Virus record (IMG/VR): IMGVR_UViG_3300027732_000060
Coordinates: 1 to 37,246 of that record
Source: a virus
Taxonomy: Duplodnaviria; Caudoviricetes
Strand: one strand, 5' to 3'
Length of the DNA: 37,246 bases
Made by a program: the position numbers and the translations under genes. The notes under the pieces are model-generated. The model was given only the letters and a program-made list of their open reading frames with translations, was not told where the DNA came from and made no database searches. Below, in pieces: positions 1 through 37,246 of the stretch; position 1 is the stretch's first letter, and each line of letters begins with the position of its first letter.

Positions 1-351
1 GCCCAAGTACCACGCCCACTCGCAGTAGTACACCCAAGATTTTTCGTTAAACGCTCTGACATGAGTCGGGTCTTGCCACGCGCCATGACTCAAGTCATAC
101 GGCACATGGATGTGCATCTTGCCACCCATCTCCAGCAAGTCGCGGCAGTTGGTCATGGCCTGCACCAAGTTCGGTATGTGCTCCAACACATCATTGGCGA
201 TGATCTTTGAAAACTGACGGTCGATCTGCATCGGCGCACCAATGTCCACAACCCAATCGGCGCCAACATCTGCGCGAATGTCAGCATTCACGCAATCGGC
301 TCGGCGATCCTTGCCCGACCCAAGATTAAGAGTTAAACCACTGTTTTGCAT
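1..351 (-). CDS. Class I SAM-dependent methyltransferase, 5' part (allele of 36203..36700, cut by window edge)
   Basis: ATG at 351; LNLGSG SAM-binding motif and DVLEHI motif; 6 aa differences from the full copy. Confidence 0.85.
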   Translation of the reverse strand, partial: MQNSGLTLNLGSGKDRRADCVNADIRADVGADWVVDIGAPMQIDRQFSKIIANDVLEHIPNLVQAMTNCRDLLEMGGKMHIHVPYDLSHGAWQDPTHVRAFNEKSWVYYCEWAWYLG

Positions 352-897
352 ATTCCGGTCTGTTTTTTAATAGCCACGGTATCGCGGCCTTGGTCAGTGC
401 GTCACCGTTCATGCCCACAGTCTGGCTGCCAATGTGATGCACATATGACCGGCTCAAGTAGTGGTGAAAGCCAGCGGCACGCAAGTCCTCGCAATGCACA
501 TCATCCGAGTACCAGTTCAGCGGTGGAAACTTCGCAGCCTCCCACGCATCGCGCCCGATCCATGCAAAGATAGGGGAGGGGCATTCCATCGGCACAATTG
601 CGTCCTCGTATGGGTACTTGAAGTAGTGCAGCTTCTGGTCAAAGGGATTACTGCGAATATTTTGTACAGGTCTGGCCGCATCGCACCGCGCTGAAACCCA
701 GCCCACAGGCTCACCGGTTTCCGCTTTCAACTGCGCCACATCCTCCATCAGCAGCCGGTAGCTGCTGGGGGTCAGCACAATATCGTCATTGGCGCAGATC
801 ACTGACTCAAACCCATCGGCAAAGGCTTTGTCAATGATCTCGTTGTAGTCCTGACCGAAATTGTGCGGCGCACCAAACACTTTTAGATCAGCGTCAA
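1..897 (+). repeat. Imperfect terminal direct repeat, copy A
   Basis: Aligns without gaps to 36350-37246 (offset 36349); 1-108 and 771-897 identical; ~59 substitutions between. Confidence 0.97.
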
Positions 898-1024
898 AGC
901 CGCCAATAATGGACTCTGGACCGCGCAAATAGACAGGCACTTCGGGACAATACTCGGCAATGCTTGTGAGCATCACCCGCAAACCTTTGCCGTGTACCGT
1001 TGAAATGCATATCGGAGAGATCAC
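326..1024 (-). CDS. Glycosyltransferase family 2-like (GT-A) protein
   Basis: ICANDD DxD-like motif, WYSDDVHC, YVHHIGSQT C-terminal motif; GTGA overlap with upstream gene. Confidence 0.75.
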   Translation of the reverse strand: MISPICISTVHGKGLRVMLTSIAEYCPEVPVYLRGPESIIGGFDADLKVFGAPHNFGQDYNEIIDKAFADGFESVICANDDIVLTPSSYRLLMEDVAQLKAETGEPVGWVSARCDAARPVQNIRSNPFDQKLHYFKYPYEDAIVPMECPSPIFAWIGRDAWEAAKFPPLNWYSDDVHCEDLRAAGFHHYLSRSYVHHIGSQTVGMNGDALTKAAIPWLLKNRPEYAKQWFNS

Positions 1025-1179
1025 TTTTTCGGCTTCTTCGCGGTCTTGGCCGCCAGCTTAAAGTCAGCGGCAGACGGCGCAGCCTTTGATCCAACCTTAT
1101 TCATCTTCTCGCCGCTGCCTTTGGCTATCCGAGCCTGCTTTGCGTTGATGTTGGCGTAGAGGCCAGGCTTAGTCTTCAT
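1021..1179 (-). CDS. Small basic phage protein, 52 aa (absent from ORF track)
   Basis: MKTKPGLYANINAKQARIAKGSGEKMNKVGSKAAPSAADFKLAAKTAKKPKK; fills the gap and overlaps both neighbours. Confidence 0.8.
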   Translation of the reverse strand: MKTKPGLYANINAKQARIAKGSGEKMNKVGSKAAPSAADFKLAAKTAKKPKK

Positions 1180-1657
1180 TTTTCATTCCAATCTTGATTG
1201 TCAGCAATGACTCAGGCATCTCTTCGCCTTCGCTCTCACCCTCTTCGTCCACCACCCAAGCCGAGCAGGTACGGCTGGACGCGCACTTGAAGTCGAATAT
1301 CTCGCAATACCCCAAGTCACCGGCATCAATCACCGCCCATGGGTCTCCCTCATCGCCAATGCCATTTGCAATGCACTCCAGCATGGAATCATCTTGGTTG
1401 AAAGCCGCGCAATTTCCGCACAGGCTTTGCTTGGCATCCTCCTCGGACACCTCCCACTCAGCCGCCATCTGCATCCAATACTGCTTATTCGGCAGCTTAG
1501 GGTTCTCCGGACCGTAGTTCGCAGAATCAATAGCCTTGGCGCGATTCTTCAAGTTCAGCGTAATGTCTTGCGTTGCCATGGGGCAGCTCTCGCCGCCGCC
1601 CTCGTAGCCCTCGTCCTGATCCATGGCCTGATCCATGGTGCGTTTTAAGGTAGCCAT
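1169..1657 (-). CDS. Acidic Cys-rich protein, possible HiPIP-like metal-binding motif
   Basis: CGNC...GYC...C..W pattern; TAATG coupling to upstream gene. Confidence 0.7.
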   Translation of the reverse strand: MATLKRTMDQAMDQDEGYEGGGESCPMATQDITLNLKNRAKAIDSANYGPENPKLPNKQYWMQMAAEWEVSEEDAKQSLCGNCAAFNQDDSMLECIANGIGDEGDPWAVIDAGDLGYCEIFDFKCASSRTCSAWVVDEEGESEGEEMPESLLTIKIGMKNED

Positions 1658-1851
1658 TAACGCATCCCCTTGGTCTTCATGTTCTTGGCAGTGCGAGCAC
1701 CGCGCATGGGCATCTTGGCTTCGGACAGCGCAATGGCGATAGCCTGCTTGGGACTCTTGACTACTTTGCCGCCTTTACCAGAGTGCAATGTGCCAGCCTT
1801 GTACTCGCCCATCACCTTGCCAACCTTCTTTGCTGCCTTGGTCATCTTCAT
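1657..1851 (-). CDS. DUF6496-like small basic protein
   Basis: KVGKVMGEYKAGTLHSG..KVVKSPKQAIAIALSEA signature; AAGGAG RBS. Confidence 0.8.
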   Translation of the reverse strand: MKMTKAAKKVGKVMGEYKAGTLHSGKGGKVVKSPKQAIAIALSEAKMPMRGARTAKNMKTKGMR

Positions 1852-1873
1852 CTGAATGCTCCTTGAAAATTAG

Positions 1874-2070
1874 TTGTTGGTCGGTCTGACAACCCAGACA
1901 GTCGGCGATTGCATCTCAAATAGAGATTGCCCTAGCGAACCAACACGGCTGGAGACTGCCCTTGCTTTGATCGGCACACTTCGGTACAAGGTGAGGCGAC
2001 TCAATCCCCATGCGTGTTGGTGTTGGCTACTTGTTTCGACTGACCTGACAGCGTTCGGTTTCACCAACAG
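1874..2070 (-). ncRNA. Candidate structured non-coding RNA
   Basis: 217-bp intergenic gap; long stem CCAACACG-CA-TGGGGATTG / CAGTCTCCA-GC-CGTGTTGG plus two TGTTGGT/RCCAACA-closed domains; CATAAT -10 just upstream. Confidence 0.5.
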
Positions 2071-2075
2071 TCGCA

Positions 2076-2106
2076 ATTATGCAACCCTTGAGAGGTTTCT
2101 TTTCAA
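2076..2106 (-). promoter_or_regulatory. Possible sigma70 promoter in the terL 3' end, driving the ncRNA candidate
   Basis: TTGAAA-N19-CATAAT; predicted start falls at the 5' stem (~2070); spacer is long. Confidence 0.35.
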
Positions 2107-3549
2107 CGGTTGCGCCCAGTTGTTGCCAGCCTTACTCCCCATCATGCCGATCACCGCATCAGATGCAAATGTCAAACAAAACGCATCAGCCTTGTCGGGA
2201 CTCGCCAAACCCCGCTTTTTGATCTCATCTTTGCTCTCAATCTGAATCTTGCCGTTACTCGTAAACATATAACGCACAGTCGCCAACTCGGCCACCAGTA
2301 ACTCATCCTTTGGCAGCCGACAATCCCGCTGCTCCAGCCACGCCTTGGCCTTGTACCAAAGCTCGGCCTTCAGATTCCTGTAAGTACCGCCCATGGCCGG
2401 TGACTCCGCGACATTGATGCCGCGAGCCGGTAGCTTCAACTCTCTGAGACGATCTACCACGCCAGCGCCCAAGCCAATGCTGTCAACCAGTATCTCCTCT
2501 GGCCGATCGCCTGGCGATAACGCTTCATACTCGGCCACCACCGCGCCGGTCAGCTGCATCAAGTCCAGATTCTTCCAAGTCTTAATCGGCTCAGTCACCG
2601 CGTTACCCCGCCTTTTGCACAGTGCCGAGCGATCCGAGCCAAATCTGGCAACGTCCAACCCCCACACCAGTGGCGCGTAAGGCGATGCCACTACGTCCCG
2701 ATTCATCGCCAAGTCCAGCAACTCCATCGGTATCACCGTATCCTCGTCCGACTTCGGAAACTCACCCAGCACGCGAATCCGGTAAGCGTTACTCTCCTCA
2801 CCGTACCGCGACTTCATCTCCTCAATGTACGCCTCACTCACTCGCGGCGAGTCGGCGCAGGACACCTTCATAGTCACCCAATCTCCCGCCAATCGGTTAT
2901 GAGTGTCGTAAAAGAAACCGCTGGAACGCACAGGATTGCCCAGCAGCAGCGTCACGGCGTTGTGGCCGGACATCGAGCCAGATGCCGCCTCAAACACCTT
3001 CTCAGGTATACCGCTGGCCTCATCCCCCACCAGCATCACATGATCGCTGTGTACCCCTTGCAACGCCTCGGGCTGCTCGGCTCTGGATGTACGCGCCGAG
3101 ATAAACGCCTCCTCGTTAGCATCCTTCACCTCAATCCGGTCCTGCTTCACCTCCAACTGGTCAGCCAGCATCGGCGGCAGCACCTTCACCCAACGCTTAA
3201 CCTCCGCAAACAATGCGTCATATAGCTGTGAGCTTGTCGGTGCGGTGACCACCACCTTCACCGGAAACCTCAACAACAAGTACCAAATCATCGCCCAGCT
3301 CGCCGCCGTACTCTTTCCCACACCGTGACCACTTCGCACCGATATGCGGCGGTTGCCTGACGCGATGTGATTCAAGAATTCCACCTGCCACTCATCAGGC
3401 TCAGTGTTCAGCACCTCCCGCACAAACAGCACAGGATTATTCTTGTAGAGTTTGACGAATTCGATAAATGGGTTATTCGTCAGCAACTCATCAGAATTTT
3501 TTTTCGGGACGCGCTTCTTTGCGGCGGTGGGGGTAGGGGGTAGGGTCAT
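2077..3549 (-). CDS. terL: Terminase large subunit
   Basis: Walker A SGHGVGKS, Walker B LVGDEA, LGNP motif, nuclease GLDVARFGSD and SPDKADA; start uncertain. Confidence 0.96.
   Translation of the reverse strand: MTLPPTPTAAKKRVPKKNSDELLTNNPFIEFVKLYKNNPVLFVREVLNTEPDEWQVEFLNHIASGNRRISVRSGHGVGKSTAASWAMIWYLLLRFPVKVVVTAPTSSQLYDALFAEVKRWVKVLPPMLADQLEVKQDRIEVKDANEEAFISARTSRAEQPEALQGVHSDHVMLVGDEASGIPEKVFEAASGSMSGHNAVTLLLGNPVRSSGFFYDTHNRLAGDWVTMKVSCADSPRVSEAYIEEMKSRYGEESNAYRIRVLGEFPKSDEDTVIPMELLDLAMNRDVVASPYAPLVWGLDVARFGSDRSALCKRRGNAVTEPIKTWKNLDLMQLTGAVVAEYEALSPGDRPEEILVDSIGLGAGVVDRLRELKLPARGINVAESPAMGGTYRNLKAELWYKAKAWLEQRDCRLPKDELLVAELATVRYMFTSNGKIQIESKDEIKKRGLASPDKADAFCLTFASDAVIGMMGSKAGNNWAQPLKRNLSRVA
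3531..3545 (+). promoter_or_regulatory. Two overlapping KOPS-like octamers (GGGTAGGG) pointing toward the dif-like site
   Basis: GGGNAGGG at 3531-3538 and 3538-3545. Confidence 0.35.
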
Positions 3550-3699
3550 GTGGTTATGGGATTCGGTAGGTGTTCGGTTGCATCATCAGTCGCCCCCGCC
3601 GCAAACGCGCAAGGGGGGGGGCATCGAGCCGCGCCAGCCAGCAGGCGGTCGGCAGCGCCACTTGACAGCGTAAAAGTTATCCACATGGCACTATATCGG

Positions 3700-3712
3700 T
3701 AAGTCATTGATC
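3700..3712 (-). promoter_or_regulatory. IHF-binding-site-like sequence
   Basis: GATCAATGACTTA vs WATCAANNNNTTR (8/9 specified positions), between DnaA boxes. Confidence 0.45.
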
Positions 3713-3745
3713 TATATGCTTTCTTACAGAACGCTTACATAATCC

Positions 3746-3773
3746 ATTTAACACGATGTCCATTATGTTAAGT
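3746..3773 (+). other. dif-like Xer recombination site (11-6-11)
   Basis: ATTTAACACGA-TGTCCA-TTATGTTAAGT; right arm 10/11 to E. coli XerD arm TTATGTTAAAT. Confidence 0.7.
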
Positions 3774-3843
3774 CAATTGTGGATAACTTGCCTGTTTCTG
3801 CTTGTTTTGCAGGCATTTTGCAGTTATGCACAGGCCAATGTGC

Positions 3844-4275
3844 TTAACCATTGCGATTATCTGTGGATAAGTCATCGACAACCTCGACATGGCGCAGTGC
3901 CGCCATGCGTAGATCCTGTATGTTGATGTTAACCGAGGCGGCTTTTTGTAAGCCATAAGTCTTCTGATCCCACCGTTCAGCCAGCCACTGCCTGGTTCGG
4001 ATGCGTTGGACATCGCGCTGCGGGTTGCTGTCGGCCATGCTGTCAGCGATGTCCAAAGTCTCCACCGCGAGTTTATCGGCGGCTTTCGCGCGCGCACGCG
4101 CAATTATAGTGGGATCAGTATCTTCGATCCATTGCTCAAGCGCCCTGCGCCCGATGCCAAGTTCGTAGCTAATCTGCGTCTGCGACTTGCCTGCCTCGAA
4201 CATCGAGACGATCATGTCATCTGGCAAATCTTCAAGCAGCGCCATGTCTTGCTTGAATTTCGGTCTTCCTGCCAT
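3844..4275 (-). CDS. terS: Terminase small subunit-like protein
   Basis: N-terminal HTH; ARARAKAAD..DIAD..RIRTRQWLAERW..YG resembles Sf6-type TerS; upstream of terL. Confidence 0.75.
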   Translation of the reverse strand: MAGRPKFKQDMALLEDLPDDMIVSMFEAGKSQTQISYELGIGRRALEQWIEDTDPTIIARARAKAADKLAVETLDIADSMADSNPQRDVQRIRTRQWLAERWDQKTYGLQKAASVNINIQDLRMAALRHVEVVDDLSTDNRNG

Positions 4276-4277
4276 GC

Positions 4278-4367
4278 TTAAACCTGCCCTAGAGCTGTTT
4301 TAACGCGCTGGACGACATCCAGTACCCATTTCTTGATCAAGTCAGCTAATCGCTTAATTTGTTCCAT
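4278..4367 (-). CDS. Possible 29-aa amphipathic peptide
   Basis: MEQIKRLADLIKKWVLDVVQRVKTALGQV; GGAG upstream; fills the gap before terS. Confidence 0.45.
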   Translation of the reverse strand: MEQIKRLADLIKKWVLDVVQRVKTALGQV

Positions 4368-5031
4368 GTTTGTACTTCTCCGCTTGTTTACTGTCGAATT
4401 TCATCTCTGGTTGACCACCTTCAAATGCATGAAGATCGTTTTCTAAGTCATCAAAGCCTGATTGTCCACCGAATTTATCGTTTGCTTTGAAGTTAACCAC
4501 CTTGGCTGTTGGATCAAACGCCTTGACCTTGATGATCTGCTGAACCATCGGATCATTGAAGATTACCTCCAACTCTTCCATTGCCCAGATGAACTTGTTG
4601 TCCAGTTCCTGTCTTTCACGCTGCATAGCTACTGCCTCATTGACCGTCCTGACAATCACCATGACCTGGTCGTTTTGCATCTTCCACTCGATTCTCGGAA
4701 TACTGTTGCTGGCTGGAGTGATCCCCTGATTGGTTGCCCACTGATCCAGCACTGCATACGCCCTGATCATTCCCGCCAGACTTGAATCGAATTTCTCTTT
4801 GTCCTTTGACCATGCTGCTTGGTGCACTCTGCCGGTCTGAATCCAGAATTTCTCTCTAAGTTGACTGTCTACTAAAGTAATCAGTCGATTTTCACCCCAT
4901 TTTCTGTCGCTGACTGCTTTGGCGGCCTCCAACTCCACCAGTTTGGATTGAACATAAATCGTCCACGCATCTGCTTGTGGACTTGGACTCGTTGCTGCTG
5001 GATGCTGTTTGCTTTTTGATTTTGTTGCCAT
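4354..5031 (-). CDS. Hypothetical phage protein, 225 aa
   Basis: ORF 4354..5094 re-started at ATG 5031 (AAGGA RBS); the longer start runs into the iterons. Confidence 0.75.
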   Translation of the reverse strand: MATKSKSKQHPAATSPSPQADAWTIYVQSKLVELEAAKAVSDRKWGENRLITLVDSQLREKFWIQTGRVHQAAWSKDKEKFDSSLAGMIRAYAVLDQWATNQGITPASNSIPRIEWKMQNDQVMVIVRTVNEAVAMQRERQELDNKFIWAMEELEVIFNDPMVQQIIKVKAFDPTAKVVNFKANDKFGGQSGFDDLENDLHAFEGGQPEMKFDSKQAEKYKHGTN

Positions 5032-5059
5032 TTCGGTTTCCTTGGTTTTGTTGTCAATG

Positions 5060-5170
5060 GGTAACACACAGGGGGTAACAAACCTCCGAGTCATAGACTC
5101 TCGGTTTGTTCCTGTTACCTTGTGCGGAACAAACAGGTATCGTTTGTACCTTGTTTGTTACCTGTTACCT
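5060..5170. repeat. Putative replication origin (GGTAACA/TGTTACC iterons and hairpin)
   Basis: GGTAACA at 5060, 5074; TGTTACC at 5113, 5156, 5163; inverted repeat AACAAACC..GAGTC-ATA-GACTC..GGTTTGTT; directly downstream of primase-helicase. Confidence 0.65.
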
Positions 5171-5186
5171 GTCTATTCATACAGTA

Positions 5187-7238
5187 TCAGAACGATTCGC
5201 CTGATTCGCTTTTGGGTGTCAGCCATGCAAATCCACCGCTGATATCGCCGCGCTTGTACTTTGATAAGTCCTTCCTTATGCGTCCCCATGCCACTTTGAA
5301 GCTGTCCTTGTCCTCATCAGTACACCCCATCTTTGACCATAATTCGTCCTTCCAGTGCCTCAACTCCACCGCCATCCGCTGTGACCCCTCGATCAGTTTT
5401 AAGAATCCATTCTTCTTAATTGCTATTTCCAGACATTGGAGTGACAAGATTTGATTTTGGCCAAAACCCGCGTTGCTTTTGGTGTCCTTTTTTATCGCCT
5501 CAAACTGTCCAATCTCGCTCGGATTGACGGCCAAACTAGTTTGCGGCTCACCGATCTGGAGTGTTCCGGCTGGCGCTGGCAGCTCCACCGTGACCATCTC
5601 AAAGCCATAGCGTTCATTGTCTGATCCGTCTTTCTGCTTGGCGATCCGCACCAAACCCTTCATGGAGTCCTCAATACGCAGCAACTCCAACTCGGTATCT
5701 ACGGCTGCAAGCAAACTTGAGCTGCCCCGCATTCCGCGACTACTGTCCTTCCCGCTGTGATGAATAAACAGCAACCCTGCGCCCTGCACGATCTTCTGTA
5801 TATGCCCACAGGTCACCACAAACTGCATCATGTCTGATGCCGAGTTCTCGTCTCCACCGCCAAAGGCTCGCGCCAGCGTGTCTATGACGATCAACTTAAA
5901 GTCGATGCCGGTTTCCATGACCAGCGTCTCCACGGCCAGCACTAGCGCGTTGAAGTCTTCAATGCTCGATCTCAGGTTGAGCTGATGCCTGATGACGTAG
6001 ATGGGAGCGCCGTTTTCAGTCTGGTGGTGGATTTTGAGAGCCTTAATCCGAGCGCCGATACCGCCAAAGCCCTCGCCTGCGATGTACAGCACCGCGCCAG
6101 CCTCTGTCACCTCTTTGCCCATCCACGGCCTGCCTGTCGCTATGCTGTGGGCAATGTCCAGCGCAATGAACGACTTGAATGAGCCTGGCGGTCCATAGAG
6201 CGCACTGAACGCACCTTGTGGCAACACGCCATGAATCAGCCACTTCACCGGCTCATCTTGTATCGAGTCCCAATGCTCGATGGCGATCTGCTTGCCGATC
6301 TTGGCTTGTTCCTTTGGTGGCGCTGGCTCTGCCTCGAATTCCTTGGCGATGTCCTCGGCTGCCGGTGTTGCTGTTTGCACTTGATTGATGATCGGATTCA
6401 ACCTTTCGGGCATTGTTACCTGATCCACGCTGGTGATGATTGGCGCTGCCTTGACCAGAGCCACCAGCTTGTCGCGGCTGCCACCCTCTTCTATGAATTC
6501 ATAGGCATCATCGCCCTGCCCTTGCAGACCGAGGTCAACTACCTTGACCGACTTAGCGATGGGCAGTATTGCCTCGGCTGCCTTGTGCGCGTACTGCCAG
6601 CCGACTGCATCGTTGTCCGGCAGGATGATCACTTGAGCGCCAGCGAAATACTCGGTGATGGCAGCAGGCCATGATCCTGCGCCAGTATGCGCGGTGCTGG
6701 CGATCATGCCAATTGACTTGATGGCATCGGCGGCTTTCTCGCCCTCCACCAAGAAGATGTTGCGTCCCGCGGTCTTCGCGTCCAGTAATGCTGGTAAGTC
6801 ATAAGGGACTATGCGTGCGTCACTGAGCGAGCCTTGCTTTCTGCCGTGCTCGTCAATCTTGTACAGCCGGTAAGTCTTGCCTGACTCGCCAACCTTAAGG
6901 CGCTGCTTGACGAATACCGGCTGACGGTTCTCATCGGTGTATACCCATTCCTGCTGAAACTCCACTTTGGGTATCGGCTTGATGTTGGCGAGTGGGTCTG
7001 GCCGTTCTTCCAGTTCCGGCAGCAGGTGCATTGACCTGATGGTGTGGAAGACATCCTCCTGACTGCACCCACCATGGCAGTGGAAGAGAGGCACGCCTTG
7101 GTCATTGATGTCGATGCTGAGTGATGGATTCTTGTCGCCGTTGCCTTTGCCGTGTGACGGTACAGGGCAACTCGCCACCCACTGACCGTTTGCTTTTTTT
7201 GCGTTGCCGAGCTGCTTGGCTATTTGTTCTGCTTGCAT
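5187..7238 (-). CDS. Primase-helicase (Zn finger, TOPRIM, RepA/AAA_25-type helicase)
   Basis: CPVPSH..HCHGGC; LVEGEKAAD..PDND; Walker A GPPGSFKS; Walker B VIDTL; HHSGKD..RGSS. Confidence 0.92.
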   Translation of the reverse strand: MQAEQIAKQLGNAKKANGQWVASCPVPSHGKGNGDKNPSLSIDINDQGVPLFHCHGGCSQEDVFHTIRSMHLLPELEERPDPLANIKPIPKVEFQQEWVYTDENRQPVFVKQRLKVGESGKTYRLYKIDEHGRKQGSLSDARIVPYDLPALLDAKTAGRNIFLVEGEKAADAIKSIGMIASTAHTGAGSWPAAITEYFAGAQVIILPDNDAVGWQYAHKAAEAILPIAKSVKVVDLGLQGQGDDAYEFIEEGGSRDKLVALVKAAPIITSVDQVTMPERLNPIINQVQTATPAAEDIAKEFEAEPAPPKEQAKIGKQIAIEHWDSIQDEPVKWLIHGVLPQGAFSALYGPPGSFKSFIALDIAHSIATGRPWMGKEVTEAGAVLYIAGEGFGGIGARIKALKIHHQTENGAPIYVIRHQLNLRSSIEDFNALVLAVETLVMETGIDFKLIVIDTLARAFGGGDENSASDMMQFVVTCGHIQKIVQGAGLLFIHHSGKDSSRGMRGSSSLLAAVDTELELLRIEDSMKGLVRIAKQKDGSDNERYGFEMVTVELPAPAGTLQIGEPQTSLAVNPSEIGQFEAIKKDTKSNAGFGQNQILSLQCLEIAIKKNGFLKLIEGSQRMAVELRHWKDELWSKMGCTDEDKDSFKVAWGRIRKDLSKYKRGDISGGFAWLTPKSESGESF

Positions 7239-7261
7239 TTATGGCTGCCAATATTTAAAGG

Positions 7262-7291
7262 AAAAAAAAGCCTGGGGTTTTACGCCCAGGC
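7262..7291 (-). terminator. Rho-independent terminator after SSB-like gene
   Basis: Minus strand GCCTGGG-8 nt-CCCAGGC followed by T8. Confidence 0.8.
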
Positions 7292-7307
7292 ACTTGACTG
7301 CTAAGTC

Positions 7308-7895
7308 TTAGAACATCTCGTCATCAGCCACTGCTGCGGCCATCACTGACTTGGGTGGCGCTGGTGGTGCAACTGGTGCAGGCGTAGGCTTATTGAATGG
7401 CGCTGGCTCTTCCACGCTGTCAGCGTCCATTCCAGCGGGACGATCAATCCAACTGATGATGTTGAACGCTGGAATGCGAGTCGTGCCTTTGCCGATCTTC
7501 TCCAACTTGCTGCCGGTGTACTCCAGCACAGGCAATTTGCCAGCATTGGCGGCTTGCTGTGCCGCGCAGTCCAAGTACAGTTTTTCCAATCCCATGTTCG
7601 GACCGACTCCAGAAGATGACCACTCGCACAGTCCGAGCGCCTTGTTGTAGAAGTGGATGATGAATCCGCGCTTGTGATCTGGTGACGGTTGCTGGCCTTT
7701 CTTGCCAAGTGAGACATCGGCCTGCCAATCGCGTACACCTACACCGAGTTGCAGCCAGCCGGTTTGCACCGTGTTGATGTCGAATACAACCTTGCCGAGT
7801 TGGATTTCCTCGCCGAGATTGTTTGTCCAAGCGTTGGCTTGGGGAGAGAAGCGGATGTAGTTTCCAGAGCCGCCAGCAGATGAGAGGTTTAACAT
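7308..7895 (-). CDS. Probable single-stranded DNA-binding protein
   Basis: Between nuclease and primase; Pro/Ala linker and acidic-aromatic tail DDEMF. Confidence 0.6.
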   Translation of the reverse strand: MLNLSSAGGSGNYIRFSPQANAWTNNLGEEIQLGKVVFDINTVQTGWLQLGVGVRDWQADVSLGKKGQQPSPDHKRGFIIHFYNKALGLCEWSSSGVGPNMGLEKLYLDCAAQQAANAGKLPVLEYTGSKLEKIGKGTTRIPAFNIISWIDRPAGMDADSVEEPAPFNKPTPAPVAPPAPPKSVMAAAVADDEMF

Positions 7896-7927
7896 TTTGA
7901 GTTTAGCTTTCTAAGTTTCGGGGTTGC

Positions 7928-7957
7928 ATTATTGACTTAGCGAGCGATCTTTTGCAA
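7928..7957 (-). promoter_or_regulatory. Possible sigma70 promoter for the SSB-like gene
   Basis: TTGCAA-N18-AATAAT in the 3' end of the DUF2800 gene. Confidence 0.35.
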
Positions 7958-9047
7958 GCGTCAGTCCACTTGAAATCTTGACGGTTAACTCGTCCAAGAT
8001 AACTCGGTTTTCCTTTGGTAGCAGTTTCTCTGCTGCCGCTGGAGTAATTAGTGTTGTTTCAAATATCTGGCTAGTGGTAAGTCCTGAGTCAACCAGTTTC
8101 ATGGCTGCCTTGTCACCGTCAACCCATTTGCGCGTTGGACGTTTAGGTGCAAGTTGCCATCCGGCCAGCACCATGCCGTCTTTTTCCATGGCCTGCATTG
8201 CGTGCTCTCTGACCGAGTCAATGAATTTCTCTACTTGCGGTGCTTTGTCTAGAATGGCGCTGATCTGGTCTGCTGTGAGCGCCAGCATGACCTGCTTGAT
8301 GTCTTCCTTGTTCAACGCGGTGATGTCCTGTTGTTTGGCCACGACATCGAATTGCTGTTTCTGTGCAGGGCAAATTGTCTTTGCATCGCACCACTGGCAG
8401 GCTGACTCTGATAGATTGAATCTGGGCGCGTCACTGATAGCGTCATCAACAGCAGGCATCAACGTAAACTCTTCCCACTCACCGAGTTCATCGGCAGTCA
8501 TGATGTGTATGCGCTTTTCACCGTGATGCGGCTGGATGATCTGGAATTCGATCTCTTCAACGTAGTGCAGATTTAGCGTTGCCATGGCCGCCAGAGCGTA
8601 TATTTTTAACTGCTCAGTGTCAGCGTCCACCCAACCTTTGCCTGTCTTCAAGTCAGCGACTATGAGCTTTTTCTTTATCTCAGAATAGCCAATGACATCG
8701 GCAGTACCGCCAAGCACAAAGTCTGGTGTCTTAAATAGGCTGACAGGCACTTCAACTTTGACCAAGCCTAGATCGTCTTGAATCGCCCATATTGCCTTCA
8801 GATGCTGCAATGCGTAGTCGCAATTGTCAGCGGTCATGGTGATGCCTTCAACCGTCTGACCGATGAACTGCATCGGGTCAGAGCCAAGCTGAAAGCAAGT
8901 CTCGGCCAGCGCGTGAATGGCAGTGCCAATGTTGGCCGCCTCACCTGATGGGCGCTGCGGTACTTGAGCGCAGAGCTTTGCGGATGCGGGACAGGCGATC
9001 CAGCGTGATGCGGCTGACGGTCTGAGCCTTAGTTGTTTTGTTGCCAT
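7929..9047 (-). CDS. DUF2800 / Cas4-like PD-(D/E)XK exonuclease
   Basis: PSAASRWIACP, GTAIH, GTAD, DLKTG, QLKIYA, CQWC..CP. Confidence 0.88.
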   Translation of the reverse strand: MATKQLRLRPSAASRWIACPASAKLCAQVPQRPSGEAANIGTAIHALAETCFQLGSDPMQFIGQTVEGITMTADNCDYALQHLKAIWAIQDDLGLVKVEVPVSLFKTPDFVLGGTADVIGYSEIKKKLIVADLKTGKGWVDADTEQLKIYALAAMATLNLHYVEEIEFQIIQPHHGEKRIHIMTADELGEWEEFTLMPAVDDAISDAPRFNLSESACQWCDAKTICPAQKQQFDVVAKQQDITALNKEDIKQVMLALTADQISAILDKAPQVEKFIDSVREHAMQAMEKDGMVLAGWQLAPKRPTRKWVDGDKAAMKLVDSGLTTSQIFETTLITPAAAEKLLPKENRVILDELTVKISSGLTLAKDRSLSQ

Positions 9048-9253
9048 GAGTCTCTTTCTATGTGGAAATCATTCAAAATTAATTGGTATGCGATTTTTCG
9101 TACTTCGTCAGTGACTGCGAATCCAAGGTCTTCTGGGTCTTGTAATCTTTTAAGCAAAACAGTTTTGTCTTGATTTGCTTTGCGTGACTCATCCAGACGC
9201 TGATTGAGCCAGAGAATGTGCTCACGCAATACTTCACGTTCTTTATCCTGCAT
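9029..9253 (-). CDS. Hypothetical coiled-coil protein
   Basis: Re-started at ATG 9253 (MQDKERE); overlaps both neighbours. Confidence 0.65.
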   Translation of the reverse strand: MQDKEREVLREHILWLNQRLDESRKANQDKTVLLKRLQDPEDLGFAVTDEVRKIAYQLILNDFHIERDSWQQNN

Positions 9254-9722
9254 GGCGTGAACCCCAATACGCAATCAGCGCAGCGTCAGCGCGGCCATCA
9301 TCCTTGACGCGCTTGAATTGATCTTGGTCTGATGGGAAGAGTTCCATGGCGCGCGCGCGGCTGGCATCCTTGCCCTGTCCACGGCCAACGGCCTTGACCC
9401 AAGTGGCAGGCGGCACAAATGTGACCGGCATCTTGAATGCGGCCAGAATGCCCTCGATCATGCCAAAGCTGCGGCCAAAGCTAAAGACGCTGGTAACGCC
9501 TTGGCCTGTTACTGCCCCCACACGCTCGCAGTAGACATGGCAGTCTCTGCCGGAGTACAGGTAGAGCATCTCGGCCAACTCAGCGGCGCTGACCTGCCGC
9601 TTGGCTTTGCCGTTGCGCTCCACCGTCATGGTGGGCATATCGAATATCTTGAGGCTCTCAGTCGAGATGATGGCAATTGCGCCGGAGAGGCCAGGATCAA
9701 TGCCAATGCTGTATTTGCTCAT
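9243..9722 (-). CDS. RuvC-like Holliday junction resolvase
   Basis: GIDPGLSGAIA, catalytic E, FSFGRSFG, P..W, DGRADAALIA. Confidence 0.88.
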   Translation of the reverse strand: MSKYSIGIDPGLSGAIAIISTESLKIFDMPTMTVERNGKAKRQVSAAELAEMLYLYSGRDCHVYCERVGAVTGQGVTSVFSFGRSFGMIEGILAAFKMPVTFVPPATWVKAVGRGQGKDASRARAMELFPSDQDQFKRVKDDGRADAALIAYWGSRHAG

Positions 9723-9955
9723 TTGACGGCCTCTTCCATGGCCTTGTTGAGTATGGTCATGCGTGCTGACACCAGCGCATTGGCGGCCTCATCCAAGCGC
9801 AGGACGGTGCTGTACAGTGGTTCGGTGATGCCGTTCTGCCATCTGCTGACCTGAGCTTGGTTGATTTCAGCGACTCGGCAGAGATCGGACATCTTGAATC
9901 CGGCAGACTCCACCTTGGTTTTTATATCGTGAATTGCTTGCTGTGCTATTTTCAT
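9719..9955 (-). CDS. XRE/Cro-like HTH regulator
   Basis: MSDLCRVAEINQAQVSRWQNGITEP HTH; first gene of the leftward operon; start 9955 preferred to 9973. Confidence 0.8.
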   Translation of the reverse strand: MKIAQQAIHDIKTKVESAGFKMSDLCRVAEINQAQVSRWQNGITEPLYSTVLRLDEAANALVSARMTILNKAMEEAVK

Positions 9956-9962
9956 GTCTAGA

Positions 9963-9992
9963 ATGTTAACCATGTTTTGATAGAAGCGTCAA
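9963..9992 (-). promoter_or_regulatory. Leftward sigma70 promoter, probably leaderless transcript
   Basis: TTGACG-N18-TAACAT, then 7 nt to ATG 9955. Confidence 0.55.
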
Positions 9993-10002
9993 GTGTACAG
10001 AC

Positions 10003-10032
10003 AAAAAAGGGGATCAGCGTGAACCGATCCCC
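10003..10032 (-). terminator. Rho-independent terminator ending a candidate sRNA
   Basis: GGGGATCGG-TTCACG-CTGATCCCC followed by T6. Confidence 0.7.
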
Positions 10033-10065
10033 ATAAAGGCAACTGCTGGAAGCATGAACCAGCAA
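10003..10065 (-). ncRNA. Candidate ~60-nt two-hairpin sRNA
   Basis: TACAAT at 10071-10076, hairpin TGCTGG-9 nt-CCAGCA, then terminator; no plausible CDS; -35 not evident. Confidence 0.4.
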
Positions 10066-10120
10066 CCCACATTGTAGTGGCAGAATACTTGACAAGTTTG
10101 TAAGGTCTAAATAATAGTTG

Positions 10121-10148
10121 TTGATGAGTTTGGTAAATCGATTATGAT
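10121..10148 (+). promoter_or_regulatory. Rightward (early) sigma70 promoter
   Basis: TTGATG-N16-TATGAT; second candidate TTGACA (10089)-N15-AATAAT. Confidence 0.5.
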
Positions 10149-10182
10149 TCATTCATCAACAACGCAACCCCAAGGAAACAAA

Positions 10183-10455
10183 ATGACAAACGCAACACAA
10201 ATAACTGCTCAAGAAGAACGCAACATCAATATGTATGGAGTAGCTGATATTGACGCTTATGTGGAATCTGTTAAAGAATCCATCACTTACCAATTCACAG
10301 GCGCAAACATGGTTGTGGCTGGCCTGATGTCTGATGCTCAAGAATTGATTGCTGGTGGCGCACAAAACAGCAGCCGCCAAACACTCAACATTGCCAAGCA
10401 CATTTTGTTTTTGATTATGGATGGCGAATTGGTTGGCACAGTAGAGCGCAAGTAA
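10183..10455 (+). CDS. Hypothetical early protein, 90 aa
   Basis: AAGGA RBS before ATG 10183. Confidence 0.75.
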   Translation: MTNATQITAQEERNINMYGVADIDAYVESVKESITYQFTGANMVVAGLMSDAQELIAGGAQNSSRQTLNIAKHILFLIMDGELVGTVERK

Positions 10456-10461
10456 ACCCAA

Positions 10462-10483
10462 GGGGGCGCAAGCCCCCATCTTT
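10462..10483 (+). terminator. GNRA-capped hairpin, weak terminator or processing site
   Basis: GGGGGC-GCAA-GCCCCC followed by ATCTTT. Confidence 0.5.
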
Positions 10484-10494
10484 AAGGAGTCCAC

Positions 10495-10635
10495 ATGAAC
10501 CACACACAACACGCCATGACCGAATACAACCACCGCAGGCTTGGCAAACGCGCAGAGGCTGCCTATGACTACTTGCTGTGCCTTGTCATCGGCACTGGCT
10601 TGGCCGCACTGCTCGTAGCATGGTGGTCATCATGA
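10495..10635 (+). CDS. 46-aa single-TM membrane protein (absent from ORF track)
   Basis: AAGGAG RBS; MNHTQHAM..YLLCLVIGTGLAALLVAWWSS; ATGA overlap with next gene. Confidence 0.7.
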   Translation: MNHTQHAMTEYNHRRLGKRAEAAYDYLLCLVIGTGLAALLVAWWSS

Positions 10636-10883
10636 CTGACCTGCAAGACTACTGCCAAGAACCGCGCACCATGGATGAATTGGTGGAGGCCGGATACAAG
10701 CAGCACGCGGTCTACAACGCCGTCAAGCGCAATGAATTGAAGAACACCAATGCCATGGATGCATGGGGGCGCAAACAGCGCGGCAAAGGCTTATTCCTGT
10801 CCACCGTGACACCCATTCCCTATAACGCAACCCTGCTAGTGCAAGCCTGGAACACACAACCACAAGGAGAGACTCATGTCTGA
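10632..10883 (+). CDS. Hypothetical protein, possibly wHTH-like
   Basis: Re-started at ATG 10632 (MTDLQDYCQEPRT). Confidence 0.65.
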   Translation: MTDLQDYCQEPRTMDELVEAGYKQHAVYNAVKRNELKNTNAMDAWGRKQRGKGLFLSTVTPIPYNATLLVQAWNTQPQGETHV

Positions 10884-11145
10884 GAATATGCAAATTGAGA
10901 TTGACCGAGCTGTCAACAAGTTCACGCCACCCATGGAAGTGGGCGGTGGATTCCTCACCCGCGAGGACATCAAGACCTTTGCACGCAAGGCCGTGACTGA
11001 TGGCACGTTCATCGGCTGGACTCACGCGGAGAACATGACCAGAGAGCGTATGCAGCGCAAGATCACCGAGATGGAGCACGAGGTCACCATACTGCGCGAG
11101 CGCGTGAAAGAAGTTGAGATGGAGCTGCTGGCGGTTCAGAAGTGA
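10876..11145 (+). CDS. Hypothetical protein with C-terminal coiled coil
   Basis: AAGGAG RBS; heptad-rich C-terminus. Confidence 0.7.
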   Translation: MSENMQIEIDRAVNKFTPPMEVGGGFLTREDIKTFARKAVTDGTFIGWTHAENMTRERMQRKITEMEHEVTILRERVKEVEMELLAVQK

Positions 11146-11324
11146 GAATAATTGTACTTGTGCTGGCGGTGCTAGCACTCTTTTACTTTGATGCAAAGGA
11201 CTTCGATGGAAACCGTAATCAACTTCCTATTGATGGCACTGCTAGGCATGGCCATAACGCTGGTGGTGCTGATGTGCATTGTGAAATTCTTGCTAGACCA
11301 GACCGAGGACAAGTAAATGCCTAG
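11142..11324 (+). CDS. Small protein with hydrophobic N-terminus
   Basis: GTGA overlap; MRIIVLVLAVLALFYF; 3' half overlaps another ORF. Confidence 0.4.
   Translation: MRIIVLVLAVLALFYFDAKDFDGNRNQLPIDGTARHGHNAGGADVHCEILARPDRGQVNA
11206..11316 (+). CDS. 36-aa single-TM peptide (absent from ORF track)
   Basis: AAGGA RBS; METVINFLLMALLGMAITLVVLMCIVKFLLDQTEDK; stop abuts the next ATG. Confidence 0.55.
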   Translation: METVINFLLMALLGMAITLVVLMCIVKFLLDQTEDK

Positions 11325-11469
11325 ACCAAAATCAGAATTGACTAACTCGCAACAACGCATTGGCGTGAAGCTGACGCAGTGGCAGTATGAAGAGTGGAAG
11401 AGGCTTGGCGCATCAAAGTGGATTAAGCAGGTGCTTACTGAGAGTTATAAGAAGAGGATAAAGGAATGA
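11317..11469 (+). CDS. 50-aa ribbon-helix-helix-like DNA-binding protein (absent from ORF track)
   Basis: GAGGA RBS; MPRPKSELTNSQQRIGVKLTQWQYEEWKRLGASKWIKQVLTE; ATGA overlap. Confidence 0.65.
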   Translation: MPRPKSELTNSQQRIGVKLTQWQYEEWKRLGASKWIKQVLTESYKKRIKE

Positions 11470-11732
11470 AACAAGATGAAATCATTGAGATGGCAAGAAA
11501 GGTTGGTTTGGTAATAGACGGAAATCAATCTGGGTTTGACGACCTTGCAGCCTTTGCCAAACTGGTAGCCGCCAAAGCGTTTCAGAATGGCTATGAAAAA
11601 GGCGTAGCCGCTTTCACTGAAGCCGTTAACCTTGAACGTGAAGTCTGTGCAAAAACATTGGAATCAATCAGTAATGCGCCCGATATGCAGTCTTATGCAA
11701 ATGCTATCAGAGCCAGAGGAGATCAAGCATGA
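11466..11732 (+). CDS. Hypothetical phage protein
   Basis: ORF track; EIIEMAR..FAKLVA..ERE.CA..AIRARG pattern; coupled at both ends. Confidence 0.75.
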   Translation: MKQDEIIEMARKVGLVIDGNQSGFDDLAAFAKLVAAKAFQNGYEKGVAAFTEAVNLEREVCAKTLESISNAPDMQSYANAIRARGDQA

Positions 11733-12307
11733 CACAAGAAGCATTACGCATGGCGCATAAAGCATTGATAGGTTTGTCAATTAAGCATGGCGAAATGACT
11801 GATGAGGGCATGGATGCAATTACTGCAATTGAAAAAGCCTTGGCACAAGAAAAAGCACTGCAAGCACTGCACAGCGAGAACGAACGCCTTGGGTTGTATA
11901 AGGATGCTTATGCAGAGCAAGAGCCTGTGGCGTGGGCTGTGTATTGTGATGGGTTTATTGCACTACCAGCTTTTGACACCGAGCAAGATGCGCTTAAAGA
12001 AATGCAACGCAGGAATAAAAAATGGCCGCACAACAAGCGGGAGGTAAAAGCACTTTATGACGCACCACCACAGCCAAAGCAAGAGCCTAGTGGTCACTTT
12101 CTAGATTTTGCATACTCCGACAGCATTGCTTATGTCCATGTGTACGATCAATTTAGAAAAGGACAACAGTTCTACAAAGCCCCGCCACAGCGCACATGGG
12201 TGGGGATACCAGAGCAAGACTTAAAACAAGGCGATGAATCTTTTTTTGTTGCGTGGAGAGAAGGCGCTCGCTGGGCAGAAGCCAAACTCAAGGAGCGCAA
12301 CACTTGA
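11729..12307 (+). CDS. Modular hypothetical protein (QEPVAW..PPQ..RTWVG)
   Basis: GAGGAG RBS; internally repeated QEP...APPQ units. Confidence 0.75.
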   Translation: MTQEALRMAHKALIGLSIKHGEMTDEGMDAITAIEKALAQEKALQALHSENERLGLYKDAYAEQEPVAWAVYCDGFIALPAFDTEQDALKEMQRRNKKWPHNKREVKALYDAPPQPKQEPSGHFLDFAYSDSIAYVHVYDQFRKGQQFYKAPPQRTWVGIPEQDLKQGDESFFVAWREGARWAEAKLKERNT

Positions 12308-12468
12308 ACGCATTTGATTACAAAGACCAGCCCTCGATCTGGACGCGAGATCAGCAACTCAAACGCTATAAGACGGCAGATGACTGCGCCAAGAAGAGGC
12401 AGGACAAGCGCGACATCAATGACCGTGAGCAAGTCTTCATCTACTCCAAGGCACTGAGCAAAAAATGA
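12304..12468 (+). CDS. Hypothetical protein, 54 aa
   Basis: AAGGAG RBS before TTG 12304, which overlaps the previous TGA. Confidence 0.55.
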   Translation: MNAFDYKDQPSIWTRDQQLKRYKTADDCAKKRQDKRDINDREQVFIYSKALSKK

Positions 12469-12650
12469 TTGAGACAATACGCACAATGTCGGGGAAGCAG
12501 CATGGCCTGCGCGGTGACAGACAGACCATTGTGACGGTGGGCAGAATCTACCGTTGCAGTTTATGCGGCAAGATGTTCACCGATAGGGAAGAGGCAGACA
12601 GACACGATAGGCGCGAGCATGAAATCCGCAAGACTACCAAAGGTAATTAG
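12465..12650 (+). CDS. C2H2-type zinc-finger protein
   Basis: YRCSLCGKMFTDREEADRHDRREH = C-x2-C-x12-H-x4-H with conserved Y and F. Confidence 0.7.
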   Translation: MIETIRTMSGKQHGLRGDRQTIVTVGRIYRCSLCGKMFTDREEADRHDRREHEIRKTTKGN

Positions 12651-12987
12651 CATCCTCCAGCGCACCGGCTGCACAGCGCCAGAGTTGGCCGCCAAGGTTT
12701 ACTGCACCGAGAGGTCAGCGCAGCAGATGATCAAGCGCCTGCAACTGGCTGGCACTGTCCACATTCAAGAGTGGCGCAGATCAGGCAATGTGCTGGTGGC
12801 GGTGTACCGCTATGGGATTGGCACTGATGCTGTCAAACCGCCACCGCTGACACCCATGGAGCGTTTGCGTAGGTTTAGGCAGCGTGAGACATTGGACGAT
12901 AAGGCTTTCCGCTTGGCGCGTGAAAGAGGTAAGAGATTAAAGCCACGGCGTGATCCGCTGGTGGCTGCACTGTTTGGAGATAGATGA
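12619..12987 (+). CDS. Winged-helix DNA-binding protein
   Basis: CTAPELAAKVYCTERSAQQMIKRL HTH, beta wing, basic tail. Confidence 0.7.
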   Translation: MKSARLPKVISILQRTGCTAPELAAKVYCTERSAQQMIKRLQLAGTVHIQEWRRSGNVLVAVYRYGIGTDAVKPPPLTPMERLRRFRQRETLDDKAFRLARERGKRLKPRRDPLVAALFGDR

Positions 12988-13205
12988 TGGAAAACAAAGA
13001 GAGAAGAGCCAGGATTGAATACTGGGAAAATGACGGTGAATTTATTCGCGTTTCATATACCCAAGAAGATGGGCAAAGAGTTACCGCCTCATTTCATCGC
13101 ATGGGATGGAGAAAGCCCCCATCCCAAGTCCTCAAAAAAGTGATGAACGCTCTTCGGTTGGGTCCGAGGGCTGCAATAGGCCGTATCCAAAGTTCGGTGA
13201 AGTAG
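12984..13205 (+). CDS. Hypothetical protein, last early gene
   Basis: GGAG RBS, ATGA overlap; 74-bp convergent overlap with 13132..15747. Confidence 0.5.
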   Translation: MMENKERRARIEYWENDGEFIRVSYTQEDGQRVTASFHRMGWRKPPSQVLKKVMNALRLGPRAAIGRIQSSVK

Positions 13206-15747
13206 CAGGGAAAGCAGCGCCTGACGCTAATGCAGCAGGCACTGCCAACAATCCTTTATTGCGTACAAAATCCAAAAGGTTCATCAAGTCTTCGCGGGTT
13301 TTGTAGCCTCTTGTCTCAGAGGTTTTTTTGTAAATGTCTAACAGATCACCCGCTGGCGCCATTGCACCCTGACTTAATTTAGCCTGATCTGCTGGAGATA
13401 ACTTATTGAAATACTCCATCCATTTTCGCGTGACTGCACCAGAGCCTTGTGGCTGAGTCCATGCGCTTGAGTAATCAATATAGTCACTGACATTTCGCGT
13501 TGGCACATAATCAGTTGCGCCCAAAGCATTTTGCAATTGATAAATTTCTGACTCAGGCAATGCTTTTGACCCAAAATTTATTGCAGCAACACCTTTGCCA
13601 TAATCCACCAAAGGTATCTCATCACCGGCCATGCGATAGGCCGCTCTGATGTTTTCTTCGCCAACCTTTTTCTGCAATGGGAAGAACGCGCTTTCGCCTT
13701 TAGCAAAGGGGATTTGGGCATTCCATGTTGATGCATTCTGACCTGTGAACATTCCTCTGGTGGCTGCCGCGGCTGATAATCTATCAGCAATATTTTGCGG
13801 TATGCCAGGATTCCTTACCGGCGCTGTGACAGGGAATTCAGAAAGGCTTGCAAAGCCAGGCTGAGTTTCTAGTGCGTATGGCGCCAGCGTAGGTGCTTTG
13901 AGTCCAGTTTCTGATCTTGGACCAGCGAATGGAATACCGCCTGGCGGCTGATACGCGCCTTGCATACCTCTTGTTTTCAATGGCTGCAATCCCAACGCAC
14001 TTTGCAGAATGTCTCTGCCTTGTACGTCTTGAAACGCTGATGCTGCTCTTGATGAAAAATTCGCTCTTGATCCTTGCGGTAGATCAATCAACTCTTCCAT
14101 AAAGCCAGTGCCTCTGCCTGGAATCATTTCATACGGTTCGGCAGCAAAGGCAGATTTCAAATCGCCTGGCTCTTTAGGCAGGCTGAATACTTTGCCGCGA
14201 GACTCCATTTGTCTAAAACCTTGGAGGTCTTCAAGTCTTCTCGCCAGTGAATCAATGTCTCTTTGTTCTGACATAGACAACTGAACATTTGACGGTTGCC
14301 ATTGATAAGGTTTCAAACCAGATAATTGTTGACCGTATCCAGCTTCACGCAAAATATTTTGATAGTTACCTTGATTCAATAATGTAGAAAAGTCTGGTGT
14401 TCCTCTAATTAATTCTGGGGTCAATAATCCTTTGTCGAGGATCTCTCTAGCCCGCATTCCCATAGAGGTCTGACCCTCCATCAATGGCATTGCAAGTGAC
14501 CACATTGTCTCTTGGCCTTCTGATGGGAACATATTGGCTTGCTGTGCGCCTTGTCTTAAACGTGCGCTGGTGGCTATGTAGCCTGGTGTTAAGCCAGGGT
14601 CACCTCTCGCAATTTGCAATGCTGTTGGCGATCCACTAAACAGGTTTTGATTAACACCAAGTGCATTCGCCATCCAAGCATCATTGGTGACCTTGTAAAC
14701 ATCATCAGCAAGGTTTCTATAAAAAGAATCTACCTTTGGTCCAGATAGAGTTACTTTTGCAGGATCATCAGCAGATAGTGATCTGATGGCATTGTTTTGC
14801 CATGCCTCTAATACTGACTCTTCGCCCTTTGTACCGCTGACGCTGCGCCCCATAATCTCTTTAATAGCTCTTCCATCTGTAGGCCGTCCGGCAGCAGTCC
14901 AGTTTTTCCAAGTGTTTAATGTGTTGAGCAAATTCATTTCAACACTTGTTTGCGGAGATAAAGCTGCAAGCAATGATGCAAATCGAGGCGCATCATCCGC
15001 GCCAAATACATCAATGATAGCCTGAGTAGATGCGCGATACCAACCCTGCTTTGGAGCGCCAGCTTTAGCCATTGATGCCATTTCTTTTGATGATGGCAAT
15101 ATGTCAAGCAGCTTGCTAATTTCTTTTACAGACTCTTCATTGGTAATTACCTTTTGCACTTCCTGACCGGTCATAAACTGAGATGCTTTTGCAAAGTCAG
15201 GATATTTTTGTTTCAACTTTTCAAAGGTTTCTTTTTCATCGCTTGAAAGCATTTTCTTTTGTTGACGCACAAGCTCTTTGCTTGTTTGTCCACGCACTGG
15301 CGCCACCTGTGGGCGTAGTGCGCCAGTTAAATTAGAAGCCTGACTCATTGATGGTGCTGGTGGCACTGCAAATGATGGTTGTGGAATAAACTGTTCAAGT
15401 AAACCACCTGGGCGTTGCCCTATACTGGCGGCGCCAATCTCTTGTTTAATTACATTAGCACCTTTGCCAAGCAATTTATTTATGCCAAGCAACTCCATTG
15501 CTGGAGCGACATTAAGTAGTGCGCCAACTGGATATGTTGATTCAGCAGCTTGCAATACTTGCTGTCTTTTTGGATCGAATACGCTGAACTGGTTTGCAAC
15601 ATCGTATGGGTTTTCTTGTAGCAATCCACTAAATGCGCCATATGTCCTTGGGTCTGGCAAATCCTGCACATTACGCTGTGCAGCTAGTGCTCTGGACTTT
15701 GCGCCTTGGCGCTGGATATTGGGATTGATAAAACCTTGAGTTGCCAT
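13132..15747 (-). CDS. Large putative ejection protein with HhH-GPD DNA glycosylase-like domain
   Basis: Last late gene, after other ejection proteins; WY..LLAALSPQTS..N..GPK(338)..VTND(356)AW..QETMW. Confidence 0.65.
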   Translation of the reverse strand: MATQGFINPNIQRQGAKSRALAAQRNVQDLPDPRTYGAFSGLLQENPYDVANQFSVFDPKRQQVLQAAESTYPVGALLNVAPAMELLGINKLLGKGANVIKQEIGAASIGQRPGGLLEQFIPQPSFAVPPAPSMSQASNLTGALRPQVAPVRGQTSKELVRQQKKMLSSDEKETFEKLKQKYPDFAKASQFMTGQEVQKVITNEESVKEISKLLDILPSSKEMASMAKAGAPKQGWYRASTQAIIDVFGADDAPRFASLLAALSPQTSVEMNLLNTLNTWKNWTAAGRPTDGRAIKEIMGRSVSGTKGEESVLEAWQNNAIRSLSADDPAKVTLSGPKVDSFYRNLADDVYKVTNDAWMANALGVNQNLFSGSPTALQIARGDPGLTPGYIATSARLRQGAQQANMFPSEGQETMWSLAMPLMEGQTSMGMRAREILDKGLLTPELIRGTPDFSTLLNQGNYQNILREAGYGQQLSGLKPYQWQPSNVQLSMSEQRDIDSLARRLEDLQGFRQMESRGKVFSLPKEPGDLKSAFAAEPYEMIPGRGTGFMEELIDLPQGSRANFSSRAASAFQDVQGRDILQSALGLQPLKTRGMQGAYQPPGGIPFAGPRSETGLKAPTLAPYALETQPGFASLSEFPVTAPVRNPGIPQNIADRLSAAAATRGMFTGQNASTWNAQIPFAKGESAFFPLQKKVGEENIRAAYRMAGDEIPLVDYGKGVAAINFGSKALPESEIYQLQNALGATDYVPTRNVSDYIDYSSAWTQPQGSGAVTRKWMEYFNKLSPADQAKLSQGAMAPAGDLLDIYKKTSETRGYKTREDLMNLLDFVRNKGLLAVPAALASGAAFPATSPNFGYGLLQPSDPTEERSSLF

Positions 15748-15750
15748 GAT

Positions 15751-17571
15751 TTATTGTCCTTGCGTTGCGCCAATGGTAGTGCCATATCCGAGTTGCATTG
15801 CTTTGTCGCGCAGTGAAGTTGCCAGTGGTTGCACCTTTGTGATGTTTGCTTTTGCCATCATCATGGCGGCCATCTTAGGGTCAAGCATTGCCTGCACCAG
15901 CAACTGCTGAATCTGCTCATCAGGCAGCTTGTACAAGAAGTCCAAAGGCCGAGTCATTGTTCGCAGTGTGGTGTTGGTAGCCATGGACTCGCTGAACACT
16001 CGTCCGATCAGGTTGCCCATACTCATGTTCTTAAATGTGTCAGAGCCTGGTGGCTTAACGCCTGGCGCTGTTGCCGCCATACCGCGATTGATTTCATCAA
16101 CAATGTTATCCAAGCGCGTCTGCGCCGGAATAGACAGCTTGAGATCAAGTTCCTCTGCTTTGTTTGCCAGTTGGCGGCGCAGACTACCAGCGGCCAACAC
16201 TGGCTCACCTGTCATTAGGTTTGGCTGGCCGGTGGTGACACGGCGCTCAATCTCTTGCAACACGCGCATCTGATCAATAGGACCGGACATCTTGGAATAT
16301 TTTTCCATGTAGTTTTTAAAGCCAGGCGCTGCCGCATCAATCACATCATCAACGGCTGCAATGACTTGCTTGAGTTGACCGCTTGCAAGTCGCAGGCTTG
16401 GATTCTCTTGGTTGTACTTGCCTTGCGCGGCAGCCGCCAAGTCCTTGCGGATTTCGTACAACTCCATCGGAGACTTTGCGCGAGCCACTCGATCAGCGGC
16501 AAACTTCATGGCGGTTTCAACATCCTGACGCACACCGACAGGACTTCTCATCACATTGTCGATGGCCTGATTCACCACCAGTTTGATGCCGGTCTGGAAT
16601 GTCACAGGGTCAACCGTCACACCGGCAAAGGCTTGCTCACGCAATGGCTTGGTGACATCAGTGCGCTTGAGTTCAGCCACGGCCACCGAGCCAGGCTTGC
16701 CGGAGAGTTTGCGAAAACCCTCAAGCAAAGCCTGCTGATTTGCAGACAAGCGGCTTGGGAATGCGCCAGTTTGATCCAAGGCTCTGATGGCAGTCTCGGC
16801 AGCGGCCAAGCCAGGATCAAACGCTGTGGCGGCTGTAGTGGGTTGCACGCCTGGCACAAGTGGCTCGGCTCTGCTTAGATTTTCCCTTGCTCTCTCTGGA
16901 TTTGTTGAAAGCCGATTAAGCAAATTACCAATAATTGTTTCTCTGCCAGCTTGCGTGAACGGTTGCACCATTGATGCTGTTGGTGTTGCAACAGATCGCT
17001 CCAACAAGGCGCGGGTTGTTCCAGAGCCTGGCGCAACCATACCCGCCAGCATCGCGCCAGTTACCTGCATAGATGGTGGCGCACCACCCTCGCGCAGTGA
17101 ACCGGCTGCTGCTGTCGATGCGGTGGCCGCCGCAGCCTGTGCGCGTGGATTTGTAGCCAGCATCTTCAAGAATTCTTGCGCTGTCTGAGACTGCACCGCA
17201 GGCAGTGCGCGTTGAGCCAAATTAGCAACAGCGGGAACGCCATAGCCAGCCGTTGCAATGTCTTGCACAACTCGCTCTTGCGCTGTCTGCGGCTCAGGAA
17301 AGCCCATCGCTGAGAGCGTTCTAGGCACTGCCTGAGTCATTGTCGGCAGGTTAGTGCCTGCGGCCAGATTAAAGAAGTTGACGGCAGGATCAACCACCAA
17401 TGGCAACATACCGCCAGCCGACATCACGGCCTGCGCCATAGGACGTACTGATAGACCTGCTTGGCGGCCAACTTCATCCATTCCGATTGGCTGCGCGGAT
17501 GGTTGTATTGATGGCAAATCATCAGCAGGAACAAGGTTTGCCGGTAAATCAGAAACAGGTACTTTTGCCAT
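15751..17571 (-). CDS. Putative ejection / DNA transfer protein
   Basis: 606 aa, Ala/Gly-rich, helical, Cys-free; podovirus gene position. Confidence 0.65.
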   Translation of the reverse strand: MAKVPVSDLPANLVPADDLPSIQPSAQPIGMDEVGRQAGLSVRPMAQAVMSAGGMLPLVVDPAVNFFNLAAGTNLPTMTQAVPRTLSAMGFPEPQTAQERVVQDIATAGYGVPAVANLAQRALPAVQSQTAQEFLKMLATNPRAQAAAATASTAAAGSLREGGAPPSMQVTGAMLAGMVAPGSGTTRALLERSVATPTASMVQPFTQAGRETIIGNLLNRLSTNPERARENLSRAEPLVPGVQPTTAATAFDPGLAAAETAIRALDQTGAFPSRLSANQQALLEGFRKLSGKPGSVAVAELKRTDVTKPLREQAFAGVTVDPVTFQTGIKLVVNQAIDNVMRSPVGVRQDVETAMKFAADRVARAKSPMELYEIRKDLAAAAQGKYNQENPSLRLASGQLKQVIAAVDDVIDAAAPGFKNYMEKYSKMSGPIDQMRVLQEIERRVTTGQPNLMTGEPVLAAGSLRRQLANKAEELDLKLSIPAQTRLDNIVDEINRGMAATAPGVKPPGSDTFKNMSMGNLIGRVFSESMATNTTLRTMTRPLDFLYKLPDEQIQQLLVQAMLDPKMAAMMMAKANITKVQPLATSLRDKAMQLGYGTTIGATQGQ

Positions 17572-18989
17572 TATTTGTACTCCCAGTTTCCATTTCTGAA
17601 AATGATTGGCTTACCGCTTTTTGAAACTGATTCTGCCCCCTCTGTAATGCCGCCAGCCGGTGGAGGCATTGGAGGAAGTGGCTGATACGACTTGCCAGCA
17701 GACCTCTTCATGGCCTCAGTCGCAATCTCACGCGCTCTTGCTTTTTGCTGGATGACAATAGCATCATCATTGATTTGCGGAAAGTACGTCTGATACTCCC
17801 TTGCCATTTCATCTACGCCAATGGCAGCGCCTGATTCTTTACGCAACTTGGCGCGAATCCATGCCTGTGCCGCTTGTTCATATTGCTGAGTGGCGGCTGG
17901 TTGTACAAGTCTTTTTGTCACATCTCCAACAAATGGAACTGATCCTGCAATTCCACTACCAGCGCCTGGTTGCGATCCAACAGGCAACAGCTTGATGATG
18001 CCCTCGGCATTCTCCATCTGATTTGCAAAGCCAGCCGCGTTTGATTCACTTTCAGTAGCCTTTGCCGGTGCTTTACCTTTCAGCGGTACGCCACCAGCAC
18101 CAGCCACAGGTATTGCGGGTAAGCCAGGCACTTTAGGCACATAGAACACGCCATCCTCATTCTCAACTCGCTCATACTGACCACGCTGGAATTCAGCCTC
18201 AGAGAGATTTAATCTACGGCGCTCCATTGAAAGGCGCTCGCGCTCGGCTGGCGTGATACCTGTGCCGTATGTTTCACCACCGGCTAACTTTGTCTTATCA
18301 ATTGCAACAATGCGGCCATCAACATTTTGTAAAACGACATCACGCTTGGGACCAAAGCCTGACATTGTTTTAATTGCGCCGCTTTCAAATTGCTGAACCA
18401 TTACAGGCTTACCTGTTTCATCAGATACTTCAAATGGATTTCCAGAAACTTTTTCTCGCGGCATTAGCTTCTGCGCCATGTCAAAGAATTTTGAGGCTTG
18501 CTCAGGATTTGTGGCAGCATAAAGATCGGCCAACTTCATGTACTGTTGAGACTTGAATTCGTTGGCGCTAACACCCTCTGGTGCTGTTTGCCCTAAAAAG
18601 TTCTGCACATTTCCTTGCATATCTTTTTGACGTTTGTACTCATCCAGCTTCTGCTTAGTCAGAATCTGATTGATGGCATTGGTCTGTGCGCCTTGGTAGC
18701 CAGCAGTGCCAGCCTCGTATGCGCTGCCAAGTGCCTCGCCAAGTCCAATAGGTGTAGTGCTTGTGCGTCCTGACTTCAGCAACGACATGGCGGCCTGCAT
18801 CAGAGCCTGACGCTGCATCTGCTTTTGCTGCTCTGCTGTCAGATAGTCGCTTAATCCAGAGTCGCCACCAGCAAACAGCAAACCACCAAGGTTTGATGCA
18901 AATGAAGATTGACCGACATTACCTGCCGGTGTCGGCAGACTCGTCTTGAAATATTCTGGTAACGGTTCGTCAATTCCATAATTTGCCAT
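17571..18989 (-). CDS. Putative ejection / internal virion protein
   Basis: 472 aa, Q/A/G-rich; LRKESGAAIG..E..YFPQ motif; position. Confidence 0.65.
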   Translation of the reverse strand: MANYGIDEPLPEYFKTSLPTPAGNVGQSSFASNLGGLLFAGGDSGLSDYLTAEQQKQMQRQALMQAAMSLLKSGRTSTTPIGLGEALGSAYEAGTAGYQGAQTNAINQILTKQKLDEYKRQKDMQGNVQNFLGQTAPEGVSANEFKSQQYMKLADLYAATNPEQASKFFDMAQKLMPREKVSGNPFEVSDETGKPVMVQQFESGAIKTMSGFGPKRDVVLQNVDGRIVAIDKTKLAGGETYGTGITPAERERLSMERRRLNLSEAEFQRGQYERVENEDGVFYVPKVPGLPAIPVAGAGGVPLKGKAPAKATESESNAAGFANQMENAEGIIKLLPVGSQPGAGSGIAGSVPFVGDVTKRLVQPAATQQYEQAAQAWIRAKLRKESGAAIGVDEMAREYQTYFPQINDDAIVIQQKARAREIATEAMKRSAGKSYQPLPPMPPPAGGITEGAESVSKSGKPIIFRNGNWEYK

Positions 18990-18997
18990 TTTTCACC

Positions 18998-19366
18998 TCA
19001 TCCAAGTAAGCCGGTCATACCGTACATCTTCAGCAATTGCTCGTAATTTTGATTTGCACCGCTTGGCAATTGCATCGGTTGCATCTGCGTTGGCATCTTT
19101 TCTACTTGCGGCTTGCCCGCATCAAGTAAAGCCATTGCCAGTTTTGCGTTTGACATATCCATGCCACCAGTAGGCATCTGACCGAATGACGATGGCGCTC
19201 TCATGCCTGTGCCAGTATCAGGATTGACATAAGGATTTGTAGAACCCATGCCAAGATTCATGCTTGGCGGCTGACCGCCATACAAGTCCATGCCTTGACC
19301 AACTGGCGGTCTACGCATACCACCGGCAGCGTTGCCACCGCCAAATAATTGCATGAAGTCCATCAT
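18998..19366 (-). CDS. Small Gly/Met/Gln-rich putative ejection protein
   Basis: Re-started at ATG 19366 (ATGA overlap); ends in GLLG. Confidence 0.55.
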   Translation of the reverse strand: MMDFMQLFGGGNAAGGMRRPPVGQGMDLYGGQPPSMNLGMGSTNPYVNPDTGTGMRAPSSFGQMPTGGMDMSNAKLAMALLDAGKPQVEKMPTQMQPMQLPSGANQNYEQLLKMYGMTGLLG

Positions 19367-20115
19367 GAGAATGCCCCCAACAAGCCACCGGCAGCCGCAC
19401 CCCATGGTCCGAACTGTGCGCCAGCCGCAGCACCACCCAATATGTTTGCTCCGACATTGCGTGTAGTCGGCTGAGATGTCATGCCTGTTGTTGTAGTCCC
19501 AAGATTAGCAGGCTGCGCTGTCAATGCTGACTGCTGAATAGCCAAACTCTGCAATGGCGCATTACGCTGTGCATCAAGTTGCATCTGTGCGTATTGCTGT
19601 CTAGTCAATCCGAGATTCATGGCGTTTTGAAAGCCACGCATATTGATGTCACGCGCTCCCGCTGCCAACTGTGCGGCTTGCCCATAACCGGCAGAGCGCA
19701 ACTGTCCTGATGTGCGTGCCGCTTCGCGTAGTGCGGCCTCATCGCTCAGTGCGGCCTGTACGCCATAGCGTGATCCACCAAAGGCTTTTGATGCAGTGGC
19801 TTGGTTTGCGTCACGCAAAGCCTGCATCTGCCTTTGTCTGTCAATGTCTTGCAAAGATTGCTGAACGACTTGCTCTTCGTATGGATTTTGAAAAGCAGCA
19901 ATATCCGCAGCGCCAAAGGGCTTCATGCTGGTATCGTACAAGGCCGCTTCACCAGCCTCATAGCGTGGATCAAATCCAGCGAATTGCTGAACACCAAGAC
20001 CGCCAGCGGTAGTACGCGCTAAATCCAAATTCTGCTGATACGCTTGCATCGCATATGGATTTATCTCAGTAGTTTGATTTTGCGTTGTTGTTTGCGGTTT
20101 TCCACCCTTAGACAT
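19363..20115 (-). CDS. Putative DNA pilot/ejection protein (P22 gp7-like position)
   Basis: MSKGGK-TTT start, NPY, AFGGSR, Gly/Ala-rich C-terminus. Confidence 0.65.
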   Translation of the reverse strand: MSKGGKPQTTTQNQTTEINPYAMQAYQQNLDLARTTAGGLGVQQFAGFDPRYEAGEAALYDTSMKPFGAADIAAFQNPYEEQVVQQSLQDIDRQRQMQALRDANQATASKAFGGSRYGVQAALSDEAALREAARTSGQLRSAGYGQAAQLAAGARDINMRGFQNAMNLGLTRQQYAQMQLDAQRNAPLQSLAIQQSALTAQPANLGTTTTGMTSQPTTRNVGANILGGAAAGAQFGPWGAAAGGLLGAFS

Positions 20116-20123
20116 AAGTCACC

Positions 20124-20492
20124 TCACAAGTCTTTGCACATTACGAACCACTTTGGCTCGTATCCCCTGTCTCTTAAAAATGATCTCTCCCAACCCTTAC
20201 GGCCTGCGAGAGACACTCGGCTGCAACCTTCACTCTTCCCCCACGATTCGATGATAGGTTGCATCAATCGGAGTTCATCTAGGTCGCCGCCAGCAAGGAA
20301 GAAGTGCAAATCCTTTAACTGCGGGTAGACAATGACCTCTGTCACTATTACTGAATCAAGACCTGGCCAAAACTGAAAATGCCCCTGCCTGATGCCTTCA
20401 GCAATATCCTCAACTGCGTGACTGCCTCCAGAGTATTCTAAGGCTGCTGCCACATGATGGCGCAGTCTCTCAAACTCTTCCCAATCAATCAA
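20124..20492 (-). CDS. GNAT-fold acetyltransferase-like protein
   Basis: LHFFLAGG..WGKSEGC..GRKGW; between nozzle and ejection genes. Confidence 0.6.
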   Translation of the reverse strand: MIDWEEFERLRHHVAAALEYSGGSHAVEDIAEGIRQGHFQFWPGLDSVIVTEVIVYPQLKDLHFFLAGGDLDELRLMQPIIESWGKSEGCSRVSLAGRKGWERSFLRDRGYEPKWFVMCKDL

Positions 20493-21973
20493 CGCTTACC
20501 TGATGCCACCGCATCAACTCTGGTCACTCCAACGCGCCAATCCTCCAGCACAGCGCCTGTGTAGCGAATCTTGACCTGACGGCCAGAGAAACGCACATCT
20601 GTCGGCTGCGCCGCTGAATATGGGCCGTGCGTAGTCTCGGTCATCGTTGGATAGTCGCGGGTTTTGAATGACACGACAACCTCGCCAAGCGTTTGCTCGT
20701 CCGGTATTACTTTAAGCACAGACATGGTGTTGTCGCCATTGCCAAGCTCATACGGACCAGACTCAGCAAAAACAGAGCCTGAGTCATAGTCATATCCAAC
20801 CTCATGCTCGTAGATGTAACCGTCAGTAGACACCATCAATGGATTTTTGAATACGCCTTTATCAGTGCCTGCTGTACGCGCCAATAATCCTATATTCCAG
20901 TGCTGCTCCCGATAATTGAAAACCACATAACTGTCAATCTCGTTGCTGGCGCTTGATGGGTAGAACCACCAGACTTCACCATACTTGCTATTGTGTACGG
21001 CGTATATCTTGGAGGCTTGGTTGTAGTTGATGTTTGTGAACACATAATCGGACACATCGCAAGGCACTGGCTTGACATATCCATCAAATAACCAAAATCC
21101 TGATTGACTCATCCACATGGCGGCAGAGTCGATGGCAGCCACAGACTGCGCGGAAATCACGCCACAGCCCGATCCGGCACGCTCAAAGGCATAGACATAG
21201 GGTAGACCGACATAAGTCGCGGTGTGGACATCAACATCAGTAAACAGTAGATTGATGCCTCTGACGCGCTTGCCGCACTTTAGTGAACCGCTGGTGTTTA
21301 ACTCAAAGTCACCCGCCTGATTGGTGGCTGACGCTGTCCAGACAGTGTTGTTCTCTTGATCAGACCACTTCACCAGACGCGGATTGATAGATGCGCCCAA
21401 GGCAAACAAGAATCTCTCAGCAGTAGACAGCACAGCCGCACAGCCGGTTGGCGCGTTGGTGATTACAGCCGCCAATGTTGGCGTTGTGAATCCCAACTGC
21501 CACTCGTAGAGCTTGCCGTCATAGTTTGAGCAACCTACTAAATATTCACCCCATGTATCCAGACTCCAAGTAGTCGCAGGTGAAAGTGAGTCAGACGCTG
21601 GACGCTGAATACCATACGCAAATGTTCCATAGGTGTTATAGCCATAACCAGTAATACTGGTTGAATCAGCAATGCCAACTGAAAATCCAGTTGGCGTGAT
21701 CTCTTTTAAAACAAAGGTCGATCCGTTCATTGCATACAGCTTTGAGTTTGTACCAAAAGCAGCCCAAGTAGTTCCGCTATTGTCTCGCCATGACAATAGG
21801 CCACGGCATGATCCACTCATCTGAGTTTCTGTTTTCTTACGCCAGCCGCCAATCGGTCTGAGCGTATTCTCAAACCATCTGACAAGGTTTGCGTCAAACC
21901 AGCGTCCGGCAGACTGATACTCAGTGCCGTTACGGTAAACGCCTGGTGGGATTTTGAGTGGAATGAGTGCCAT
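20489..21973 (-). CDS. Tail nozzle / packaged DNA stabilization protein (P22 gp10-like)
   Basis: 494 aa, beta-rich; WSDQE, EVWWFYP motifs; position. Confidence 0.75.
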   Translation of the reverse strand: MALIPLKIPPGVYRNGTEYQSAGRWFDANLVRWFENTLRPIGGWRKKTETQMSGSCRGLLSWRDNSGTTWAAFGTNSKLYAMNGSTFVLKEITPTGFSVGIADSTSITGYGYNTYGTFAYGIQRPASDSLSPATTWSLDTWGEYLVGCSNYDGKLYEWQLGFTTPTLAAVITNAPTGCAAVLSTAERFLFALGASINPRLVKWSDQENNTVWTASATNQAGDFELNTSGSLKCGKRVRGINLLFTDVDVHTATYVGLPYVYAFERAGSGCGVISAQSVAAIDSAAMWMSQSGFWLFDGYVKPVPCDVSDYVFTNINYNQASKIYAVHNSKYGEVWWFYPSSASNEIDSYVVFNYREQHWNIGLLARTAGTDKGVFKNPLMVSTDGYIYEHEVGYDYDSGSVFAESGPYELGNGDNTMSVLKVIPDEQTLGEVVVSFKTRDYPTMTETTHGPYSAAQPTDVRFSGRQVKIRYTGAVLEDWRVGVTRVDAVASGKR

Positions 21974-21980
21974 GGCTTAA

Positions 21981-22646
21981 TTATGCGGTTTCTACTGACA
22001 GATTGGACACGAATGTGAGAGTGGCAATGACTGATGGCACTACAGGTCTGGTCGGCGAGCTGCTGGCCGCGTAGTGCTCAATCTGCACGCCAACATCTGT
22101 TGGCCGCCACATGATCTCCACATAGTCATTGGCCGCCAGACTTACAAAGAAGTTCAGTGTGGCAACAATGTGGAATGGGTCGCCAACACCTTTCCTTGGC
22201 GCAAAGCCAAATCTGCTGTTTGACTTGTCAATGTTTGTACCGTTCTTACGAAACCACACATCCGCATCTTGAGATGCGTTGGTGGTATTCGTAAACTGAA
22301 TACTGAATTGCAAATTGTAAATTCCAGCCTGCGCCACATTCAGCCTTGACGAATTCGACAAGGTAATGCCATTACTGAAGTCGGTAGTGTCAAAGGTGAC
22401 GGCATAGGCCGTAGTGGTGTTGGCCGCAGTCTGGTCTGTGGAGTCCTGAAACGCGCCATATGGACTGTTGATCCACTTTCCACCGCGCCTGCCGAACAAC
22501 GCTGAGAACAGTGCTGTGAGCCTAGAGAAATAGACATTCAGGCCGCCAAAGGATTGCGTGAAGAAACCCTGATCGTAGGCAGTATTGGCCGCGCCAAGGT
22601 TTGGTGGCGTTGGTGGCGTTATCTGCTGATCAAGGTTTAGTGCCAT
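21981..22646 (-). CDS. Tail needle-like protein with C1q/TNF-like C-terminal domain
   Basis: N-terminal helix, then FD..GIYNL..WFRKNG..LAANDYVE beta-sandwich pattern. Confidence 0.55.
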   Translation of the reverse strand: MALNLDQQITPPTPPNLGAANTAYDQGFFTQSFGGLNVYFSRLTALFSALFGRRGGKWINSPYGAFQDSTDQTAANTTTAYAVTFDTTDFSNGITLSNSSRLNVAQAGIYNLQFSIQFTNTTNASQDADVWFRKNGTNIDKSNSRFGFAPRKGVGDPFHIVATLNFFVSLAANDYVEIMWRPTDVGVQIEHYAASSSPTRPVVPSVIATLTFVSNLSVETA

Positions 22647-22649
22647 GGT

Positions 22650-23114
22650 TTATGCCACCAAGCCAGGCAAATAGGTAGTCTTACCCGCAACCTTAGTGGC
22701 GGTCAATTCTTGCTTTTTCAGATTATTTGGGTCATATGAAATATGACACCAGCCGGAATCAGGAATGCCAGGTGTGTAGAACTCAAGGATGAGCTGTGTA
22801 TATTCAAGGTTATCCATGATCCACTGTGCAAGGTCAGCATTAGCCACGCCAGGTATCTCAATATCTGCCGCCATACCTTTGCAATGGTCAGAAGTTTTAG
22901 AGCCTCCAACCGCAGCATTTGACTCTGGTGAACGGTAGGCAGAGTTCACCTTCACGCCTTTGCCGTAATGGTCACGCACCGGCTGCAACACCTTTTCGCA
23001 AAGCAGTCGCAGATTCTCTGTCGCCTCATCATCTGGCGTATTGTCAAAGCCCATGCGTAAGGCTGTCTCTGACTTGCACATCTCATGCAGGCTGAAATTG
23101 GCTGATAGATTCAT
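22650..23114 (-). CDS. Endolysin, peptidase M15 family
   Basis: SAYRS..N..VGG..SDH..GMAAD..WCHISY zinc motif. Confidence 0.9.
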   Translation of the reverse strand: MNLSANFSLHEMCKSETALRMGFDNTPDDEATENLRLLCEKVLQPVRDHYGKGVKVNSAYRSPESNAAVGGSKTSDHCKGMAADIEIPGVANADLAQWIMDNLEYTQLILEFYTPGIPDSGWCHISYDPNNLKKQELTATKVAGKTTYLPGLVA

Positions 23115-23581
23115 TTCATAGTCCTCATTTGTTCATAGGTTTGGATGCAGGTGTTGAGCTTTCGGATGGCGGTGTCTCCTTCGGCTGTGATGGCGATAAG
23201 AGCTTCAGCAGTCGATCTGTCAAGTTCGGCTGATGCTGTTCCGCTGTCACCTCCAGCGGCAGCGGTGGCATCACCGGAGGCTGGTACGGCGCACTGGGTT
23301 TTGACAGGAATCCGCAGGCTGAGAGTGCCACTGGCAATATCAGCACGCAACTTGTCTTCTTTAGCTTTTGCAGCATTGTTTGCCCTTCGTAATGTCTGTC
23401 CATAAGTCTGAGCCACTTGCGCCATCGCCTGCTCGGTTTCCCTTGCCTTGACGTTTAGCGCAGCAATCTCAATCTGCTGTCGCGTGTGCTCGTCATGCTT
23501 ACCCTTGAAGTATCCACCACCAAAGGCTGACATCACCGACATGATGATGCCAAGCAGTACCCAAGGATTAAACAGGCTCAT
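23111..23581 (-). CDS. Rz: Inner-membrane spanin (Rz-like)
   Basis: N-terminal TM, coiled coil, LRADIASGTLSLRI..C..AELD..EGD.AI..L..C. Confidence 0.85.
   Translation of the reverse strand: MSLFNPWVLLGIIMSVMSAFGGGYFKGKHDEHTRQQIEIAALNVKARETEQAMAQVAQTYGQTLRRANNAAKAKEDKLRADIASGTLSLRIPVKTQCAVPASGDATAAAGGDSGTASAELDRSTAEALIAITAEGDTAIRKLNTCIQTYEQMRTMK
23125..23376 (-). CDS. Rz1: Outer-membrane spanin lipoprotein (Rz1-like), embedded in Rz
   Basis: Signal peptide with lipobox LSAC, Pro-rich mature part; alternate frame inside Rz. Confidence 0.8.
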   Translation of the reverse strand: MLQKLKKTSCVLILPVALSACGFLSKPSAPYQPPVMPPLPLEVTAEQHQPNLTDRLLKLLSPSQPKETPPSESSTPASKPMNK

Positions 23582-23898
23582 GGTGCTGGCGGTTCGTCAT
23601 TGTCAATGACCTCTGCCTTGGCGCTGGCATTAGCTACTGCTTTGACAGCAGACCGGCCTGCGACACCACCCAACACGCCAGTGATGAAAACCATTATGGT
23701 GTTGATCTGTTGCGTGTATATCTTGTCTATGGCGGCCATGCCTGACATGGGTTGCGTCACGAATGAAACTGAGTAAAGAAACATGGCAACCGATCCAAGA
23801 AGAATTAATGTCAAAGCAAATATCACGATAGCCCAAATACGGACTTCGATCTCTTCGGCAGTCATGCGGTTGTTTGGTTTATATCCGATGGTAGGCAT
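23578..23898 (-). CDS. Two-TM membrane protein, holin candidate
   Basis: Two hydrophobic segments; in lysis cassette. Confidence 0.55.
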   Translation of the reverse strand: MPTIGYKPNNRMTAEEIEVRIWAIVIFALTLILLGSVAMFLYSVSFVTQPMSGMAAIDKIYTQQINTIMVFITGVLGGVAGRSAVKAVANASAKAEVIDNDEPPAP

Positions 23899-24077
23899 TA
23901 CTTCTTCTCCGGTTCGGGTTTCACAAGCATCTCAGGACAAGTCGCTGTAGCTGTACAGATTGGCGGCTTGCACTCTGCATTATTCCAGTTTGTTGGGTCT
24001 TGGCATGGGTAGCGAAATCTGTCTTCGCAGCCGGTCAAACACAGGATTGTGATTAATAGAATCAGGCTCTTTGTCAC
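23898..24077 (-). CDS. 59-aa Cys-rich lipoprotein (absent from ORF track)
   Basis: GTG start; MTKSLILLITILCLTGC-EDRFRYPCQDPTNWNNAECKPPICTATATCPEMLVKPEPEKK; lipobox LTGC; TAATG coupling. Confidence 0.75.
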   Translation of the reverse strand: MTKSLILLITILCLTGCEDRFRYPCQDPTNWNNAECKPPICTATATCPEMLVKPEPEKK

Positions 24078-24237
24078 GGGTTTTCCTTTCTATTCGTCTC
24101 TCTATTCTCTCAATCTTTTCTAGCATTTTCTTGGTTTCATTTTTAGTCTCCAAGATGTCAAGATAAAGAAATGCGCCCAAGGGCAAAAAGAACGCCACAA
24201 GAATTACGGCAAATAACCATCCCATCGCCCCCATCAT
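23980..24237 (-). CDS. N-terminal TM plus coiled-coil protein
   Basis: Re-started at ATG 24237 (GAGGA RBS, ATGA overlap). Confidence 0.6.
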   Translation of the reverse strand: MMGAMGWLFAVILVAFFLPLGAFLYLDILETKNETKKMLEKIERIERRIERKTRDKEPDSINHNPVFDRLRRQISLPMPRPNKLE

Positions 24238-24938
24238 GTGATCCTCTGTTTCGTCACGAAAAACAGTAGCAGCCACAGGTATAGGATAAGAATAAGGGTC
24301 AGGACGCTTAGCCCCACCTTTAACCGCTGGCTGGCCTCTCTTTGTTGACGTTGCCATCTTGCCCTCTTTGCTTTAGCCTCCTGCGCCAGCCTAGCTGCCT
24401 CCTGCTCTACGCCAACAATCTCATGCATATCCATGACCTTAGAGTACAGAGCACCTAGTTCCGGCGGTGCGTTCCATGTCATCGCCATCCGAATCTCTTC
24501 CACCAATTTTTGCATCTGATCCTGCGCCCTCACACGCTTGATGGCGGCCTCAAAGTGATTCTGGGTAGGGTCATAGACAGTTCTAGATTTCTCCTCCTCA
24601 GATCGGATGTGGTCTGCGAGCTGCTGCTGGATATGGAAAAACTGAATTAGCTGATCTACAACGTCATTCAGTATTGCTTCCTCGTCTACCTCAACAAACT
24701 TCTCTTTCTTCTTTGCTGCTGGCTTTGCTTGCTGTTGTTGCTTTTGTTTTGGCTTGCCTGCAAAGAATTGCAGTAACTGTCTCCAGAACCCCTGCAACTC
24801 TTTACCAACTTCAACAACCTGATCCGCTGTCTTCTTTATTTCAACAAACTGCGTTTTGCATTCACGGTACAGCTCACAGCCAGCCGTTATCTGCTTGCAG
24901 ATGCCCGCGGCCATAAGGCACAGCGTGATCGGATCAAT
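24234..24938 (-). CDS. Coiled-coil protein with C-terminal TM; probable ATT start
   Basis: ORF 24234..24914 extends in frame to ATT-GAT-CCG-ATC (IDPIT) after AGGGG. Confidence 0.65.
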   Translation of the reverse strand: MDPITLCLMAAGICKQITAGCELYRECKTQFVEIKKTADQVVEVGKELQGFWRQLLQFFAGKPKQKQQQQAKPAAKKKEKFVEVDEEAILNDVVDQLIQFFHIQQQLADHIRSEEEKSRTVYDPTQNHFEAAIKRVRAQDQMQKLVEEIRMAMTWNAPPELGALYSKVMDMHEIVGVEQEAARLAQEAKAKRARWQRQQREASQRLKVGLSVLTLILILYLWLLLFFVTKQRIT

Positions 24939-24939
24939 T

Positions 24940-25134
24940 TCATGCCCCTATCAATTTGTTGACGATCACGCCAACAAAGCCTGGTCCTAACAGCACCGAA
25001 CCGATCACCACATAGAGCAAATACTCTATGCGCGTCATGCGCCTGTCGCCTTCGGTAAAGGCTTTCTCAATGGCGGCGTATCGTTCACTGCATACCGCAA
25101 CATGAACGGCGTGATCTTTTTCAACATCGCTCAT
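24940..25134 (-). CDS. Small C-terminal-TM protein, holin/XhlA-like candidate
   Basis: H.AVC.ERY..I..RMTRIE plus TM; ATGA overlap. Confidence 0.6.
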   Translation of the reverse strand: MSDVEKDHAVHVAVCSERYAAIEKAFTEGDRRMTRIEYLLYVVIGSVLLGPGFVGVIVNKLIGA

Positions 25135-25754
25135 ACTGTGCGCTTCCAAATTGCCACGGTGATATATGGCTGATAGTTTGCGTTTGTTGCAGTTACACCC
25201 TCTGTACTATTTGATGTTGCCACTGTGATGCCTGTGGTTTTTGATCCTGTATTACCAGAAACAGCGCCAGCACCTGTTCCATTAATATTAGCAACCAATG
25301 ATCCGGGTGATGGTTGTGTATATGAATGGAAGTGTCCAGGATCAGTAACTGTTGAAGTAGCTGTGTGAGTATGGCTTGGAAGAGCAGCGTCTGCACTACC
25401 GCCAGTTTCTTCAAGCGCGTCAAACAGCGCGTTGCTTGCGTTATATCCAACTGGTACGCGTCCGGCGCCAAATGCAGTCCATGTACCAAATCCAAGTAAT
25501 GTTGCAGGGTTTGTGGTCACAGATGAGTTGAAGTACAGCGAGCCAACTGGATAGTTCAACTTGCCGATTTCAATCGCAAGATTGGCCATTGTGCCAACGC
25601 CTGTGCCACCTTTGGCAACCTTTAGATATGCGCCAGTATCAAACAACGCATCGATAGTGTCCATGTCAGTATTGAGTTTTGTCCCCCATGAATCTGAAGA
25701 AGCTCCTACCTCTGGCTTGACAAGCCCTAGATTTGTTGTTGTGGTATCAGCCAT
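25131..25754 (-). CDS. Tail fibre/baseplate-type structural protein (T4 gp10 C-terminal-like)
   Basis: YPVGSLY..GFGTW..GRVPVG..TGG..PSHTH..QPYITV..WKR. Confidence 0.7.
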   Translation of the reverse strand: MADTTTTNLGLVKPEVGASSDSWGTKLNTDMDTIDALFDTGAYLKVAKGGTGVGTMANLAIEIGKLNYPVGSLYFNSSVTTNPATLLGFGTWTAFGAGRVPVGYNASNALFDALEETGGSADAALPSHTHTATSTVTDPGHFHSYTQPSPGSLVANINGTGAGAVSGNTGSKTTGITVATSNSTEGVTATNANYQPYITVAIWKRTV

Positions 25755-25762
25755 ATTTCACC

Positions 25763-26293
25763 TCAATGTAAAGTTTGCGTCCAAGTTTCAGTTGTATCAG
25801 CCACCACCGTCCAGATCTCTGATGTGTCATCTTCATCTGCCCAAGTCTTGTCAGTGTCTGCAACCTGAGTCCATGTCTCAGCAGTGTCATCCTGACTTGT
25901 CCATACCTCTGCTGTATCAGCCTCATTATTCCACTTATAGACCGCATTGGCGCTCAGTTCTGAATTTGCAGTTATGGTGAAAGATGTAATGGCATAACGT
26001 ACCGCATTGGCAGTTAAGTCTGAAACGCCATCAATGTTTGATGCTGCATAGTAAACCTTGTTGGAGGATGCAGTTATTGCTGATACAGCATTGATCTGTG
26101 CAGCGCCAAATGCATATCTGACTCCATTTGCAGATACCGTACTCACCCCAACAATAGTAGCTCCACCAAAGGCATATCTGATGGCATAGCAAGATGCCGC
26201 GCTGGTGGATGCAATGGTGGACGCAGCATCATATACAACACCTCCAGACAAGCCAGATATAGGTGCTGCTGAGAATGCTGAGATACCAAACAC
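25763..26293 (-). CDS. Virion structural protein with repeats
   Basis: AAGGA RBS, GTG start; ~19-aa Ala/Ser repeats and 10-aa W-x4-DT-x3 repeats. Confidence 0.65.
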   Translation of the reverse strand: MFGISAFSAAPISGLSGGVVYDAASTIASTSAASCYAIRYAFGGATIVGVSTVSANGVRYAFGAAQINAVSAITASSNKVYYAASNIDGVSDLTANAVRYAITSFTITANSELSANAVYKWNNEADTAEVWTSQDDTAETWTQVADTDKTWADEDDTSEIWTVVADTTETWTQTLH

Positions 26294-26302
26294 TGTTTAT
26301 CC

Positions 26303-27112
26303 TTATGGTTTTGCTTCTAGTGCTGTCATTCGTGCTGTCAGGGATGTGATGAGAGCTTGCTGTTCTTGGACAGTCTTAACCAATAACCAAGTAATTTCTG
26401 TGGCATCAAATTTCTTAATTGCTGTGGTTTCTTTATCATCAGCATTAAATTTAGCATCATAGTTTTCAACCGTGTCAGGTAACACCGTCATCACTTCATC
26501 CGCAATAACTCCAAGACCTTTCATGCCTTCAGTTGTGCCACCTTTGCCGTTGTATTCCCATTCACGCACACGCACTTGCATTAACTCTGTTGTGCCTTTA
26601 ATGTAATCACGAATGTTGTCTTTAAGACGCTGGTCAGATGGGTTAGACCAAGTTGTACCTGTTGCTTTTTGTGCGGTAGACCCCGCAAGAATTAACCCAC
26701 CGCTGCCGTCAAGACGCATACGTTCTGTGCTGGCGGTAGTACCATTTCTAAAGTAAAAAGCACCTGTGTTACTTGTACCTCTATGGTCAAAAAACATATT
26801 AGGCGTACCAGTGCCTGTTGTACTGATTGCATAAGAAGCTGCTGCGGTAGCGTCACCTAAAATAATTTCATTTGTGTATCCAGTTTGTGATCCAGTTACT
26901 TTAATTCCACCTGTTGTAATATTTGTATATCCAGCCACTTCAAGTTTTGAAGCTGGCGAACTAGTACCTACACCCACATTCTGACTTGCATCAACAGTTA
27001 CTGCTGTTGTTCCATTTGTCTGAAGTGCAAGGATGCCTGTTCCATCAGAAGAACTTTTAAGTCCTGCTGTTCCACTCACTACACCATTGTCACCATTGAT
27101 GATATTAGCCAT
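26303..27112 (-). CDS. Tail fibre with C-terminal self-cleaving chaperone (peptidase S74)
   Basis: NVGVGT.SP..KLEV, ERMRLD; SDQRLKDNI..GVIADE..coiled coil. Confidence 0.85.
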   Translation of the reverse strand: MANIINGDNGVVSGTAGLKSSSDGTGILALQTNGTTAVTVDASQNVGVGTSSPASKLEVAGYTNITTGGIKVTGSQTGYTNEIILGDATAAASYAISTTGTGTPNMFFDHRGTSNTGAFYFRNGTTASTERMRLDGSGGLILAGSTAQKATGTTWSNPSDQRLKDNIRDYIKGTTELMQVRVREWEYNGKGGTTEGMKGLGVIADEVMTVLPDTVENYDAKFNADDKETTAIKKFDATEITWLLVKTVQEQQALITSLTARMTALEAKP

Positions 27113-27275
27113 TTGTTACCTCATCTGGTGGAGTCGGTTCGTTGCCCTCTGCAAGCCAAGCAAGGTAGGTTTGGTAGTCTGTGTTGGCTACATCTACTGG
27201 TATGTTTGCATTATCAGATAAGCGAAAAATAACAGTAACTTCTTCTGTGATGGGGTGTTTAATTAGCTTATACAT
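27105..27275 (-). CDS. 56-aa tail-fibre-associated protein (absent from ORF track)
   Basis: MYKLIK..IPVDVANTDYQTYLAWLAEGNEPTP; fills the gap. Confidence 0.75.
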   Translation of the reverse strand: MYKLIKHPITEEVTVIFRLSDNANIPVDVANTDYQTYLAWLAEGNEPTPPDEVTNG

Positions 27276-28388
27276 TTATAACTCCGCTGTTGCAGACCAT
27301 TGACCGTGATACATAGCGCCAGAAGACAATGCCGTACTGCTATCAATTCTTCCTACGCCAGTAGAACCCATCCCCCAAGGGGTAGTTATTGTTCCTGTGT
27401 TTGAATTGTCTGAATTTTTTGCCCATACACCAGAGGTTGTATCGTATTTGAAAAAATTCATAGTTGGATTTGTTCTTTTTTCTACTCTAAATTTAATATT
27501 TGCGGCAATAGCAGTCAGACTATTGGTATCTACAATTCCAACATGATTGCCTAGAGTGGTGTTTGTGGGTACCGGGGAAAAAGTGTCGTAGCTTTTTTCA
27601 AAATATCTTTGGCAAAGCAACAACTCAGTCCCAAAAGGTCTGTAATCAAAGCTAGTTGCTGTTGAGCCTTTTTCTAGCTGTACGCCTGTGATGTAGAAAG
27701 TTGCGCCACTGGTAGAAATCCATTGTGTAGTTCCTGTTGCACCCACAACATTTCCTGTTCCCCATGAATTAGCAGATTGAAGAAATGAAGAACCAGCACC
27801 TAAAGCAAATCTAAGGACTATTCCAATACCATTGGTTGTCAACCATGTGCCGCTGGTATCACCAGCGATAGTTACAGATTTTTGTTCCCATGTGTTAGCA
27901 GAATTGATTGTGTATGTAAAAGCATAACTTCTATTAGCCGCACTATTTAAAAGTGCGCCACTAAAAGTTCCTGTTAAAGAACTACGAACCCAAAACGATA
28001 ATGTTACTGTTGCGGCTGATGCTGTACCCCAAGCTAAATCATAAACATTGAGTCCTTCAATTTTTTGTCCAAAATAATAATAATCTGAAGCACTTGGAGT
28101 TGTTGCGGCAGAAGAAGTCAATAAAAATGAATTATTAAAACCAGTTGTAGTCGTTGAACTTTGTTGAGCAGTAAATTTACTTGTTATTGAACCTTGCACA
28201 AAAAATCTATCTACAACAGTATCAGTCGCAGTTGTTTGCGTAAAACTTGCACCTGCATATCTTTGATCAATCACCATTGCACCATTGATGATGCGGTTCT
28301 TGAAGCCTGTAACAGATGTAACAAACTCTCCAGTTGAGCTAGTGGTAGGAGTTGTAATTCCTGTTGTGCCGTTTAGGACAATTGTCAT
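27276..28388 (-). CDS. Tail fibre / receptor-binding protein
   Basis: FKNRIINGAM.IDQR..VTLSFWV..GVQLEKG..ELLLCQRYF; Ser/Thr-rich. Confidence 0.75.
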   Translation of the reverse strand: MTIVLNGTTGITTPTTSSTGEFVTSVTGFKNRIINGAMVIDQRYAGASFTQTTATDTVVDRFFVQGSITSKFTAQQSSTTTTGFNNSFLLTSSAATTPSASDYYYFGQKIEGLNVYDLAWGTASAATVTLSFWVRSSLTGTFSGALLNSAANRSYAFTYTINSANTWEQKSVTIAGDTSGTWLTTNGIGIVLRFALGAGSSFLQSANSWGTGNVVGATGTTQWISTSGATFYITGVQLEKGSTATSFDYRPFGTELLLCQRYFEKSYDTFSPVPTNTTLGNHVGIVDTNSLTAIAANIKFRVEKRTNPTMNFFKYDTTSGVWAKNSDNSNTGTITTPWGMGSTGVGRIDSSTALSSGAMYHGQWSATAEL

Positions 28389-28636
28389 GCTGTCACCTGT
28401 GCTGCCATTTGAGCTTGATAAGCTGCAATTACTTCAGCAGTCCATGCCACATTGCAGATTGCCACTACGTTAGCAGGGATGCCTGTGAGGTCTTGCCCGG
28501 GAACCAAACTATTGCGGTGAAAGGTCTTGCTCAGTTCGTTGCCGTCTTCCATGATGCGTGTTGCTTCACGATAAAGAACAACACCGTTTTCAATCACGGT
28601 AATTTGATCTATGTTGGTTATTTTAGTAAGTGACAT
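28385..28636 (-). CDS. Small tail-associated protein
   Basis: AAGGA RBS; between fibre genes. Confidence 0.7.
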   Translation of the reverse strand: MSLTKITNIDQITVIENGVVLYREATRIMEDGNELSKTFHRNSLVPGQDLTGIPANVVAICNVAWTAEVIAAYQAQMAAQVTA

Positions 28637-28646
28637 GGTTTATCCT

Positions 28647-29273
28647 TTAAGTTGAAGTTTTGTAAACGACCGTTCCAAGAATCCTTGTGCCGTTTTTAAA
28701 AATAGCCATTGTGTTACTGATAGTTGCAGACACAGCCGTTGTTCCGGGAAAGGAACAAGTTACACCTGACATTTGCGCTTGTATAAAATAGACGTTTACA
28801 TTTAAAGTAGAAAAATAAGAAATAGCGCCAGCATCATTATAGATACAGTTAAAAGGAATTCCACTCATCGTAGTAGTAGACCCAGTTCCAATTACTGAAA
28901 TAGCAATATCAAAATACAGTCTTACTGTATCCCCAATTTTTGTGTATGTCGCAATTACAGTTCCGTATGTGGCAGTTCCGCCAATATTAGGTGTCCAAGT
29001 ACCTTCTTCATAGTCATCCAGCGTGTTTACGTCAGTTGATGCTGATTGAGTTGCGGGAAAAGTAATGCCAGAACCACTTGTTGATGGTGTTGCATTACCA
29101 ACTGAAATAGTTGTTGGATTTGTTGTTCTTCCTACTAATGTCACACTTTGATCTGTACCAATAGTCATTGCAGTAGTAGGTGTAGCACCTGTCTGAAGAA
29201 CAAGTGCGCCTGTTGTATCCGCAGTAACTTTATATGCGGTAGTGCTTGTGGTTGATGCGCTGATCGTACTCAT
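28647..29273 (-). CDS. Tail fibre-like protein
   Basis: GITFPATQSAS..NTLDDYEEGTWTP..YTKIG motif; Thr-rich. Confidence 0.7.
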   Translation of the reverse strand: MSTISASTTSTTAYKVTADTTGALVLQTGATPTTAMTIGTDQSVTLVGRTTNPTTISVGNATPSTSGSGITFPATQSASTDVNTLDDYEEGTWTPNIGGTATYGTVIATYTKIGDTVRLYFDIAISVIGTGSTTTMSGIPFNCIYNDAGAISYFSTLNVNVYFIQAQMSGVTCSFPGTTAVSATISNTMAIFKNGTRILGTVVYKTST

Positions 29274-29728
29274 ATAACAACGTGCCTTTGTCCAGATGCC
29301 ACAGTTAAAACAACGCCGCTGTTGATGGTAAGTGGACCAACAGAAAAGCCATTCTGGCCTGTATCAATCGTCACATTAGATGAAACAGTAGAGCTATTGG
29401 TCAATACGCCATTGCTGCCAGCAATTGATTTATCCGCAGGGAGTGTGACAAACACATCTTTTGTTCCCGCAGAGAAATTGACAGCAGAGCCAGAATTGCT
29501 CGATGCCAGGATGGTTGTTCTAGCAAGCGTTGTTCCTGACAATGTGTATGTGCCAATCCCAACCTCCCACTCAGAGCCGCCTTGCAAGGCAATTGCATAG
29601 TAGGTTGTATTGCTGTTTCCAATAGATGAAAACGATTGGAAACCAGTAGATGCACCCAACAGGGTGAACGTACCTGTACCTGTTGTTGTGGAGGTTTCTT
29701 TGACCCTATCTTTAAGCACCAAGGCCAT
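29270..29728 (-). CDS. Tail structural protein
   Basis: DRVKETSTTTGTG..WEVGIG..F.AGTKDVF. Confidence 0.7.
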   Translation of the reverse strand: MALVLKDRVKETSTTTGTGTFTLLGASTGFQSFSSIGNSNTTYYAIALQGGSEWEVGIGTYTLSGTTLARTTILASSNSGSAVNFSAGTKDVFVTLPADKSIAGSNGVLTNSSTVSSNVTIDTGQNGFSVGPLTINSGVVLTVASGQRHVVI

Positions 29729-29738
29729 AATAAAACCT

Positions 29739-30137
29739 TTAAGTCAATGTGATATCTAAATCGCCAGCAGGAATACGCAAGATGTCGCCATCATTAATGA
29801 CTCGGCTGGTGGTCAATGCAGCCCACCCAAGCATTGTTCCTGATGTGATGGCCGTCATAATGGCAATATGTGTGATCGTTCCCCAATTGCCGCCAGAGGC
29901 CGCTGCAAACTCAATGGCCGCGTCATTGGTGCAGTTTGTTGGTGAAGTACCAGAGACAGACAGCGTGCCTGTCACAACACGCGCATAGCCATTGCCGGTC
30001 ACCTCAGTGCCACCACCAGCGTCAGACGGCGCGGCAGTGAACAATCCAATATACCAAGCTGTTGGGCGTGTTACAGCGTTGGCGGTGAACACATAATTCA
30101 GCACCAAATTCTCTGTGTAGTCGGTAAATGATGACAT
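29739..30137 (-). CDS. Virion structural (tail fibre-related) protein
   Basis: Y.EN..L..Y.GLFT..GGTEV...YAR..WGTITH. Confidence 0.7.
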   Translation of the reverse strand: MSSFTDYTENLVLNYVFTANAVTRPTAWYIGLFTAAPSDAGGGTEVTGNGYARVVTGTLSVSGTSPTNCTNDAAIEFAAASGGNWGTITHIAIMTAITSGTMLGWAALTTSRVINDGDILRIPAGDLDITLT

Positions 30138-30146
30138 CTCTTTCCC

Positions 30147-30770
30147 TTATCCAAAAGATCTGGCACGCGCCATCAAAGCACCGCCAGAAGTCGAACCTCG
30201 ATCATCAGCAATCTGTAGCTGTTCAAGTCCAGCTTGATACAAGCTAGACCACACTGAGATTCTCGCATCGTCTTGTAGGTATGGTGCAGCCTGCAATAAT
30301 GCGCCATACAAATACACATCAGGCGCTTGAGTCAGCAGCCAGTTGGTGGTATTGGTAGATGACAACTTTGTCAACTTAGCGTAGTAGACCAACTCTGCGG
30401 TATATGAACCATCAGGTATAGGCAGCACCCTGATCTGTCCTCCGACAATGGTGAAGTACAAGGGCTTACCAGATGAAAGATAGGTTGTATTAGATAACGA
30501 ATCTAATGAATCTATTGTCTCAAACTGCAATGATGTAACTGGATTTGTGTTGAGCTTTAGAGATTTGGTTTCTAAGAAGTCACCAGGCACAGCACCATAC
30601 TCAGTGTCAATGGTGGCTGTAGCTCGCACAATCATCTGTCGCGTGCGGAGCTGGCGCTCAACTTGTGACTCAGCCAGACTGATGAAGTCAGGAATAACTG
30701 AAGTCAGATCAGACCGATTAAGCCAATCGGCCAGCGATGTCTTCAGTTCGGTGTAGGTGGTCAATGCCAT
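30147..30770 (-). CDS. Head-tail adaptor protein
   Basis: Y.ELK...ADWLNR.DL..IP.FI.LAE..P.DFL..NWLL..PD.YLYG. Confidence 0.75.
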   Translation of the reverse strand: MALTTYTELKTSLADWLNRSDLTSVIPDFISLAESQVERQLRTRQMIVRATATIDTEYGAVPGDFLETKSLKLNTNPVTSLQFETIDSLDSLSNTTYLSSGKPLYFTIVGGQIRVLPIPDGSYTAELVYYAKLTKLSSTNTTNWLLTQAPDVYLYGALLQAAPYLQDDARISVWSSLYQAGLEQLQIADDRGSTSGGALMARARSFG

Positions 30771-31424
30771 TTAGACTGCCTCTTTTTCAAGCTGTTCCTT
30801 CATGACCCATGTGTGCTCATGCCGGAATTCAAACGTGCCAATGTGTCCGATTTCTTTCGAGACATCATGGTCAATATACACCTTGAAACCAAGTTCCTGC
30901 GCCTTCTTGCAGAAGAACACATCCTCTCCCATGTAGCCGCGAGTGCCGGTCTGCCACGGCATATCAAACCACGGCTCAGTCATGTTCTCAAACACTTCGC
31001 GCTTGATTAGCATCACGCCAGTGCCAACAGAGCCAACCTCCTCTAAGCCGGTGGACTCAGGCATGGTGTAAACCTGTTGGCGCTTACCATTCTCGTCATA
31101 GTTCTGCGCGGTTGGTCCTGTTGGCATCCTGCGTCTGGCGCAGTTGGTAGCCACTATGTCCACATCATGCGCCATCAACCGCTGGATCATGTCCTGCGGG
31201 AATGTCATGTCGGAGTCGATAAACAGTATGTGGCTGCAACCCTCACGCATTGCATCCAGACACAAGTCAGCACGCTGATTTTGAATTAGTGTGCCTTGCA
31301 GTATCTTGAGGCTGACAGCGTCAGTGGTGTTGAGCGTGTGGTGCGCCACCATGTTGACTAAGCAATATGTGTATTGCGTATGAACCATGTCACGCGCTGG
31401 CGTGCAGACTGCGATGTATTTCAT
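30771..31424 (-). CDS. Glycosyltransferase family 2 (GT-A)
   Basis: LFIDSD DxD motif, GTGVMLI, GEDVFFC, GH. Confidence 0.85.
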   Translation of the reverse strand: MKYIAVCTPARDMVHTQYTYCLVNMVAHHTLNTTDAVSLKILQGTLIQNQRADLCLDAMREGCSHILFIDSDMTFPQDMIQRLMAHDVDIVATNCARRRMPTGPTAQNYDENGKRQQVYTMPESTGLEEVGSVGTGVMLIKREVFENMTEPWFDMPWQTGTRGYMGEDVFFCKKAQELGFKVYIDHDVSKEIGHIGTFEFRHEHTWVMKEQLEKEAV

Positions 31425-31735
31425 ACCTGACCTGGCCTCACTCTAAAGAACCTGTTATCAAAATCGTTTAACCATTTCTTCATGTAAACCGGATCATCAA
31501 TCTTGCCCTCGGCCTTCAACTGAAAGTAAATTGATTCAGGAATGCTGGCAACATGATGCCATTCACCTTTCCAATTTGCTTTGTTGTCGATGGCAGCAAA
31601 GTCGCGCTTGTTGGCCTCAATGACAGCAGTCAAATCCTGAGTTGTCTGAATCGTTGCCTCATCAGTGTCCTCGTTGTAGTGCCAAGTGCGTGTGATCCCC
31701 TTCTCAGGGCTTGCATCAAAAAATCGTTTTTCCAT
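31421..31735 (-). CDS. Hypothetical protein downstream of capsid
   Basis: ORF track; HVASIP..KKWLND; ATGA coupling to the GT gene. Confidence 0.75.
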   Translation of the reverse strand: MEKRFFDASPEKGITRTWHYNEDTDEATIQTTQDLTAVIEANKRDFAAIDNKANWKGEWHHVASIPESIYFQLKAEGKIDDPVYMKKWLNDFDNRFFRVRPGQV

Positions 31736-31742
31736 ATAAGTA

Positions 31743-31764
31743 AGGGGAGGATTTCTCCTCCCCT
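31743..31764 (-). terminator. Stable hairpin after capsid gene
   Basis: AGGGGAGGA-GAAA-TCCTCCCCT (9-bp stem); poor U-tract. Confidence 0.5.
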
Positions 31765-31780
31765 CATTCCTCTCAGTTGA

Positions 31781-32743
31781 TTAAGAAGTTGACAAGTCAG
31801 CGCACAGGCCGTGAGCATTTTCAGCCAAGACCTTATGTCCAAATTCAATCAACAACATACGCTTCTCAGCGTCACCAGTTTTCGCCAACTCTAATTGCTG
31901 GTAAGGACGCAGCACAGTCATCTTTGCGTACTCAGGATCGATGATCCAACCATCACGCTCGCGCTGGAAGCGGTTTGCGATAACGGCCACGTTGCCAAAG
32001 TCGCTGACGTAGATGTCAACTGCACCGATCAACACGGCAGGCTTTTCGCCGCCGTTGATGTTGAAACGTGAAGATGCAATGCCAGAGAAACCAGACACGC
32101 GCTGCTTGTTGACAGGACCAACCATCAGGATTTTTGGTGTACCGCCAGCAGACCATACTTTCTGAATCACATTCTTGAGAATGGTTTCAGTAAAGGTACG
32201 CACGTTACCGTCACTACGCGCATTGTTTGGCAATGTGGTGTAGCTTGGGTCAGCGCCGTTGGTTTGCTTGTCGGTGTTGGTCTTGACAAACGCGCCCAAA
32301 GAGGCAGTCACGCGAGCAGTTGTGGTGTTACCAGCAACAGCAATACCGCCATTCAAAAAGATGAATTCTTGGTCACGCTTCAACTCAGAACCGCGCTTGG
32401 CGATCTGATAAGCCAACTCAGAACGGCGGCCAGCCTTGTTAACCACTTCTTCAGTGTTCGACAAGACGATAGTTTTGCGTGCGATCTGAGCGTAGTTGGT
32501 CAAACGAACAGTTGCGACAACTGAATCGAATGTGCCAACGTCATCACCTTCCAACTGAGCATTGGCGGCTGCGTCTGCCAATGTGTCGGTCTGCCACTCA
32601 AACAAAGTATTGCTGATGGTTTCGCGACCAATGTTGGATTGGTACGGTGTTTCTTCGGGAGCAATGTTGGTGATCACATTGCTCAAGTCTTCACGGATAC
32701 CTTTTGCAGAGTATGTGGTGAACGTGTTTGCTACGATAGTCAT
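31781..32743 (-). CDS. Major capsid protein (DUF5309/SU10-like)
   Basis: REDLS.VI.NI.P.ETP..EWQTD.L..EGDD..N..QI..ELKRD.E..LAKTGD; follows scaffold. Confidence 0.9.
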   Translation of the reverse strand: MTIVANTFTTYSAKGIREDLSNVITNIAPEETPYQSNIGRETISNTLFEWQTDTLADAAANAQLEGDDVGTFDSVVATVRLTNYAQIARKTIVLSNTEEVVNKAGRRSELAYQIAKRGSELKRDQEFIFLNGGIAVAGNTTTARVTASLGAFVKTNTDKQTNGADPSYTTLPNNARSDGNVRTFTETILKNVIQKVWSAGGTPKILMVGPVNKQRVSGFSGIASSRFNINGGEKPAVLIGAVDIYVSDFGNVAVIANRFQRERDGWIIDPEYAKMTVLRPYQQLELAKTGDAEKRMLLIEFGHKVLAENAHGLCADLSTS

Positions 32744-32753
32744 GATTAATTCC

Positions 32754-33746
32754 TTATTTCAAGAGTTTGAAGATTGCATCAGCCGCGTCATCGACACGGC
32801 CAGTTCTCGCAAGACGTTGTTGTGCTCGCAATGCTTCAGTATTATTTGAGACTCTTCCTGCTGCACCAGGCTTGGCAGGTTTCGGGCCATTGTTCGTCAC
32901 CGGCTTGATCTGTCCACGCTTGGACATCATCTGGTCATACAGTGCCGCTTTTCGCAGCATCACAACCGCCCTGTGATCCACAACATTCTTCAGTTCATCA
33001 GGTGAGAATCCAGCCTTCTGGCCGAATTGAACAAGCATGGCTTTTTCGGCCGCAGCTTTTTTAGCGTCTTTCCACTCAGGGATTGCCGCCACCAAAGACT
33101 CTTGCTCCTGCTGCAACATCTGATTGCGATATTGCATCTGCTCTTGATTGGATAACTCAAAGAGTCGCTGCTTTTCCGATTGGATGGCCGCGTTTCTCTC
33201 TTGGTTTTCACGCATCAACTCGCGCTGCGTCACATACTCAATTGGGTCTTCATTTCTGAGTTGATCCCAATTAATGTTCGGCTGCGCTGCCTGCTGAACC
33301 TGCGCCTCTAGAGCACCTAATAATTGAGCGTACTGCTCGCGCTCGGCACGCACTGACTGCAACTCTGCTTCGGCTTGCTTTCGCACCTCGGCAATTTGCT
33401 GCGTTTTGCGCGTGTAATCCTGAGTCCTTGAATATCCCTTTTGGAGTTCCTCCAGCGACACCTCGACTTCTTTACCGTCAACCTTGACGGTGAAGACTTG
33501 TGGCTGTTCTTCCTCCTCAGAATTCTCATCTTCTTCAGATTGTTCGGTATCAGTTTCATCACCATCCGCGTCTGCATCGGTTAGCAACTCCTCATCTACC
33601 GCCGCGCCCTCTTCGGGCAACTGCGTCTCGCTGTTCTCCTCTTGTCCCTCATCGGGGAGCATCCCAGCAAGTGCATTGGCTGCTTCAGCCATATTCATCG
33701 GACCTTGTACAACACTCGCCGCTGGCGTTGGTGCTACTGTTTGCAT
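32754..33746 (-). CDS. Capsid scaffolding protein
   Basis: Acidic N-terminus, VKVDG.E.EV.L.EL..GY...DYTRKTQ, coiled coil. Confidence 0.85.
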   Translation of the reverse strand: MQTVAPTPAASVVQGPMNMAEAANALAGMLPDEGQEENSETQLPEEGAAVDEELLTDADADGDETDTEQSEEDENSEEEEQPQVFTVKVDGKEVEVSLEELQKGYSRTQDYTRKTQQIAEVRKQAEAELQSVRAEREQYAQLLGALEAQVQQAAQPNINWDQLRNEDPIEYVTQRELMRENQERNAAIQSEKQRLFELSNQEQMQYRNQMLQQEQESLVAAIPEWKDAKKAAAEKAMLVQFGQKAGFSPDELKNVVDHRAVVMLRKAALYDQMMSKRGQIKPVTNNGPKPAKPGAAGRVSNNTEALRAQQRLARTGRVDDAADAIFKLLK

Positions 33747-33762
33747 TGGTCTATTTCCTTAA

Positions 33763-34023
33763 TTAAACAAGATTTTTTTGCGCTCGCTCAATGGCACGCT
33801 GTGCCACCTTGCCGTTGTCGATCATTTTGGTGAGTTCATTCTTGAAACTCTCTATGGCACGCAACTGCGCCCAACAGATTTCACGCTTGCTCGACTCTTC
33901 CGGTTTGCTGCTCTCAAACTCCCACAGCAAATCGCCACGCATCTTCTCCAAGGCCGCCGCAAATACCTCGTCCTGCATAAACTGCTCAGACCTGCGGCCT
34001 TTTCTTACCTGTTCTTCGTTCAT
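33763..34023 (-). CDS. Small protein between portal and scaffold
   Basis: 86 aa, helical; ATGA overlap with portal. Confidence 0.7.
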   Translation of the reverse strand: MNEEQVRKGRRSEQFMQDEVFAAALEKMRGDLLWEFESSKPEESSKREICWAQLRAIESFKNELTKMIDNGKVAQRAIERAQKNLV

Positions 34024-36206
34024 TGCGCCATTCCATTAAGGTTGATGGGTGGAGGCACATTCGCCGCTGTCTGCACAGCCTGTTGGATGATTGCAGACTC
34101 TTGCGCCATGGCCTCCCGATCCATAGACTGCTGCGCTTGAATCTCAGCAGTGCTAATTTGTGTCTGGTACTTTAACTCAAGTTCATACTTCTTGAGCATT
34201 AAGTCTTGCGCCATTTGATCTCTTCGATAATCGTCATCACGGATCATCTGCTCACGCTTCAATTCCAACTCGGCAGCCTTCTTCTGGATGTCAGCTTGAA
34301 TCGACTGAGCCTGCACCTGCGCCAGCACTTCCTCTGGTGTCGGTTTCGGTGCATCGGCCTGTGGCATCTGATAGTCAGGCGGCAGGGTCTGTATGTAGCT
34401 AGATGCGTCCTTGAATCCAGACAACTCAATGATCTTCTGAAGACTGCGGATGTACATGGCCGGTGTCACGACAGGATTAGACAAACCAAACTGCTGCATG
34501 ATCTGCTCTTGCTTACCGGCGATCATGGTCAAACCCTGTATGCGCTCGTTGGTGTCACCATTACCGAGTCCGATATTGATGGTCACATCCATGTTGGCAT
34601 TCCACACGCGAGGATCAATCTGCACCCACTCATTGCGTAGACGTACCATGCGAGGCTTGTCCTGATGCGTTGTCATCAGATACAGAATGCCCTTGAATAG
34701 CTTCTTCATGCCCTCGGCCAAGAGTCGTGCCTGCAACTCCAAGCGGCTCTGGCTGGCGCTGACAGTGGCTGACACCGCCGCCTTGGTGGTTGACTGCAAC
34801 GCATCAGGGTCTAATCCCATCGCGGCCTTGCTCATTCCGGTGCGGTCTTCGCGCATCTGATCCATGTAGTCCAGCATAGGGAATGCGGCCTGACCAACGA
34901 ATGGAGTGCTGAACGGCTGCACCATGCCTGGCGCACGCATCCGAATAATTGCGCCGGTTTCGTTGTTCAGTACGTCATCAATATTGACCTGACCCTCAAC
35001 CACCGCCGTGCGCGGATGGATAGACTGCGCCAGCGAATCCAAGGTGTTTCGCAATATTTCGGATTTGATTTCTTGAATGTCATGCGTCAGATCGAATATC
35101 GACATGGCCTCAAGTGGTGAGGTGTGTGGCTCTGGATCGCAAGGAAAGTCAACGAAAGGAATGTAGCTGGCCGGTAGATTACGCACCACGGTGTAGCCAG
35201 ACCCCATGCAGCAGACCTTACGCAACTCGGCGATGCCGTCACCGTCAAAGTCCACGCGGATATAGGACTCAACGTACAAGACACGGCGTTGGCCAGGATT
35301 CAAACTGTCGCCCGAACCCATGGTGGTGCTCAACGGCTGCCGCGCCAAATACTCGTCATTGCTGTCTAGGTCGGTGCTGGAGATGTTCTCCTCAATCTCA
35401 TCCAACTCATAGCCCATGCCGAGCAAATCGTCCACGGTGGCCATCTGGCGGTGGCCAATGATGCCTGCATCCTCAAATGACCGCGCTCTGCGATCAAGCA
35501 CCAGCTCTTCGGGTGGCACGGCCATGATGCGGATACGGCCATCTTTGATGGTGCGCTTGATCTGTACGTCATGCAACATGGGTTGCTGCATAGGCATTGG
35601 CAGTCCGGTGGCTGGATCAACCTGTGGCTGCATCATGTCCATGGGCATAGATGGGTCTGGATAACTGACCACAATCTTGACCTCTGCGCCCTCTTGCAGC
35701 AACACCTGCACGGTCTGGTCATCGAGGCCGGAATAGTCATCGATTTTGACTTCTTCGGTTTCATCCCACCAATATTTGGCGATGCCGCACTTACGCACCA
35801 GCGAATCTTTGAACAACGCATAGGTGGTCATGAAACCGTTGTTGTCGTTGCTAAAAATATAGTTTGCGTAGTCGGTCGCCTGCTGAGTGCTGGCAACATC
35901 CTCCGGTCCACGCGGTACATACTCAACGACATTCTCGCTGCTGAAGAAGACCTTCATCAGACTTGGCAGCATGGCTGAAACAGTGTCGCGCACCTCCATC
36001 GCAACCACCTGAGAGCGCCCATCTTCCTCGTTTCCAAAGGGGTCGCCACGGTAATACTCTGTACCCTTGGCGCGAATGGGGGAGACATCGGCATCAATGT
36101 AGCTGACAGCGTCCTCCAGCTCACCGGCCACAATGCCCTGCAACTCGGTATCGTCCATCGGATTGGTGGCGGCCATGTCAGTGTTTAATTGCATATCGTT
36201 AATCAT
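34020..36206 (-). CDS. Portal protein
   Basis: 728 aa; YYRG..GRSQVV..K.GIAK..DIQ.IKS..R..D..RTG; Gln-rich C-terminal barrel; position. Confidence 0.9.
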   Translation of the reverse strand: MINDMQLNTDMAATNPMDDTELQGIVAGELEDAVSYIDADVSPIRAKGTEYYRGDPFGNEEDGRSQVVAMEVRDTVSAMLPSLMKVFFSSENVVEYVPRGPEDVASTQQATDYANYIFSNDNNGFMTTYALFKDSLVRKCGIAKYWWDETEEVKIDDYSGLDDQTVQVLLQEGAEVKIVVSYPDPSMPMDMMQPQVDPATGLPMPMQQPMLHDVQIKRTIKDGRIRIMAVPPEELVLDRRARSFEDAGIIGHRQMATVDDLLGMGYELDEIEENISSTDLDSNDEYLARQPLSTTMGSGDSLNPGQRRVLYVESYIRVDFDGDGIAELRKVCCMGSGYTVVRNLPASYIPFVDFPCDPEPHTSPLEAMSIFDLTHDIQEIKSEILRNTLDSLAQSIHPRTAVVEGQVNIDDVLNNETGAIIRMRAPGMVQPFSTPFVGQAAFPMLDYMDQMREDRTGMSKAAMGLDPDALQSTTKAAVSATVSASQSRLELQARLLAEGMKKLFKGILYLMTTHQDKPRMVRLRNEWVQIDPRVWNANMDVTINIGLGNGDTNERIQGLTMIAGKQEQIMQQFGLSNPVVTPAMYIRSLQKIIELSGFKDASSYIQTLPPDYQMPQADAPKPTPEEVLAQVQAQSIQADIQKKAAELELKREQMIRDDDYRRDQMAQDLMLKKYELELKYQTQISTAEIQAQQSMDREAMAQESAIIQQAVQTAANVPPPINLNGMAQ

Positions 36207-36700
36207 GCTGGTACTTTCTTCAAAATCACATACATAGAATCAACTGCGCGAGGCAGTCTCATTATTTCATCTTGCGGCAATTTTAGGCTTGCACCGTACT
36301 CGCTGAGACGCATCTCCAAATGCGTCAACTCAAACCGACTGCCTTTCCAGCCCAAGTACCACGCCCACTCGCAGTAGTACACCCAAGATTTTTCGTTAAA
36401 CGCTCTGACATGAGTCGGGTCTTGCCACGCGCCATGACTCAAGTCATACGGCACATGAATGTGCATCTCACCACCCATCTCCAGCAAATCGCGGCAGTTG
36501 GTCATGGCCGTCACCAGATCAGGTATGTGCTCCAACACATCATTGGCGATGATCTTGGAAAACTGACGGTCAATTGTCATTGGCTTGCCAATGTCAACAA
36601 CCCAATCAGCGCCAACATCGGAACGAATGTCAGCATTCACGCAATCGGCACGGCGATCCTTGCCCGAACCGAGATTAAGAGTTAAACCACTGTTTTGCAT
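36203..36700 (-). CDS. Class I SAM-dependent methyltransferase
   Basis: LNLGSG, NAD, DVLEHI, L..GG..I.VP, DPTH; no DNA-MTase DPPY or PC motif. Confidence 0.85.
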   Translation of the reverse strand: MQNSGLTLNLGSGKDRRADCVNADIRSDVGADWVVDIGKPMTIDRQFSKIIANDVLEHIPDLVTAMTNCRDLLEMGGEMHIHVPYDLSHGAWQDPTHVRAFNEKSWVYYCEWAWYLGWKGSRFELTHLEMRLSEYGASLKLPQDEIMRLPRAVDSMYVILKKVPA

Positions 36701-37246
36701 ATTCCGGTCTGTTTTTTAATAGCCACGGTATCGCGGCCTTGGTCAGTGCGTCACCGTTCATGCCCACAGTTTGGCTGCCAATGTGATGCACATAAGACCG
36801 GCTCAGGTAGTGGTGAAAGCCAGCCGCAATCAGGTCAGCGCAATGCACATCATCCGAGTACCAATTCAGTGGTGGAAACTTTGCAGCCTCCCACGCATCA
36901 GCACCAATCCATGCAAAGATAGGGGATGGGCATTCCAGCGGCACAATTGCGTCCTCGTATGGGTACTTGAAGTAGTGCAGCTTCTGGTCAAAGGGGTTAG
37001 AACGCACATTTTGCACAGGTCTGGCCGCATCACAACGCGCTGAAACCCAGCCCACAGGCTCACCGGTTTCCTCTTTCAACTGCGCCACATCCTCCATCAG
37101 CAGCCGGTAACTGGTGGGTGTCAGCACAATATCGTCATTGGCGCAGATCACTGACTCAAACCCATCGGCAAAGGCTTTGTCAATGATCTCGTTGTAGTCC
37201 TGACCGAAATTGTGCGGCGCACCAAACACTTTTAGATCAGCGTCAA
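36350..37246 (+). repeat. Imperfect terminal direct repeat, copy B
   Basis: Matches 1-897 at ~93% identity. Confidence 0.97.
36675..37246 (-). CDS. Glycosyltransferase, 3' part (allele of 326..1024)
   Basis: 7 aa differences from 326..1024 over the shared region. Confidence 0.75.
   Translation of the reverse strand, partial: DADLKVFGAPHNFGQDYNEIIDKAFADGFESVICANDDIVLTPTSYRLLMEDVAQLKEETGEPVGWVSARCDAARPVQNVRSNPFDQKLHYFKYPYEDAIVPLECPSPIFAWIGADAWEAAKFPPLNWYSDDVHCADLIAAGFHHYLSRSYVHHIGSQTVGMNGDALTKAAIPWLLKNRPEYAKQWFNS

What the first reader, a model, noticed from the sequence alone, without database searches (positions are those of the whole stretch)
3531..3870. Host chromosome signals (DnaA boxes, IHF site, dif, KOPS) packed between terS and terL
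Seen: three perfect DnaA boxes (3677, 3778, 3862), one single-mismatch box (3824), an IHF-like site (3700), a dif-like site (3746) and tandem GGGTAGGG (3531-3545) within ~340 bp. Known: these are bacterial oriC/datA and terminus signals, normally on opposite sides of a chromosome; datA uses DnaA boxes plus IHF to inactivate DnaA-ATP. Inference: the phage has its own primase-helicase and iteron origin, so this locus may be a DnaA sink that stalls host initiation, a DnaA-dependent origin plus resolution site for a plasmid-like state, or a host-factor landing pad at the packaging start.
Basis: partly seen in the sequence, partly recalled or inferred. Interest (0 to 1): 0.85.

Follow-up and report, generated by a model that had tools for sequence, protein, structure and literature searches.

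The report
Host Xer site at phage end
A family of freshwater phages keeps, between its two DNA-packaging genes, an altered copy of the site where bacteria untangle their chromosomes, ringed by motifs for the host proteins DnaA and IHF, which likely lets the host's XerC/XerD enzymes join the ends of the phage's own DNA.

Summary
All three perfect DnaA boxes of the 37-kb genome lie at 3677-3870 (0 of 400 simulations cluster so). The dif-like 28-mer (3746-3773) matches the published Rhodoferax dif at 23 of 28 bases; its XerD arm occurs in 95 of 95 distinct terS-terL gaps of relatives. Its arms are host-type, but its centre ends CCA; no phage site has the host's ATA (0 of 49). An Acinetobacter site with a CCA-ending centre is cleaved without FtsK. 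The IHF-like site sits on the XerC side at a fixed distance. The closest cultured relative (phiM5) ends its terminal repeat at the same C-run motif just downstream, and cultured T7-like phages carry DnaA arrays or a CCA-type dif site inside their terminal repeats. Best reading: a terminal-repeat module where host XerCD joins phage ends (0.45). Termini, binding and recombination are unshown. A datA-like sink or DnaA origin is unlikely: the geometry is not kept and a separate iteron origin exists. No integrase, no prophage found. The scan noted this module before on other DNA; I found no paper on it.

The parts
2077..3549 (-). Terminase large subunit terL (490 aa)
   Evidence: PHROG 2 E 3.9e-48; 55.6% identical to phiM5 TerL
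3531..3545 (+). Tandem GGGTAGGG in the first terL codons; part of the packaging-type G/C-run, outside the predicted terminal repeat; not treated as KOPS
3576..3621 (-). C-run / GGGGGC / TGCA motif; by analogy with phiM5 the terminal repeat is predicted to end near 3583
   Evidence: phiM5 repeat 1-357 ends 12 nt after the same motif; conserved in relatives; the end itself is inferred
3677..3685 (+). DnaA box 1 (perfect); position variable among relatives
3700..3712 (-). IHF-like site, 1 mismatch to consensus, 33 bp from the XerC arm
   Evidence: XerC side 34 of 52 representatives vs XerD side 4 of 52; gap 33-34 in 28
3746..3773 (+). dif-like Xer site ATTTAACACGA-TGTCCA-TTATGTTAAGT (XerC arm 3746-3756, centre 3757-3762, XerD arm 3763-3773)
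   Evidence: 23/28 to Rhodoferax ferrireducens dif, 24/28 to L626; XerD arm in 95 of 95 gaps
3778..3786 (-). DnaA box 2 (perfect), 4 bp from the XerD arm
3824..3832 (+). DnaA box 3 (1 mismatch; perfect in many relatives)
3862..3870 (-). DnaA box 4 (perfect) inside the 3' end of terS
   Evidence: codons TTA 41/41, TCC 40/40, ACA 41/41 invariant while neighbouring degenerate codons vary
3844..4275 (-). Terminase small subunit terS (143 aa)
   Evidence: PF20901 E 6.6e-10; PHROG 1482
5100..5187 (.). Separate iteron-type origin candidate just after the primase-helicase gene (5187-7238 -); context
   Evidence: 7-mer repeats at this place in the 14 relative stretches listed, with differing repeat sequences

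Best explanation
The locus is a phage-borne dif-like site with host-type XerC and XerD arms, an altered centre, an IHF-like site and four DnaA boxes; it is predicted to lie in the short terminal repeat, where host XerC/XerD would likely recombine the two copies and so join genome ends. Shown: the motifs, their conservation, the host-type arms, the non-host centre, one copy per genome, no tyrosine integrase. Inferred: (1) the terminal repeat runs from within terS to about 3583, so each virion DNA carries the module at both ends in direct repeat; (2) after injection XerCD recombines left and right copies into a circle for host-polymerase replication from the iteron origin, or joins monomers head to tail into concatemers; (3) the CCA-ending centre frees XerD from FtsK and mismatches host dif on the XerD side, which limits integration; (4) IHF bends the XerC-side flank and DnaA coats the end, likely protecting it and helping the two ends meet. 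Step 4 is the weakest.
For: Host-type arms: Rhodoferax dif 23/28; 31 sites, centre TGTATA in 23, none TGTCCA. Centre: XerD-side trio CCA 24, TCA 12, CTA 7, GCA 5, GCG 1 of 49 distinct phage sites, ATA 0; ATA in 31 of 65 host candidate sites, some of which are chance matches. Acinetobacter xrs38/xrs66 (centre T/CCGCCA) are cleaved by XerD without FtsK activation (PMC11705084, passages). The XerC-side trio varies freely (16 types in 49) and the site flips orientation in some relatives, as expected for self-recombination. One site per genome in the window and 19 of 20 near-complete relatives; 60 of 67 perfect boxes lie within 250 bp of it. End position: phiM5 repeat; Ralstonia phage RpT1 has a TAACCA-centre site in both copies of a 209-bp end repeat; three cultured T7-like phages have 5-8 DnaA boxes inside 177-292-bp exact repeats; T5 has DnaA boxes in its repeat (bioRxiv 10.1101/866236). 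The module recurs beside unrelated terminases. No PolA, ParA or tyrosine integrase in the window; no tyrosine integrase in 20 of 20 relatives.
Against: Termini are not mapped: only contigs were available and contig ends show no sharp pile-up. phiM5 itself has neither dif site nor boxes in its repeat, and relatives at 69-74% TerL identity lack the module (G813 has none genome-wide), so it is dispensable in part of the family. Accessory-driven Xer at cer/psi is favoured on supercoiled DNA, which injected linear DNA is not. DnaA arrays occur without dif (A7, phiEap-1, ZK1, Venkman) and dif without boxes (RpT1, MJing1, C72C1), so DnaA need not serve Xer. Helical phasing of boxes to the core is significant per family but not after collapsing shared positions (p 0.05-0.23). 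In C72C1 and MJing1 the IHF-like site is on the XerD side. Chi-type octamers are frequent, so RecA/RecBCD could circularise instead, as proposed for P1. No binding or recombination was tested.
Confidence: 0.45

Rival explanations
1. cer/psi-like multimer resolution: the site acts only on replicating circles, with IHF and DnaA standing in for PepA/ArgR/ArcA; its place near terS is secondary.
For: Accessory-like fixed IHF spacing on the XerC side; one site per genome; supercoiled substrate fits known Xer control.
Against: No ParA or sign of a plasmid state; a lytic phage gains from multimers; the consistent end position is unexplained.
Confidence: 0.2
2. Binding-only end cap: XerD, IHF and DnaA bind the terminal repeat to shield it from RecBCD, tether it to the membrane (T5 iss model) or shape the packaging complex, without strand exchange.
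For: XerD arm more conserved than XerC arm (0.95 vs 0.79); DnaA arrays in repeats without dif; T5 hypothesis (in silico only).
Against: Both inner arms, the 6-bp spacing and centre positions 5-6 are constrained, as for a recombining site; host dif shows the same arm asymmetry.
Confidence: 0.15
3. IMEX-type attP: the phage integrates at host dif by XerC-only exchange, as VGJphi does.
For: No own integrase; the window's centre matches host TGT on the XerC side and differs on the XerD side, the VGJphi pattern (PMC5357621); TGT in 20 of 49 sites.
Against: 29 of 49 sites lack TGT; no close prophage in 401 + 401 + 7 genomes searched (hits were 30-32% identical and lacked the module); 0 of 120 genome pattern loci had terL/terS; integration would split terS from terL. 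These genomes are samples, many incomplete.
Confidence: 0.09
4. DnaA-dependent origin, with the Xer site for a plasmid-like state.
For: Four boxes, an IHF site, a 50-bp stretch at 30% GC (lowest 1.3% of windows); no PolA.
Against: Separate iteron origin after the primase-helicase; box number, orientation and position turn over; no ParA; the AT-rich stretch is the IHF site and its flank.
Confidence: 0.06
5. datA-like DnaA sink or inactivator that stalls host initiation.
For: Boxes plus IHF site, as in datA (PMC4585315); box 4 under strong selection.
Against: datA depends on box-IHF-box spacing, not kept here; a sink would not need to sit beside dif (60 of 67 boxes).
Confidence: 0.05

Closest known systems
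Chromosomal dif / XerCD / FtsK of Comamonadaceae (Rhodoferax ferrireducens dif, PMC2731167, table passage)
   Same: 28-bp layout; XerD arm 11/11, XerC arm 8/11
   Different: Centre TGTCCA vs TGTATA; flanked by DnaA boxes and an IHF-like site (host candidates: 0 of 30 with a perfect box within 150 nt; 1 of 38); no KOPS polarity; on a phage
Acinetobacter plasmid xrs38/xrs66 (PMC11705084, passages)
   Same: Host-type arms and a centre ending CCA; cleaved by XerD without FtsK there
   Different: No accessory sequences found there; plasmid; activity of the phage site is untested
Plasmid cer (ColE1) and psi (pSC101) (PMC5357621; bioRxiv 10.64898/2026.02.23.706985; passages)
   Same: Single Xer core with accessory-type sites, presumed self-recombination
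   Different: Accessory motifs are IHF/DnaA type and lie on both sides, not PepA with ArgR/ArcA; substrate predicted to be linear ends
IMEX attP of VGJphi, TLCphi, CTXphi (PMC5357621, passages)
   Same: Integrase-less phage with a dif-like site; XerD-side centre mismatch as in VGJphi
   Different: Tailed 36-kb phage; XerC-side centre not held to host; no prophage found
T5 iss region (Davison, bioRxiv 10.1101/866236; abstract and passages)
   Same: DnaA boxes conserved in a phage terminal repeat, with no origin role
   Different: 10-kb repeat, two-step injection; no XerD arm within 2 mismatches beside the boxes in T5 5500-11000
P1 loxP/Cre cyclisation (recalled, no call)
   Same: Site-specific joining of terminally redundant ends
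   Different: Host recombinase instead of own; short fixed repeat predicted instead of headful redundancy
E. coli datA / oriC (PMC4585315, passages)
   Same: DnaA boxes with an IHF site
   Different: Spacing between boxes and IHF site not conserved; no clear unwinding element

Membership tests
Xer recombination site (dif/xrs) | 11-6-11 layout with host-type arms | tested here: met
Xer recombination site (dif/xrs) | Bound and cleaved by XerC/XerD | not testable with these tools
   needs EMSA and cleavage assays
Chromosomal dif | Centre equal to host dif | tested here: not met
   0 of 49 phage sites end in ATA
Chromosomal dif | KOPS polarised towards the site | tested here: not met
   distant KOPS 26 towards / 15 away; permuted control 25/14
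IMEX attP | No own tyrosine integrase | tested here: met
   0 of 21 records
IMEX attP | Found integrated at host dif | tested here: inconclusive
   not found in the genomes searched; samples only
cer/psi | Accessory sequence on the XerC side | tested here: inconclusive
   IHF-like site on XerC side 34 of 52; boxes mostly on XerD side
cer/psi | PepA with ArgR or ArcA dependence and resolution selectivity | not testable with these tools
   no assay; ARG/ArcA boxes not searched
datA | Fixed box-IHF-box spacing | tested here: not met
oriC-like origin | AT-rich unwinding element beside a box array | tested here: inconclusive
   30% GC over 50 bp, overlapping the IHF site
phiM5-type short terminal repeat | C-run/GGGGGC motif before terL | tested here: met
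phiM5-type short terminal repeat | Mapped fixed termini enclosing the module | tested here: inconclusive
   contigs only

The most novel reading that the evidence does not exclude
Lytic tailed phages widely use host XerCD as a Cre/lox equivalent: an FtsK-independent, CCA-centre dif site in the terminal repeat joins the injected ends, and host DnaA acts as an end-capping and bridging accessory factor, a role outside replication initiation and transcription control.
Probability: 0.2. Interest if true: 0.9.

Novelty: new variant of a known kind. Interest (0 to 1): 0.7.

Why it matters
How short-repeat phages without their own recombinase or polymerase join their ends is open. A host-Xer route would extend Xer hijacking from integration and plasmid resolution to the lytic cycle, make xerC/xerD, IHF and DnaA host factors, and give DnaA boxes in phage terminal repeats (unexplained in T5) a testable role. 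The arms also act as a host tag: they point to a Comamonadaceae-type host for an abundant uncultured freshwater family.

Tried and rejected
KOPS role: the window's 5 sites all point to the dif site, but over 20 records distant sites are 26/15 and a permuted control gives 25/14; 17 of 95 gaps have none (hand count). 'Degenerate XerC arm like cer': my first reading, dropped. Depth of Logan contigs: exact-match pieces in the gap were deeper than flanks in X1 (687 vs 197-231), X2 (499 vs 145-173), X4, X9 and X13, not in X5, and X16 had no cover there; depth sums strains and is no copy number, so it is not used as evidence. Contig ends: 23 within 250 bp upstream of terL vs 11 downstream, no single coordinate. 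Promoter/terminator scan of 3400-4400: none. blastn of the gap against cultured phages: no match; core only gave Acinetobacter HNH hits; plasmid hits were weak. terS had no cultured hit. Genome-contig pattern scan: chance matches, 3 of 120 with a perfect box vs 103 of 119 viral loci. Genus-level searches covered only 7 genomes. T5 stretch: boxes, no dif. Phage tf: no site. Papers 10.1101/633727, 10.64898/2026.01.13.699316, PMC12195039 and 10.1101/2020.04.27.064238 (passages) gave nothing on the module or on termini.

Full report
Context. The window is one near-complete virus record; its ends overlap by 897 bp at 93%, so the unit genome is about 36.3 kb. It is a phiM5/LUZ24-like tailed phage, held mostly in freshwater metagenome runs, with a primase-helicase and no PolA, ParA or tyrosine integrase. 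terL is 2077-3549 (-), terS 3844-4275 (-).

Observation. The three perfect DnaA boxes are the only ones in the genome; three within 200 bp arose in 0 of 400 simulations. The dif-like site is 3746-3773. The IHF-like site has one mismatch. The KOPS-like tandem lies in the first terL codons.

Conservation. Of 159 loci from terL and terS searches (the best 80 of 598 and of 192 relatives), 139 held both genes and gave 95 distinct gaps; 95 of 95 have a XerD arm within 2 mismatches. Over 41 representatives column conservation was 0.95 for the XerD arm, 0.85 for the IHF-like site and 1.0 for box 4, against 0.53-0.69 for spacers. Box 4 keeps three fixed degenerate codons (41/41, 40/40, 41/41) while neighbours vary: selection on DNA. 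Other boxes move and flip but persist. In the 700 nt upstream of terL a perfect box was found in 38 of 38 loci at 90% TerL identity or more, 38 of 44 at 80-90%, 16 of 45 at 70-80% and 3 of 17 at 60-70%; downstream controls had 0 of 123 boxes and 0 of 123 XerD arms (loci with under 700 nt upstream were dropped). A group at 69-74% lacks the module. Distant loci L546, L550 and L556 carry near-canonical arms, some inverted. A pattern scan of viral contigs (119 loci shown of about 240) also found the module beside unrelated terminases; 103 of 119 viral matches had a perfect box nearby, against 3 of 120 in bacterial genomes. The window and 19 of 20 near-complete records have exactly one site, and 60 of 67 perfect boxes lie within 250 bp of it (19 records were chosen because they carry the site, G813 as a control).

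The Xer site. The published Rhodoferax ferrireducens dif matches at 23 of 28 bases (PMC2731167, passage). In the unnamed family of G066, 35 of 121 genomes have arms of this type; L622 equals the published site, so the family is likely Comamonadaceae (inference). Host centres were TGTATA in 23 of 31 and never TGTCCA. Among 49 distinct phage 28-mers the XerD-side trio is CCA 24, TCA 12, CTA 7, GCA 5, GCG 1 and never ATA; the XerC-side trio takes 16 forms. So the arms track the host and the centre avoids it. Acinetobacter xrs38 and xrs66, centre T/CCGCCA, are cleaved by XerD without FtsK activation, and the authors suspect the centre (PMC11705084, passages). That makes an FtsK-free reaction plausible here; it is an analogy. 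The IHF-like site is on the XerC side in 34 of 52 representatives against 4 on the XerD side, at 33-34 bp in 28. Box distances look helically phased per family (p below 0.001) but not after collapsing shared positions (p 0.05-0.23).

Position. phiM5 (TerL 55.6%) has an annotated 357-bp terminal repeat that starts in the ORF before terL and ends 12 nt after a C-run/GGGGGC motif (GenBank annotation; paper not read). The window has the same motif at 3576-3621, which predicts a repeat end near 3583 and puts the boxes, IHF-like site and dif site inside the repeat and the KOPS-like tandem outside (inference). Cultured phages give independent cases: RpT1 has a TAACCA-centre site in both copies of a 209-bp end repeat, related Ralstonia phages have matches near record ends, and VB_Ship_A7, phiEap-1 and ZK1 have 8, 5 and 8 boxes inside exact repeats of 177, 195 and 292 bp. 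These four were picked from BLAST hits, not sampled blind. MJing1 and C72C1 have a dif-like site just after terS without boxes; Venkman has boxes and an IHF-like site at its record ends without a clear dif. Direct mapping failed: only contigs were served and contig ends do not pile up.

Mechanism. I commit to end-joining by host XerCD (0.45): two copies in direct repeat on the injected molecule recombine to a circle, or between molecules to concatemers; IHF and DnaA shape and protect the end. Rivals: cer/psi-like resolution of circles (0.2), binding-only end cap (0.15), VGJphi-like integration (0.09), DnaA origin (0.06), datA-like sink (0.05). Against the origin: an iteron array follows the primase-helicase in the window and in the 14 relative stretches listed. 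Against integration: no close prophage in 401 order-level, 401 family-level and 7 genus-level genomes (the samples overlap a little). Against the best reading: unmapped termini, absence in phiM5 and a sister group, the supercoiling preference of accessory-driven Xer, separable DnaA and dif parts, and Chi-type octamers that would allow a RecBCD route as proposed for P1.

Known and new. Xer use by phages is known for integration (PMC5357621, passages); DnaA boxes in a terminal repeat are described for T5 (bioRxiv 10.1101/866236, abstract and passages). Literature searches (listings only, open library only) returned no description of a dif site with DnaA/IHF motifs at the end of a tailed phage; subscription papers and bioRxiv supplements were not seen. 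The scan's notes report the same module on other genomes; they gave leads, not support. Verdict: new variant of a known kind, interest 0.7.

Noticed in passing
window, genome-wide: 14 E. coli-type Chi octamers (mean 1.7, max 6 in 400 simulations), rank 13 among octamers; the related GCTGGCGC ranks first with 18. No polarity to the dif site in relatives. Could be codon-driven.
   Followed up: partly
window 1-897 and 36350-37246: Ends overlap at 93.4%: the contig closes on itself through two strain variants, duplicating a methyltransferase-like ORF.
   Followed up: yes
window 5100-5187; L641-L678: Iteron-type array after the primase-helicase; the repeat unit differs among relatives, suggesting swappable origin specificity.
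   Followed up: partly
L683-L686, L689-L690: Cultured T7-like phages carry 5-8 DnaA boxes inside short terminal repeats, spaced 21-22 or 30 bp in phiEap-1; 440 records hit the box-array query.
   Followed up: partly
L687:82-109, L688:473-500: Ralstonia phage RpT1: dif-like site with CCA-ending centre in both terminal repeats.
   Followed up: yes
L680:1-400 and 38614-38622: OM43 phage Venkman: DnaA boxes and an IHF-like site at the record ends beside a terS-like ORF, no clear dif.
   Followed up: partly
L682:39157-39184; L283:2811-2838: Alphaproteobacterial-type dif-like sites after terS in MJing1 (listed host Microcystis, which may be wrong) and C72C1.
   Followed up: partly
L292, L309: Two Sulfuricurvum genome loci with IHF-like site, XerD arm, CCA-ending centre and a perfect DnaA box; no terL hit.
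   Followed up: no
L061, L062, L066, L100: About 400-500-bp insertions in the gap between the module and terL leave the module intact.
   Followed up: no
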